Made by a program: the position numbers and the translations under genes. Shown here one piece after another: positions 1 through 64,000 of a stretch of 64,000 nt of DNA (position 1 is the stretch's first letter; the number at the start of each line of letters is the position of its first letter). The notes under the pieces are model-generated. The model did no database searches, had not been told where the DNA came from, and saw nothing but the letters and a program-made list of their open reading frames with translations. This DNA is from an uncultured delta proteobacterium (GTDB lineage: Bacteria; Myxococcota_A; Polyangia; Palsa-1104), in contig CAWAWS010000002.1 of the NCBI GenBank assembly GCA_963785725.1, forward strand, positions 224,001-288,000. Direction: 5' to 3'.

Positions 1-2
1 GC

Positions 3-176
3 ATTCAGACGACCGGGCAGGAGCTGCAGGTCACAATCTCGCTCGGCGTCGCCGGCTGGAGCCGCGAGACCGGCGGCGATCCGACGACGCTGCTCGTCGA
101 CGCCGATGCCGCGCTCTACAGCGCCAAGCGCGGCGGCCGCAACCGCGTCGTCGCGCACCGCCGTCCCGCACCTTGA
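3..176 (+). CDS. GGDEF diguanylate cyclase, C-terminal fragment (runs off the window start)
   Basis: Frame 3 reads IQTTGQELQVTISLGVAG...LLVDADAALYSAKRGGRNRVV, the typical GGDEF C-terminus (T-x-S-x-G, AD-x-ALY-x-AK-xx-GRN). Confidence 0.85.
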   Translation: MQTTGQELQVTISLGVAGWSRETGGDPTTLLVDADAALYSAKRGGRNRVVAHRRPAP

Positions 177-227
177 GTCAACAGCCGTTTACATTACTCG
201 ACGGCAGCTAAGTAAACAGCCGTTTAC
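177..227. repeat. Two copies of palindrome GT(A/C)AAC-AGCC-GTTTAC
   Basis: gtcaacagccgtttac at 177-192 and gtaaacagccgtttac at 212-227, between convergent genes. Confidence 0.75.
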
Positions 228-955
228 TCCAGCTGGAAGTTCGACGTCACCACCGCGATGACGTCCTTGTCGAGCGACGACGTGTCGTTGTTGCCTTCCG
301 ACGACGTCTCCGTCGAATCGGCCGGGTTGATCTGCATGACGCCCATGCGCGCCGACCGGAGCGGACCGAGCCGCGCGCCCGTCGCCTGCGCGATCTGCTC
401 GGCGCGCTCGCGCGTGTCCTTGGCCGCCTCGTGCAGCATCTGAATCTTCAGCTCGCCCAGCTTCGTGTAGTGATATTCGGGCGCTGCCGACTCGAGCATG
501 ATGCCTTGGTTGATGAGCTCGGTCGCTGCGCGCGACACCTCGCTCACGCGCGTCACGTCGTTCGAGCGCACTTCGATCGCCTGCGCCATCGTGTAGCCGC
601 TCACGGCGTCCTCGCGCTCGCGCCCTTCGTTGTCGCGCGGATGCAGCGTCTTGACCACGATCGAATCGACCTGGATGGCGTCGGCGGCGATGCCCTTTTG
701 CTTCAGGTAGTCGACGACCTTGGGCACGGCTTGGGCCAGCGACTTGTACGCGCCCTGCATCGTGTCGCCTTTGTAGCTCACCGTCGCCGACCAGACGATC
801 AAATCGGAGCGGATGCGCCGCTTGGCCGAGCCGGTGACGGCGATGGTCTGGTCGTCGCTCTTGACGCGCACCAACGCACGCGCGCCGATGGCCGTGGCAC
901 CGACGAGACCGCAGGCGAGCGCGATTCCGAGGCCGAGTCGTCCGTAGCGATCCAT
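224..955 (-). CDS. SIMPL (DUF541) domain protein
   Basis: 243 aa with N-terminal TM, TIAVTGSA...SDL, A..D.R.RAE.IA...G..LG.L pattern; GGAGG upstream. Confidence 0.85.
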   Translation of the reverse strand: MDRYGRLGLGIALACGLVGATAIGARALVRVKSDDQTIAVTGSAKRRIRSDLIVWSATVSYKGDTMQGAYKSLAQAVPKVVDYLKQKGIAADAIQVDSIVVKTLHPRDNEGREREDAVSGYTMAQAIEVRSNDVTRVSEVSRAATELINQGIMLESAAPEYHYTKLGELKIQMLHEAAKDTRERAEQIAQATGARLGPLRSARMGVMQINPADSTETSSEGNNDTSSLDKDVIAVVTSNFQLE

Positions 956-1023
956 GCACCCCTCCGCTCGGGTAATACGAGCGGCGCGCCAGAACCTTCC
1001 GGACTATTTTCGCGATCTTGGAA

Positions 1024-2676
1024 TTAGGAGGCGGTTTTGCAGACGACCGGCTTCGGCATCGGCAGCGTGATGCGCGGATGCGCGGCGTCGAACCAGGGCG
1101 CCGTGCGCAGCTCGTGCTCGCCCTTCTTCAGCCGCTCCTTGAGCGAGGCGGCGATGATGTCGCGCAGCGGGTCGCTCTCCAAGAACACCGGATGGCGATT
1201 GGCGACGGTGGGGGCGAAGTCGTCGCCGCCGTTGGCCAAGAAGTCGGACGTGCCGATGTGCAGCGGCGTCGTCGGGGCGATGACCTGGCCGTCATCGCGG
1301 GCGAGCTCGATGGCGAGCGCGCCGGCCTCGCACTTGGCGTGCACCTGAATGCCGGAGACCGACAGGATGCCCTTGTCGTGCGCGAAGTTGCGGCGCAAGA
1401 GCTCGCTCAGCTCGGCGGCGGTGAGCGTCATCGTCGCCAAGCGATTGTCGAAGGGGAACGACTCGAAGATGGCACCGTAAGTGAGCGGGCCGGCGGGCAG
1501 GTCGGCGCGCAGACCGCCGCCGTTGGTGAGGCCGACGTCGGTCGAGGTGGCGGCGCGGATGATGTCGGCGGCGAAGTTGCCGAGCGGCGACTCGGCTTTG
1601 TAGGCGCGCCTGAGCGGCGCCGGCAGCGTCACGCCGATGGCCGCCGCGCGCAGACCGGCCGCCTCCGCCAGATCGCCGGCGATGGCGGCGCTGACGGCCG
1701 CGACGGGCACCGTGTCCTTCTTGACCGGCTCGGGCGGGTGCGCGACGAAATGGCCCGTCGGATGGCCGGCGCCGTCGACCTCGAGCTCCAGCTTGGAGAA
1801 CGCACGGCCGATGTCGTAGGCCTGCAGAATCGGAATGCCGGCGACGACGTTGTTGACGCCCTGATGCGTGTGGCCGCCGAAGATGGCGTCGACGCGACCG
1901 CCTTGGCCGCGCGCGGCGGCGTCGTGGAGGTAGCGCGCCAAGCGGAAGCTGTCGGCGTCGGGCTCGCAGCTCTTGGCGTTGTCGGCGGGCGCGGCCTCGG
2001 TCACGACCGCGAGTTGGCTGCAGTTGCCGCCCGCGTGCACGACGGCGACGACGACGGTGGCGCCGGCGGCGCGCGCCTCTTGCGCGGCTTTGGCGACGGC
2101 CGGAGCGAGCGGCGCGATGCGCAGCCCGACGAGGTTGCGCGGATTGGTCGTACGCGGCGTGTCCTCCGCCGTGCCGCCGACGATGCCGACCTTGACGTGA
2201 TCGACGTCGAGGATGACCCACGGCTTGGCGAACGTCTTGCCCGTCTTGGCGTCGAAGATGTTGGACGACAGGAACGGAAAGTGCGCCTCCGATTCGCGCG
2301 CTTCCAAGGCGCCGCGCGCGTCTTCGCCGGGCGTCTTCGGCGCTTCGTGCGGGCCGACCGGGCCGTAGTCGAACTCGTGATTGCCGACGGCGACCGCGTC
2401 GTAGCGAACGGCGTTGAGCGCGTGCACCATCGCCGCGCCTTCGTGCAAGTTGGAGACGAGCGTGCCTTGGAACAGGTCGCCGCCGTCGAGCAGCACGACG
2501 CGACCGGGATTGCGCTGCCGCTCGTCCTCGACGTAGCGCGCCAACAGCGGCACCTGCTCGATGTGACCGTGCTGATCCGACGTGCCCAAAAAGACGAGCG
2601 TTCGCGTGCCCGTCGTGGGTGCAGCGAGCGCAGGCGTCGCCAGAAACAGCGTCAACAGAGCGGCTTTGGTGGACAT
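1024..2676 (-). CDS. Secreted 5'-nucleotidase / UDP-sugar hydrolase
   Basis: Signal peptide; metallophosphoesterase motifs SDQHG, LDGGD, GNHEFD, GGHTH; C-terminal NGGGLR and PFDN. Confidence 0.92.
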   Translation of the reverse strand: MSTKAALLTLFLATPALAAPTTGTRTLVFLGTSDQHGHIEQVPLLARYVEDERQRNPGRVVLLDGGDLFQGTLVSNLHEGAAMVHALNAVRYDAVAVGNHEFDYGPVGPHEAPKTPGEDARGALEARESEAHFPFLSSNIFDAKTGKTFAKPWVILDVDHVKVGIVGGTAEDTPRTTNPRNLVGLRIAPLAPAVAKAAQEARAAGATVVVAVVHAGGNCSQLAVVTEAAPADNAKSCEPDADSFRLARYLHDAAARGQGGRVDAIFGGHTHQGVNNVVAGIPILQAYDIGRAFSKLELEVDGAGHPTGHFVAHPPEPVKKDTVPVAAVSAAIAGDLAEAAGLRAAAIGVTLPAPLRRAYKAESPLGNFAADIIRAATSTDVGLTNGGGLRADLPAGPLTYGAIFESFPFDNRLATMTLTAAELSELLRRNFAHDKGILSVSGIQVHAKCEAGALAIELARDDGQVIAPTTPLHIGTSDFLANGGDDFAPTVANRHPVFLESDPLRDIIAASLKERLKKGEHELRTAPWFDAAHPRITLPMPKPVVCKTAS

Positions 2677-2898
2677 GACGCGCGCAGCATATGCCGGATT
2701 TCAGCGCGCGCCGCGAGCCCCGGCTATTTTCACCAAGTTTTCACAATGACCGGCGGTGGCGCATGCTTACGGCGCCAAGGCGTCGATGAGCGGCAGGCGC
2801 GGCGATGCTGGCGCTGCGCACGCGACGACGGGCGGGCGCGCGCATCCGCTCGTAGCGAGGCAGCCCAGGAGACGAGCAGCGTGCTAACTTTGCGCTTC

Positions 2899-4250
2899 AT
2901 GAAACGGCTCCTCGTCGCCGCTCTCTTCGTCGCCGGCTGTGGTGGCACTTCGTCGGCAGTGTACCCGCCGCGGCCGCCGGCCGTCCCCGGTCTCGCCGTC
3001 TCCGATCCGGCGCCGTCGAAGGTGGTCGTGCACGCGACGATCACCTCGGCCGGCCTGCAGCACGCGCTCGATCAGCAGATTCCGCGCTCGGGTTCGGGCG
3101 CCTTCCACGCCGTCGGCAGCGATCATCGCTACATCTGGAGTCGCAAGCCGCTCGAATTGGCGTTCGCGCAAGGTCGCGTCAACGTGCACGCGCATGTCGA
3201 TGCCACCGTCGAAGCGCTGGGCACGACGATGGACTTCCCGCTCGATCTCGACATCGCCGCCGAGCCGGTGGTCTCGTCCGACTATCGCGCGCGGCTGCAG
3301 GCGCCGCAGGTGCAAGTGACGTCGCCCGATCCGCGCTTGCGCATGGCGCAGTCGATCGGCGGCGCGCTCGACAGCATTCGGGCGCAGCTGGAGACGCAGG
3401 TGCGCACGTTCGTCTACGACTTGCGGCCCATCATCGCCGGAGACGCACGATCGCATCGCGCGGCCGATCGATCTGCCGCTCGGCGGCGCGCGCGGCTGCG
3501 CGACCTTGACGCGTGCTCGGCGTCGAGGCCGGCCCGACGGTGCTCGCCGACGGCATCGAGAAAGATCTGGCGGTGGTCGTGGCGCCGTCGGTGACGCTGC
3601 CGTGCGTCTATCCCGACCAGGCGCAAGAGCTGCCGCCCTTGGCCAACGTGGCGACGCTGCCGACGGGGCCGTTCACCGTGAACGTGCCGGTGGCGGCGCG
3701 CTACGAGGAGCTGCAGAAAGCGATGGTGCTCGCCTTCACCGACGGCAAGCTCTACTTCTCCAAGGAGTTTCCGCAGCTGTACATGGAGAAGCCGGAGGTG
3801 TACGCGGCCAAGGATCAGCTGGTCTTGAAGCTGCACATCGTCGGGCCCATCGACAAATACGGCATCCACACCAAGCTCGACGGCGACCTGTTCATGGTCG
3901 GCCATCCGACGGTGGTCGACAACGAGGTGCGCGTGCCCGATCTCGAGCCGACGATCGAGACGCAGAGCTTCCTCTTGCGGCTCAAAGCGGCGCTCGACGG
4001 CGACTCGATCCGCGATCAAGCGCGCGACGCCCTGCACCTCGACATCGGCGATCGCCTGGCCGAGGTGCGCAAGAAGCTCTCGTCGGACCTGAGCTTCGGC
4101 GACACGCAGGGCTGCCTGCGCGCCACCGTCTCGCGCATCGAGATCACCGGCGTGCACGCGCATCCGACCTATCTGCGCGTCTACGTCGCCTTGACCGGCC
4201 AAGCCTCGGTCTATCTGCCCTGCCCGACCACCGCCGTCAGCACGCCGTAA
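2899..4250 (+). CDS. DUF4403-like lipoprotein (frame broken at about 3440-3512)
   Basis: MKRLLVAALFVAGC lipobox at 2899; coding-like frame to about 3440, continuing in ORF 3513-4250. Family assignment is tentative. Confidence 0.6.
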
Positions 4251-4265
4251 CGGCTCGTCGCGCCA

Positions 4266-5439
4266 TCAATTCGGCGACGGATAATTGCGCGCGACGTAGC
4301 AGAGGCCGTCGGAGTTGAGGTGGCCCTGCGTCGACTGATCGTAGTCCATGTAGTCGTGATAGTCGCGCATGACCTGGCTCGGATCGCCGGTCGGGCTGTA
4401 CTGGATGCCGAGGCTGTCGAAGCCCATCTGCGGGTTCTGATTGGGCGGCGATGTAGCTCGGCATCGCAGGCGCGCCACGGCAGCGGATTGCCCGCCGGAT
4501 CGACGAACGCCTGATAATCCACGCCCGTCGTGTCGTCGAGGCTCACGAGATAGCAGCCGTCCGGCTGCAGCTTGGCCAGCGACGCCAGCTGATCGAAGTG
4601 CGCCGGCGTGTCGTGCACGAAGCTCTCCCAGAACGGATGGTCGGTGTGAAAGGTGACCTGCGCGATGGTCTGCGTGTTGTCTTTGACCTGCACGCCGCGC
4701 TCGTGATCCTCGCCGCCGATTCCCAGCGCCGGATCGTTGTCGGGGTTCTGGCAGTTCGCGTAGGTCGTCGGCGTGGCGAAGCCGAAGCGGAAGTTGACCG
4801 TCGTGCGGAATCGCCGAGAAGTCGTAGGAGGCCGGCCCGGTCGACTTGCAGGTCGACGCCCGCCGCGTCGCCCTTCCAGGTCGCCGTGCCGACGTAGAGG
4901 ACGTTCCAGCCGTTCTGCACCATCTCGGCGTAGTCGGCGTCGCCGGCGTCGATTTGCAGCAGCTTGGCCGACGCCGTCGCCGGCACCGACTGGAAGCCGA
5001 ACGCGTAGCGCACCGACGAGTCGAAGGCCGCGCCGCCGTTCAGGTTCTGGTTGGCGATCGCCTCGATGGGAAAGGCCTGCTCGTCGCTGCCGCCTTTGCC
5101 GCTGAGCGGTCCGCCTTGTGCAGGTCGATCGCCCACGGTCCGTCGATCTCGGCCACCTTCTTGCCCGTCAGCGACTGATCGGTCGCCGACAAGTCCGGGC
5201 GTCTCCGACAGCGTCACCTTGTCGAAGACGGCGATGAACTTCGTGAAGTGCACCTCCCAGCCGTCGACGAAGTCGGCGTCGCCGGCGTTCACCGGCGGGA
5301 AGGCATAGCCGCCGAGCGCCAGCACCTCGCCCGACGCCGTGAACTGCACGGTGCCGCCGCCGCTCTTCGTCGCCGCGCCGTTACCGCCACATCCTGCCGT
5401 CGCTACTGCCAGGGCCGCTACGATCCATGAAACGCGCAT
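4266..5439 (-). CDS. Lipoprotein associated with the TonB-dependent receptor (several indels)
   Basis: MRVSWIVAALAVATAGC lipobox; protein-like segments across ORFs 4543-5463, 4211-4693 and 4266-4478 (FVDGWEVHF, DHPFWESFVHD, QGHLNSDGLC). Confidence 0.7.
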
Positions 5440-5459
5440 CGCTGTTGCTCCTCTTTCGT

Positions 5460-6331
5460 TCACTGCGGGTTGGACACGTCGAACTGATAGACCCGAAGGT
5501 CCGGCTTGCCCGGTGGCGGCGGCCCTGCGTTGGAGGTGAAGCCGCTGAACAGCTGCAAGCCGAAGACGCTCGAGTCGTTGGGGATGGTCAGCGTCGTCGT
5601 CGCGCCGGTCGGCGCCCAGGTCTCGAAGTCGACGCTGTTGAAGATGTTGGCGAGGTTGACGCGCATCGTGAGCGTGCCGCCGTTGTCAATGGTGACGCCG
5701 GTCGTGACGCCTTCTGCAACGAGCGGCGGGCGACGATGCGCTGAAGGCAGATCGGATGCTGGCCCGGCGTCGCCACGCTCGACGGCGCCTGCGCGTGATT
5801 GCTGCCGATGGTGACGAGGCCGGTGAACGGCCACGACAGCCCATCTTTTTCGGCGGTGCCGGCGACTTGCAGGAGCGGCGTCTCGTCGTCGGCGGCGTTG
5901 ATGTCGCCGCCGCTCAGCCACACGTCGGCGGTGAAGGCTTGGTTGAGCGTGCCGTCGCCGGGCGTGGGAAACGGCACCAGCGCGCCCGACAAGAGGTCGA
6001 GCGTCGACGCCGCAGCTGTTGGTGCTGGCGCAGGCGCCGAAGACTTCGTCGACGTAGACGCCGGGCAAGATGCACGGCTGCGTCCGGGCTGCCCGAGCGA
6101 CGGGACGAGCTGGTTGAAGTAGACGGCGCCGACGTGGAAGCGCGCCTCGGTCAGCGCAGATGTCGTAGCCGTTCCCGCTCGTGAACGAGAACGGCTGCGC
6201 CGGCGACGACGCCTGCCGGGCCCGCCGGCGCGCGCCGCGAACGTAGACCAGGCCGCTGCCGGTCGTGCCGTTGCAGCCGGCCACAGCGCGACGGCGCCCA
6301 CAAGTAAACAAGCGTTTACAACGCGCCTCAT
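5460..6331 (-). CDS. Second receptor-associated lipoprotein (several indels)
   Basis: MRRVVNACLLVGAVAL...AGCNGTTG; ATGA overlap with the receptor stop; segments PCILPGVYVDEV, HPICLQR and NIFNSVDF in alternating frames. Confidence 0.65.
6304..6319. repeat. Third copy of the GTAAAC-N4-GTTTAC palindrome
   Basis: gtaaacaagcgtttac inside the 5' end of the lipoprotein CDS. Confidence 0.6.
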
Positions 6332-8987
6332 CGGCGATCTCCGTAGTGAAGCGACGAGCGACCACAAGAACGTCAGCGGCGCGCCGGCGGTGAAGGCGCG
6401 CGCCGGCACCAGCGTCGGCTGCGTCTGCGAGTGGAAGTCGGAGGCGTAGTTGTATTCGCCGAGCCGATACTTCGTGTCGAGCAGGTTCTGCGCCGCGATG
6501 CCCGTCTCGACGAACCACCAGCGCAAGCGTGACGCCGGCGTCGACGGTGAAGATGGTCTGCGAGCGCTCGCCATAGGGCAGCGGGCGCGGGCCGACGTAG
6601 GTGACGCCGAGCGCGCAGCGAGCGCGAACAGCGCGTGCTCGTGCCAGCGCGTCCAGCGCCACGGCAGCGTGCCGAAGAGCGCGCCGTCGCCGCGCAAGCA
6701 CCAGGTCGGGCACGTAAGGGACGAGGAGGCTCGTGCCTTGCGTAGGTCGCGCGCACCCACGTCAGGTTGGCGCCGACGTCGTAGAAGCGGCCGATCGGCG
6801 CGCAAGCGTCGAGGCGGAGCCGATGCGCGTGGTCGGACCGTCGAGCTGCACGCTGTCCCGACGTCGGCTGGAAGATGAGATCGTGGTCGACGTTGGTGTT
6901 GAAGACGACCGAGCTGAGCGACAGGTCGATGGCGCCTCGCGGAAGCGGTTGCGCGTAGCTGAGGCCGCCTTCGTACGAGCCGTGATGTGCGCGAACGGCG
7001 TCTTGGCGTCCTGCGTGATGTAGATGGGATCGATCGAGCGCACGCCCTCGCCCGCCGACGCCGGTGCGCGAGAGGCCCCAAAACGGCCCGACGAGGACGC
7101 TGCCGCGCGGCATGTAGGCCAGCGACGCCGTCGACGCGCGCTGCGTCGGCTCGCGGTAGGCGCCCATGTTCTCCTCGCTCAGGCAGCTCTGGCCGTAGAG
7201 CGGCTCGGTCGGGTTCGGGATGCTCGACCGTCCTGCACGGCGCAGTTGTTCTGCACGTCGAACGTGAAGAGATCGCCGCGCACGCCGCCGCGCAGCGCCA
7301 GCCAGCGCACCGGCCGCAGGTTGACGTCGGCGTAGAGGCCGATGTCGCCGAGCCGGAAAGTCGTTGTCGACGTCGGTTTGGTACGGGTGGCCGGTCGCCG
7401 CTTCGATGCGCTGCTGGATGCCGGAGCCGAAGTCGCCGCGCGCGAAGTAGCCGATCTCGATCTCCTGCAGCTGCTTGAGGACGACGCCCGACAGCCGCGC
7501 CGAGCCGCGCAGACCGACGGTCTCCTCCATGATGTTGAGGTCGACGAGATCGCCGCGCTGGCCGTGCGACGGCTGCAGCGGGCTCTGCACGTCGAGCAGA
7601 AAGCCGGTGAAGTTCTCGCGCAGACGCAGCGGCCGCACGATGCCGAAGACCAGGTTCTCGGTGCGAACGTGCTCGCCCTTGTGCGACACCGCGACGCCGA
7701 CCGAGTAGCGCTGCGCGTCCTCGCCCTGCAGCGGATCTTCGGTGCAGTAGAAGCAGACGCGGCCGGAGCGATAGTCGTCGTCGCGCACGACGCCGGCCGA
7801 GTGGAAGCTGGAGATGTACGCCTGCGCGAACAAGCCGGTAGCGCGTGGCGCCGCTGCCGCCTTCGTATTGCGCCATGGCCGAGCCGCGCTCGCCCGAGCG
7901 GTTCTGACCGTAGCCGGCGGTCTGAATAGAGCTCGACGGCGGCGAAGGTGCTCGTCGCTCATGTGCTGCGGGCCGTACAGGAGCAGCATGCGATTGGTGC
8001 CGTAGTTTCCCGTCGAGAACTTGGCCGTCAGCCCGCGCTCGGCGAGGCCGAGGTGGTAGTCGGCCGAGCCGGCGACGGCGTAGTTGCCCTGGCGCGGATC
8101 GAACGGCCCTTCGAGCACGCGCAGCGACTGGACGAGCTCGGGGATGATGAAGTGCAGGTCGGAGTAGCCGTTGCCGTGCAGGTTGCCCGACTCGTTGATG
8201 GGAATGCCGTCGACGGTGAACTCGATGTCCTGACCTTCGCGCGCGTCGAAGCCGCGCAAGAAGACCTGCTCGGCGTGGCCTTCGCCGCCTTCGTTGGTGA
8301 GCAGGATGCCGGGCGCGAGCTTGAGGAACTCGGCGGCGTTCGCCGCGCGGCACGAGCGCCAGCGCGCCGACGTCGACGTGGTAGTCGGAGGCGCCGCGGC
8401 TCGGTGGCGCCTTGATGTGCCCGGTGACGTCGGACGCGTAGGTGCGCTCCGCGCCGGGCAACGACGCGGCAGCTCGGGCGCGCCGGCGGCTCGGCGGCAG
8501 GCGCCGCGGTCGGCGGCGGCGGGCTGGCCGCGGCTCGGCGTCGGCGCGACGGGAGCGGAGCGGCCGGCGTCGGCGCGGCGTCGGGCGCGTGGCCGTGGCG
8601 AAAGTGGAACGGGATGCGCACCTGGCTCTCGATGGGCTTGCCGTTGCGCAGCGCCGGCGTGAACGTCCATTGCCGCGCCGCCGCCAACGCCGCGTCGTCG
8701 AACGGGTCGCCGGCGTGCTCGGCGACCTCGACGGCGGTGACCTCGCCATGCACGCCGACCGTCGCCAAGACGACGACGTCGGCTTCGCGCGCCTCGGCGT
8801 CGGCCGGGTATTCGGCTTTGACGCCGTGCACGACCGCGGGCGGCGTCAAGACGTCGGCCGCCTGCGCCGACGCGACGGCGGACCAGGCGACGACGAGCGC
8901 GACGACCGGCGCCCACGACAGGCGCACCCACTGCAACAACTGATCGACCGGCGCGCACGCCAATCTTGCGAGCGAACGAGACTGCAC
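6328..8987 (-). CDS. TonB-dependent outer-membrane receptor with fused N-terminal TonB C-terminal domain (multiple indels)
   Basis: GAGGAG then GTG at 8987; signal peptide; TonB_C-like YP...FDDAALAAARQWTFTPA...PFHF; plug PGILLTNEGGEGHAEQVFLRGFD...VDGIPIN...IIPE...VLEGPF; barrel end QNLLDTKY. Confidence 0.88.
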
Positions 8988-9205
8988 GGCGCAACTCCTC
9001 GCGAAGCAATCGCTCCGCGTTCAATGGCGAATCCGACTGTGGCAAGCGCGCACGGCGAAACGCGTGCACGAAACGGCCGCGACCGACGACGACGGTGGCG
9101 CGACGCAGGGCTGGTACCGCGCGCGTACGCCGTCGACGAGGGTCGACGTGCACGCGGCGCGCCCGAGCGTCAGCGCTTCACCTCAGGGCGAAGTCGGAGA
9201 CGGCG

Positions 9206-9637
9206 TTAGGAGGCGAGCGGCGGAGAGCTTTTGGGCGCGAGCGAGAGCAGAGCGATGGCGGGTGCGGGCGTGACGTGCGCGGCCAGGACGAAGGCGCGCG
9301 GGTCGGCGGTCGCCGGCGGCAGCACGCGAGCGTGCGACTCCGGCAGCGCGCGCTGGCGGCGGAACGCGGCCAGCGGGCAGTGCTCGTGGCCGTGGCCGGG
9401 CTCGCCCGACGCCGCGATGTGCGGCTCGGTGACCGGCTTGGCGTCGGCGACGGCCGGCGCGCCCGAGTCGCGCGCGACGTCAATCTGCTCGCCGTGCTCC
9501 AAGCAGGTGACGTGCTGGACCACCGCCAAGTGGGCGACGCTGCCCAGCTGCGCGACGAGCGACAGCGCGGCGATGAGCCCGGCGGCGAAGCGCGCGCGCG
9601 GTGCGTTGCGGCGGTTATGCAGGCTACCGAACAACAT
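9206..9637 (-). CDS. His/Cys-rich membrane-targeted small protein, DUF2946-like candidate regulatory uORF
   Basis: 143 aa: hydrophobic N-terminal segment, HLAVVQHVTCLEHGE, HGHEHCPL, C-terminal LAPKSSPPLAS; co-oriented 218 bp upstream of the receptor. Confidence 0.7.
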   Translation of the reverse strand: MLFGSLHNRRNAPRARFAAGLIAALSLVAQLGSVAHLAVVQHVTCLEHGEQIDVARDSGAPAVADAKPVTEPHIAASGEPGHGHEHCPLAAFRRQRALPESHARVLPPATADPRAFVLAAHVTPAPAIALLSLAPKSSPPLAS

Positions 9638-9705
9638 TCAGATCAGCATTCGGTCTACGCGATCGCAGACGCAGAAGTCAAGCCGACGCCTGCAACATCG
9701 TCGCG

Positions 9706-10731
9706 TCAGCGACGGCTGACTTGCACCGGCCGCCCCGCTTCCTTCTTGTGCAGCTTGGGCCGCTTGACGTCGAACGACGGCTTTTGGTTGGGATCGCAGT
9801 TGGGGGCAAAGCCGGCGGCGTTGAAGTGATACTCGAGGCTGCCGGCGCCGCGCCCTTTGACGTCGGCCTCGATGCGCACGTCGTGCTCACCGGCGCGCGC
9901 CGGCGAGCAGTAGCTGAACAGGTAGAACGACTTCGTGTACGCCTCGACGGCGGCCGCGATCTGGTCGAACGCCGCCTTGACCGCTTGCGGATCGCGCGAC
10001 GTCACCGAGCCGGCGCGACCGATGGCGCGCAATTCACCGGGATCGATCTCGGCGCCGACACCGATGACGAAGACGCCGATCTGCCCTTTGACGTCGTCGA
10101 GCGCCTTCATGAGATCCTCGCGCGACACCCGATGCGCGTGGTCGGTGCCGTCGGTGAAGACGACGAGCGTGCCGAACTTGAGCGGCTGCGGCGCGTGCTC
10201 CATCTGCTTGCCCAACACACCCAAGGCTTCGATGACGGCGCCGTTCAAGTTGGTCGACGGATCGCGCGGCTTGTAGTGCGCCAGGGCGTCGATGCCGCCT
10301 TTGACCGAGCCGCCGCCGGAGGTGAAGCCGACGATGGGATGAATCTCCTTCTCGCCGGCGAAGGCGTAGACGGCGACCTCTTGCGTCTTCGAGACGCGAT
10401 CGGTGAACTGCGAGGCCGCTTCGGTGAGCTGCCCGATGGCGCCCGAGCCGGTCACCGAGCCGGAGACGTCCATCAGCAAGAGCGTGTACTGCACGGCGGC
10501 GACTTCGGGGTTCAGGATCGTCTGCTTCGACTCGAAGGGCGAGACGAGCTTGCCGTCTTCGTAGACGTGGAACTGATCGGCGGCCAGGTTGGCGACGCCG
10601 ACGTCTTTGTGATCGACGACCGAGAAGTAGACGGCGACGTTGGACGGCTTGCGGACGCTGGCGTCGACGAGGCCGAGCTTGAGACCACAGCCGCACAAGA
10701 GCAGCGACGAGATGACGAGCGCGCGATTCAT
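9706..10731 (-). CDS. von Willebrand factor A domain lipoprotein
   Basis: LLLCGC lipobox; MIDAS motif LLMDVSGS, STNL, VVFTDG. Confidence 0.85.
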   Translation of the reverse strand: MNRALVISSLLLCGCGLKLGLVDASVRKPSNVAVYFSVVDHKDVGVANLAADQFHVYEDGKLVSPFESKQTILNPEVAAVQYTLLLMDVSGSVTGSGAIGQLTEAASQFTDRVSKTQEVAVYAFAGEKEIHPIVGFTSGGGSVKGGIDALAHYKPRDPSTNLNGAVIEALGVLGKQMEHAPQPLKFGTLVVFTDGTDHAHRVSREDLMKALDDVKGQIGVFVIGVGAEIDPGELRAIGRAGSVTSRDPQAVKAAFDQIAAAVEAYTKSFYLFSYCSPARAGEHDVRIEADVKGRGAGSLEYHFNAAGFAPNCDPNQKPSFDVKRPKLHKKEAGRPVQVSRR

Positions 10732-10828
10732 GGCGCCGACCGTAGCACGCAACCTCCGCGACGGATCAAGCGGCGCGCGATATGGCGAGGCCAAGCCACG
10801 CCCAGCTCCACCTAGCCCAGCGCAAATA

Positions 10829-11470
10829 TTACAGCAGCGAGAGCTGGCCGCGTGGCCGCACGGCGTCGAGGAGCGTCGCGTCATCGTTCGTCGTCAGGCC
10901 GACGCGCGGCGAGACCGGCGTCGCCGTCAGCGTTCCGTCGGGCGCGGGGACGAGCACGTCGAGCGCCGGGCGCGCCAGCCACTCGGCCACGCACGCCGGC
11001 GTCAGCAGCACCGGCATGCGGTCGTGCACCGCGCGCGCCTCGGCGTTGGCGGCCGCGGTGACGACGACGAAGCGGGCGCCGTCGGGGCTCGGCTCCCATA
11101 AGCCGGCGAACGCGAGCAGGCGATCGTCGGGCGCGTGGAACCAATAGGGCTGCCCGCCTTGCCACTCGAAGTAGCCGTCGGCGGGCACGACACAGCGGCG
11201 CTCGCGTAGGGCGTCGGCGAAGCGCGCGCGCTCGGCCAGCGACTCGGCGCGACCGTTGATGATGGGCCGGCCGTCGCGCGACGCAAAACCCCACGCGGCG
11301 CGCGACAACGTGCGGCGTCTGCCGTCCGCGCGCACGATCGGATGCGGCTGCGCCGGCGCGACGTTGAAGCGCGGACGCCAATCCTCCGCGTCGGCCGAGT
11401 CGGCATCGGCGCCGAGCAGTCGAGCGATGGCGCGCCAATCGGGCTTTTGCAGCGTCATGCGACCGCACAT
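10829..11470 (-). CDS. SOS response-associated peptidase (SRAP/YedK/HMCES family)
   Basis: N-terminal MCGR, PRFNVAP, INGRAE, RCVVPADGYFEW, HDRMPV. Confidence 0.93.
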   Translation of the reverse strand: MCGRMTLQKPDWRAIARLLGADADSADAEDWRPRFNVAPAQPHPIVRADGRRRTLSRAAWGFASRDGRPIINGRAESLAERARFADALRERRCVVPADGYFEWQGGQPYWFHAPDDRLLAFAGLWEPSPDGARFVVVTAAANAEARAVHDRMPVLLTPACVAEWLARPALDVLVPAPDGTLTATPVSPRVGLTTNDDATLLDAVRPRGQLSLL

Positions 11471-11494
11471 GCGCCAAGTCTAACCGAGGTTCCG

Positions 11495-13744
11495 CTAATT
11501 GACGGGCTCGAGCGCGATTTCGCCCGACGGCCGCCGCGGCTTGAGCGCGCGCTCGGCCGCCCGCATCGCGTCGGCGTCGCGCGCCGCGGCCACGGCGGTC
11601 AGGTTGATCTCCTCGAGCAGCCCGCGCTTGCGGCGATAGTCGACGTGCTCGTCGTAGCCGGGACCGGTGAACGCCGTCGAGCGCTCGATATACTCCAGCC
11701 GCTCGCGCTCGCGCTGCTCGTGAATGCGCCGCATGTCGTCGGGACCGCGGATGATGTAGGGCGTCAACACGATCAACAGATCCTGCTTCGTCCGCTGCTT
11801 GCTCTTCGACTGAAACAGCCGCCCCAAGATGGGAATGTCACCGAGCAGCGGGATCTTCGTCACCACCTCCGACTCCGACTCCTTCGTCAGACCGCCGAGC
11901 ACGACGCAATCGCCGTCGCGCACCACCACCGCCGTCTTGATCTTGCGATCGTTCGTCGTCGGACCGCCCGGCACCGACGTGCTGGCGTTGTTGGCGACGT
12001 CCTCGATGTTGCCGTCGATCTCGAGGCGAATCGAGTTCGACTCGTTCAAGTGCGGCGTCAGCTCCAGCGTCAACGCCACCGGCGTGCGCTGATAGGTCGC
12101 CGCCAGCGCCGTCGACGCCCCGGTCGTGGCCGAGGCCAGCGACGACGTCTGGTAGACGATGTTCTGCCCCACCGAGATCGACGACTTGGTGTTGTCCATC
12201 ATCAACAGATGCGGCCGCGAGATGACGTTCGAGTTCGTGCTCGTCTCCAAGGCCTGCAAGACGACGCCGAAGCTGGGAATGTCGGTGCCGAGGAACGAGA
12301 ACGCCTGGCCGAACACGCCGGCGAAGAGGCCGCCCGACGCCGCCGCCGCCGCCACGCTCGTCGGGCTGAACGTCACGGCGTTCGTCCCCGACTCCGACGC
12401 GACCGCCGCCGTCGTCGTCGACGTGCCGCTCGCGTTCGTCGCCGCCGCGCCTTGATGAAAGGTGACGCCGATGCTGCGCAGGTTGTCGAGCGACAAATCG
12501 AGGATCACCGCTTCGACGTAGACCTGGCGCCGCTGCACGTCGAGCTTGGCCACCAAGTCGCGCACCATCGCCCAGTCGACGGCGTTGGCATAGACGACGA
12601 GCGCGTTCGACGTCTTGTCGGCGCCGATGCGCACCTCGCCCGAGAGCGGCAGCGCCGCCGATGAGCTGAGCGGCGTCGACGGTGTGGCCGCGCCGCCCGC
12701 CGTGTTGACCGGGCGCGCCGTCGACGAGGACGCCGCCGAGCGACTGCCGAGCCCGATCGATTGCAGCGTCGCGGCGACGTCCTCGGCGTTGGTGTTGGCG
12801 AGATAGAGCACGTGGCCTTGCGACGCCGCGCCGTCGTCGGCCGGCGGATCGATGCGCGCCGCGATCGCCTGCACGCGCTGCCAGCCGACCTCGTTGCCGA
12901 TGATGGCCAGCTGGCGCGCGCTGTCGAGCGGCACGAGGGCGCGCACGTCGCCGTCGAGCGCCACGGCCATCGGATGCGCGCCTTTGTCGCCGCTCGCCGG
13001 CGCCGGCGAATGATGCGACGCCGCCGACAAGATCTTCTCCAGCGCCGCCGCCAGCTCCGTCGGCGACTGGCCGTGCGTCTCCATCGTGTAGATGCGCGCG
13101 CCCGCTTCGCCGACGTCGAGCGCCCGCGCCACGTCCTCCATGCGCCGCACGTTCACGGCGCGGTCGATGAGCACCAGCGACGCCGCGCCGAAGACGCTGA
13201 CGTCGCCGTCCTTCGACTTCAGCTTGCCGAGGAGCTCGGCCAGCTCGCTCGGCGTCGCGTGCGCCGGATGAAACAGCCGGACGACGAAGCGATCATCGAG
13301 CGGCACTGCGCCGTCGCCGAGCTCGGGCGACGCCACTTCGCGCGCGCGGCCGGAGTCGACGATCTTGATCGCGCCCGCCGAGGCGTCGACGGTCAGCCCC
13401 ATCACCTCCAGCGCACCATAGAAGAGGCGATAGACGTCGGCCGCGGTCACGAGATCGGGCACCTCGAGCACCATCTTGCCGTTCCGCTGCGCGACGGCGC
13501 TGGCGACGAGAATGGGCCGACACGAGATCTCGCCCAGCGACGCCGCCAGCTCGCTGACGCCGACTTCGCCGCGCACCGTCCACTTGAACTTCTTGTCGGG
13601 CGGATACTTCTTGCAGCCCAAGAACTCGTCGGCGCCGGGCGGCGTCGCCGTCGGCTTGACCGCGAGCAGGCGCTCCTCGCGCGCGCCGGCCACGCCGGCC
13701 ATGAAAATCGACAGCAACGTCAGTACGAACGCATCCCCGCGCAT
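11495..13744 (-). CDS. gspD: Type II secretion system secretin GspD
   Basis: N domains, then QVYVEAVI, SRPHLL, LELTPH, VVLGGL, KIPLLGDIPILGRLF, LLIVLTPYI. Confidence 0.9.
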   Translation of the reverse strand: MRGDAFVLTLLSIFMAGVAGAREERLLAVKPTATPPGADEFLGCKKYPPDKKFKWTVRGEVGVSELAASLGEISCRPILVASAVAQRNGKMVLEVPDLVTAADVYRLFYGALEVMGLTVDASAGAIKIVDSGRAREVASPELGDGAVPLDDRFVVRLFHPAHATPSELAELLGKLKSKDGDVSVFGAASLVLIDRAVNVRRMEDVARALDVGEAGARIYTMETHGQSPTELAAALEKILSAASHHSPAPASGDKGAHPMAVALDGDVRALVPLDSARQLAIIGNEVGWQRVQAIAARIDPPADDGAASQGHVLYLANTNAEDVAATLQSIGLGSRSAASSSTARPVNTAGGAATPSTPLSSSAALPLSGEVRIGADKTSNALVVYANAVDWAMVRDLVAKLDVQRRQVYVEAVILDLSLDNLRSIGVTFHQGAAATNASGTSTTTAAVASESGTNAVTFSPTSVAAAAASGGLFAGVFGQAFSFLGTDIPSFGVVLQALETSTNSNVISRPHLLMMDNTKSSISVGQNIVYQTSSLASATTGASTALAATYQRTPVALTLELTPHLNESNSIRLEIDGNIEDVANNASTSVPGGPTTNDRKIKTAVVVRDGDCVVLGGLTKESESEVVTKIPLLGDIPILGRLFQSKSKQRTKQDLLIVLTPYIIRGPDDMRRIHEQRERERLEYIERSTAFTGPGYDEHVDYRRKRGLLEEINLTAVAAARDADAMRAAERALKPRRPSGEIALEPVN

Positions 13745-13756
13745 GGTCCGGCCTTG

Positions 13757-13773
13757 AGCAACCGCCGTGCCGT
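13757..13773 (-). promoter_or_regulatory. Putative sigma-54 promoter of gspD
   Basis: Minus strand CGGCACGGCGGTTGCT matches GG-N10-GC just upstream of the ATG. Confidence 0.6.
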
Positions 13774-14023
13774 CGATAAACGCTCGCGAATCGGCGATTG
13801 GCGGCGTTCTAGCGCCATCTTGTCAGCGGTCGCGGCGAGCGCGCGTGACAGCCTGGCAGCGCGACGCGCGCAAGAACGGCGCGCCGCACCGTCGCTGTCG
13901 AGAAGTGTGCGGCCGAGAATAGGCCGCGCGAAACTGCGTAGGCCGAGCCTGTGCGGCGCGAACAATCGCCGCCGGAATTGCGGATGAACGAAGCTGCGGC
14001 GGGAATGGCCGGGCGAAACGACG

Positions 14024-14719
14024 CTACGCCGACTTCTGCAGCTTCAGCTCCGGCCGCTCGAGGCGGGCCGTCGCTGCCGGCGTCGCCGTCGCCGCCACGT
14101 CCGCCTGCTGCAGATAGCGCACGAGCAGCGCCGTCACTTCCTCGATGAGCACGTCGGGATTGGGCGCGTCTTCCGGCCGCGTCGCCGCCGTGTGAATCAG
14201 CGCCTCGATCGTCTGCACCGTGATGAACGCCGCGACGTCGAGATCCGCTACGCGCACTTCGTCGCGATGCCGCTCGAAATAGGCGCGCCCGAGCGTGCGC
14301 ATGCGCGAGACGACGTCATGCAGCCGGCTGAGCCGCCCGACGCGCGGCACCTGCTCGTTGAGCACGCGATGCAGCGCCGGATCGACCGCGTGCGCCTGCA
14401 TCATCAGCGTCACCATGCGCCGCAGCGCCGCCGCCAACGGCAAGTCGGCCACGCGCTCCATCTCTTCCGACAGGACCGCCGCCATCTCGTCGAAGTGCCG
14501 CTCGATGAGCGCCGCCACCAGCGACTCCTTCGACGGGAAATACTGATAGAGCGAGCCGATGCTGACACCGGCCGCCTCGGCGATGCGGTTGGTGCTCGCG
14601 TGGTCGAAGCCCTCCTTGACCAAAACGCGAGCGGTCGCGGCCAAGATGACGTCGACGGTCTCACGGCTGCGTCGCTGCTGCGGGGCCTTGCGCGGCACGG
14701 TGCGGGTACGAGGCGACAT
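14024..14719 (-). CDS. TetR/AcrR family regulator
   Basis: PRKAPQQRRS...STNRIAEAAGVSIGSLYQYFPSKE helix-turn-helix. Confidence 0.93.
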   Translation of the reverse strand: MSPRTRTVPRKAPQQRRSRETVDVILAATARVLVKEGFDHASTNRIAEAAGVSIGSLYQYFPSKESLVAALIERHFDEMAAVLSEEMERVADLPLAAALRRMVTLMMQAHAVDPALHRVLNEQVPRVGRLSRLHDVVSRMRTLGRAYFERHRDEVRVADLDVAAFITVQTIEALIHTAATRPEDAPNPDVLIEEVTALLVRYLQQADVAATATPAATARLERPELKLQKSA

Positions 14720-14748
14720 GCGATTTGCTCCTACGAATCGCTCGAAAC

Positions 14749-14864
14749 ATGAGCGATGACTCGCATTCTAACCACTTATGACCGCCTGCGTCAATCACGA
14801 ATGACAACATATGACGCTGGTGTTCAATTTAGAATTGACACTGATGTTCAATTCTCATTATCGT
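14749..14864. promoter_or_regulatory. Divergent promoter region with tandem TetR-type operators
   Basis: tgacgctggtgttcaatt (14812-14829) and tgacactgatgttcaatt (14836-14853); inverted repeat agaattga...tcaattct (14831-14855); TTGACA 14835 / TATCGT 14859; weaker palindrome atgagcgatgactcgcat (14749-14766). Confidence 0.65.
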
Positions 14865-14870
14865 CAGCCC

Positions 14871-15566
14871 ATGTCCGGCGACGCCAAAGCTGACCGCGCT
14901 CGCGCGCCCATCCGCCGCCGGCAGCGACCGCGCGCCTACTTGCGAGCCGACGAACGGCGCGCGCAGATCTTGGACGCGGCCAAGCGCATCTTCGCGCGCC
15001 GCGGCTATCACGGGGTCAACGTCGAGGACATCTGCAACGAGGCGCGCATCGCCCGCGGCACGCTCTATCAACACTTCGACAACAAGCACGACGTCATGTT
15101 GGCGTTGATGGAGGAGCTGGCCGCGCGCGTCGCCAACGTGCTCGAGACGCGGCCGCAGCTCAGCCCGCCGTCGCGTGAGGTCGCGCAGCTGCCGCTCATC
15201 GTCGCCTTCTGCAAAGGTCGCTTGCGCCAGCTGCTCGACGCCGTCTTCGTCGACGAGCCGACCTTGCGGCTGCTCTTGCGTGAAGCGCGCGGCCTCGAAG
15301 GCAACGTCGATCGCGTGATGGCGACGATCGATCGGCTCATCCTGCGCGCGCTCGAAGCCGACTTGAGGGCCGCGCAAGACGCCGGCTTCTTGCGCGCCGG
15401 CAGCCCGAAGCTGATCGCGCGCTACCTGCTCGGCGGCGTCGAGAAAATGGTGTTGACGGCGATCGAAGCCGACGAGGTGGTCGAGATCGGCGCCATCGTC
15501 GATTTGGCCGTCGAAATGGAGCTGTTCGGCATCTTGAACGAGGAGGTTCGCCGCCATGAAAAATAG
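14871..15566 (+). CDS. TetR/AcrR family regulator
   Basis: RRAQILDAAKRIFARRGYHGVNVEDICNEARIARGTLYQHFDNK. Confidence 0.92.
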   Translation: MSGDAKADRARAPIRRRQRPRAYLRADERRAQILDAAKRIFARRGYHGVNVEDICNEARIARGTLYQHFDNKHDVMLALMEELAARVANVLETRPQLSPPSREVAQLPLIVAFCKGRLRQLLDAVFVDEPTLRLLLREARGLEGNVDRVMATIDRLILRALEADLRAAQDAGFLRAGSPKLIARYLLGGVEKMVLTAIEADEVVEIGAIVDLAVEMELFGILNEEVRRHEK

Positions 15567-16557
15567 CAAGTATTGGCCACCGTACGAATTGGTCGAGGGT
15601 TCGCTGGTCGAGGATTCGCTGGTCGAGCGCACGCAGGCCAAGCTCGATCGGCTCGAGCGCCTCTATCATGTCGGGCAGACCCAGATTTGGGACGGCCGCC
15701 AGATTCTCGGCGAGCTCATCGCCAAGCACGGCAAGCCCGTGTTGCCGCCGCATCAGAAGGAGTCGGCGCTGCGCGTCTTGTCGGTGCTGTTGTGGGGCGA
15801 GCTGGCGGCGTGGGCGATCTCGGCCGATCTCGCCGAGCGCATCGAAGACGTCGAGGCCAAGATGGCGGCCACCTCGCAAGCGCACGACGAGGCGCGCCAC
15901 TTCTACGTCTTGCGCGACTATCTGCGCGCGCTCGGCGATCCGGTGCCGCGCCTCGGCGGGATCGGTCGCCGGCTGCTCGTGTCGATCTTGGAGACGCCTT
16001 CCTTGGTGCACAAGCTCATCGGCATGCAGCTCCTGACCGAGTCGAACGCGCTGTCCATCTTCCACGCGCTCGTCGACGTGCGCATCGAGCCGGTGCTCGC
16101 CGATCTGCTGCCGTATTACGAGAAGGACGAGGCGCGCCACGTCGGCCTCGGCGTGCTCTATCTGCCGCGTCTCTTGAGCCAGCTGTCGACGGCGGAAGTG
16201 GCCGGCACGGTCGCGTTTCAGCTGCGCTCGATCCTGATGCTGATGACGGCGGGCATGACGATGCACGAGCACTGGCACAACCTCGGCATCGACCCGCGCA
16301 AGCTGGCGCAATACACGGTCAAGATGCAGAACGAGGTGACGCGCGACATCCTCGCCGACGCCGACCGAGAGGGCGCCAGTCGCGAGCAGCGCAGCGACGC
16401 CGTGCGCGGCCTGTTGAATCCGGCGCACGGCTTCGGCCCGCGCATCCTCGACTTCTTGCATCCGCCAAACGGTCGCGAGGCCGCGGCGCCGTGGCATCGC
16501 CGCGCGCTCGACGCGTGGACGCGCGGCGCCTTCTGGGCCGACCGCGCGCTCGCCTGA
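15556..16557 (+). CDS. Ferritin-like diiron protein (AurF/oxygenase-like)
   Basis: WGE...DEARH...TE...DEARH, i.e. two E + ExxH iron-ligand sets; GAGGAGG RBS; overlaps the TetR stop. Confidence 0.8.
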   Translation: MKNSKYWPPYELVEGSLVEDSLVERTQAKLDRLERLYHVGQTQIWDGRQILGELIAKHGKPVLPPHQKESALRVLSVLLWGELAAWAISADLAERIEDVEAKMAATSQAHDEARHFYVLRDYLRALGDPVPRLGGIGRRLLVSILETPSLVHKLIGMQLLTESNALSIFHALVDVRIEPVLADLLPYYEKDEARHVGLGVLYLPRLLSQLSTAEVAGTVAFQLRSILMLMTAGMTMHEHWHNLGIDPRKLAQYTVKMQNEVTRDILADADREGASREQRSDAVRGLLNPAHGFGPRILDFLHPPNGREAAAPWHRRALDAWTRGAFWADRALA

Positions 16558-16639
16558 CCCCGCGGCGGCGAGGCCGCGCGCGCGGTCCAATCGCGTCGGG
16601 TCGCACCGTCGGCAGAGTGTGCTAGTGTCCAAGGCTTCG

Positions 16640-19423
<2,784 letters not shown>

Positions 19424-19424
<1 letters not shown>

Positions 19425-19934
19425 TGGTCGCCAAGTATCGCTGGTTCGTCATTTGGTTCGTGGTCGCGCTCGGTCTCGATCAAGGCTCGAAGATTTGGGC
19501 GCGCAGCAGTGCTCAAGCCGATCTATCCGCAGGTCAAGACGGTCGTGAGCGGCTTCTTCGAGATGCGCTATTCGGAGAATCCGGGCTCGGCGTTCGGCGT
19601 TTTCCGCAACATGCCGGGCTCGCGCTATTTCCTGTTCATCGTCGGTATCGCGGCGCTGCTCTACGTCGCCTACATGCTCAAGCGCGCGGCGCCGTCGGCC
19701 GGTCGGCTCGGCGCCGAGCTGGGCCTGCTCGCCGGCGGCGCCTTCGGCAACATCATCGACCGCATCATGATCGGCCGCGTCACCGACTTCATCGTCTGGC
19801 GCGCCGGCTCGTACGAGTGGCCGACGTTCAACATCGCCGATGCCGCGCTCGTCGTCGGCGTCGCCTTCCTCTTCTTCGACATGAAGAACCACGAGAGCCC
19901 GAAAGCGGCCAAGGCCAGCCCGGCGAAAAAATGA
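19424..19934 (+). CDS. lspA: Lipoprotein signal peptidase II, copy 1 (one indel at about 19505)
   Basis: DQGSK, ENPGSAFG, GGAFGNIIDR, VTDFI, WPTFNIAD. Confidence 0.9.
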
Positions 19935-20454
19935 CCGGTAAGCCCGCAACGGAGGGTCGGCGCTATCGCGCGTTCGCGCTCGCGGCCGCGCTGTCGTTGG
20001 CGGCCGATCAGCTGTCGAAGTCGTGGGCGCGACGCGTGCTGCAGCCAGATCTATCCGCGCGTCAAAGTCGTCGTCGCCGGCTATTGGGACTTCCGCTACT
20101 CCGAGAACCGCGGCGCCGCGTTCGGCTTCGCGGGCGGCATTCCCGGCGCGCACTTGGCCTTCGCGGCGCTGGCGTTGGCGCTCGCCGTCGGCTCGGTCTT
20201 GTACTTGCGACGCGCGCAGCTGGCGCGTCCCGTGCTCTTCGGCGGCGCGCTCGGCTGCGTCGTCGGCGGCGCGCTCGGCAACGCCATCGACCGCCTGGCG
20301 TTCGGCCGCGTCACCGACTTCGTGGTGTGGAAGGTCGGCTCGCCACGAGTGGCCCACCTTCAACGTCGCCGACGCCGCGCTCGTCGTCGGCATCGGTGGG
20401 CCTGCTCATCGACAGCTGCGCCAAGGCCGCCGAAGCGCCAAGAAGCGCGCGTGA
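19931..20454 (+). CDS. lspA: Lipoprotein signal peptidase II, copy 2 (indels)
   Basis: DQLSK, ENRGAAFG, GGALGNAIDR, VTDFV, WPTFNVAD; ATGA overlap with copy 1. Confidence 0.85.
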
Positions 20455-21406
20455 TGCGCCCAGTGCTGCTCGACTTCCACTGCGCCGTCTTCGGTCAGGT
20501 CGGCTTCCCCGCCTACTTCATCGCTGCTGATGCTCGGCTTCGGCCTGGCGATGATCCTGACGGTCCGCGAGGCCGCCGCCTCGGCATGGACGGCGACCGC
20601 GTCCTCGACACCAACTTGTGGATGGTCGTCTGGGGCATCATCGGCGCCCGCGTGCTACACCTCATCGCCGACGGCCACTTCCACGACTACGTCAATTTGT
20701 GCGTCAACCCGAAGCTGGTGCCGGCCATCGACGCGCGCGTCGCCCAATGCGTCAACGCCGCGCAGTGCGGCTACGACTATCTGTGCGACACCGTCACGCA
20801 CAAGTGTTACCCGCCCAAAGACTGCTTCGCCGCGCTCGAGGTCTGGCGCGGCGGCCTCGCCTATTACGGCGGCTTCATCTTCGCCGTCGCGCTTCGCGTT
20901 CTACTACGTCCGCAAGCACCAGCTCGGCTGGTGGCGCACGGCCGACCTCGGCGTCGCCCGGCATCATGCTCGGCCTCGTCTGCGGCCGTCTCGGCTGCTT
21001 CTTGAACGGCTGCTGCTACGGCAAGCCGACGACGTCGTTCATCGGCGTCGTCTTCCCGCGCGGCGGCGCCGCCTGGAAGCAACAGCTCGACAACGGGCTC
21101 ATCCAAGCCGGGCAAAACGCGCTGCCCGTGCATCCGACGCAGCTCTACGAATCGTTCGCCTGCTTCGTCTGCTTCGCGCTGCTCTATTACGTCATTCGCC
21201 CGCGTCGTCGCGCCTACGGCCAAGTCTTCGCCTGGATGCTCATCCTCTACGGCATCGGCCGCTCCATCTGCGAGATCTGGCGCGACGACGACCGCGGCGT
21301 CATCCTCGGCTTCATCTCGACGTCGCAGATCATCTCGGTCCCGCTCATGGTCGGCGGCGTCGCGCTCTTGTGGTGGACGCGCCGCCGAGCCCGCGCCACG
21401 CTGTAA
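20454..21406 (+). CDS. lgt: Prolipoprotein diacylglyceryl transferase, copy 1, with Cys-rich insertion (indels)
   Basis: GIIGARVLH, VWRGGLAYYGG, GRLGCFLNGCCYG, HPTQLYES, Y...R...E..R, STSQ. Confidence 0.88.
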
Positions 21407-21410
21407 TCGC

Positions 21411-22259
21411 TTGCGCCCCATCCTCTTCAGCCTTCCGTTCGGCTCGCCGCCCTTCGGCCTGCACACCTACGGCGTCTCGATCGCCGTCGCGTTCCTCGTC
21501 GCCATCTTCGTCGGCACGCGCACGGCCGCGCGCAGCGGCGAGGACCCCGATCGCGTCCGCGACTTGTGCTTCTGGCTGCTCATCTCGTCGCTCGTCGGCG
21601 CGCGCCTGCTCTTCATCCTCACCAACGTCCCCGACTACGTGCACCTGTGCCGCGACCTCGGCGACTGCACGCGCGCCTTGCGCGTCTGGGAAGGCGGCCT
21701 CGTCTTTTTCGGCGGCTTCTTCGGCGCGCTCGTCACCGGCGTCTTCTACATGCGCCACTTCAAGATGCGCGTCTGGCGCGTCGCCGACAGCCTGGCGCCG
21801 TCGGTGCCGCTCGGCCAATTCTTCGGCCGCCTCGGCTGCTGGGCCGCCGGCTGCTGCTGGGGCCGACCGGCCGACGGCGTCGCGCTGCATTGGGCGGCAC
21901 GCTTCCCGCGCGTCAGCCTCGTCTGGCAAGACTACGTCGCCCGCCACGCGCTCTCGCCCGACGCCCTGACCACCCCGCCGCTCCATCCCGTGCAGCTCTA
22001 CGAAGCCTTCGCCAACCTCGGTCTCTTCTTGGCGCTGTCGATTCTGGGTCGTCGCAAGCGCTTCGATGGTGAAGTTTTGTGCGCGTATCTGGGCGGCTAC
22101 GCCATCCTGCGCTTCGTCCTCGAGCTCTTTCGCGGCGACGACGCGCGCAAGTTCGTCGTCGCTGGGCTGTCGACGTCGCAAGCGATCGCGCTCGTGACCT
22201 TGCCGCTGGCGCTCGGCTTGGCCTGGTATCGGCGCCGATCGGCTTTTTCGCGCGTTTGA
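21411..22259 (+). CDS. lgt: Prolipoprotein diacylglyceryl transferase, copy 2
   Basis: MRPILF, HTYG, LVGARL, VWEGGLVFFGG, GRLGCWAAGCCWG, HPVQLYE, RFVLELFRGD, STSQ. Confidence 0.9.
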   Translation: MRPILFSLPFGSPPFGLHTYGVSIAVAFLVAIFVGTRTAARSGEDPDRVRDLCFWLLISSLVGARLLFILTNVPDYVHLCRDLGDCTRALRVWEGGLVFFGGFFGALVTGVFYMRHFKMRVWRVADSLAPSVPLGQFFGRLGCWAAGCCWGRPADGVALHWAARFPRVSLVWQDYVARHALSPDALTTPPLHPVQLYEAFANLGLFLALSILGRRKRFDGEVLCAYLGGYAILRFVLELFRGDDARKFVVAGLSTSQAIALVTLPLALGLAWYRRRSAFSRV

Positions 22260-22283
22260 ACGATCGCTGCTAGCGTTTCGGCC

Positions 22284-23045
22284 ATGCGCGTCCACGTCGC
22301 CTTCTTCATCGTCGCCGCTTGCGCGTTGCCGGGCTGTGACCAAATCCTGCCCGCGCTCTTCGGCAGCGGCGCCACCGACATGGCCTCGACCGACCTGGCG
22401 TCGACCGATATGTCCGGCGATCTCGGCGTCGTCCGCGAAATCCAAGGTCAAGTCTGCGTCATCACCGACGTGCGCGACTACCGCAGCTGCGCCGTCGAAA
22501 CGTACCCGTCCGCGCTGCGCATCACCGTCGAGGAGACGCGCGACGAGGTCATGACCGATCTGGCCGGCGCCTTCACGTTGCCGCTGTCCGCCACCGTCGC
22601 GACCGCCACCGTCGCCGTCGTCGATCCGAGCGGCCGCTATCAGACGACCATCACGCCGCTCAAGCTCATCAACGGCGCCAAGACCAGCGTCGCCTTGCCG
22701 CTCGTCCCCGCCGCGTCGGTCACCGGCATCGCCAACAACGCCGACGCCACGCTCGATCCCAACCGCGGCGTCGCGCTCGTGTGGGCGGTCGACGAGGTCG
22801 GGCTGCCGGTCGCCGGCGTCAGCGCCAACACGTCCATGCTCGCCGACGGCGCCGACGCCAACGTGCTCGTCGCCGCCAGCGCCACCGGCAGCCGCGGCGC
22901 CATCGGCATCGTCAACACGGTCGTCCCGACGCTGACGTTGACGCTGACGACCGCCGCCTCGTCCGCCGTCGTCGGCGACACGTTCCAGCTGCCCATCCGC
23001 GCCGGCGCCGTCACGACGACGACGCTGGTCCTGCTCCCCCGCTAA
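22284..23045 (+). CDS. Hypothetical beta-rich lipoprotein
   Basis: ALPGC lipobox; Thr/Val/Ala-rich body; typical codon usage. Confidence 0.7.
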   Translation: MRVHVAFFIVAACALPGCDQILPALFGSGATDMASTDLASTDMSGDLGVVREIQGQVCVITDVRDYRSCAVETYPSALRITVEETRDEVMTDLAGAFTLPLSATVATATVAVVDPSGRYQTTITPLKLINGAKTSVALPLVPAASVTGIANNADATLDPNRGVALVWAVDEVGLPVAGVSANTSMLADGADANVLVAASATGSRGAIGIVNTVVPTLTLTLTTAASSAVVGDTFQLPIRAGAVTTTTLVLLPR

Positions 23046-24355
23046 TTTCCCGCGAGCGCCCGCAAGAACGCCGCCGCCTTGACGCGCGTCTCGGCCAGCT
23101 CGTCGGCCGGCACCGAATCGGCGACGATGCCGCCGCCCACGCCCAGCGTCAGCTCGCCCTGCCGCACCACCGCCGTGCGAATCGCCAGCGCCAAATCGCA
23201 CGATCCCGACGGCCCGAGCCAACCGATCGCGCCGCAATAGACGCCGCGCCGCGTGCCTTCCAGCTCGTCGATGATCTCGACCGCGCGCAGCTTGGGCGCG
23301 CCCGTGATCGATCCGCCGGGCAGCGTCGCCGCCAACGTCTCGGCCAGCGGCGTATCGAGCGGCACCTTCGCCTTCACCGTCGACACCAGGTGCTGCACCG
23401 TCGGCAGCTGCAACAGCCGCGAGAAGCCGTCCACCGCGACGCTCCCGGTCTTCGCCACGCGCCCCAAGTCGTTGCGCAAGAGGTCGACGATCATGAGGTG
23501 CTCGGCGGCGTCCTTCGTCGCTCGGCGCAGCTCGTCGGCGAGCCGCGCGTCCTCGGCCGCGTCGGCGCCGCGCTTGCGCGTGCCCTTGATCGGCCGCGTC
23601 TCGACGAAGCCGGGCCGCGCGCGCAAGAACAGCTCCGGCGAGTTGCAGAGCACGGTGCAGCTGTCGGCGGACAAGTAAGCGCCGAGCGGCGCCGGCGCCA
23701 GCGCGCGCAGCCGTAAGTAGAGCGGCAACGCGTCGTGCGCGCCCAGCTGCGCATGCAGCCGATGCGACAGATTCACCTGATAGGCGTCGCCGGCGCGCAA
23801 ATACTCGAGCACCTGGTCGACGCGGCGCATGTACTCGGCGTCGGAGATGGCCCAGCGCGGCTGGTCGAGCTGCGGCGTCGCCAAGGGCGGCGGCGTGCGT
23901 TCGAGCCGATCGAGCAGCTGTCGCGCCGCCGCGCCGTCGAGCGCCAACACTTCGCACTTCCGGCCCTGCTTGCGCCAAACGGCCCGATAGCGCGCGAAGT
24001 CGACGCCGGGCAAGCCCAAGTCGTCGACGGCGGTCAGCCGGCGGCCGGCACTGCGCGCCAGCTGCTCGGCGCCGGCGTCATACGAAATCCAGCCGACGGC
24101 GAAGGGCCAAAATTCATCGACGGGTCCATGTTGCCAGCGACGCTGCGCGGCGCCGAGCAGCTGCAGCGGATCGCCAGCGTCGCCGAGCGACCAGACGAGC
24201 CCGTCGTCGGGATCGCAGCCGGCCCAGGTGACGCCGCCCAAGCCGTCGGCGTCGATGCCACCGTCGAGCAGAAACGGCCGCTCGCCGCGATGCAGCCGGC
24301 GCAGCGCCTCGCCCGGCTCAAGCGCCGGCGCTGGAACCCGGATCATGACCGCCAC
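23042..24355 (-). CDS. pabB: Chorismate-binding enzyme, aminodeoxychorismate synthase component I (PabB-like)
   Basis: GDAYQVNLS, NSPELFL, RPIKGTR, EHLMIVDLLRNDLG, PGGSITGAPK, YCGAIG, GGGIV; PIKGT favours PabB over TrpE. Confidence 0.8.
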   Translation of the reverse strand: MAVMIRVPAPALEPGEALRRLHRGERPFLLDGGIDADGLGGVTWAGCDPDDGLVWSLGDAGDPLQLLGAAQRRWQHGPVDEFWPFAVGWISYDAGAEQLARSAGRRLTAVDDLGLPGVDFARYRAVWRKQGRKCEVLALDGAAARQLLDRLERTPPPLATPQLDQPRWAISDAEYMRRVDQVLEYLRAGDAYQVNLSHRLHAQLGAHDALPLYLRLRALAPAPLGAYLSADSCTVLCNSPELFLRARPGFVETRPIKGTRKRGADAAEDARLADELRRATKDAAEHLMIVDLLRNDLGRVAKTGSVAVDGFSRLLQLPTVQHLVSTVKAKVPLDTPLAETLAATLPGGSITGAPKLRAVEIIDELEGTRRGVYCGAIGWLGPSGSCDLALAIRTAVVRQGELTLGVGGGIVADSVPADELAETRVKAAAFLRALAGN

Positions 24356-25112
24356 CGTCGGGTGCGGTCGGCGCAGTCGGCGGCGTCGGCGGCGCGGCGT
24401 CGCCCGGCGCAGCCACCGTCGGCGGCGACGCGGCGTCGCCCGGCGCAGCCACCGTCGGCGGCGACTGCGCCTGCACCGCGCGAACGAACCGCAAGAAGTA
24501 GTCGAGCGCCGAGATCCATGACATCGCCAGCGCGAGGTATAGCGTGATCATCCCGACCGCGTGATAATTAATCAGCAGCCGCTCGTCGCGAAACGTGACG
24601 TTCTCGAGCCCCCACACCGGATAACGAAAGTGAATCAGCAGGAACAGCGTCCCCACGAGCTGCAGCGCCGTCTTCTGCTTGCCCTGATCCGACGCCGAGA
24701 TGACGAGGCCCTCGGTCGTCGCGATCGAGCGTAAGCCGGTGATGGTCAGCTCGCGCGCCAACAGCGCCACGACGAGCCACGGCGGACAGCGATCCATCGC
24801 CGTCAAATAGACGAGCACCGCCGTCACGATGAGCTTGTCGGCGAGCGGATCGAGGAACTTGCCGAGCACGGAGATCTGCTTGTTCTTGCGCGCCAAATAG
24901 CCGTCGAGCACGTCGGTGAGCGCGGCGCCGAGATAAATGAGGGTGGCGATGAACGAGCGAGTCGGCGAATAGTTATCGATGAAGTACAGGACGAGCGGGA
25001 TGCACAGGATGCGCCCCATCGTCAGCAGATTCGGCAGATACGTCGACTCCGCGCGCAGGTTGGTCGCGCGCCGCTTCTTGCGCCGACGCCCGCGGATTCG
25101 CTCGAACGCCAT
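24318..25112 (-). CDS. pgsA: CDP-diacylglycerol--glycerol-3-phosphate 3-phosphatidyltransferase
   Basis: PNLLT.GR, DVLDGYLAR...GKFLDPLADK (CDP-alcohol phosphotransferase motif), GK.KT. Confidence 0.92.
   Translation of the reverse strand: MAFERIRGRRRKKRRATNLRAESTYLPNLLTMGRILCIPLVLYFIDNYSPTRSFIATLIYLGAALTDVLDGYLARKNKQISVLGKFLDPLADKLIVTAVLVYLTAMDRCPPWLVVALLARELTITGLRSIATTEGLVISASDQGKQKTALQLVGTLFLLIHFRYPVWGLENVTFRDERLLINYHAVGMITLYLALAMSWISALDYFLRFVRAVQAQSPPTVAAPGDAASPPTVAAPGDAAPPTPPTAPTAPDGGGHDPGSSAGA
24393..24465. repeat. 36-bp tandem duplication in the pgsA 3' tail
   Basis: cgcggcgtcgcccggcgcagccaccgtcggcggcga x2, encoding SPPTVAAPGDAA repeats. Confidence 0.85.
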
Positions 25113-25258
25113 TAAACGCGGTCTCCTGGCTCGTAACCCATCGCGCGACCGAGCGTCTGACGCGGCGGCGCCGGCTCACACGGCCGAACGTCTGCGGCGC
25201 GGGCTCCTGGCGTCGTCCTTGTCTCGCGCTCGTCTCCCAACCCAGGTGACATGGTTCG

Positions 25259-26614
25259 CTACAACGCCGCCGCCGGCTCCTCGAGAATGAGCACGCCCTC
25301 GCCCGTGCATTCGATGTAGGGCGTCGGCTCGCCGTCTTGGCCGTGCAGCACGCGCGGCACGACGCGGCCGATCCAGCCGAGCAGCGCCGTCGCTTCCACG
25401 AACATGGGCTGATCGGGCTCGATCTTGAGCGAGAACGCCGCCCGCGCCGCGCGCAACACGAGCCGCCCGGTGCCGCGGAACTGCACGACGCGCATCGAGT
25501 CCGGGCCGCCCGCCGGCACGCGCCCGTTCTCCCAGTGCAGCGACTCCTCGAACGCGAACAGCCCCGCTTCGCGCACGTACAAGATGTCCTCGGCCAGCGC
25601 CAACGCCGTGAAGCGCGCGCCGCGCGGCGCCACGACGACGACGCCATTGCCGACCGCGTTGAACATCGCGTCCGCGCCGTCGCCGAACGGCTCGTCCGTC
25701 GGCTGGCCGCGCACGCGCCGGCTCATCGGCTGGAACACCAAGTTGCCCGAGGACGCGATGGCGCCGAACGTGCGCGTCGGTAGCTTGCCGTCGACGCGCA
25801 CGACGAGCATGCCGCCTTCGGCGAGCGCGAACGGCTCGCCCATCGCGCCGGCGCGCAAGAGGCGCGCGGTCGCGAACGCCGCCACCGGCAACGGCGGCGT
25901 CAACACCAGCGGCTCGAAGCGCCCCGTCGTCGCCGGACCTTCAGGCCCGGGCAACGGCGGCCGCTCGCCGTGCTCGCGCAGCTGCCAGGCGCCGGCGCGC
26001 TTGGCCTCCGTCGACGGCGACTCCAGCTCCACCGCCGCGAACGGCTGCTCGCCGTCGAGCACGCGCTCGCCCTCGTTGGCCGCGCGGCGCAGATCGCTGC
26101 GCGCCGACACCGCCTCTTCGCCGAGGTGCGCCATGCGCTCTTCGACTTGCCGCGCCAGCTCTTCTTGACCGGCGCGATGAAACGCCTCGCGCGCCGGCGC
26201 CAGCTCACCGGCGCGCATCAACGCCAAGCCGAGATAGCCTTGGGCGCGCTGATTGAGCGGCTCGGCGTCGACGACGCGCTTCAAATTCTCGGCCGCTTCG
26301 GCGTGCCGGCCCATGCGCAGCTCGACGAGCCCCAAGTTCAGCCGCAGCGCCGCGTCGTCGGGATAGATGCGACAGAGCTGCAAGTAGACCGCGAGCGCCT
26401 CCTCGTACCGCGAGGCGCGAAACAGGAACAGCCCGCGCAGATTGCGCGCGCGCAAATCCTGCGGCCGAATCCGCAGCGCGTTCTCGATTTCGCGCTCGGC
26501 CTCGTCGAGCCGCTCGCCGCGCAAGAGCTCGCCGGCGCGCTGCAGGTGCTCCGACAGCCGCCGCTCGTCTTCGACAGGCACCGGCGCTCCAGATTCCGTC
26601 GTGAGCTCGCTCAT
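25259..26614 (-). CDS. TPR repeat plus AIM24-like domain protein
   Basis: N-terminal TPR-like helices (LRLNLGLVELRMGRHAEA); C-terminal YVRE..LFAFE..L..ENG and G.G.L/V.L segments typical of AIM24. Confidence 0.75.
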   Translation of the reverse strand: MSELTTESGAPVPVEDERRLSEHLQRAGELLRGERLDEAEREIENALRIRPQDLRARNLRGLFLFRASRYEEALAVYLQLCRIYPDDAALRLNLGLVELRMGRHAEAAENLKRVVDAEPLNQRAQGYLGLALMRAGELAPAREAFHRAGQEELARQVEERMAHLGEEAVSARSDLRRAANEGERVLDGEQPFAAVELESPSTEAKRAGAWQLREHGERPPLPGPEGPATTGRFEPLVLTPPLPVAAFATARLLRAGAMGEPFALAEGGMLVVRVDGKLPTRTFGAIASSGNLVFQPMSRRVRGQPTDEPFGDGADAMFNAVGNGVVVVAPRGARFTALALAEDILYVREAGLFAFEESLHWENGRVPAGGPDSMRVVQFRGTGRLVLRAARAAFSLKIEPDQPMFVEATALLGWIGRVVPRVLHGQDGEPTPYIECTGEGVLILEEPAAAL

Positions 26615-26639
26615 CGGCGCACCTGCTCGGAAACCCATT

Positions 26640-26866
26640 GATCCGCTGGCCCTACGGGCCGGACGCTCACGCCCGCTCGCTCACGCTCGCTCTTCGGCGT
26701 TCGCCTCGAGCAATCCCCTCGATCCGCTGGCCCTACGGGCCGGACCTCACGCCCGCTCGCTCACGCTCGCTCTTCGGCGTTCGCCTCGAGCAATCCCCTC
26801 GATCCGCTGGCCCTACGGGCCGGACGCTCACGCCCGCTCGCTCACGCTCGCTCATCGGTCCTCGAG
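26640..26866. repeat. Tandem array of about 2.8 copies of an 81-bp REP-like unit
   Basis: Unit gatccgctggccctacgggccggacgctcacgcccgctcgctcacgctcgctcttcggcgttcgcctcgagcaatcccctc starts at 26640, 26721 and 26801. Confidence 0.95.
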
Positions 26867-26880
26867 AACTTACACCAGTT

Positions 26881-27558
26881 TCAGATGGGCTGCGCGGCCT
26901 TGAACTTGTAGTAGTGCTTGAGGACCATTTTGACGTAGGCCTGCGTCGTCTCGTACGGCGGCACGCCTTTGTACTTCAGGATCGCGCCCGGCCCCGCGTG
27001 ATAAGCCGCGATCGTCAGCACCAAATCGCCCTTGAAGCGATTGGCGTTCACCCGCAAGAGCCGCGTCCCGCCGAGGATATTTTCGCGCGGCTCGAACACG
27101 TTCATGACGTGCTGCTCCTTCTGCACGTCCGGCATCAGCTGCATCAGCCCCTTGGCCGCCGCGCACGACACGACGCGCGGATCGTAGTCGCTCTCCACTT
27201 TGATGATCGCGCGAATGAGCGCTTGCGGTAACGCGTACAGCCGCGACGCTTCGGCGATGAACGCGTCATAACGCGTGTACCGATCGGGCGCGCGATCGGT
27301 GGCCGGCACGACGTCGGCGCGCGACTCGGCACAGCCCGCGAACGACGTCGGGCCCGCGGCGCCGCTGATCATCCCGGCTTTGCCCGGCCCGGTCTTGTAC
27401 AGCGTCGTCCACTTGTGCCCGGTGCCACGCGGCGGCGCCAGGTTGGTGAAATGCACGACGCCGTCCTTGTCCTCGAACGAGTAAATGTCGGCGCGCGCCG
27501 TCGCCGACAGCGTCAACAGCGACGACACGAGAGCCAACAGCGCCAACCTGAGCTGCAC
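26881..27558 (-). CDS. Lytic transglycosylase (SLT) with N-terminal DUF4124-like domain
   Basis: Signal peptide, DIYSFEDKDGVVHFTN, IKVESDYDP..VS..AKGLMQLMP, AAYHAGPG, PPYETT..YV. Confidence 0.9.
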   Translation of the reverse strand: MQLRLALLALVSSLLTLSATARADIYSFEDKDGVVHFTNLAPPRGTGHKWTTLYKTGPGKAGMISGAAGPTSFAGCAESRADVVPATDRAPDRYTRYDAFIAEASRLYALPQALIRAIIKVESDYDPRVVSCAAAKGLMQLMPDVQKEQHVMNVFEPRENILGGTRLLRVNANRFKGDLVLTIAAYHAGPGAILKYKGVPPYETTQAYVKMVLKHYYKFKAAQPI

Positions 27559-27636
27559 GGGCCCAGATCGTACCGCGCCCGTCGGAGTTTGCAAAATCGC
27601 CGCGCAACGATATAGGAGGCACATGAGCCGTTCGTC

Positions 27637-29226
<1,590 letters not shown>

Positions 29227-29290
29227 ATCCTCGTACCGTCGTTATCTCGTCGGAAACCCTAGGCGAGCCGCGCCCTAGGTTTCCGGACAT

Positions 29291-29325
29291 AAAAAAGACC
29301 CGGTCGCACTATGCGGCCGGGCCTT
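29291..29325 (-). terminator. Intrinsic terminator of the Cys-rich lipoprotein gene
   Basis: Minus strand ggcccggccgca-tag-tgcgaccgggtc followed by T6. A second hairpin cggaaacc(c)tagg...cctaggtttccg at 29251-29285 follows nadB. Confidence 0.75.
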
Positions 29326-29353
29326 GCCCTCGTGGGCTTACGATGGCCGTCGG

Positions 29354-30007
29354 TCAGCCCGCGGGGCGGTAGTCGGCGCGGCAGACGCCCGAGTCGCAGA
29401 ACGCGTTCGTTCCGCACTGCGCGGTCGTCGAGCAAGTCGGGTGGCAAGTGGCGTTGATGCAGCGGTACGCGGCGCCGCAATCGCTGTCCCACAAGCACTG
29501 CGCCGTGGTCGGCGCGGCATCGCTGCAGTAGCCGCTGGCGCAGGCCTGGCCCAGCGCGCAGTCGGTCGTCGAGCCGCAGCTCGTGTGGCACTGGCCGTTG
29601 GCGCAGACGCGACCCTGGCCGCAGGCCGTGTCGCTCGAGCACAGGACGACGGTCGATTCGCCGCACGCCGTGCCCGTGTTGCAGCGGCCGTTGTTGCAGG
29701 TCTGGCCCGCGGCGCACTGGTTGCTGGCGCTGCAGGGCGCGACACACTGCCCGACGGTACAGACGAGGCCCGACGTGCAGTCGCTGTCGACCGAGCACGG
29801 CGCCGTCGGGTTCTGCCCGTTCGTCGTCGTGCCGCCGCCGCCACCCTTCGAGCTGGTGCCGGTGCCGCCGCCGCTACCCGTCGTTGTCGTGCCGCCGCCG
29901 CCGACCGTGGTCGTCGAGGGATTGTTGCGCGTGCACGCGCCGGCCGCAGCCAACAAGAGGCTCGCAGCCACCACACCAAGCAAGCTTCTGAGATTCGGGC
30001 GCGACAT
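29354..30007 (-). CDS. Cys-rich repeat lipoprotein (myxobacterial type)
   Basis: AAGAC lipobox, Gly/Thr linker, six repeats of C..D..C..G..C..G.C; GGAG RBS. Confidence 0.85.
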   Translation of the reverse strand: MSRPNLRSLLGVVAASLLLAAAGACTRNNPSTTTVGGGGTTTTGSGGGTGTSSKGGGGGTTTNGQNPTAPCSVDSDCTSGLVCTVGQCVAPCSASNQCAAGQTCNNGRCNTGTACGESTVVLCSSDTACGQGRVCANGQCHTSCGSTTDCALGQACASGYCSDAAPTTAQCLWDSDCGAAYRCINATCHPTCSTTAQCGTNAFCDSGVCRADYRPAG

Positions 30008-30149
30008 CGTGCTCCTCCGAGCGGTTGAAAGCATGCGTCGAGGGTCGCGGATACAAGGCCTATGCCGCCACCAAACTACGCGAAACTGCTAGGCCCGCTA
30101 CGACTTCGTGAACATTGCTTCACAACGGCCGCTGTGAACGTTCATTACC

Positions 30150-30178
30150 TTGACCGGCTGCCGGTGCACTTCTACTGT
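30150..30178 (+). promoter_or_regulatory. Sigma-70-like promoter for the gene at 30187
   Basis: TTGACC (30150-30155), 17 bp spacer, TACTGT (30173-30178), ATG 8 nt later, no SD. Confidence 0.55.
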
Positions 30179-30186
30179 CGTTCCCG

Positions 30187-30819
30187 ATGCGCAGGGCGAC
30201 GCGGCTGGCGCTGTTGTTCTGTGGAATGACCACGTTCGGCTGTGCCCATGCGCCAGCGCGCCCGACCGCCGATCCTACGCCTCTATTGAGAGCGTGGGCG
30301 CACGCAATCGCCGCCGATCAGCCGGCCGACGCCTGGAAGCTGCTCTCCTCCGCCTTACGCAAGAACACGAGCGAGAACGACTTCGGGCTCGCCTGGCACG
30401 CCGCCGCCGCCGATCTGGCCACGCAGCAGCCTTGGCTGACCAAGCCGTGGACGCTCCGCCGCGCCGAGTCCGAGCTGCCCGATGGTCGCGCCATGCCGCT
30501 CGTGCGCGACGGCAACCTCTGGCGGCTGGCGGCCGTTCGACCCCAGCCCATCGGCGGCGATACGCCCGAAGACGCCATTCGTCGTCTGATCGCGGCAGTC
30601 GAATCGCGCGACTTCGACGCCATCCTGGGCCTTTTGGGCGAGCCTTTGCGTGCGACGGTGGAAAATTCTTTGGCGGATCGGCTGGAACATCTGAAAGCCG
30701 CTTTACACAAAGGCGGACTCGAAAGCTCGGGGAATCCGACGCGAATTCGCTATGATGCGCGCTATCACATCGACCTTGTACAAGAAAACGGGCGATGGCG
30801 GATAGCGGACTTTAATTAA
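30187..30819 (+). CDS. Hypothetical lipoprotein (NTF2-like repeats possible)
   Basis: TTFGC lipobox; two similar halves ending LVRDGNLWRL and LVQENGRWRI. Confidence 0.7.
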   Translation: MRRATRLALLFCGMTTFGCAHAPARPTADPTPLLRAWAHAIAADQPADAWKLLSSALRKNTSENDFGLAWHAAAADLATQQPWLTKPWTLRRAESELPDGRAMPLVRDGNLWRLAAVRPQPIGGDTPEDAIRRLIAAVESRDFDAILGLLGEPLRATVENSLADRLEHLKAALHKGGLESSGNPTRIRYDARYHIDLVQENGRWRIADFN

Positions 30820-30939
30820 CAGGATCGCTGTAAAATTCTGTGTGCGGCTACTCCCCCGGCCAGCGCTGCCACGGTCGCGGGGGGCTTTGACCCCGCGCGA
30901 TCGTAACCTACGACAGCCGTTCACGGATCGGTCGAAACC

Positions 30940-31112
30940 TCGGTGGCTTCGAGGCCCGCCACTGTGCGGATCTGTCACAGCGAGCCTTTGGGGGTGACTT
31001 TCTCCAGATCCCGCATTAACTTGATATAGCAGCGAAATGTTCACTTATTCGGTACACGGCATGGTTTGTGCTCAGTGGCAGATCCGCCTGGCACCATGCC
31101 TGGCCACAACCG
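30940..31112 (+). other. Candidate structured 5' leader RNA of cdnL
   Basis: gcggatctgtcac (30966-30978) is complementary to gtggcagatccgc (31075-31087), with nested outer helices and competing local hairpins. Confidence 0.4.
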
Positions 31113-31121
31113 GAGGAACCG

Positions 31122-31610
31122 ATGCTCGAATTTCAGGTAGGTGACAAGGCGGTGTATCCGGCGCAGGGGGTCGCGGAAGTCGTAGGTATCGATGCCAAGG
31201 AAATCTCCGGCAAGATGCACAAGTTCTACGTCCTGAAGGTCATGGACAGCGACATGCGCATCCTGGTTCCCGTCGATAAGGCCGAGCAGGTCGGCTTGCG
31301 TGAAGTCGTGCAAGAGGACCAAATCCGCGAAGTCTATGATATTTTGAAGGAAAAAGAGCTGCACATCGACAAGCAGACGTGGAACCGCCGGTATCGCGGC
31401 TTCATGGAGAAGATCAAGACCGGCAGCCTGTTCGAAGTGGCCGAAGTCTTTCGGGATTTGTATCGCTTGAAGGAGACCAAGACGCTCTCGTTCGGCGAGC
31501 GCCGCATGCTCGACACGGCCAAGAACTTGATTGTCAAAGAGCTTTCGGTCGCCAAGAACATCACCGAGGTCAAGGTCGAGAAGGAGCTGGAGAAGATCTT
31601 CAGCTGCTGA
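31122..31610 (+). CDS. cdnL: CarD family RNA-polymerase-binding factor (CdnL-type)
   Basis: FQVGDKAVYPAQGVAEV, WNRRYR, LSFGERRMLDTA; about 162 aa with no HMGA tail; GGAGG RBS. Confidence 0.92.
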   Translation: MLEFQVGDKAVYPAQGVAEVVGIDAKEISGKMHKFYVLKVMDSDMRILVPVDKAEQVGLREVVQEDQIREVYDILKEKELHIDKQTWNRRYRGFMEKIKTGSLFEVAEVFRDLYRLKETKTLSFGERRMLDTAKNLIVKELSVAKNITEVKVEKELEKIFSC

Positions 31611-31634
31611 CCGCGACGTAGGTCGTTTTACGCC

Positions 31635-31669
31635 AAGAGGCGGGCCGCGTAGGTCCGCCTCTTTCGTTT
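31635..31669 (+). terminator. Intrinsic terminator after cdnL
   Basis: aagaggcgggcc-gcgta-ggtccgcctctt followed by tcgttt. Confidence 0.75.
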
Positions 31670-31696
31670 GTGCCTGATTTTGGTTAGGATTTACTG

Positions 31697-32326
31697 ATGT
31701 ACCAGCGCCTCGTCACGCGAATTCGTGGCCTTCTGCGCGATCCGCGGCGCGAGCTGCCGCGGCTCATCGCCGAGCGCGGCGACCTCAAGGCGCTCTTGCC
31801 GACGGTGTTGATCCTGTCGGCGTTGGGTGCGGTCGTGCGCGGGCTCGGCCAAGGGCTCATCGGCACCTATCATGCGCCTGATGCCGTGCTCTTCGGCATG
31901 GCGGTCGGCGGCGGATTTCGCCGTCAGCCCGTGGCCGCGGCTCTCGCCGGTGTGCCGCTGTCGATCGCGCTCGAGGTCGGCGCCTGGTGGCTCTTTGGCT
32001 GGCTCTTGGCCGCGACGTCGCCGCAGTTCGGCGGTCGTCAAGACGAGCCGGCGGCGCGCAAAGCGGCGCTGGCGATCGCGACGCCGATCTGGCTCGCCGG
32101 GCCGTTCGCGCTCTTCGATTCGATTCCGCATCTCGGCTTCATTGCGCCGCTCGCGCACATCGCGGGGCTGGCGTACGGCGTGCTCATCGGCGTCTCGGCG
32201 CTGCCGCTCCTCCTCGGCACGCCGAATTCGAAGGCGCCGGTGCAGCTCTTGGCCACGCTCGGCATCAGCGCCGTCGCGCTCGGCGCCGTCTGGTACCTCG
32301 CCTTCACCGTCCTCCTGCCGACGTAA
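31697..32326 (+). CDS. Yip1-like membrane protein
   Basis: LLRDPRRE near the N-terminus, five hydrophobic segments, FGG...A...A.TP.W pattern. Confidence 0.7.
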   Translation: MYQRLVTRIRGLLRDPRRELPRLIAERGDLKALLPTVLILSALGAVVRGLGQGLIGTYHAPDAVLFGMAVGGGFRRQPVAAALAGVPLSIALEVGAWWLFGWLLAATSPQFGGRQDEPAARKAALAIATPIWLAGPFALFDSIPHLGFIAPLAHIAGLAYGVLIGVSALPLLLGTPNSKAPVQLLATLGISAVALGAVWYLAFTVLLPT

Positions 32327-33452
32327 ACCCTTGCGGGACTAGCTGTCGAGCGCGGGAGCCGGGGCGACGCTGGTGCGCTCGACGACGGCGTGCGACTCGA
32401 ATCCAGCCGTGCACGAGCGGGAACACTTCAGCCGGCGCCTCGCGACCAATGACGAGGTCGAAGTGGCCGTAGTTGACGCGCATTCCTTGCGCGCGCGAGC
32501 AGATGACGAACTGCTTGTCGCGCGAGCCGATGGCGTCGTGCGTGGCTTTGACGGCGTCGGGCGACGACAGCGCGTCGCGCGGACCGGCCAAGAACAGCGT
32601 CGGCACCGTGATGCTGCCGAGCTCGGCCCGATAGTCGCGGCGCTGATCGATGGCGCGAAAGACGTCGCGCATGATCCAGTCACTGTATTGAAGCAGCTCG
32701 TTGCGCGAGAAGTTGGCGATCATATTGACCATCGCCCGCCGTTGAATGCTGCCGTCGAGGTTCTCCGGGTTGTGAATGATCTGCATCGGCATGAGGTGGA
32801 CATGCCCGGAGAGCGGCGCCAGCACGCGCAACAGCCAGCGATGACGGAGAAAACGCACGCTGCGCAGAAGCCGGCCCGAGATCGCGCGGCCGAGCCGCTT
32901 GAACGACGCCGCGCCGCCGATCGAGACCAGCGACGCCACCGCCATCTGCCGGCGCGGATCGGACAGGAACGCGTAACAGGCCAGGGCGCCGGTCGAAAAG
33001 CCGACCAAATGCAACGATGTAGCGCCGGTCGCGCGGGCGATGACGGCAGCGGCGCAGGGCAGATCGCGCTCCGCGTAGTCGTCGAAGGACCAGTCGTAGC
33101 GAAGGCCGCTGAAGAGCCGAGGACGCAGCGAGTAGCCGCGTCCGCGCAGCTCGACGATCCAGACGTCGTGGCCGCGATCGCGCAGGTGACGCGCCAGTGA
33201 CAGCTCGTCGGTCAGGTCGAGGTTGTAGCGGTTGGCGGCGACGCCGTGCACGAGCAGCACCGGCGGCCGACCCGGCGTCGGCGCATCGGGACGATAGCGT
33301 AAAATCGCGATACGCCAACCATCCGACGTCGTTCCATATTGAATTTCATCAGGAAATCGCGGGACAAAGAAGTAGCGCGCGGCCAAAAAGCTGACGTAAC
33401 TGAGCAGCGCCAGGCCGACGATGCTGCCGATGACGATCGGGAGCCACGCCAT
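32304..33452 (-). CDS. Alpha/beta hydrolase with N-terminal TM (3' end possibly frameshifted)
   Basis: VLLVHG, ELRGRGYS, GFSTG nucleophile elbow, GPRD, YGHFDL. Confidence 0.85.
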   Translation of the reverse strand: MAWLPIVIGSIVGLALLSYVSFLAARYFFVPRFPDEIQYGTTSDGWRIAILRYRPDAPTPGRPPVLLVHGVAANRYNLDLTDELSLARHLRDRGHDVWIVELRGRGYSLRPRLFSGLRYDWSFDDYAERDLPCAAAVIARATGATSLHLVGFSTGALACYAFLSDPRRQMAVASLVSIGGAASFKRLGRAISGRLLRSVRFLRHRWLLRVLAPLSGHVHLMPMQIIHNPENLDGSIQRRAMVNMIANFSRNELLQYSDWIMRDVFRAIDQRRDYRAELGSITVPTLFLAGPRDALSSPDAVKATHDAIGSRDKQFVICSRAQGMRVNYGHFDLVIGREAPAEVFPLVHGWIRVARRRRAHQRRPGSRARQLVPQGFTSAGGR

Positions 33453-33512
33453 TTGCAGCGGATATTAGCTGAAATCTTGACGTTTTCAGGTCAAATGCGG
33501 AATATGCAGCGC

Positions 33513-34019
33513 ATGGTCATCCATGTCGCGCTCGGCGACATCACTCAGTTGACCGTGGACGCCATCGTTAACCCGGCGAACTCGTTGGGTATCATGGAAA
33601 ATGGCGTGGCGCGGACGATCAAGGTCGAGGGCGGCGACGAAATCGAGGTCGAGGCCAGATCGACTGCGCCCATTGCCGTCGGCGCGGCGATCGTCACCGG
33701 CGCCGGCGCGCTCTGGTGCAAGGCCGTCATCCACGCGCCAACCATGGAAACGCCCGGAATGCGGGTCGGCGTCGAGAACGTGCGGCGTGCCGCGCGCGCG
33801 GCGCTGCTGGCGGCCGGGCGCAACAGCTACGAAACCGTGGCTTTCCCGGGCATGGGCACCGGCACGGGTCAGGTGCCGTACGACGAGGCCGCGCGCGCCA
33901 TGGTCGATGAATTGCGCGCGCACAAGATGCCGCAGCCGTCGACGATCTGGCTCATCGCGACCAATCACGACATGATCTACGCCTTCGAAGATGCGCTTCG
34001 CCTTGCGTCTTTGCCTTAG
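33513..34019 (+). CDS. Macro domain (ADP-ribose-binding) protein
   Basis: GDIT...DAIVNPAN, VIHAPTM, AFPGMGTG. Confidence 0.9.
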   Translation: MVIHVALGDITQLTVDAIVNPANSLGIMENGVARTIKVEGGDEIEVEARSTAPIAVGAAIVTGAGALWCKAVIHAPTMETPGMRVGVENVRRAARAALLAAGRNSYETVAFPGMGTGTGQVPYDEAARAMVDELRAHKMPQPSTIWLIATNHDMIYAFEDALRLASLP

Positions 34020-34041
34020 TCGGCGTTAGCTTTCGCCGCGC

Positions 34042-35061
34042 ATGCCTGACGACGCTGAAGCGCAACCCAAGAAGCCGCTCACCTATCGCGACGCGGGCGT
34101 GGACATCGACGCCGGCGACGAGCTCGTCGAGCGCATCAAGCCGCACGTCAAACGCACGATGCGGCCCGAAGTCATCGGCGGATTGGGCGGCTTCGGCGGC
34201 CTGTTCGCGATGCCGAGCGGCTACAAAGAGCCGGTCCTCGTCAGCGGCACCGACGGCGTGGGCACCAAGCTCAAGGTCGCCTTCGCCACCGGCCGCCACG
34301 ACACGATCGGCATCGATCTCGTCGCCATGTGCGTCAACGACATCGCCGTCTCCGGTGCCGAGCCGCTCTTCTTCCTCGACTATTTCGCGTCCGGCAAGCT
34401 CGAGGTCGCGGTCGGCGAGGCGGTCGTCAAAGGCATCGCCGACGGCTGCGCCCAGGCCGGCTGCGCGCTCATCGGCGGCGAGACGGCCGAGCTGCCCGGC
34501 ATGTACAGCGACGGCGAATACGATCTGGCCGGCTTCGCGGTGGGCGTCGTCGAGAAGTCGCTCATCTTGGACGGCGCGCGCATCGCGCCCGGCGACGTCG
34601 TCATCGGCGTGGCCTCGAGCGGGCTGCATTCGAACGGCTATTCGTTGGCGCGTCGGGTGTTGACGATCGAGGACGACGCCGAGCGATTGCTTACGCCGAC
34701 GCGCATTTACGTGCGGGCGATGAAGGCGGCGCGCGCGGCGGGCGACGTCAAAGGCTTCGCGCACATCACGGGCGGCGGGCTCGTCGAGAATCCGCCGCGC
34801 GTCTTGGCCGACGGGCTCGTCATGCGGCTCGACGAGCGCAAGTGGCCGGAGCTGCCGGTGTTCGCGAAGATTGCGGCAGCCGGTGTCGCGCGGCCGGAGA
34901 TGCGACGCACGTTCAACTGCGGGCTCGGGCTCGTCGCCGTCGTCGCGGCGGGTGATGCCGAGGCCGTGCGCGCGGCCTTCGACGCCGCCGGCGAGCGCGC
35001 GTTCATCGTCGGTGACATCGTCGCCGGCGAAGGCGCAGCGCGCGTCGAGTTCAGCACGTGA
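34042..35061 (+). CDS. purM: Phosphoribosylformylglycinamidine cyclo-ligase
   Basis: [50 protein letters not shown]. Confidence 0.97.
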
Positions 35062-35663
35062 GAGTCGGCGTCCTCGCCAGCGGCTCGGGGACGAATCTAC
35101 AGGCCATCCTCGACGCCGATCGGGCCGGCCAGCTCGGTCCGGCGCAGGTCGTCGTCGTCATCGCCAATGTTTCCGACGCGGGCGCCCTCGAACGCGCCCG
35201 CGCCGCCGGCGTTCCCGCCGAGCTCGTCGAGCACAACGCCTACACGTCGCGCGCGACCTTCGACGCCGCGCTGCTGGCGACGCTGGCGCGCTACGAGGTC
35301 GAGTTGGTGGCGCTGGCCGGCTTCATGCGCATCCTGACGCCGGCGTTCTTGCGCGGCTTTCCCGAGCGCGTCGTCAACATTCACCCGTCGCTGCTGCCGG
35401 CCTTTCCCGGCGTGCACGCGCAAAAGCAGGCGCTCGAATACGGCGCGCGCGTCTCCGGCTGCACGGTGCATTTCGTCGACGAGGGGCTCGATTCGGGGCC
35501 GATCATTTCGCAGTCGGCGGTCACGATCGCCGACGATGACGACCTGCCGCAGCTGACCGCGCGCATCTTGGCCGAGGAGCATCGACTCTACCCCGCCGCC
35601 ATCCGCGCCATCGCCGAAGGCCGCGTGCGGATCGCCGGCCGTCGCGTCATCATCAAGTCGTGA
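35058..35663 (+). CDS. purN: Phosphoribosylglycinamide formyltransferase
   Basis: [44 protein letters not shown]. Confidence 0.97.
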
Positions 35664-36184
35664 CCGACTTACAGCGTCGTTATCAGCTGCTGCATGGCGC
35701 GGATACCGAAGCCGCGCGCGCCGAGCTGGAGCGCCTGCGCACCGCGGGCAAGCCCGTCGTCATCGTCTCCGCCTGCCTGCTCGGCGTGCGCTGCCGCTTC
35801 GACGGGCAGGACAAAGCCGACGCCGCCGCCGTCGCCCGCGTCGCACAAGGCGCCGAGCTCTTGCCCTTGTGCCCCGAAGTCTTGGCGCGACTGGGCGTTC
35901 CGCGGCCGGCAATCACGCTCTCGGCCGACGGCAAGCAGGCCACCGACGCCCGCGGCCGCGACGTCACGGCCGAGCTGGAAGCGGGCGCGCGGCTGGCCAA
36001 TCGCTTCGCCGAGACCGCCGGCGCATCGCGCGCGCTGCTCAAGGAACGCAGCCCCTCGTGCGGCGTCCACAGCGTGCACGACGGCGAGGGCGGCTTGCGC
36101 GCCGGCGAAGGTCGCTTCACGGCGCGCCTGCGCAAGCGCGGCCTGCCCGTCGTCAGCGAGTCCTCCCAGCCTTCGACTACTTGA
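35660..36184 (+). CDS. DUF523 / 2-thiouracil desulfidase-like Fe-S protein
   Basis: VSACLLG..CRFDG, CPEV, LK.RSPSCG, GEG.F. Confidence 0.88.
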   Translation: MTDLQRRYQLLHGADTEAARAELERLRTAGKPVVIVSACLLGVRCRFDGQDKADAAAVARVAQGAELLPLCPEVLARLGVPRPAITLSADGKQATDARGRDVTAELEAGARLANRFAETAGASRALLKERSPSCGVHSVHDGEGGLRAGEGRFTARLRKRGLPVVSESSQPSTT

Positions 36185-36629
36185 AGCTGCCGGAGCCGTC
36201 GAAGAGGAATGTGCCCGTGACGCTGCCGGACGCGACGCGCATGGGAATCGAGACGAAGCGCAGGCGGTAGGGATCGATGCCGTCGACGGCGAGCTGACCG
36301 CCGCCGCCGGACCAACCGCCGGAAAAGCCGCTCGTCGGCCGCACGGTGAAGCTGACGGCGGCGCTCGGCGCGGTGAGCGGCAGCATGTCGCCGCCGGCGA
36401 GCGGACCTTGGATGTCGATCGTCAGGATGCCGGCCGGCGCCGAAGCCGAGAAGTGGACGACGCCGACGGAGTCGACCACGGCGACGCCGTTGCCGGCCGT
36501 GAGCTGCGCGAAGCTGGGCGCCATCGACATGGCTTGGCTGACGGTGAGCATGACCTCGCCGCCGTCGCTCGAGCAGCCGCCGGCCGCGCCCAAGAGCGTG
36601 ATCGCGGCCGCCACGCGCAGCGTTCGCAT
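36177..36629 (-). CDS. Hypothetical lipoprotein
   Basis: MRTLRVAAAITLLGAAGGC lipobox; beta-rich. Confidence 0.65.
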   Translation of the reverse strand: MRTLRVAAAITLLGAAGGCSSDGGEVMLTVSQAMSMAPSFAQLTAGNGVAVVDSVGVVHFSASAPAGILTIDIQGPLAGGDMLPLTAPSAAVSFTVRPTSGFSGGWSGGGGQLAVDGIDPYRLRFVSIPMRVASGSVTGTFLFDGSGSFK

Positions 36630-36669
36630 TGCCCGATTGTAGCCCAATCGCGTGTGCTAGGCTCGACGC

Positions 36670-38139
36670 GTGTCGACCAGCTTCTACGACGTCGTGGTCC
36701 TCGGCAGTGACCTCGGCGCGACGGTCGGCGGCGCGGTGTTGGCCCATCGCGGATTTCGCGTGCTGGTCGCGGGCGTGCCGGTCGAAGAGCGTTACGCCAT
36801 CGGGCCTTACACGTTGCCGCGCGCGCCGCTCGCCTTCGTCGGGACCGAAGCGCCGACGCTCAAGCGCATCGTCGGCGAGCTGAACCTGGTGCAGCTGCTG
36901 CGCCGGCGGCTCGAGCCCAATCGCCCCGCCTATCAGCTGCTCTTGCCTGACCATCGCATCGACCTCGGTGACGATTTGGGCCGCGAGCTCGCGCGCGAGC
37001 TGCCCGATGCGGTGGCGCCGTTCGAGACGGCGTCGGCGCGCGCGGCGGAGATTTCGGCGGCGCTCGAGTCGATCCTGGCGCAAGAGCTGATTCTGCCGCC
37101 CGACGGATTTTGGGATCGTCGCGACGCCAATCGCGTGGCCGCGCGGCTGCCCGAAGAGGGCGAAGACACGCAAGCCCCGCTGCCCGACGGTCATCCGCTG
37201 CGCGCGGCGTTGACGTTGCCGGCTATTTTCGGCGCGGCCTGCGATGACGTCGGCGCCGTCGGCACGGCGCGGCTCGGCGATCTGCATCGGCGCGGCACGT
37301 TTCGGCTCGACGGCGGCAAAGAGGGCCTGCGCGGCCTCTTGCTCGAGCGGCTCAAGACGCATTCGGGCGAAGTGCGACCCGAGCTGCAGCCGCGCGCCAT
37401 CCTGTCCAAGCGCGGCAAAGTCACCGGCGTCGCCTTCGAAGGGCGCAGCGAGGTCGTCGGCTGCACGCACGTGCTGTGCGGCATGGGCGCCGATCGCGTG
37501 GCCCAGCTGGTCGCTGCCGACGGCGAGAAGCCGCCCAAGCGGCTGCAGGAAGCGGCGGCGCTGACGCCGGCCGCGTGGCGCTACCTGCTGCACCTCGTGG
37601 CGCCGCTCGACGCGCTGCCCGACGCGCTCGGCCGCCTCGCCTACGCCGTCGCCGACTTGAAGCAGCCTTTTTCGGGCGCCAACGCGCTCATGCTCCATCT
37701 CGCCGACGGCTACGGGCAGCACGCGGTCCTGTCGGTCGAAGCGCTGGCGCCCGATCCGTCGCCCGGTGCTCTCGTCGCGCTGCGGCAGCAAATCCGTACG
37801 CATTTGACGCGTTTACTGCCCTTCGTCGATCGTCATTTGCTGCTCGTCCATTCGCCGCACGATGGGGTCGCGCCCGAAGGCATCGACGGCGAGCGCGCGT
37901 CCGCGCCGCCGACGCTGGTGCCGATGGACCCGATGTGGCATCTGCCGCAGCCGCGTCCGCTCGGCTTCTGCGGCCTGCCGCACGCGACGGGCGTGAAGCA
38001 TTTGCTGCTGGCGTCGCGACAGGTGCTGCCCAACCTCGGCGTCGAAGGCGAGCTGGCCGCGGGCTGGGCCGCCGCGCGCCTCGTCCTACAGACCGAGCGT
38101 AAGCGCGACCTCGTCAAGGGCGCCGTCCTCGAAGGCTGA
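36670..38139 (+). CDS. Phytoene-dehydrogenase-like flavoprotein-fold protein
   Basis: YDVVVLGSDLG..VGGA.LA.RG.RVLV Rossmann start (degenerate); C-terminal P.LGVEG...AG..AA. Confidence 0.7.
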   Translation: MSTSFYDVVVLGSDLGATVGGAVLAHRGFRVLVAGVPVEERYAIGPYTLPRAPLAFVGTEAPTLKRIVGELNLVQLLRRRLEPNRPAYQLLLPDHRIDLGDDLGRELARELPDAVAPFETASARAAEISAALESILAQELILPPDGFWDRRDANRVAARLPEEGEDTQAPLPDGHPLRAALTLPAIFGAACDDVGAVGTARLGDLHRRGTFRLDGGKEGLRGLLLERLKTHSGEVRPELQPRAILSKRGKVTGVAFEGRSEVVGCTHVLCGMGADRVAQLVAADGEKPPKRLQEAAALTPAAWRYLLHLVAPLDALPDALGRLAYAVADLKQPFSGANALMLHLADGYGQHAVLSVEALAPDPSPGALVALRQQIRTHLTRLLPFVDRHLLLVHSPHDGVAPEGIDGERASAPPTLVPMDPMWHLPQPRPLGFCGLPHATGVKHLLLASRQVLPNLGVEGELAAGWAAARLVLQTERKRDLVKGAVLEG

Positions 38140-38213
38140 TCGCGGGCGGGCTGGCGAACGCTGATTTACGTCAGTTTTTTGCGATCGCGCCACGTTCGGG
38201 CGAAGCTTGCGAC

Positions 38214-38576
38214 ATGCACGATAGACGGCAGTCGCGCGTGGAGCGTCGGGAGAGTCGGCGTTCGCCCTTCGTCGCGGCGGTGCGGCATGAAGTCGGCGCC
38301 GACGTGGAGTTGGCGCTGGCGCAGAACCTCGGGCCGACGGGCATGGAGCTGAAGCGACCGCCGGGACGGACCTACTCGCCGTCGACGCCGGTGTCGTTGG
38401 CGTTCGAGCTGCCCGACGGCGGCGACCTCGTCAGCGTGCAGGGCGCGGTCGTCTTCGAGCGCTCCGAGAGCCACGGCCCGGGCGCGGCGCGCGAGCACCG
38501 CCGCTGCGGCGTGCGCTTCGACTCGCTGTCGCCGCTCGATCACGCGCGAATCCTGCGCGCGCTGCGCCAGCTCTGA
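38214..38576 (+). CDS. PilZ domain protein
   Basis: ERRESRR (RxxxR), NLGPTG (D/NxSxxG variant), GVRF..L. Confidence 0.8.
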   Translation: MHDRRQSRVERRESRRSPFVAAVRHEVGADVELALAQNLGPTGMELKRPPGRTYSPSTPVSLAFELPDGGDLVSVQGAVVFERSESHGPGAAREHRRCGVRFDSLSPLDHARILRALRQL

Positions 38577-38626
38577 GATCCGATCCGACATTCGCTACAG
38601 AATCTGCTGCGGAAGGCGAAGGCGAA

Positions 38627-39010
38627 TCAGCGGCCGCTGAGCGCCTTTTGGACCTTGGCCATCAGGTCGTCGATCTGGAATGGCTTGGTGACGTAGAAGC
38701 GCGCGCCGACGTTGATGCCGTCGATCATGCTGCGCGGATCGGTCTTGGCGGTGAGGAAGATGACCGGGATCTTCTGCGTCTGCAGATGACCTTTGATCGC
38801 CTTGACGAAGCCCATGCCGTCGAGATTCGGCATCATGACGTCGCAGATGATGAGGTCGGGCTTCATCGACTCGAGCTTCATGAGGCCGTCGAGGCCGTCG
38901 CCGGCGACGGTCACGGTGAAGCCGTGCGCCGTCAGCTGCTTCTTCAGCAGCGTCTGCACCGCCGGCTCGTCTTCGAGGACGAGGATCGCTTTGCCGTCGC
39001 CGATGGCCAT
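38627..39010 (-). CDS. Single-domain response regulator
   Basis: ILVLEDE, PDLIICDVMMP..DG, IFLTA, KPF. Confidence 0.95.
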   Translation of the reverse strand: MAIGDGKAILVLEDEPAVQTLLKKQLTAHGFTVTVAGDGLDGLMKLESMKPDLIICDVMMPNLDGMGFVKAIKGHLQTQKIPVIFLTAKTDPRSMIDGINVGARFYVTKPFQIDDLMAKVQKALSGR

Positions 39011-39012
39011 CG

Positions 39013-39192
39013 CTATTCGGCCAACGGACGCGCTTCGTCCACGAGAAAATTGGGGATGTCGTCGACGACGGCGTAGACCAGCTTGCACGAGTCGCAGACG
39101 AGGCCGTGTCCGGTCTTCGTATCGCGCTCCGTCACCTTGCCCTTACACTTCGGGCAGCGGACGATCTCCAGCAGGTCCGGATGGATCGACAT
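39013..39192 (-). CDS. Trm112/YcaR family protein
   Basis: LLEIVRCPKCKG...LVCDSCKLVY.V.DDIP..L.DEA. Confidence 0.9.
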   Translation of the reverse strand: MSIHPDLLEIVRCPKCKGKVTERDTKTGHGLVCDSCKLVYAVVDDIPNFLVDEARPLAE

Positions 39193-39358
39193 GCCGTCGG
39201 TGTTAGCACATGCGGGCGCTCGTGAAAAGCGCAACGGGCCAGATTCGCGGTGCGCTCGGCTTTGCCCTGGAAAATTCCGCCGACGGTGGGACATTCCGTC
39301 GCAGGCGCTGCGCCCAAAGCGCCGTGACGGCGGTCGCCGCGCCGACCGATGCCGCGCC

Positions 39359-40831
39359 TCAGCGCTTGCCCTTCTTCACGGCCGCGAAGGGCGCCGACGC
39401 GCCGTCGCGCCACTGCTTCAGCTCGGCCTGCGGCGCGCCGTTCTCGTCGCCGACGACCATGAGATGCGTAAACGCGTGGCTGATGTCGTCGGACGCCCAC
39501 GTGCCGGTGTTGAAGTACGTCGCGCCGCTCGACAGCGGCACCCGCTCGGGCGCGTGCGAATGGCCGAACACGATGAACGGCGCGCACACGAGGCCCTGAA
39601 TCAGGTTCGTCGTCGCGCGCAGCTTCACCGCCGACGACTCGAGGCGCATGTTGTTCAGGATCTCGTTGACGCCGGCGAAGGCCATGACCGCGCCCAGCGC
39701 GCCCAGCGCCTTCCACGCGCCCGGCAACAGCGCCAACATGATCGTCGCGGCGATGACGGCGACGATGCCGAGCAGCATGCGGTCGATGAACAGCGCGGCC
39801 AACAGCTTCCAGAAGCGGCGCGTCACCGGCTCACGCCGCAGCGAGTCGAGCGCGAGCAGCTTCTCTTCCGACATCTTCCAGTGCGCCGACAGCTGCTTCA
39901 AGCGCGCGTGATGCAGCTGCCGCCGCTCTTCGTCGACGCCGCGCAGCGAATACCACAGCTCGACGAGACGCCAGACCATGAGGCCGTAGATGTAGACGAC
40001 ATGCACGAGGCCGCGCAGGCCTTTGGCCCAACCCCAGCGCGCGTAGTCGGACAAGCCCCAATGCTCGGCGGTGTGCGGGTCGTAGCCGTCGACCTGATTG
40101 GCGAAATAACGCATACCGGCGTGTGCAACCGAGAGTGCGATACCGGATTTACGATTGAGCGGCTTGCCTGCGTCGCGACTGCCTCGGGCGCGGCGACGGT
40201 CTTCGGTCACCGGATGCAGCAGATAATCGAACGAGCAATACTCGTCGTATTGATGCCCGTGCTCGATATAAATCAGGTTTTCCTTGTAATAGAACCAAGG
40301 GCAGAACTCGATTCGGCGGGAAAACTCGGCGCGCGCTTCGTCCGACGCACCCATGCCCAGCGTCAAGCCGGCCAGCCATTCGACCAGCGTCTTCTGCACT
40401 GACGTGTAATGAAACTCGGCGTCGTGATTTCCGACCACGATGACCAAATCATTGCCGGCGGCGACGAACTGGCCGAGCTTCTCGAACACGCCCGGATGAC
40501 GCGCGATGACGCGCTCCATCTTCTTTTGCGACTGGCGCTCGCCGAAGCCGAGGCCGTAGAGGCGATCCTCTTCGTCGCCCTCTTCGACCACCGCGGCCAG
40601 CTCGGGCAGGATCATGACCGACATGAAGTCGACCATGTCGCCGTTGACGACGAGCCGCCACGGCCGCCCGTCGCGCTGATGCGACGAATAATGGACGAGG
40701 AACGCCTCCAGCTCGCGTTCGAGCTTCACCAGGTGGCGTAAGTAGGACACGTTTGCCCCACCGGGCCGCAAATCTTCGCCCAGGTGCAGATCGGAGATGA
40801 CCAGAATATTTTTATCCAAAGTCTTTCCCAT
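39359..40831 (-). CDS. Calcineurin-like metallophosphoesterase with TM hairpin
   Basis: ISDLHLG, NGDMVD, GNHD, EHGH, FGHSH, NTGTW. Confidence 0.88.
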   Translation of the reverse strand: MGKTLDKNILVISDLHLGEDLRPGGANVSYLRHLVKLERELEAFLVHYSSHQRDGRPWRLVVNGDMVDFMSVMILPELAAVVEEGDEEDRLYGLGFGERQSQKKMERVIARHPGVFEKLGQFVAAGNDLVIVVGNHDAEFHYTSVQKTLVEWLAGLTLGMGASDEARAEFSRRIEFCPWFYYKENLIYIEHGHQYDEYCSFDYLLHPVTEDRRRARGSRDAGKPLNRKSGIALSVAHAGMRYFANQVDGYDPHTAEHWGLSDYARWGWAKGLRGLVHVVYIYGLMVWRLVELWYSLRGVDEERRQLHHARLKQLSAHWKMSEEKLLALDSLRREPVTRRFWKLLAALFIDRMLLGIVAVIAATIMLALLPGAWKALGALGAVMAFAGVNEILNNMRLESSAVKLRATTNLIQGLVCAPFIVFGHSHAPERVPLSSGATYFNTGTWASDDISHAFTHLMVVGDENGAPQAELKQWRDGASAPFAAVKKGKR

Positions 40832-41025
40832 CTACGGACTTCGAGTCCTCTACATGGATCAATCGCCACTCACGGCGTCCACGTTAGCGGCCGTCTGCAT
40901 GCAGCCTGTGCAAATCGTTCGCCATGATTCTTGTAAGCAGCCGCGCATCGAGCGCTCGCGGGCGAAATACGAGCTGTGGCGTAGCTAACGCGCTGCGCCG
41001 CACTTGTGGTATAGGCATGATCACA

Positions 41026-43101
41026 ATGAGACAATTGATTTTCGCCCTCGTTCTGGTGGCGGGAATGGGCGGGCTCGGCTTCACGATTCTTCGGCTCGTG
41101 AAGTTCATGTTGGTCGGCAAGCCGTGGATTCCGACCGATCGAATTCCCGAGCGGCTGGGGTCGGTAGTCATCTACTGGCTGTTCCAGCGCAAGGTCATGC
41201 AGAAGCCGATGGACAAGCCGAAACCGGGCTTCACGTCGCTGCATCACCTCGGCATCTTCTGGGGCTTCCTCGTCGTCACCGCGGGCACGACGGAGCTGTG
41301 GGTCAACGGCCTGACCGGCCTGTCGTTCGCGATGCTGCCGGACTTCATCTTCAAGCCGCTCGAATGGGCCATCGACGTCTTCAACCTCGTCGTGCTCATC
41401 GCCATCGGCTACGGCTTCTTCCGCCGCCTCGTCGTCAAGCCGCGGCTGATTCCGATGTCGCTCGACGCCGGCATCATCCTGTCGGCGATCGCCAGCCTCA
41501 TGATTACGCACTTCTTCTTCCACGGCTTCCACATGGTCGCCGCGGGCACCGTCGGCGAGGAGGGCCCGGTCTCGTCGGTCGTCGCCGGCTGGTTCGCGTC
41601 GACGCCGCCGGAGACGGCCGCGCTCGTGTCGGACGGCTTTTGGTGGGCGCACATCGTGCTCGGCCTGGCCTTCTTGAACTACGTGCCGTACTCGAAGCAC
41701 ATTCACATTCTCGGCGCCTTGCCGAACATCTTCTTCCGCAACCTCGGTCAGCGCGGCGTCATGCCGAAGCTCAACCTCGAGGACGAGACGGATTGGGGCG
41801 TCGGCAAGATCGAGCAGTTCACGCAGAAGTCGTTGATGGATCAGTACGCCTGCACCGAGTGCGCGCGCTGCTCCAACTTCTGTCCGGCGTTCAACACCGA
41901 GAAGCCGCTGTCGCCGATGCACCTGATTCACGATTTGCGCGACGAGATGCTGACGCGCGGCAACATCGTGTCGCAGATTCACGCGCTCGACGGCGCCATT
42001 CAGCAGCACGCCAATCCGTCGGAGATGGGCTATCCGCAGCAGCGCGAGGCGTTGAAGCTGCAGCTGGACGAGCTGCCGCCGCTCGTCGGCGGTCGCATCA
42101 AGGACGAGACGTTGTGGTCGTGCACGACCTGCGGCGCCTGCCAGGAAGTGTGCCCGGTCTTCATCGACCATCCGCTCAAGATTCTGCAGATGCGCACGCA
42201 CCTCGTGCTCACCGAGTCGCGCATGCCGGCCGAGCTGGCGCGCACCTTCTCGAACCTGGAGAAGAACTCGAATCCGTGGGGTATCGCGGCCGAAAAGCGC
42301 ATGGAATGGAGCGAGGGACTGGACGTTCCGACGGTCGAGACGAACCCCAATCCCGAGTATCTGCTCTTCGTCGGCTGCGCGGGCGCGTTCGATGATCGCA
42401 TCAAGAAGACGATGCGCGCGCTCGTCGAGGTCTTGCACGCGGCCAAGGTGAACTTCGCGGTGCTCGGCAAGTCCGAGCAGTGCGTCGGTGATCCGGCGCG
42501 GCGCGCGGGCAACGAGTACCTCTTTCAGACGCAGGCGGAAGCGAACGTCACGGCCATCAACGACGCCAAGATTCGCAAGGTCATCGCGTCGTGCCCGCAC
42601 TGCTTCCACACGATCAAGAACGAGTATCCGCAGCTCGGCGGCAAGTACGAGGTCATCCACCACTCGCAGCTACTCGCGCATCTCTTGGCCGAGAAGAAGC
42701 TGACCATCGAGAGTCAGGTGGCGGGCAAGATGACCTATCACGACAGCTGTTATCTCGGTCGCTGGAACGGCGAGTACGACGCGCCGCGCGCCATCGCCAC
42801 GCAGACGTCGAAGGAGTACGTCGAGATGACGCGCAGCAAGGAGCATGGCTTCTGCTGCGGCGGCGGCGGCGGACGCATGTGGATGGAAGAGAAGATCGGC
42901 ACGCGCGTGAACAACAACCGCGCCGACGAGATCATCGCCACCGGCGCCGAAGTGGCGGCCGTCGCCTGCCCGTTCTGCACCATCATGATCACCGACGGTA
43001 TGAAGGCGCGGAACATGGAAGAGAAGGTCCAGATCCTCGATGTCGCCGAGGTCATCGCGAAGTCGCTCAAGCGGAAGGCCGCCCCCGCTCCATCGACGTA
43101 A
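41026..43101 (+). CDS. Membrane Fe-S oxidoreductase (FadF / heterodisulfide reductase-related)
   Basis: TM cytochrome-b-like N-terminus (SKHIH), CTECARC...CP, CTTCGACQEVCP, CCG-type domains (CPHC, YHDSCYLGR, CCGGGGG, ACPFC). Confidence 0.92.
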   Translation: MRQLIFALVLVAGMGGLGFTILRLVKFMLVGKPWIPTDRIPERLGSVVIYWLFQRKVMQKPMDKPKPGFTSLHHLGIFWGFLVVTAGTTELWVNGLTGLSFAMLPDFIFKPLEWAIDVFNLVVLIAIGYGFFRRLVVKPRLIPMSLDAGIILSAIASLMITHFFFHGFHMVAAGTVGEEGPVSSVVAGWFASTPPETAALVSDGFWWAHIVLGLAFLNYVPYSKHIHILGALPNIFFRNLGQRGVMPKLNLEDETDWGVGKIEQFTQKSLMDQYACTECARCSNFCPAFNTEKPLSPMHLIHDLRDEMLTRGNIVSQIHALDGAIQQHANPSEMGYPQQREALKLQLDELPPLVGGRIKDETLWSCTTCGACQEVCPVFIDHPLKILQMRTHLVLTESRMPAELARTFSNLEKNSNPWGIAAEKRMEWSEGLDVPTVETNPNPEYLLFVGCAGAFDDRIKKTMRALVEVLHAAKVNFAVLGKSEQCVGDPARRAGNEYLFQTQAEANVTAINDAKIRKVIASCPHCFHTIKNEYPQLGGKYEVIHHSQLLAHLLAEKKLTIESQVAGKMTYHDSCYLGRWNGEYDAPRAIATQTSKEYVEMTRSKEHGFCCGGGGGRMWMEEKIGTRVNNNRADEIIATGAEVAAVACPFCTIMITDGMKARNMEEKVQILDVAEVIAKSLKRKAAPAPST

Positions 43102-43131
43102 TCGGCGTAATTTGTTACAATAGCGGCGCTC

Positions 43132-45101
43132 ATGAGTGCCGATGATTCGCACCCGCAGCCGGTCATCGTGCTGCGGGTCGTGATTCGCAGCCCCGATCTC
43201 GACACCTTCGTCGCGAAGTATTCACGCTTCATCAAAGACGACCGCATCTTCATCTTCACCAAGTCGTCGCAGCCGGCGGGGACGCAGGTGCGCTTCACGC
43301 TCGAATTGAGCGACGGCAAGCCGCTCATTCACGGCGAAGGCACGGTCACACGCGTGCGGCCCGAGACCGCCGACGTGTCGAAGCCGCCCGGCATGGAGCT
43401 GAAGTTCGTGCCGCTCGATCAGCACAGCCGCGACCTCGTCGATCGCATGTTGAAGGCGCGCGACGGCACGGGGCAGTTTCGCGAGGAGCCGACCGACGCG
43501 CAGACGCAGGTGCGCTCGACGACGTCGCCGGCGCGCGAGTTCGAAGAGCGGCCGCCGACGCTGCCGACGCTGCCGCAGACGGGCGCGTTCTCGGCGCTGG
43601 CGATGGGGCCGGCGTTGGGCTTACTGCCGCGCACGGATCCGGAGATGCCGCGGCAGGACGAGTCGGGCGCGGTGACGCTGGCGCAGCCGCAGCCGACGAG
43701 CACGCCGGCGCGGCCGCCGCTGCCGTCGAGCGCGTTCGAGGCGCCGGGGACGATTCCGTCGGGCGGCTTCACGCAGCCGGTGGCGACCGGCGCCGGCACG
43801 ACCGAGCCGTTGAGCGCCGGCGGCGATCGTCATTCGGGCAGCTACTCGTCGCCGACGCCGCTGCCGGCGCCGATTCCGGCGGGCTCGGAGGAGTCGTTCG
43901 TCGGGCCCAGCGACGGATCGCGGCCGAATCGGACGGAGCTCGGCGCGCGCGTGCCGACGCCACCGCGGGCGCAGCCGATCGCCGACGAGCCGCGCGCGTT
44001 CGCGGCGCACGGGCCGGCGCCGCCGTTCGCGGAGTCGTTTCGCACGCCGCTGCCGGGCCAGCCGCCGGCGGCGACACCGACGGGAACGGTGCCGGCCAAT
44101 CCGTTCAGCGACGTGTCGGACGGCGCCATCGAATACTTCGTCGAGTGGTCGCTCGAGCAGTCGCGCGACGCCAAGCCCAAAGGCGCGAAAGCGAGCTTCT
44201 CGAACGTCAAGATGGTGACGCCGCAGGCCGAGCGCAGTCGGACGAGGCGCGAGCCGTTCTTGTGGGGCCTCTTGTTCGGGCTGCTCTTCGGGGTGCCGCT
44301 CGGCGCGGGCGGGATTTGGTACGTGTACGTGCGCGGGGCGGAGTTGCTGACGGCCGAGCACGCGCCGCCGGCGCCGACCCGACCGCTGGTCGTGCCCGAT
44401 CTGGGAACCGCGAGCGCAACGGCCGCGACTGCGACGACCGCGGCGCCGGAAGCGACGACCGCGCCGAAAGACGCGGCGGCAGCGCCTGTGGCGACGGCGG
44501 CGCTGCCGACGAAGCCGCCGCCGGCCGAGCCGGCGAAGCGACGGTCGCGCCGGCCAAGCCGACGGCCGCGCCGGCCAAGCCGACGGCGAGCGAGCCGGCG
44601 AAACCGGCCGTCGTCGACTGGGCCAAGGCGCCGATCGCTCCGGCCAAGCCGCCAACGGACGCGGACGGCAAGCCGCTGAAAGTGGCGAAGGCGGAGCTGC
44701 AGGTGACGTCGAAGCCGCCGGGCGCCGCGGTCACCATCGACGGGCAGGACAAAGGCAAGACGCCGCTGACGCTGATGGTGCCGGCCGGTGCGCACGAGGT
44801 CGCCGTCGCCAAGGAGCGCTACGCGACGGTGACGCAGTCGGTGACGACGCCGGGCAAGCTCGACGTCGCGCTCAAACGGCCGACGGCGACGCTGCATGTC
44901 GACTCCGATCCGGCGGGCGGCGACGTCGTCGTCGAGGGCAAGCCGCGCGGCAAGACGCCGGTCGACGTGACGCTGGAGGCGTTCCACCACTACGACGTCT
45001 CGGTGACGCTGCTCGGGACCAAGCCGTGGCATAAGCGCGTGAGCCTGAAGCCTCCACAAGTTGACGTAACCGCTAAGCTTTTGGTGGTGCACGGCGAATA
45101 G
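43132..45101 (+). CDS. TIGR02266/PilZ-like domain + Pro-rich linker + TM + PEGA domains (indel at about 44540)
   Basis: F...Y...I....IFI...P.GT.V.F.L.L..G...I.G.G.V...GM...F; TM FLWGLLFGLLFG; VTSKPPGA.V.IDG...G.TP and VDSDP.G..V.VEG...G.TP. Confidence 0.8.
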
Positions 45102-45112
45102 ATCGGTTGCCG

Positions 45113-45141
45113 TTGATTGGTCCGACCACTTGTCCTAAGAT
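45113..45141 (+). promoter_or_regulatory. Sigma-70-like promoter with FadR/GntR-like operator in the spacer
   Basis: TTGATT (45113), 17 bp spacer, TAAGAT (45136); palindrome TGGTCCGACCA at 45118-45128. Confidence 0.6.
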
Positions 45142-45147
45142 ATGAAT

Positions 45148-47154
45148 ATGCGGCAGGTGGCGGCAGACGCGGCGGTGGCGAGCGGACGCCTCGCGGGATC
45201 AGGCCCGCGCGCGAATTCGTCGTCGGGACCAGCGCGTGACGGTCTCGGCGAGCGGGAGCGCGCGTCGCTGTTGGCCGTGGCGCGGGCGGCGATGCCGGCG
45301 GGCACGCTGTTCAGCGGCGCCGGGCCGGCGACGGTGGCCAAGCTGGAGCAGTTCCTCGCGCTCTCGCCGCCGTCGGTGACGAAGGCTTACCGCGGCATGC
45401 TGTTGGCGATCGAGGGCGCGGCCTGGCTGCATCATCGCAAACCGCTGGCACAGCTGGCGGAGGCGGACGTGCTGGCGCTGCTCGAGCGGTGGCGTGGCGG
45501 CGACATCGCGCGGCGCACGGTCATTCGCATGCTGACGGCGCCGCTGAAGATCGCGCATTACAACGATCCGCGCATGTATCGCGACGTCGGCTGTCGCTTC
45601 GGCACGCTGCCGGTGGCGCGCGAAGCGCCGCCGCGCTGGATGCAAGAGCGCGTGCATGCGGCGGCGCAGCTCGACGACGACGAGACGATCGACTGCGACG
45701 TCGTCGTCATCGGCACCGGCGCCGGCGGCGCGGTCGTCGCCAAGGAGCTGGCCGAGCGCGGCCACGCCGTCGTGCTCATCGAAGAGGGCGACTACCACAC
45801 GCGCGCCGACTTCAGCGGCCACGCCGTCGACATGCAGCGCAAGCTCTACCGCGACATGGGCGCGACGATCTCCGTCGGCAACGCGGTCATCCCCATTCCG
45901 CTCGGCCGCGCGGTCGGTGGCACGACGGCCATCAACTCCGGCACCTGCTATCGCACGCCGGCGCGCGTGCTCGAGCATTGGGCGCGCGACTTCGGCCTCG
46001 ACGAGCTCGGCGGCGGCCAGATGGACGCCTATTTCGCGCGCGTCGAAGCCGTGCTCGGTGTCGCCAAAGCGGACGCGCGCCACTTGGGCGGCGTCGCGCG
46101 CGTCGTCGCCCGCGGCTGCGACGTGCTCGGCTACGCGCATTCGCCGCTCGCGCGCAACGCGCCCGAGTGCGACGGCCAAGGCGTCTGCTGTCTCGGCTGT
46201 CCGACCGACGCCAAGCGCTCGACCAACGTCAGCTACGTGCCGCTCGCGCTCAAGGCCGGCGCCGAGCTGTTCACCGGATTCCGCGCCGAGCGCGTCCTCG
46301 TCGAGCGCGGCCGCGCCGCCGGCGTCGTCGCGCGCAACCGCAACAGCGACGGCGAATTACGCACGCTGACGGTGCGCGCGCCCCACGTCGTCGTCGCCTG
46401 CGGCTCGCTCTTGACGCCGCTGTTGCTCGAGGCCTCGGGAATCGGCGCGACGTCGGGACAGCTCGGCCGCAACCTGTCGATTCACCCGGCGCTCGCGGTC
46501 ATGGCTGACTTCGAAGAGCGCATCGACGGCGGCAACGCCATCCCGCAAGGCTACGCCATCGAGCACTTTCACGATGAAGGCATCCTCTTCGAAGGCGCCT
46601 TTGCCGCGCTCGACGTCGCCGCGGCCACGTTCACGATGATCGGCCCGCGCCTCGTGCAGCTGCTCGAACGCTACGATCACATCGCCTGCTTCGGCATCAT
46701 GATCGAAGATCGCTCGCGCGGTCGCGTGCGCCGCGGCCCGGGCGGTCGACCGCTCATCACCTACAACGTCGGCGATCACGACGTCGCGCGCTTGAAACGT
46801 GCCGTCGACATCCTGAGCCGCGTCTACTTTGCCGCCGGCGCGCGCAGCGTGTTCCCGATGATCCACGGCTTCGACGAGCTGCGCAGCCCCGACGACTTGC
46901 GCGACTTGCAACAGGCGAAGCTGAAGGCGCGCGACTTCGAGATCACGGCCTATCACCCGCTCGGGACGGCGCGCATGGGACGCGACCCGCGCGCCAGCGT
47001 CGTCGGCGCCGATCACGAGACGCACGACACGCCCGGCGTCTACGTGGCCGACGGCAGCGTCGTGCCCTCGTCGCCGTCGGTCAATCCGCAGGTGACGATC
47101 ATGGCGCTGGCGACGCGCGCCGCCGACCAATTGGCCGCCAAGCTCGAACGCTGA
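45148..47154 (+). CDS. GMC family oxidoreductase with N-terminal accessory domain
   Basis: DVVVIGTGAGG, IEEG, GRAVGGTT.IN, C...G.C..GCP..AK, YHPLGTARMG, V.DGS..P....VNPQ.TI. Confidence 0.92.
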   Translation: MRQVAADAAVASGRLAGSGPRANSSSGPARDGLGERERASLLAVARAAMPAGTLFSGAGPATVAKLEQFLALSPPSVTKAYRGMLLAIEGAAWLHHRKPLAQLAEADVLALLERWRGGDIARRTVIRMLTAPLKIAHYNDPRMYRDVGCRFGTLPVAREAPPRWMQERVHAAAQLDDDETIDCDVVVIGTGAGGAVVAKELAERGHAVVLIEEGDYHTRADFSGHAVDMQRKLYRDMGATISVGNAVIPIPLGRAVGGTTAINSGTCYRTPARVLEHWARDFGLDELGGGQMDAYFARVEAVLGVAKADARHLGGVARVVARGCDVLGYAHSPLARNAPECDGQGVCCLGCPTDAKRSTNVSYVPLALKAGAELFTGFRAERVLVERGRAAGVVARNRNSDGELRTLTVRAPHVVVACGSLLTPLLLEASGIGATSGQLGRNLSIHPALAVMADFEERIDGGNAIPQGYAIEHFHDEGILFEGAFAALDVAAATFTMIGPRLVQLLERYDHIACFGIMIEDRSRGRVRRGPGGRPLITYNVGDHDVARLKRAVDILSRVYFAAGARSVFPMIHGFDELRSPDDLRDLQQAKLKARDFEITAYHPLGTARMGRDPRASVVGADHETHDTPGVYVADGSVVPSSPSVNPQVTIMALATRAADQLAAKLER

Positions 47155-47281
47155 ACGCGCATGGCTCGTCTCCGCGCCGGTCGTGAAGCTCGCCCGGCAC
47201 CATGGAAACCACCCGATTAGCGCTCGAGCGCTTCACATGGCGCGCACACCCGCGAATCAGCGTCGGTGCGCCCGCCTTCGG

Positions 47282-48727
47282 TCATGTCCTCTGCGTATTG
47301 GCTCGAACCGCGGACAATAACGCTGCCAGCACGTTGGCTTCATTCTGCTCCGGCGTCAGAGACGATACGGTTCCATATTCGGCGCTCAAATAGCCTTCAT
47401 AGGTCGTATCGCTCAGCGCCGCGAGAAAGCGTTCCAGCTGCTTCAACGATGGGTGAAAGCCCTCCTTGAAGATGCGCGTCATGGCGCGCCGGCAGTCGTC
47501 TGCGCGGTGGATCGGAAATACGCCCTCGGCAAACTGGTAGAAGTTGTGCCCGAACAGCAGCACCGGCTTCTCGCGGAACAGCGCCTCCCAACCGGCGGTG
47601 CCCGTCGCGGTCGCCACGGCGACGCTCTTCTGCATCAGCTCGTAGGTGTCGAAGCGCTTGGGCACCAGCGTGGTCCGCGGCAGCGCGCGCAGCTCGTCGT
47701 AATATTCGGGATAGCGCCCGAGCTGCTTCTTCTGCATCGGATGCTCTTTGATGTAGAGGTGCACGTCCTCGGGCATGGTGGCGGCGATCAGCTGCGCGAT
47801 CAGCCCCTGGTCGACGAACGCGCCCGCCAGCGGCGACGTGGTCATCTCCGGCTGATAATGCAGCGCCAGATAGATGAACTTGCGGCTCACGTCCGGCGGC
47901 GACGACAGCGCTTCGTAGCGCGCCAGCATCTCCTGATCGGCGCGCGCCCGCTGCCGCGTCTCCAAAGCGCGCGTGGAGTACTCTTTCCAGAAGCCGGGGT
48001 TGAGCAACTTGCTGCGCACCAGCGACGGATCTTTGCCCAACACCCGCGCCACCCGCGTCACCCGGCTGGTGATGGACGGCCCCACCGGACGCGGCTGCGC
48101 GTTCATGTAGAACGGCGTCGGCTTGGCGCTGCTGGTCTGGCGCTCGTAGTCGCGACGAAAGCGCCCGCTCAGCTCCACCTCGGCGCCCTGCAGCGCGGCG
48201 TAGCGCTGCGCAATCGCGGGCGACGAGCGCTCCCAGTCGGTGAGCATCAAGAAGGTGTCGCTCACCTGCGTCTGGAATCCGAAGATCGCCGGAATCCCGT
48301 GCAGCTTGCAGAGCGAATAGACGACAAAATCGAACGTCTCGTGGGGAACGTTCAACCCCAGATAGAAGTCGATTTTCTCTTCGAGAATGACGTGATTCCA
48401 ATAACGGACGTGCTTCAAATACACGTTCTTGCGCTGCTGATACGACTGTGGAAACGCCTGCTCCAGCCGATCGCACATCTTGAGGAAGACGACCTCGGCG
48501 CCGGCCAGCCGCTCGAGCAGCTCCTCGTCGATTGGGCGCAATCGGCTCCAATCGACGTGATAATCGCCCCAGTTCAAATCCCACCAGAAATGGGACACGG
48601 AGTTGGAGATATTCGAGCGGAGATCGAAATGAGTGAGCTGGCAATATTCGATCCCCAGCTCCGCTACGAGCTTTTCCAGTATTGGCTGCTGCCAGGGGTC
48701 CTGAAATCCGTGGAGGATGGCGCGCAT
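47282..48727 (-). CDS. Capsular polysaccharide biosynthesis protein (KpsS/Capsule_synth-like)
   Basis: YLALHYQPE, LYIKEHP, ATGTAGWEAL...KPVLLFG..FY. Confidence 0.8.
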   Translation of the reverse strand: MRAILHGFQDPWQQPILEKLVAELGIEYCQLTHFDLRSNISNSVSHFWWDLNWGDYHVDWSRLRPIDEELLERLAGAEVVFLKMCDRLEQAFPQSYQQRKNVYLKHVRYWNHVILEEKIDFYLGLNVPHETFDFVVYSLCKLHGIPAIFGFQTQVSDTFLMLTDWERSSPAIAQRYAALQGAEVELSGRFRRDYERQTSSAKPTPFYMNAQPRPVGPSITSRVTRVARVLGKDPSLVRSKLLNPGFWKEYSTRALETRQRARADQEMLARYEALSSPPDVSRKFIYLALHYQPEMTTSPLAGAFVDQGLIAQLIAATMPEDVHLYIKEHPMQKKQLGRYPEYYDELRALPRTTLVPKRFDTYELMQKSVAVATATGTAGWEALFREKPVLLFGHNFYQFAEGVFPIHRADDCRRAMTRIFKEGFHPSLKQLERFLAALSDTTYEGYLSAEYGTVSSLTPEQNEANVLAALLSAVRANTQRT

Positions 48728-50526
48728 CAACCGACCGCCTGCACTTCCTGCGTGAGCTTCTGCAGCTCGATCATTTTGTGAAAACGCGAGCCGCTGCGCG
48801 ACACCAGCTCGTCGTAGGAGCCCTTTTCCACGATGCGCCCCTCGTGCAGCACGCAGATCAGGTCGCAGTTGCGGATGGTGGAGAGCCGGTGGGCGATGAT
48901 GAGGATGGTCATCTGCCCGCGCAAACCGTCGATGCTCTGCTGGATGGCGCGCTCCGACTCGGAGTCGAGGGCGCTGGTCGCCTCGTCGAGCACCAGGATA
49001 TCGGGGCGCTTGAACAGCTCGCGCGCGATCGCCAGGCGCTGCCGCTGCCCGCCCGACAGGCGCACGCCGCGGTCGCCGACCGGCGATTCGAACCCTTGCG
49101 GCGTGGACTCGATGAACTCCAGACACTTGGCGCGCTTGGCGGCGTCGCGGATGGCGCTCATGTCGCTGGAGGTCCACAACGCGATGTTGTTGGCCACGGT
49201 GTCGTCGAAGAGCATCGCGTCCTGCGGAACGTAACCGATGTGCGGCCGCATGGATTCGAGGTCGAGGTCGGCCAGCGAAGTGCCGTCGATGGCGATGCTC
49301 CCAGTCACCGGCTTGAGCGTCCCCATGATCAGGTCGACCAGCGTCGATTTTCCCGATCCCGATTCACCGACGAACGCGACGGTGGCGTTGCGAGCGATCG
49401 TCAGGTCGACGTCGCGTAGGACCGCGCGCTCGGGCACATAGTCGAAGCCGAGCTTCTCCAGACGAATCTCCTTATCCAGCTGCGCATAGGGCTTCTTTCC
49501 GTTGGGCTCCACCTGACGCTCGAAATCGTCGAATGACGACTGCACCAGATCGATCGGACCGACATATCCGAGGAAGGACTGCCAGCCATATTGCAGCGTC
49601 CACAACTCATTCATGATGCGGAAGAAATAGAGCAACAGAACGAACAGCGCGCCCAGCGGCTGATGCTGAATCCCCGCGCGGTAATACAAGACCGCCGCCA
49701 AAAACATCACCATCAACGGCTGTGACACCGACTGAGAAAACGCGTTGGCCGCCGAGTTTCGATATTCGGCGTCGGCCAGTCGTTGCGCCGCTCCGTCGAT
49801 GCGCGCCTCGAAGGGGGCGAATCCTGCCGTCGCGCGCAGGTATTTGAAGGCCTGCACCATCTGAATCAACAGGCTGGTGAGGACAGCGTTCTCCTTCACC
49901 GTCACCCGCGAGGCGTGCACCGAGAATCGCCCGCTGAAACGAATCATTCCGACGGTGATCAGACCCATGAAACCGCAAATGATGGTCAGCCGCCAGTCGA
50001 GCCACAGCACCATGCCGAAAAATACGATGACGTTCAGCGCCGGCGGAAAGGTGCGAATGAAGAACAAGAACCCCGAAGCGACCTTGCTGACCTCGTTGAC
50101 CAGAAGGTTCGAGTAGAAGCCGGCGTTGTTGGCGACAATCATCCGATAGTCGAGGCGCCTGAGGCCCTTGATGACCCGCCGCCGCAGCTTCAGCGGGATG
50201 TGCGCCGTGAGGTGTCCCTGATACGAGAGCGTCACCATGGTCAGGATTCCCTTGACCAGAAAGGCGGCGACGATGAACGGCAACGCGCCCAGCGGAGTCA
50301 GCGGAATATGCAGAAAATGAAACACCTTGCTCAGCGACGCCGAGAGCGCGTCCGGCTCGCCTTCGCCGCGCAGCAGCGGAAAAAATAGGGCGATGCCGAT
50401 GCCTTCGGCGTAGCTCATCAGCACGTTCAGCGCCGTGAGCACGTACATATGACCGCCGACCAGCTGGCGAAACGTGCGGAAATATCGCGTGAAGAGCCGC
50501 GGAATCTCGAAGACGACGGAGAGCAT
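48727..50526 (-). CDS. ABC transporter, fused permease/ATPase (PglK/MsbA-like glycan flippase)
   Basis: N-terminal TMs; GESGSGKST, YVPQD, LSGGQRQR, VLDEATSALD, IAHRLST. Confidence 0.92.
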   Translation of the reverse strand: MLSVVFEIPRLFTRYFRTFRQLVGGHMYVLTALNVLMSYAEGIGIALFFPLLRGEGEPDALSASLSKVFHFLHIPLTPLGALPFIVAAFLVKGILTMVTLSYQGHLTAHIPLKLRRRVIKGLRRLDYRMIVANNAGFYSNLLVNEVSKVASGFLFFIRTFPPALNVIVFFGMVLWLDWRLTIICGFMGLITVGMIRFSGRFSVHASRVTVKENAVLTSLLIQMVQAFKYLRATAGFAPFEARIDGAAQRLADAEYRNSAANAFSQSVSQPLMVMFLAAVLYYRAGIQHQPLGALFVLLLYFFRIMNELWTLQYGWQSFLGYVGPIDLVQSSFDDFERQVEPNGKKPYAQLDKEIRLEKLGFDYVPERAVLRDVDLTIARNATVAFVGESGSGKSTLVDLIMGTLKPVTGSIAIDGTSLADLDLESMRPHIGYVPQDAMLFDDTVANNIALWTSSDMSAIRDAAKRAKCLEFIESTPQGFESPVGDRGVRLSGGQRQRLAIARELFKRPDILVLDEATSALDSESERAIQQSIDGLRGQMTILIIAHRLSTIRNCDLICVLHEGRIVEKGSYDELVSRSGSRFHKMIELQKLTQEVQAVG

Positions 50527-50592
50527 CAGCGGCCCAACGTCGTCAGCGGGCGCCCGGGCACGTAGCAGTAATCCAGCGCCCTCGGCGAAGGC

Positions 50593-50748
50593 ATGCGGTT
50601 CCATACCATCCGCCTATTGGTCAGGCAAGCCGTCGACAACGAGCTCCTGGTGGTCGACGACGCCTCCAGCGACGGGACGCAGGCGGTGTTGGCGGAGATG
50701 GCGAGCGCGAGCGTTCGTCGCTACGCGGTGCCCGTGACGCGTGGTTGA
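50593..50748 (+). pseudogene. Glycosyltransferase family 2 N-terminal remnant
   Basis: 51-codon frame MRFHTIRLLVRQAVDNELLVVDDASSDGTQAVLAEM...; ELLVVDDASSDGT is the GT2 signature and the rest of the domain is absent. Confidence 0.7.
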
Positions 50749-50832
50749 AAGCGTGCGCAATCCACCGCATCGAGCGGTAGGCTCGAGCGCTGAACGCATA
50801 CGGTCGGGAGGATTTACGGCGAGCCGGAACGG

Positions 50833-51333
50833 TTACTCGTGATCGTGGTCGTGGTCGTGCTCGTCACCGTCGTGCGTGTGGCCGTGCTCGATCTCCTCGG
50901 CCGTCGCGTCCCGCACTTCGCGCACGTCGACGTGGAAGAACAGCGTCTCGCCGGCCAGCGGATGGTTGGCGTCGACGACGACCGCGTCCTCCTTCAGCTC
51001 GACGACGCGCACCGGCAGCGCCTGGCCCTCGTCATCTTCGCCGATGAAGGAGTCGCCGACCGAGAGCTTGGCGTCCTCGGGGAAGGCCGAGCGCGGGACG
51101 CTGAAAACGCCTTCGGGATCGGGCACGCCGTAGCCCTCTTCGGGCGTGACGACGACGTCCTTGCCCTGGCCGGCTTCCATGCCCTCGAGCTCTTTTTCCA
51201 GACCAGGGACGATCTGGCTGAAGCCATGCAAATAGGTGAGCGGCTCGGCGCCGTCGGACGTGTCGAGCACGTCGCCTCCCTTGTTGCGCAGCGTGTAGTC
51301 GAGTCGTACCACTTTGTTTTCCGCGATCCGCAT
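50833..51333 (-). CDS. slyD: FKBP-type peptidyl-prolyl isomerase SlyD
   Basis: VV.LDYTL, PL.YLHG...IVPGLE, VDANHPLAG.TL.F, EE..HGH, His/Asp-rich tail. Confidence 0.95.
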   Translation of the reverse strand: MRIAENKVVRLDYTLRNKGGDVLDTSDGAEPLTYLHGFSQIVPGLEKELEGMEAGQGKDVVVTPEEGYGVPDPEGVFSVPRSAFPEDAKLSVGDSFIGEDDEGQALPVRVVELKEDAVVVDANHPLAGETLFFHVDVREVRDATAEEIEHGHTHDGDEHDHDHDHE

Positions 51334-51407
51334 GATGGCCCACATCATCGGCGCGCGGCCGGGCGCGGTCAAGCCGCCGAATGCGGGAATCGTGATAGGT
51401 TCCGCTC

Positions 51408-52043
51408 GTGACCGAACCAACGCCGGAATCGAGAAGCGCTGCCATCCCAGTCTCCGCACCGCCGCAGCGACCGGCGCTCCTGTTCGTGCTGGGCGCCTTC
51501 GGGCTCGTCATCGGCGCGCTGGTGTCGGCGACGTCGCTCAGTACGGCGCTCGGGCTCCTCTTGCCGCGCGATAAGTACGTCGACATCGTCAAGCAGCAGA
51601 ACCCGATGAGCTTCCGCCTGCAGCCGGCGGAGCTGGAGAAGCTCGCGCTGCACGAGGCCGAGGCGCAATACGATCGGCGCCTGGCGACACTGCCGTTGGC
51701 GGCGGCGGGAATCGTCATCTCGTGCCTGCTGTTCTCGGGCGCGCTGCGCAGCATGATGGGAGATCCGACGGCGCTCTCGACGTGGAGGCTGGCGGCGACG
51801 GCGGCGTTACCGCATCGGCTGTTGACGTTCGTGGCGGTGGTGGTGACGAGCCATGACGTCGAGCGGCTGTTCGGTGGGCTGAAGGCGGCGCCGTTTCTGG
51901 AGACGCGGCTCGCGGTCGATCAGACGCTCGCGGCGATGGCGGCGGTGCTGTTGACGATCTATTTCACCGCCTGCTTGTTGATGCTGCGACGGCTGGGCGT
52001 GCCTGCGGAAGCTAGCGGCGACGCAAAACGAAGCCGGCCATAG
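51408..52043 (+). CDS. Hypothetical membrane protein
   Basis: 211 aa with about four hydrophobic segments. Confidence 0.65.
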   Translation: MTEPTPESRSAAIPVSAPPQRPALLFVLGAFGLVIGALVSATSLSTALGLLLPRDKYVDIVKQQNPMSFRLQPAELEKLALHEAEAQYDRRLATLPLAAAGIVISCLLFSGALRSMMGDPTALSTWRLAATAALPHRLLTFVAVVVTSHDVERLFGGLKAAPFLETRLAVDQTLAAMAAVLLTIYFTACLLMLRRLGVPAEASGDAKRSRP

Positions 52044-52809
52044 GCTTCAAGAACGGCAAGGCCGAGAGACCGAGCATCACGGCGGCCAGCGCGCCCATCG
52101 GCAAGAGCAGCGTATTGCCGGCGGTGATCTGGAACTCGTTCTGGAAGTAGGCCTCGACGTTGACCGGCAAGCCGCCGAAGACGACCGTGCCGGCGGTGGC
52201 GAACGCGGCGACGGTGAGCGCGATGACGCCATAGGTGCGGTTGAGCAGCACGCCGCCGAAGCCGACGACGGCGAACGCGAACGCCGCCGCGGCGAGCATC
52301 TCCTGATCCTGGCGCGGCGCGAGCGTGAACATGATGAGCCCCGGCAGCGAGTTCGCCGCGCGGGTCACCGACTTACGGATGCGGATGACGCCCTGGTCGT
52401 CGAGCTTCCAGCGCGCGCGCCAATCGGGCTTGGCGTCGAAGAGGACGGCCATCTTCTCGCCCTGCAAGCACAAGGCGATGAGCGCGTGCGTGAGGCCGAA
52501 GATGATGAGCGCCGGCGGCAACGAGCGCGCCGCCACCCAGCCGAAGATCGTCATCGTCACGCCCCATTGGCCGATGCCGGTGGCGAACCAGCGGCCCCAG
52601 AACCACTCGGCAGCGACGGCGAAGAAGGTCACGCAATACACGAGCGTCATGGCCGAGAACACGGGCACCCATTCGGGCAGCTCGGTTCGCGCGCTCAAGC
52701 CGATCATGAAAAAGAGCGTGGCGTAAAATCCGAGGAACAAGAGCGAGAGCGCTTTGCGCTCACCGACCAGTCCCACCGACCCAAGCGCGTCCATGTACGG
52801 GAGCTTCAT
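52012..52809 (-). CDS. Hypothetical multi-pass membrane protein
   Basis: Many TM segments; AAGGAG upstream of ATG 52809. Confidence 0.7.
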   Translation of the reverse strand: MKLPYMDALGSVGLVGERKALSLLFLGFYATLFFMIGLSARTELPEWVPVFSAMTLVYCVTFFAVAAEWFWGRWFATGIGQWGVTMTIFGWVAARSLPPALIIFGLTHALIALCLQGEKMAVLFDAKPDWRARWKLDDQGVIRIRKSVTRAANSLPGLIMFTLAPRQDQEMLAAAAFAFAVVGFGGVLLNRTYGVIALTVAAFATAGTVVFGGLPVNVEAYFQNEFQITAGNTLLLPMGALAAVMLGLSALPFLKPMAGFVLRRR

Positions 52810-52885
52810 CGCGTTTACTCCTTCGAGCTTCATTATACGGCCAAGCGGGCTACTTTTCATCTGCCCGCGTACGAGCTACGGTCAC

Positions 52886-53689
52886 ATGATGTTGAACGTC
52901 CCTGGGGCCGAGCTATTCGTGACCGAGCTCGGCGACGGGCCGAGCGTCACCTTGATGCTGCATGGTGGTCCGGCCGCCGGCCACGATTATTTACGTCCGG
53001 GGTTCGATGCGCTGGCCGAGCCGGGGGTGCGGCGCCTCTTTTATTACGATCAGCGCGGCTGTGGCCGGTCGACGCTGGAGCCGGGCGTGCCGTTGCCCGG
53101 CTGGCAGACGCATGTAGCCGATATCGAAGCGATTCGTGAGCAGCTGGGGCTGCCGAAGCTGACCCTCGTCGGCTACTCGTGGGGCGCGCTCTTGGCGCTC
53201 TTGTACGCCATCGAGCACCGCGATCGGGTGGGCAAGCTGGCGCTGGTGTCGCCGGCGCCGGCGGCCGCGCGCGAGCGGGCCGAATCGGCGGCGCGACTGA
53301 AGGCGATGAGCGAGCGGCCGTCGGTCGCGGCGCTGCGCGCGACGCTGGACACGACCGACCGGCGCAATCGCTTCGCCCTCGCCGTCGCCGGCTACTTCGC
53401 CAAGCCGGAATTGGCGGTCGGGCTGACGCCGTTCGTCGTCAAGCAGTCGGCCGAGGCGGCGGTGTGGCAGAGCTTGGGCGACTATGACTTGCGGCCGTCG
53501 CTGCGCGGCTTGGGCGTGCCGGCGCTGGTCGTGCACGGCGCCGAAGATCCGATCCCGCTGGCGACGGCGCGCGCGACCGCGAACGCGCTCGACGCGCCAC
53601 TCGTGGCGATCGACAATTGCGGGCACGTGCCCTATGTCGAAGCGCCGGAGCAGCTGATCCCGGCGCTGCGGACGTTCTTAGGCAGCTGA
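52886..53689 (+). CDS. Alpha/beta hydrolase, proline iminopeptidase-like
   Basis: LHGGP, YDQRGCGRS, GYSWG, HG..D, CGH.P..E. Confidence 0.88.
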   Translation: MMLNVPGAELFVTELGDGPSVTLMLHGGPAAGHDYLRPGFDALAEPGVRRLFYYDQRGCGRSTLEPGVPLPGWQTHVADIEAIREQLGLPKLTLVGYSWGALLALLYAIEHRDRVGKLALVSPAPAAARERAESAARLKAMSERPSVAALRATLDTTDRRNRFALAVAGYFAKPELAVGLTPFVVKQSAEAAVWQSLGDYDLRPSLRGLGVPALVVHGAEDPIPLATARATANALDAPLVAIDNCGHVPYVEAPEQLIPALRTFLGS

Positions 53690-54614
53690 CTCGGGATAGC
53701 GATCGACGAGCGCCAGCAGCATGTCGCGCTGCGAGACGTAATCGGGCGCCGTCGCCGTCAACACGAAGCCGCGCAGCTCGTTGACGAGGCAGCGCGGACC
53801 GCCGCCGCCTTTGCCGAACAGCTCGGGCAGCTCGAGCTCCTCGATGTTGAAGCCGCGACGCAGCAAGTTGCCGCGCAATCCCGTCGACAAGCCGCTCGGC
53901 ATCAGAGATCGTCCCGTCGACGCACAAGGAGTTGCAGGCGTAGCCGAGCGCGTCCTCTTCCTCGACGGACAGGACCTCGACGTTGTTGGCGAAGATGCGC
54001 AGCTCGGGCAGCGTGTGGTCGACGAGCGCGCCGCCGTAGGCCAAGAGCGTCGTGTCGCCGCCGCGCGACGTCAGCGGATCGAGCGCGGTGTCGCCGTGGA
54101 ACCAGGGCTCGCGCAGCTGCGCCTCGACGACGCGCGCGCCCATCGGCAGGCGCTCGCGCACGTCGGCGAGCGACTCGCGCACCGAGCGCACGCCCCAGGT
54201 CAGGATGAAGCGATTGCCGGGCAGCGTCGTGACGTCGGCCTGCCCTTCCCACGTGTGAGCCGATTCTTCGACGGGCACGCCGGCTTCGGCCCAAAAGGCG
54301 CGAATATGGCCCTGCTCCGCTTGCCGATGCGCGACGAGCATCTTCGGCAACCGCCAGGTCCATTGGTCGCCCTTGCGAAACAGCGCGCCCGTGTTGGCCG
54401 TGTACGGCAAGCCCGTCAGCGGCGTCGCCGCCTCCGCCGGCGGCGCCATGACGAGGATGCGGCCGCCGTGGCGCGTGATGGCGTCGCACAAGGTCAGCCA
54501 CTCTTGCATCGCGGCGCGCGGGTTGGTCGCGGCGCGCTCTTTGGAGCGGAAGTTCTGCCCTCCGCGAATGGTCCAGCCCGGGCTCGGGTAGGACATCAAG
54601 AACGTGGCCCCCAT
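53678..54614 (-). CDS. Amidinotransferase / dimethylargininase (pentein) family protein (indel at about 53905)
   Basis: A..EW..L...I, YTAN.G, HR..E, WEGQAD, FHGDT, ACN, C-terminal KGGGGPRCL with catalytic Cys. Confidence 0.82.
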
Positions 54615-54654
54615 GGCCTGCAACCGTAACACAAATGTGCTAGATGTTCGGGCC

Positions 54655-55158
54655 ATGCCTTCGATAGAGCCACTCCCGTCGACGGGGATTAGCAAGATCC
54701 TCGGCATGTGCGAGATCCTCGAGGACAAGGGCGGACGCGAAGAGCTGTTCGCGCTCGCTCGTGACATGCACATGCCGTTTTCCGAAGTGCTGCTGGTGAT
54801 CAAAGCGGCCGAGATGCTGTCGCTGATCGAGACGCCGGGACACGAAGCGCAGATTACGGCGTTCGGTCAGAAGGTGCTCGCGGCCGGCATCAAGGACAAA
54901 AAAGTGATGCTCGGGCAGCAGATGCTCAAGCTCAACGTGTTCATGCACATCGTCAAGCTGCTCAAAGGGACGCCGCGCCAGGAATTGCCGGCGGAGCTGA
55001 TCCTCGAGGAGCTGGCGGTGCGGCTGCCGCACGAGACGCCGCGGCAGATGTTCACGACGCTGCTCAACTGGGGCCGTTACGGCGACGTCTTCGGCTACTC
55101 GCGCGACACCGATCTGTTCTTCATGCACCGCGAAGAAGAGGCCACCGCCGCGACGTGA
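54655..55158 (+). CDS. Stand-alone AAA-associated C-terminal domain protein (as in nitrate/sulfonate ABC ATPases)
   Basis: G..E.L...GG.E.L..LA, A.ML..I, T..G, T...WGRY...F.Y; no Walker motifs. Confidence 0.7.
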   Translation: MPSIEPLPSTGISKILGMCEILEDKGGREELFALARDMHMPFSEVLLVIKAAEMLSLIETPGHEAQITAFGQKVLAAGIKDKKVMLGQQMLKLNVFMHIVKLLKGTPRQELPAELILEELAVRLPHETPRQMFTTLLNWGRYGDVFGYSRDTDLFFMHREEEATAAT

Positions 55159-55175
55159 TCTGGGTCACGACGCAG

Positions 55176-55280
55176 GTGGCTAGACTAGCCACTGGTTCGA
55201 CCACTGTCGCCATGTAGGACACTGTCGTCGGCCGCAACTCATTGAATTGACTTCGCGTGACGCTTGGCATTGGGCGTGCT
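55176..55280 (+). promoter_or_regulatory. Sigma-54 promoter with upstream palindrome and direct repeats
   Basis: TGGCATTGGGCGTGCT (55265-55280, GG-N10-GC); perfect inverted repeat gtggctag-a-ctagccac (55176-55192); cactgtcg x2 (55202, 55220). Confidence 0.6.
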
Positions 55281-55307
55281 CATGGGCGCCGGCCAAGGGG
55301 ACACGAC

Positions 55308-55778
55308 ATGAAGACTTGGATCGCGGGGATGCTGGTGGTGGCGAGCGCGGCGACGGGGCACGCGGCGCCGCTGAAGCTGCAGGGTGGCTCGTCGGTGCGC
55401 GTGGCGGTGCATGGCAAGCGCGAGGTCGGCGTCGGGCTCAAGATGCCGAAGCGCAGCGACCACGGCTGGCGCCTGGCGCTGGGCGCGGCGAACGGCGCCG
55501 ACGTCGCCGACGCCGTCGACGTCACCGATGGCGCGAACGACGCGCGCTGGACGCTGGCGGTGCGCGACGGTGCGCTCTTCTTCGACGACGATCGCTTCGT
55601 CGCCGGGCACGCCTATCGGCTCGTCGTGCGCCGCGGCGTCGAGGAGCGCGGCACGGCGCTCGTCTACTTGTACCCGCCGGCGACGGCGAGCAAGAGCGAG
55701 GTCAGCTTCGACGACGAGGGCGCGACGGCCGGCGGCAGCGACGACGAGATCGCGATCAGCAAGAAGCCGACGCTGTAG
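55308..55778 (+). CDS. Hypothetical secreted protein
   Basis: MKTWIAGMLVVASAATGHA signal peptide; AAGGGG upstream. Confidence 0.7.
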   Translation: MKTWIAGMLVVASAATGHAAPLKLQGGSSVRVAVHGKREVGVGLKMPKRSDHGWRLALGAANGADVADAVDVTDGANDARWTLAVRDGALFFDDDRFVAGHAYRLVVRRGVEERGTALVYLYPPATASKSEVSFDDEGATAGGSDDEIAISKKPTL

Positions 55779-55790
55779 CCCGCGGCGGTC

Positions 55791-56522
55791 TCAGTCGTCC
55801 TTGGATTTACCTTGGGCGCTCTTGATGCAGTCGAGGACGTGCGTGAGGACGGCGATGCGCGCGTGCCACTTCTTGTCGGCGCCGAGCACCTTCCACGGCG
55901 CGTGCGCGGTCGAGGTCTCGGCGAACATCTCCTCGGCGGCATCGACGTACAAGTCCCAATGCTCGCGGTTGCGCCAGTCTTCGGGGCCGATCTTCCAGCG
56001 CTTGTAGGGATCTTTTTCGCGCTCGTCGAAGCGGCGCGCCTGCTCGTCTTTGGTGATGGCGAGAAACGTCTTGACCAGCACGACGCCGTCGTCGACGAGC
56101 ATACGCTCGAACTCGTTGATCTCGCGATAGGCGCGCTTCCACTCTTTCTTCTTGGCGAAGCCCTCGACGCGCTCGACGAGGACGCGGCCGTACCAGGTCC
56201 GATCGAACACGCCCCAGCGACCATGCGGCGGCAAGCGCGTCCAAAAGCGCCACATGTAATGATGCTGGCGCTCGACGTCCGACGGCGCAGCGATCGAGTG
56301 CACGTTGAAGCCGCGCGGATCGAGCCGCTCGGTCAGCCGCTTGATGGCGCCGCCTTTGCCGCTCGCGTCCCAGCCTTCGAACGCCACGACGACCGAGCGC
56401 TTCGACTCGCGCAGCCCGAGCGCCGCCTTCAGGAGCTGCAGCTGCAGCTTGGCCAGCTCCTCCTCGTACGTTTTCTTGTCCGCGACCGCCGCCGTGTAGT
56501 CGAGCTTGTCGAGAATGGTCAT
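55791..56522 (-). CDS. ppk2: Polyphosphate kinase 2 family protein
   Basis: FEGWDASGKGG.IKRL...LDPRG, FDRTWYGRVLVERVEG, IN.FE..L, RF..R..DP.K.WK...DW.NR. Confidence 0.95.
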   Translation of the reverse strand: MTILDKLDYTAAVADKKTYEEELAKLQLQLLKAALGLRESKRSVVVAFEGWDASGKGGAIKRLTERLDPRGFNVHSIAAPSDVERQHHYMWRFWTRLPPHGRWGVFDRTWYGRVLVERVEGFAKKKEWKRAYREINEFERMLVDDGVVLVKTFLAITKDEQARRFDEREKDPYKRWKIGPEDWRNREHWDLYVDAAEEMFAETSTAHAPWKVLGADKKWHARIAVLTHVLDCIKSAQGKSKDD

Positions 56523-56545
56523 GGGCCGATGCTACACTGCGCCCC

Positions 56546-57073
56546 GTGATCTCGCGACGCGGCCTCCTGCGCGCAGGGCTCGGCGGCGCGCTCGTCGTCA
56601 GCGGCGCCGCGCTCGTCGCCCGTTCGTTCGGCGGCTGGGGCGGCGGCTATCGGCTCGACGACGCCAAGGCGGCTCGGCTGCGCGCGCTGTCGCCGAAGGA
56701 ATATTTAGTGCTGCAAGCGGTGGCGCGGCGCGTCTGCGCCAGCGACGAGCCCGACGCGCCGTCGGCGGACGCGGTCGACGCGGCGCTGGCGGCGGACGCC
56801 TACGTCGCCCAGTTGCCGCTGCCGATTCAGGAGGAGGTGCGCGCGCTCTTGCAGCTGGTCGAGCATGGCGCGTCGCTGACGGCGCGGTTTACGCGGCTGC
56901 CGGCGGACGCGCAGGACGCGGCGCTGCGCGGCTGGCAGCAGTCGTCGTTGACGGTGCGGCGGCGCGGCTTTCAGGCGCTCAAGACGCTGGCGCTCGTCGG
57001 TTATTGGCGGGACGATCGCACGTGGCCGCTGCTCGGTTACTCGGGGCCGATGCTGCCGAAGCGGGCGCCGTGA
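56546..57073 (+). CDS. Tat-exported gluconate 2-dehydrogenase subunit-3-like protein
   Basis: SRRGLL twin-arginine signal; F..L....Q...L..W..S....RR..F.AL..L...GY.....W...GY.GP. Confidence 0.82.
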   Translation: MISRRGLLRAGLGGALVVSGAALVARSFGGWGGGYRLDDAKAARLRALSPKEYLVLQAVARRVCASDEPDAPSADAVDAALAADAYVAQLPLPIQEEVRALLQLVEHGASLTARFTRLPADAQDAALRGWQQSSLTVRRRGFQALKTLALVGYWRDDRTWPLLGYSGPMLPKRAP

Positions 57074-58579
57074 GCGGCGGCACGATCGAACGCGCGCGCG
57101 ACTTCGGCCGCGACCTCACGCTCGACGCCGACGTCTGCGTCGTCGGCACCGGCGCCGGCGGCGCGATGGTCGCGCGCGAGGCGGCGCGCGCCGGCTTGCG
57201 CGTCATCGCGCTCGAGGAGGGCCCATTCTCGACGGCGCGCGACTTCACGCAGCGCGAGGACGAGATGTTGCCGCTGCTGTTCCAAGACGGCGGCGGCCGC
57301 ACCACCAGCGACGGCGCCATCAGCATCTTGCAAGGTCGCGGCGTCGGCGGCTCGACGGTGCACAACACCAACCTGTGCAAGCGCGCGCCGGCCGAAGTGC
57401 TCGACGGCTGGCGGCTCGACGGCTGGCGCGCGGCCGAGCTCGCGCCGCACTACGACGTCGTCGAGCGCGACTTGTCGGTCACGCCCATCGACGACTCGCG
57501 CATCAACCGCAACAACGCCGTCATTCGCCGCGGCATCGAGAAGCTGGGCTGGCGCGGCGGTCGGCTGTCGCACAATCGCGTCGGCTGCGTCGGCTCGGGC
57601 TTTTGCGAGCTCGGCTGCAGCTTCGACGCCAAGCAGAACGCGCTCAAGGTGCTCATTCCCGACGCCGTCGCGCATGGCGCGCGCGTCGTCAGCGAATGTC
57701 GCGCCGAGCGCGTCGTCGTCGAGGCCGGCCGCGCGATCGGCGTGCAGGCGCGCGCCGTCGACGCGCAGGGCCGCGCCGGGCTGGCGGTCGACGTGCGCGC
57801 CCGCGCCGTCGTCTTGGCCGGCAGCGCCGTCGGCTCGGCGGTGCTGGCTATTCGCAGCGGGCTGCCCGATCCGTCGGGATGCGTCGGTCGCGGCTTGCGG
57901 CTGCATCCGGGCGTCGCGCTGGCCGGCATCTTCGACGAGATCATCGAAGGCTGGAACGGCATCCCGCAGTCGTGGGAATGCACCGAGAAATTACGCTTCG
58001 AAGACGACGACCACGAAGATCGCGCCTGGATCGTGCCGGCGTTCGCGCATCCGATCGGCATGGCGGCGACGCTGCCGGGGTTCGGCGCGGCGCACATGCG
58101 CATGATGCGGCTCTATCCGCGCATGAGCGTGCTGGCGGCGATGCTGCACGATCGCTCCGAAGGTCGCGTCAGCGTGTCGCGCGGGCGGCCGGTCGTCGAT
58201 TACGCGCTCGACGCGTCGGACGCGCGCGCGCTCGGTCGCGGCATGACGGCGTGCGCGCAGATCTTGTTCGCGGCGGGCGCCAAGCGGGTGATGGTGCCGT
58301 TCGCCGAGCCGCTCATGCTCGATCGCGTGGATGAATTGCCGCAGATTCTCGCGCGCGGCTATCGGCCGCTCGACCCGCTTTTGACGGCGGTGCATCCGAT
58401 GGGCACGCTGGCGCTCGGCCGCGTCGTCGACGAGCGCGGCCGCTATCGCGGCGTCGAGCGCTTGTGGGTCGCCGACGGCAGCCTGTTTCCGACGAGCCTC
58501 GGCGGCCCGCCGCAGCTGACGATCTACGCCGCCGGCCACAAAGATCGCCGGCCATCTCGTCACGGATTTACAAGCGTGA
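57070..58579 (+). CDS. GMC family oxidoreductase (probable 1-nt insertion at about 58541)
   Basis: DVCVVGTGAGG, LEEG, GRGVGGST..N, C.GSG.C..GC...AK, VHPMGT, VADGSLFPTS.G..PQ.TIYA; removing one A gives ...HKIAGHLVTDLQA* with a GTGA overlap. Confidence 0.88.
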
Positions 58580-59166
58580 AGCGAGCTTGGGCGTTGTGCG
58601 CGCTCATGGCCGCAGGCTGTACCGATCTGCGCGATCTGTTCACGCCGTATGCGCCGCATCCGGCCGCCGTCGACGCGCTGTTGGCGTCGCAGACGATGTT
58701 GCCGCACTACGACGCCGCGCTCGTGCTCGGCTGCCCGGCCGATCCCGACGGCTCGCCGTCACTGTGCGAGCGCTGTCGCGTCAAGAGCGCCGTACGGCAA
58801 TGGCGGCGCGGCGCCATCGGCGGCATCGTCTTCTCGGGCGGCGCGGCCCATTCGCACGACGTCGAGGCCGACGTCATGGGCGACCTGGCCGTGCGCCGCG
58901 GCGTGCCGGCGAGCGCCGTCGTGCGCGAAGGGCGCGCGCTCACGACGTGGCAGAATCTGCGCTTCTCGCTGCCGCTCCTGCATCGGCACGGCTGGTCGAC
59001 CGTGCTCGTCATCTCGACGGCCGATCATCTGCCGCGCGCGCGCCGCATTGCCCGCTATTGGGGGCTCGACGACGCGCACGCGCGCTACTTCGCCTGCGAT
59101 CGCGATCTACCGCCCGACAGCGACGCCGAGTTTGTGGATCAGCCGCCGACGAAGACGAACGGGTAG
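58576..59166 (+). CDS. YdcF/DUF218 (ElyC/SanA-like) lipoprotein
   Basis: MAAGC lipobox, ALVLG, IVFSGG, EA..M, E..A.TT.QN, IST..HLPRA. Confidence 0.85.
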   Translation: MKRAWALCALMAAGCTDLRDLFTPYAPHPAAVDALLASQTMLPHYDAALVLGCPADPDGSPSLCERCRVKSAVRQWRRGAIGGIVFSGGAAHSHDVEADVMGDLAVRRGVPASAVVREGRALTTWQNLRFSLPLLHRHGWSTVLVISTADHLPRARRIARYWGLDDAHARYFACDRDLPPDSDAEFVDQPPTKTNG

Positions 59167-59660
59167 CTGAACTTCTTGGGGCCTTCGGTGAACTTCGGGA
59201 ACGTCCAGCCGCGGGCGCGCGACTGAATGCAGGCCGGCAGCTTCGACGCCGCGAAGTCGGGCGCGTCGACGGCGACGTTGGACACGGTGCCGGCGGGCGC
59301 GATCTCGAGCGACACGATCGCCTTGCCGCTGCCGACGGTGCCGGCGCGCTCTTCGACCTCGTAGCAGCCTTTGACGCCGGGCAAGTTGCGGCGAATGACG
59401 GTGACGACCTCGGGATCGGGCAACGGGCCCGGCATCGTGTCGACGACGGCGATGGCGGCCGGGCTCGGCGGATCGACGGCGCGGCGCACTTCGCCCATGA
59501 GCCCGCCGCCGCGCTCGCCGGCGATGACGGCCGGCTGCGCAGCTGCGACGATCGCCTGCCACTTGGCGTCGAACTGCGGGTCGCCTTTGGGCCGCGCCGC
59601 CGGTTGACCGTGACAAGCCGCGACCAGCAACGCACCGACGAGCCAAGACTGCCGCATCAC
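59139..59660 (-). CDS. Lipoprotein with AgmX/PglI-like (TonB_C-related) C-terminal domain
   Basis: LVAAC lipobox; V...I......VK.CYE........G.......I...G.V.............CI......W.FP........YPF.F. Confidence 0.75.
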   Translation of the reverse strand: MMRQSWLVGALLVAACHGQPAARPKGDPQFDAKWQAIVAAAQPAVIAGERGGGLMGEVRRAVDPPSPAAIAVVDTMPGPLPDPEVVTVIRRNLPGVKGCYEVEERAGTVGSGKAIVSLEIAPAGTVSNVAVDAPDFAASKLPACIQSRARGWTFPKFTEGPKKFSYPFVFVGG

Positions 59661-59677
59661 ATGATCATATCATCCGG

Positions 59678-60400
59678 CTACTGCGGTTTGAAGGGCGACG
59701 CGGCCTGCGCGTGACGGACGCGGCGTAAGACGAACGCCCACAGCGCCAGCGATCCCAGCGCCACCGCCGCGTACATCGGCCAGCCACGTAAGCTGCCGAG
59801 CAGCAAGTCGTAGCCGGTGTGAAAGCCCAGCGGCACGACGAGCGCGGCGAGGAGGCGGTCGCGGCGTTGGCGGCGCGTGACGTCGATGCCTTGCCACTGG
59901 CCGTCGCCGAGCTTGGCGCGCCCGAAGTAAAAGCCCATCGCGGCGCCGAAGAGCGCGTGGGCGGGCACGGCGAACACCGCGCGCAAGACGCCGATGCCGA
60001 GGCCGTCGCGCGCGACGCACAAGACGTTCTCGACGGTGGCGAAGCCGAGCGCCAGCGCGACGCCGTAGACGACGCCGTCGAGCGGCTCGTCGAGCTCACG
60101 CCAGCGGCCGATGATGGCGTAGAACGCGAGCCACTTGGGCAGCTCTTCGCACGCGGCGGCCAAGACCAACGCTTCGAACGCGCGCGCCGGCAGGCCGCCG
60201 AGCGCCAGCCAATCGTCGCCGACGGCGCGCGCCAACGTCCACGACGCGGCATAGGCCGGCAACGTCGCGGCCGCGCCGAGCACGAAGGCCAAGGCGACGT
60301 GGCCGCGCGGCTCGGGCTCGTAATGATCGCGGAGATAGAAGTAGACGAGCAGAAACAGCGACGGCGCCGCACCGACGACCAGCGTGAGCGCCCACGACAT
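59678..60400 (-). CDS. PrsW family intramembrane protease
   Basis: D..EPEP, EE..K, E..DG.VY....ALGFA..EN, PAHA, H..YD. Confidence 0.92.
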   Translation of the reverse strand: MSWALTLVVGAAPSLFLLVYFYLRDHYEPEPRGHVALAFVLGAAATLPAYAASWTLARAVGDDWLALGGLPARAFEALVLAAACEELPKWLAFYAIIGRWRELDEPLDGVVYGVALALGFATVENVLCVARDGLGIGVLRAVFAVPAHALFGAAMGFYFGRAKLGDGQWQGIDVTRRQRRDRLLAALVVPLGFHTGYDLLLGSLRGWPMYAAVALGSLALWAFVLRRVRHAQAASPFKPQ

Positions 60401-60404
60401 GGGC

Positions 60405-60926
60405 TCAGCGGTGCGTGAAGAACCAGACGACGCCGGCGGCCGAGGCGGCGGCGGCGAGCAGCACCATGCCCACGACGAAGGTGCCCGAGAGGCTCGAGCC
60501 GTCGGACGAGGTGGCGGCGGGCGCGCCGGCCGGCGCCGCGGCCATGCGCACGACGCACTGATGCTCGCCGAAGAAGTGCCGCAGTTTCACGACGAGCGCG
60601 CTGTATTGCACGCGATCGAGCGGAATGTCGGCGCCGTTGAAGCGCTCGCGATGCAGCGCCCGCAGCATCTCGAAGCTGCGCAGCTCCGCCCACGACTCGG
60701 CGGAGTTGGCCGAGCCGGCGACGATGAGGCTGCCGCCGCCTTCGGGGATCAACTTGACGTGTTGCGTGGCCTGCTTGCCGCCTTCGGTCGACATGCCTTC
60801 GGGCGCCGACAGCTCGACGCGATAGGTGATCGGTCCGCGCACGCGCTCCTTGGCCAACGCGATATTGAACGTCTCGGCCAGGGTGATCGCTCGAACGGCG
60901 AACTGCGTGCGCTTGGCATCGGACAT
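60405..60926 (-). CDS. Hypothetical protein with C-terminal membrane anchor
   Basis: 173 aa, GGAGG upstream, single C-terminal TM. Confidence 0.7.
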
Positions 60927-60969
60927 CAGGTCTACCTCCGACGCCGAATTGTACTATAAAACGAGCGCC

Positions 60970-63042
60970 ATGACCAACCGGCTCGCGAACGAGACCAGCC
61001 CCTACTTGCGCCAGCACGCCGACAATCCGGTCGACTGGTATCCCTTCGGCGACGAGGCGTTCACGCGCGCGAAGACCGACGACAAGCCGATCCTACTGTC
61101 GGTGGGCTACTCCGCTTGTCACTGGTGTCATGTGATGGCGCACGAGAGCTTCGAAGATCCGGCGGTGGCGCAGCTCATGAACGAGCGCTTCGTGAACGTC
61201 AAAGTCGATCGCGAAGAGATGCCCGACGTCGACCAGATCTATCAGCAGGCGCTGCAGCTGATGGGCGAGCATGGCGGCTGGCCGCTGACGATGTTCCTCT
61301 TGCCCGACGGGACGCCGTTTTTCGGCGGCACCTACTTTCCGCCGCGCGACCTGCATGGCCGGCCCTCGTTCAAGCGGCTCTGCTACTCGCTGTCGGAGGC
61401 GTGGAAGCAGAAGCGCGCCGATGTCCTGTCGAACGCCAAGCAGTTCACCGAAGGCTATCAGAGCATCGCGCGGCTCGAGCGCGGCGACGGCGACGCGGCG
61501 ATCCTCGTGGACACGATCGAGCGCGCGTCGGTGCGCCTCGGCACGCGCATCGATCGCAAGGAGGGCGGCTTCGAAGGCGCGCCCAAGTTTCCCAATCCGA
61601 AGTCGATGGAGCTCATCTTGCGCGGCGCGCGGCGGGCGGCGCGGGCGAAAGACGCGGAGGCGCCCGAGCTCTTGCGCGCGGTGACGCTGACGCTGACCAA
61701 GATGGCCGAAGGCGGGATTTACGACCACCTCGGCGGTGGGTTCGCCCGTTATTCGACCGACGCGCACTGGCTGGTGCCGCACTTCGAGAAGATGCTCTAT
61801 GACAACGCGCAGCTCTTGACGCTCATGTCGGAGTGCTGGCAGCTGTCGGGCGAGCCGTCGCTGCCGCGCGTGATTCGCGAGACGGTGGCCTATCTGGAGC
61901 GCGATCTGCGCGCGCCCGAAGGCGGCTTTTACACCGCCGAAGACGCCGACTCCGAAGGCGTCGAAGGCAAGTTCTACGTCTGGACGCCGGACGAGGTGAA
62001 GGCGACGCTCGACGCCGCCGGTGTCGATGCGCGCGCGGCCGACGTGTTCATGCGCTGCTTCGACGTCACGCCCGCCGGCAACTGGCACGATCCGCACGGC
62101 CACGGGCCCGAGGGCGCCAGCATTCTGCATGTCGTCGATCGGCCGCGCGATGACGAAGAAGCGCGGCTCGTCGACGCGGCCAAGGCGGCGCTATTGGCGG
62201 CGCGCAATAAGCGCGTGCGCCCCGGGCTCGACGACAAAGTGCTGGCCGGCAACAACGGCATGGCCATCGCCGGCTTGGCCGAAGCCGGCCGCGTGCTCGG
62301 CGAGCCCGCGTTCATCGACGGCGCGCGCCGCGCGGCCGAGTTCGTGCTCGGCCACATGACGGAGTCGTCGCGCGGGCGGCTCTTGCGCACGTACAGCCAC
62401 GGCGTGGCGCGACTGCCGGGCACGCTCGACGATCACGCGCACGTCTCGGACGGCCTTCTGGCGCTGTACGAAGCGACGGGCGAGGCGCGCTGGCTGGAAG
62501 AGGCGCATCGGCTGACGCGGCTGGCGCTCGGGCTCTTTTACGACGCCGGCGAGCGGCGCTTCTTCATGACCGCGGCCGACGATCCCGGGCTCATTCAGCG
62601 GCCGCCGTCGGTGTTCGACTCGGCGGTGCCGTCGGGAATGAGCGTGTGCATCGAGAACCTGATTCGCATGGGCGACATCTGCGGCGAGCAGGCGTGGCTC
62701 GACATCGCCGAGGCGGTCTTGAAGACGCATTACACGCGCGCGCTCGAGAATCCGTTCGGCTTCTCCAACCTGCTCAACGCGCTCGACTTGTACTTGGAGC
62801 GGCCGACGGAGATCGTGCTCGCGGGCGCAGACGTCACGGCGCTCGAGCGCGCGGTGGCGTCGGTCTATCTGCCGAACCGCATGATCGTGCGCGCGGCCAC
62901 GGCGCCCAAGCTCGTGCACGCGCTCGTCGACGGCAAGAGCGCGCTCGGCGGCGCGGCGACGGCCTACGTGTGCCGCGACTTCACGTGCCAGAAGCCGGAG
63001 CACGATCCGGCGGCCCTGGCGCGCTCGCTCGGCGCGCCGTAA
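60970..63042 (+). CDS. YyaL/SPATA20-like thioredoxin-domain protein (DUF255)
   Basis: [67 protein letters not shown]. Confidence 0.95.
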
Positions 63043-63057
63043 CGCCGACGGCGGCGG

Positions 63058-63684
63058 CTACTTCGGCGGCGTCGTCAGCGCGCGGCGCACGGCGCGGAAG
63101 GTCTCGAGCGGCTGCTTCCAGCTGGTCTCCTCGACGATCGCGCGCGGCAGCTTGCCACCCAAATTCTCCAACGACACATAGCGCGCATGCGTGCGGCCGG
63201 GACCGCGCGGCGACAGCTCCCACGTGCCGCGCAGCGGCGACACGCGCACCGGCTTGCCCGGCGGCGGGCCGCGGTCGCCGACGTCGCTCCAGGTCATGAC
63301 GAAGCCGTCGCCTTCGCGGCGCCAGCGATAACGCGAGGTCCAGTCGCGATCGCTGATGGGCCACGGCAGATCGAAGCGAAAATAGAGCAGCGCCTCGTCG
63401 CTGCCGCGGCTCAGGATGCGCAGCTCGGCCAAGCGCGGCACGATGCGGCGCAACAGGTCGAAGTCCGTCAAATGCGCGATCACGCGCTCGATGGGCGCGT
63501 CGATGTCGCCTTCGGCCGCGCCCCACGTCAACAGCTGCAGCGGCGACGGCAGCGGCGCGCGGGTGACGGCGATGCCGTCGACGGATTTGACCGGCAGCCA
63601 GGCGCGGCCGTCGGCGGCCGGTGGCGGCAGCGGCTGCGGCAGCTCGGCAGCCAAGCCCAACAGCACCATCGCCAGCGCCCACAT
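63058..63684 (-). CDS. Secreted START/lipid-binding domain protein
   Basis: Signal peptide, W......DGI.V, Y....LPWPISDRD, G.W.L, ..GG.LP. Confidence 0.8.
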   Translation of the reverse strand: MWALAMVLLGLAAELPQPLPPPAADGRAWLPVKSVDGIAVTRAPLPSPLQLLTWGAAEGDIDAPIERVIAHLTDFDLLRRIVPRLAELRILSRGSDEALLYFRFDLPWPISDRDWTSRYRWRREGDGFVMTWSDVGDRGPPPGKPVRVSPLRGTWELSPRGPGRTHARYVSLENLGGKLPRAIVEETSWKQPLETFRAVRRALTTPPK

Positions 63685-63763
63685 GCGACAGACTTTAGCA
63701 GTCGATTGGCGAGCGTCGAATTTAGATCTCGGCCATCCGCGTCGGTTCAACTAGATTGTGCGC

Positions 63764-64000
63764 GTGAAACTCGAGTTTTCGGTGAGCGCCGACGAGAACG
63801 GCCTGACGCTGGCGGCGATCTTGCGGAAGCGGCTGGCCGGCCCAAAAGACGACGCGGTGGAAGTGCCGTGGTCGCGGGCGCGCATGTTGTGCACGAGCGG
63901 CAAAGTCACCGTCGACGGGCTGGCCGCGCTCGATCCGGCGGCGCGGATGAAGCGCGCGCAAAAAGTGGCCGTCGACGAGCGCGCGCCCAAGCCCAAGCCG
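63764..64000 (+). CDS. S4-domain protein, probably RluA-family pseudouridine synthase (N-terminal fragment)
   Basis: VKLEFSVSADENGLTLAAILRKRL...PWSRARMLCTSGKVTVDG...DPAARM....KV.V; runs off the window. Confidence 0.7.
   Translation, partial: MKLEFSVSADENGLTLAAILRKRLAGPKDDAVEVPWSRARMLCTSGKVTVDGLAALDPAARMKRAQKVAVDERAPKPKP

Follow-up and report, generated by a model that had tools for sequence, protein, structure and literature searches.

Does the small open reading frame (ORF) in front of a TonB-dependent receptor operon control that operon, and if so, in response to which metal? We addressed this question in the window, a 64,000-nucleotide stretch of DNA from an uncultured delta proteobacterium; positions below are those of the window, and all features given lie on its minus strand. 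Metal control by ribosome stalling has been shown for copper, by CruR (PMC9426467) and CutF (PMC9973294). A preliminary description had proposed that the ORF is an analogous leader with another arrest motif and possibly another metal.

A leader ORF with two putative metal sites and a C-terminal di-proline motif

The leader ORF (9206..9637) encodes 143 amino acids and was assigned to a family, here called the APKxSPP family, by homologue and motif searches. No second copy (paralogue) was found in a search of the genome, and the leader is therefore single copy. The elements described previously were all found in it: an N-terminal hydrophobic segment (residues 22-40, Kyte-Doolittle 19-mer mean 1.94), the His/Cys clusters HLAVVQHVTCLEHGE and HGHEHC, and the C-terminus LAPKSSPPLAS followed by the stop codon. 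In an AlphaFold2 model, an Arg-rich N-terminus precedes a predicted membrane or signal helix at residues 12-39 (9521..9604; pLDDT 92-98). An N-terminal export signal or membrane segment of the CruR type is thus predicted, as judged from hydrophobicity and the structure model only. The whole model was mostly unstructured (pTM 0.40), a fold search with it returned no match at E ≤ 0.001, and no NCBIfam family matched the leader. The first putative metal site, H36 and H42-x2-C45-x2-H48-G-E50 (9488..9532), coincides with a predicted β-hairpin (strands 42-44 and 51-53), and we infer that H36, H42, C45, H48, and E50 bind a metal. Residue conservation marks a second putative site, H82-x-H84-x-H86-C87 (9377..9394), and the candidate arrest motif APKSSPP (9218..9238). 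The distance from C87 to the last Pro is 53 residues.

The APKxSPP family is widespread and conserved at the protein level

Of 401 genomes sampled within the phylum, 95 encode a member of the family, which has had no name so far. The first homologue collection held 17 proteins sharing the leader motifs, and 3207 representatives at 50% identity carry them; a metagenome scan with the single leader protein returned two weak loci, which were left unused. H42, C45, C87, A134, P135, K136, and P139 were invariant in 146 aligned proteins. At the first site, H36, H42, C45, H48, and E50 were conserved in 144, 146, 146, 145, and 137 of these 146 proteins, and at the second site, H86 and C87 in 144 and 146. 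A hydrophobic 19-mer of at least 1.6 was found in 115 of the 124 members long enough for the test. The sharing of motifs and invariant residues among homologues indicates that the leader ORF is more than a chance reading frame.

PKxSPP was present in 165 of 177 members, and the motif, which the preliminary description had suggested checking for a fixed place before the stop codon, lay within 4 residues (1-4) of it in 166 of the 177. Across the family, the tail after the motif ranges from 1 to 15 residues, with the stop 1-2 codons past Pro-Pro in 84 of 106 members. The second Cys was 51-54 residues from the last Pro in 97 of these 106, and the first Cys was 85-114 residues from it in the same comparison. 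The residue at the position of the RAPP Arg varied (T, N, A, S, Q, H, G, or L), and a RAPP-type Arg occurred in none of the motifs listed for the 177 members. CxxC was found at the second site in only 8/177, the second Cys being otherwise absent there, as in HEHCPLA here. The motif is thus non-RAPP and the ligands His-rich rather than CxxC, as had been described for the single leader. All synonymous Ala and Pro codons are used in the motif while the amino acids are invariant, which indicates a constraint at the protein level.

Two other functions of the conserved residues were considered and rejected. Cleavage just before H36, giving an N-terminal His, was discarded because Ala occupies position -1 in just 93/146 proteins. 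Sortase and myxosortase signals need a hydrophobic segment and a basic tail after the motif; nothing hydrophobic follows it here, and a sorting signal of this kind was discarded as well.

Literature searches, including by motif, found nothing on the APKxSPP family. Published screens keyed on RAPP-like motifs would miss it. The motif was not found in the searched portion of the supplementary data of PMC12992588 or among the query motifs in the accessible part of PMC10987492. Myxobacterial names were not found in part of the supplements of PMC9973294, whose full protein list may include members.

The family is probably a distant cousin of DUF2946

The DUF2946 HMM (PF11162), an obvious check on kinship to CruR, gave the leader 12.3 bits (E 0.3), below the gathering cut-off of 23.7 bits. 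PF11162 was matched at E ≤ 1 by 22/146 members (best 8.8e-4) and the next family by only 2/146; one APKTSPP protein reached 22.9 bits. Alignment of the leader family with a 6-sequence DUF2946 alignment by hhalign gave a probability of 67% (E 5e-5, 60 columns), and an Atlas search with homologue P0016 returned, at rank 11 (score 0.92), a cluster with 15% DUF2946. In three true DUF2946 proteins, the metal-motif Cys was 52, 53, and 52 residues from the last Pro. The leader agrees with the DUF2946 spacing of about 52 residues from the first Cys (C87) and with the position as first gene of a metal-homeostasis operon before a long spacer; it has neither CxxC nor a C-terminal RAPP. Given the score under the cut-off and the lack of both motifs, the APKxSPP family is, by sequence comparison, probably a distant cousin of DUF2946 and lies outside the family proper.

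CruR (Bp2923) of Bordetella pertussis, a DUF2946 (PF11162) protein, senses copper and acts by Rho-dependent termination over a 162-nt spacer; its second Cys is 52 residues from the last Pro, and this spacing matters (PMC9426467). Ribosome arrest has been demonstrated for CruR and is abolished by an Arg-to-Ala substitution (PMC12992588). The leader resembles CruR in its size (about 145 aa), its predicted export signal, the presence of an upstream Cys, the distance from the second Cys to the last Pro (52 residues in CruR, 53 here), a di-proline followed by 3 more residues and the stop, and its place as first gene before a TonB receptor with a long spacer. By contrast, it has HxHC for CxxC and an additional HxxCxEHGE cluster, ends in APKxSPP without Arg instead of RAPP, and scores below the Pfam cut-off; the family neighbors ZnuA and COG0523 genes, whereas CruR neighbors copper genes, and the family evidence concerns Shine-Dalgarno (SD) sequestration, whereas Rho termination is what has been shown for CruR. 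The proposed analogy to CruR is partly supported: the checks on conserved motif position, metal-gene synteny, promoter placement, and Cys-Pro distance came out in its favor, but the link to TonB receptors is not specific.

CutF of Rhodobacter capsulatus has CxxxC and PPP, stalls with copper present, and induces a detoxifying oxidase (PMC9973294; bioRxiv 10.1101/2025.02.05.636593). The leader conforms to the CutF-like rule set (PMC9973294) in length (143 aa, <150), di-proline at 139-140 (within the last 15), hydrophobic N-terminal segment, and a co-directional next gene no more than 1000 nt away (218 nt). It shares with CutF the predicted export of the leader, a metal motif, a non-RAPP Pro-rich end, and, as proposed here, control by the opening of an SD-masking structure; it differs in preceding an importer operon and in having the candidate anti-SD within the motif codons themselves. 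According to the accessible part of PMC10987492, SecM, the RAPP-like (RQH) peptides ApdA and ApdP, uA_LPPP, and NSP-stop also combine a localization signal, a spacer, and a C-terminal proline motif and control the next gene in cis, but, unlike the metal-linked leader, they monitor Sec/YidC activity. The RQH motif (R/Q/H)-(A/G/D)-(P/G/S)-(P/G) does not describe the family, whose first position is mostly T, N, A, or S and whose second is Ser.

The leader and the receptor operon are separated by a spacer lacking promoter- and terminator-like sites

Motif comparison pointed to a putative promoter of sigma70 type ahead of the leader (TTGACT, 18 nt, TAGACC; 9652..9681), its -10 box being a poor consensus match; a consensus promoter and terminator scan of the locus made no call, this promoter-like motif included. 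The same arrangement was seen in close relatives of this locus. TTGAC-N18..20-TA occurred upstream of 30/91 dereplicated leaders and in 0/89 spacers, so that promoter-like motifs lie upstream of the leader instead of in the spacer, where, by the preliminary description, a promoter of the receptor's own would speak against control by the leader. The 218-nt spacer (8988..9205) before the co-oriented receptor operon and its lack of a terminator were both reproduced (terminator-like sites 0 versus 0.8 in shuffles); a terminator-like site was found in 1/89 family spacers. No Rfam family reached its gathering score within 8700-10000. Upstream of 164 leaders, no shared Zur/Fur-like palindrome stood out, the top spaced words being GC-rich or rare and none operator-like.

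The GAGGAG SD of the receptor gene (8995..9000) lies 7 nt upstream of the GTG at 8987, a start picked by SD and signal-peptide score. The 8-bp hairpin reported to abut it is real (9000..9019, -12.4 kcal/mol), but it has only its last base in common with the SD and does not hide it. The whole hairpin/SD region folded no better than shuffles (z -0.08). An alternative long-range helix, 9239-9209 with 9016-8988, had a duplex energy of -27.4 kcal/mol, and its prediction varied with the folded window.

Across the family, motif codons are complementary to the SD region of the cognate downstream gene

The APKSSPP codons (9218..9238) and the next ~10 nt are also a candidate anti-SD, as judged from codon bias and cognate pairing. 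In the discovery set (n=34), cognate pairing gave -16.8 versus -14.8 ± 0.5 kcal/mol, and 0/10000 permutations were as strong; the controls gave p 0.37 and 0.75. The best of 121 cells was motif x SD (z -5.0), a locus's own SD pairing better than those of other loci. The heuristic by which start codons were chosen in this analysis favors strong SDs, and 11/93 discovery loci were dropped by eye. In the held-out set (n=52), the pre-set cell gave z -2.7 (p 0.004) and an adjacent cell z -7.6; the strongest cell covers the last codons and the stop. A second-gene RBS control gave z -0.8 versus -2.2 for the same 35 held-out loci, and one held-out control cell was negative too (z -2.3). The absence of AGY Ser codons (0/101) was not taken to speak for a role of the RNA, because the codon family is retained wherever Ser itself is conserved. 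This locus alone was not significant, with 15/151 other RBSs and 9/151 other leaders pairing equally well. A simulated stalled ribosome left the SD closed at this locus (0.13 to 0.11), and in a second simulation the SD opened only if the folded window ended close to the start codon.

Because motif codons pair best with their own SD, the family-wide pairing favors SD uncovering over Rho termination. A version in which the same leader stalls but acts here through Rho-dependent termination, the stalled ribosome masking C-rich rut sequence at the 3′ end of the leader, appears unlikely. Compared with 135 control gene ends, leaders are enriched in C over their final 120 nt (skew 0.37 versus 0.01 for the final 30 nt and 0.11 versus 0.01 right after the stop, p 3e-4), the genome encodes a rho gene product, the spacer is long (218 nt versus 162 nt in CruR) and of a kind that rarely holds terminator-like sites, and the anti-SD helix is not significant at this locus alone. 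Against this, the C excess comes mostly from Ala, Pro, and Ser codons and fades 30 nt past the stop, and cognate SD-region pairing was found in two independent sets; the two outputs are compatible with each other.

Proposed mechanism

We consider it reasonably probable, on the comparative evidence, that the leader is a metal-sensing, probably zinc-sensing, ribosome-stalling switch that uncovers the RBS of the next gene. A single transcript would start upstream of the leader, and the N-terminal helix would target the growing chain to the Sec translocon so that H36, H42, C45, and H48 come to lie on the periplasmic side. A ribosome that pauses while Pro-Pro codons occupy its P and A sites would cover the anti-SD, and the receptor operon would be translated. 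With metal present, H86 and C87, about 52 residues from the peptidyl-transferase center and just emerging, would close a site with the first cluster; the closing would pull and release the arrest, the ribosome would depart, and the anti-SD would re-pair with the SD. At loci with a long spacer, this one included, Rho may contribute to the shut-off.

In this mechanism, APKxSPP would cause arrest. The Arg essential to RAPP is missing, and since Arg-to-Ala kills CruR arrest (PMC12992588), arrest at APKxSPP would need a different mechanism. For CutF, the motif alone was no strong staller (PMC9973294), and an EF-P-dependent pause has been proposed. A generic Pro-Pro or termination pause of this or an NSP-stop-like kind, which metal would make conditional, in place of strong intrinsic arrest, would fit the lack of Arg, the frequent stop 1-2 codons past Pro-Pro (84/106), and the strongest held-out cell over the last codons and stop; we judge it improbable in view of the invariant Ala-Pro-Lys before xSPP, which suggests specific tunnel contacts, and of the tail length of 1 to 15 residues. 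It is very doubtful that the leader protein is instead a membrane-anchored metal chaperone or accessory subunit with a C-terminal binding or sorting motif. At least nine conserved potential ligands, the membrane anchor, and co-transcription with importers would suit such a role, but the model is mostly unstructured and without a fold match, the linker is fixed in length yet unconserved, the downstream genes are mutually unrelated, there is covariation between the leader codons and the SD of the gene that follows, and neither a hydrophobic segment nor a basic tail follows the motif.

Operons behind the leaders point to zinc

Receptor, porin, lipoprotein, and ZnuA clusters accounted for 156/177 of the first genes behind the leader (median spacer 103 nt). 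The link to TonB receptors reported earlier was found in 66/177 first genes but is not specific, as 69/177 are porin-like genes before a ZnuA-type ABC transporter. The porin-like protein had no match when its sequence was searched against the PDB. COG0523/CobW GTPases lie behind leader paralogues in two genomes, and CusA/CzcA efflux genes lie behind leaders at three loci, where control of opposite sign would be needed. Placement before genes with no relation to one another, efflux pumps and a cytoplasmic GTPase among them, is as expected of a regulator.

The operon at this locus is of the type with a TonB receptor and MbnP-fold lipoproteins. The receptor (6328..8987), with an N-terminal TonB_C domain, is MxcH-like in architecture; intact relatives scored 87-105 bits against MxcH (NF038079), whose cut-off is 925 bits. 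Next are lipoprotein A (5460..6331; tblastn and model), with a predicted MbnP-like fold, and lipoprotein B (4266..5439), a remote lipoprotein A paralogue (hhalign probability 93.9%) with an invariant HxDH. The model of a lipoprotein A relative matched MbnP (PDB 7l6g) with a Foldseek E of 1.4e-4 (Z 8.0, rmsd 5.9, 206 aligned). As in MbnP-TonB receptor operons, the receptor is followed by lipoproteins with a predicted MbnP-like β-sandwich; unlike in those operons, WxW is absent (0/29 lipoprotein A sequences), identity is about 10%, and MbnH is usually not adjacent in the examined stretches. In this assembly, the receptor gene and both lipoprotein genes are broken by frameshifts, which the preliminary description had not noticed. 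At ten of the twelve places listed, single bases are missing from short-read contigs of related strains, and the frameshifts are therefore probably assembly errors.

Of the metals suggested earlier (Ni, Zn, or Co), gene context favors zinc and speaks less for nickel and cobalt. A ZnuA-family gene was present in 52/53 porin-type operons; three His are invariant in 61 binding proteins, and the best PDB match is ZnuA. Together with the COG0523 GTPases, these results point to zinc as the sensed metal. Copper (or Mn, Co, or Ni) in place of zinc at this locus seems rather unlikely, even though CruR and CutF both sense copper, the lipoprotein A model has the fold of Cu-binding MbnP, an MbnH gene follows one relative's receptor operon, ZnuA is found in 0/34 receptor-type operons, and CusA/CzcA pumps can export copper; for manganese, the binding protein's MntC score (2e-31) is near that of AztC (4e-33). 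What argues against copper is that CxxC is nearly absent (8/177), that lipoprotein A lacks WxW, that a lipoprotein A homologue occurs inside ZnuA operons (hhalign 93.5%), that leaders of both operon types have the same ligands, and that the PCuAC, SCO, and CopC families were unmatched among the downstream genes scanned.

Implications

Zinc-sensing nascent-chain switches might extend across the phylum, with Arg-free APKxSPP arrest, stall codons doubling as anti-SD, a 52-residue ruler that would set a His/Cys ligand at the exit of the translocon, and reuse before importers, a COG0523 chaperone, and efflux pumps, which would imply control of both signs; we put this wider reading forward only tentatively. 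If true, it would mean a new arrest chemistry without the Arg thought essential, an extension of the stalling principle to zinc, and a post-transcriptional route of zinc control in myxobacteria, a subject on which no paper was found in the literature searched. Its predictions are directly testable, since they name particular residues, a rule for spacing, and a switch by base pairing. Myxococcus xanthus AM003 carries a family member (L054).

A conserved leader family resembling DUF2946

The 143-aa ORF, with the hydrophobic N terminus, two His/Cys clusters, and proline-rich end ascribed to it in the preliminary description, was present at 9637-9206 (-). A protein search yielded 17 homologues, and the profile built from them matched 3,207 representatives at 50% identity. 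Within the phylum it hit 95 of 401 genomes, within the order 20 of 42, and in the host genome a single copy. Nearly all named relatives came from records of Polyangia, Myxococcales, or other myxobacteria, so the window probably derives from Myxococcota. Literature searches, with subscription journals mostly outside their coverage, found no description of an APKxSPP leader family. In 146 aligned leaders, H42, C45, C87, A134, P135, K136, and P139 were invariant, and H36, H48, G49, E50, H86, S138, and P140 were nearly so.

The set collected from loci comprised 184 leaders ending in PKxxPP, of which 177 were distinct, forming 103 clusters at 45% identity. One duplicate and six leaders without this ending were excluded, namely those of L084 (cut by the contig end), L050 and one L159 copy (both apparently frameshifted), and the distant members L210, L226, and L228, which end in APSHSPP or SPINSPP and lack the Lys; porin-like and ZnuA genes follow the leaders of L226 and L228. 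The motif is kept at the C terminus: PKxSPP was found in 165 of the 177 distinct leaders, and the tail was 1-4 residues long in 166. The distance from His-Cys to the last Pro was 51-54 residues in 97 of 106 leaders (first match taken), and that from Cys to the last Pro was 49-56 in 168 of 169 under a lenient rule taking the Cys nearest 52, while the distance from the first Cys varied from 81 to 114. The AlphaFold2 model (pTM 0.40) contained a helix (12-39), a hairpin (42-53), a second helix (86-95), and little else that was structured.

Any kinship with DUF2946 would be remote: the leader scored 12.3 bits, short of the 23.7-bit cut-off, which argues against membership, but a distant likeness was seen. 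DUF2946 was a weak match for 22 of 146 family members (next family, 2 of 146), and when 151 genomes of the class were searched with DUF2946, the match with the lowest E was an APKTSPP protein (22.9 bits). Profile comparison with DUF2946 (probability 67%) placed His-Cys opposite the first Cys of CxxC, and SPP opposite APP. The Cys-to-Pro distances of three true DUF2946 proteins (52, 53, and 52) resemble the 51-54 of the leader family; for CruR, PMC9426467 gives C90 and P142. Shared ancestry is plausible. However, DUF2946 has CxxC and RAPP, and because both are missing here, the family was not filed under it. Arrest motifs without Arg (LPPP, QAPP, and NSP-stop) are described in PMC10987492. The observation stands: the leader belongs to a conserved family of wide distribution, akin to CruR and CutF but set apart from them by its motif, its ligands, and its zinc-type neighbours.

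Downstream genes and the candidate metal

The suggested link to TonB-dependent receptors held in part. A receptor gene was first downstream of 66 of the 177 distinct leaders, but the link was not exclusive, since 69 preceded a gene for what we call a porin-like protein, the commonest first product, for which Pfam, NCBIfam, and PDB gave no match. The remainder preceded a His-tailed lipoprotein (18), another lipoprotein or ZnuA (3), or unassigned genes (21). Sequence was sufficient at 53 porin-first loci, where a ZnuA-family gene occurred in 52 and an ABC-3 permease in 44; among 34 receptor-first loci of the window's type, lipoprotein A occurred in 32, lipoprotein B in 27, and ZnuA in none. In the Myxococcaceae loci L037-L062, about 275-300 nt separate the leader from the His-tailed lipoprotein gene that it heads, and in 10 of 15 an ABC-3 permease is encoded close by on the other strand. 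No leader of the family was detectable at the host genome's own ZnuA/ABC-3/ATPase operon (L174, G000:C14:358000-372000).

Two same-genus genomes carry 4-5 leader paralogues (L157:8666-9094, 12551-12964, 12989-13417; L158:10345-10740), a tandem pair included. Paralogues in both precede a COG0523/CobW GTPase, and the copy in this position has lost H42 and H48 (PHVECSEDGE). In L157, divergent leaders flank two Fur-family genes. Three further leader loci (L213:3544-4827, L215:3541-4881, and L220:1111-6001) head genes for an outer-membrane efflux protein and an AcrB-family pump; the two pumps tested matched CusA/CzcA best. Two of these leaders end in APKIGPP with an altered first cluster and one in APKTSPP, and their position suggests the opposite regulatory sign.

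Zinc is our best guess for the family and is somewhat favoured for the window's operon. Three His were invariant in 61 ZnuA-type binding proteins, and the one tested against PDB matched zinc ZnuA best (1.3e-26 versus 1.5e-17 for Mn binders), with AztC only just above MntC in NCBIfam. The COG0523 family is linked to zinc; the GTPase behind the leaders scored below the cut-off of the ZigA model. The lipoprotein inside porin-ZnuA operons (L179:3312-4091, alignment A6) has an invariant metal-type motif, FDPxxPPxGYxLCHxGHCH, and no Pfam match. Copper would accord with the predicted MbnP fold of lipoprotein A and with an MbnH gene following one operon. However, WxW, whose role is described in PMC11951088, was present in 0 of 29 lipoprotein A sequences, and a lipoprotein homologous to lipoprotein A (hhalign, 93.5%) sits within ZnuA operons.

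Predicted pairing between the leader end and the downstream ribosome-binding site

The 218-nt spacer from the leader to the receptor GTG at 8987 (-) was confirmed, as was its lack of a terminator-like site in a terminator scan; it folded no better than shuffles (z -0.08). The reported 8-bp hairpin exists at 9019-9000 (-) (-12.4 kcal/mol) but covers only the first G of the receptor's GAGGAG (9000-8995). TTGAC-N18..20-TA was found upstream of 30 of 91 leaders, the window's included, and in none of 89 spacers, which add up to a similar length; terminator-like sites occurred in 1 of the 89. Co-transcription of leader and operon fits these counts.

The Ser codon of the motif was UCU in 44 of 101 cases, against 5-11% of UCN codons elsewhere, and CUCC was formed in 26 of 46 dereplicated loci versus 23-39% expected (p 1e-6 to 0.013). 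Downstream starts at 93 loci were assigned by scoring the strength of the SD and the hydrophobicity of the signal peptide, with 11 implausible ones removed by eye, and each leader end was paired with its own RBS and with those of other loci. In the discovery set (34 dereplicated loci), cognate duplexes averaged -16.8 versus -14.8 +/- 0.5 kcal/mol (0 of 10,000 permutations), and control windows were null (upstream p 0.75, post-stop p 0.37). Among 121 window pairs, the strongest signal came from the motif's last 20 nt against the 20 nt ahead of the start (z -5.0). New loci served as a held-out set; of 70, 12 were removed as >=45% identical to the first set, and the rest were collapsed to 52, with none discarded by hand. 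Here z was -2.7 (p 0.004) in the pre-set cell and -7.6 in the neighbouring cell, which covers the last codons and the stop; of the control cells, three showed no effect and one reached z -2.3. Later-gene RBSs gave z -0.8 versus -2.2 for cognate RBSs at the same 35 loci. With a simulated ribosome footprint, SD accessibility rose by more than 0.1 in 11 of 34 loci and fell in none.

At the window's locus, a -27.4 kcal/mol helix is possible between 9239-9209 and 9016-8988 (-), competing with the hairpin at 9019-9000. However, 15 of 151 foreign RBSs pair equally well, and predicted SD opening varied with the segment folded. Among 35 of 43 differences listed for one related strain's contig, at least 21 were substitutions at mid-spacer (9037-9174) and none fell at 8981-9036 or 9175-9208; this clustering hints weakly that both spacer ends may be constrained.

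Proposed mechanism

The leader is most likely a nascent-chain sensor, a reading in which we infer stalling, metal identity, topology, and sign of control. By analogy with CruR, whose arrest was seen by toeprint (PMC12992588), the ribosome would pause at the Pro-Pro codons and cover the anti-SD, allowing importer translation. Metal would link H86/C87, newly out of the ribosome, to the H36/H42/C45/H48 cluster near the membrane, pulling the chain and ending the pause. In keeping with this proposal, the stretch that joins the clusters varies in length and the distance after C87 is fixed; the missing Arg is the proposal's chief weakness. In long-spacer loci, the output may possibly be through Rho.

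Frame breaks and flanking sequence at the window's locus

The TonB_C and plug domains of the receptor sit in different frames. Because single bases of the operon were missing from related strains' short-read contigs at 10 of 12 places listed, its frame breaks are most likely long-read errors. The apparent isoleucyl-tRNA synthetase gene at 16619-19049 (+), named from sequence alone, is broken over several frames, which shows the indel rate of the assembly; frameshift-based findings in the host genome need care. Upstream of the leader, genes for a VWA-domain protein (9706-10884 (-)), an SRAP peptidase (10829-11470 (-)), and an apparent secretin judged by eye (11495-13744 (-)) lie outside the operon in relatives. 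No SD precedes the leader gene, and its 5' untranslated region is predicted to be very short. A 3-codon ORF (Met-Leu-Ile-stop, 9649-9638 (-)) abuts its ATG in frame.
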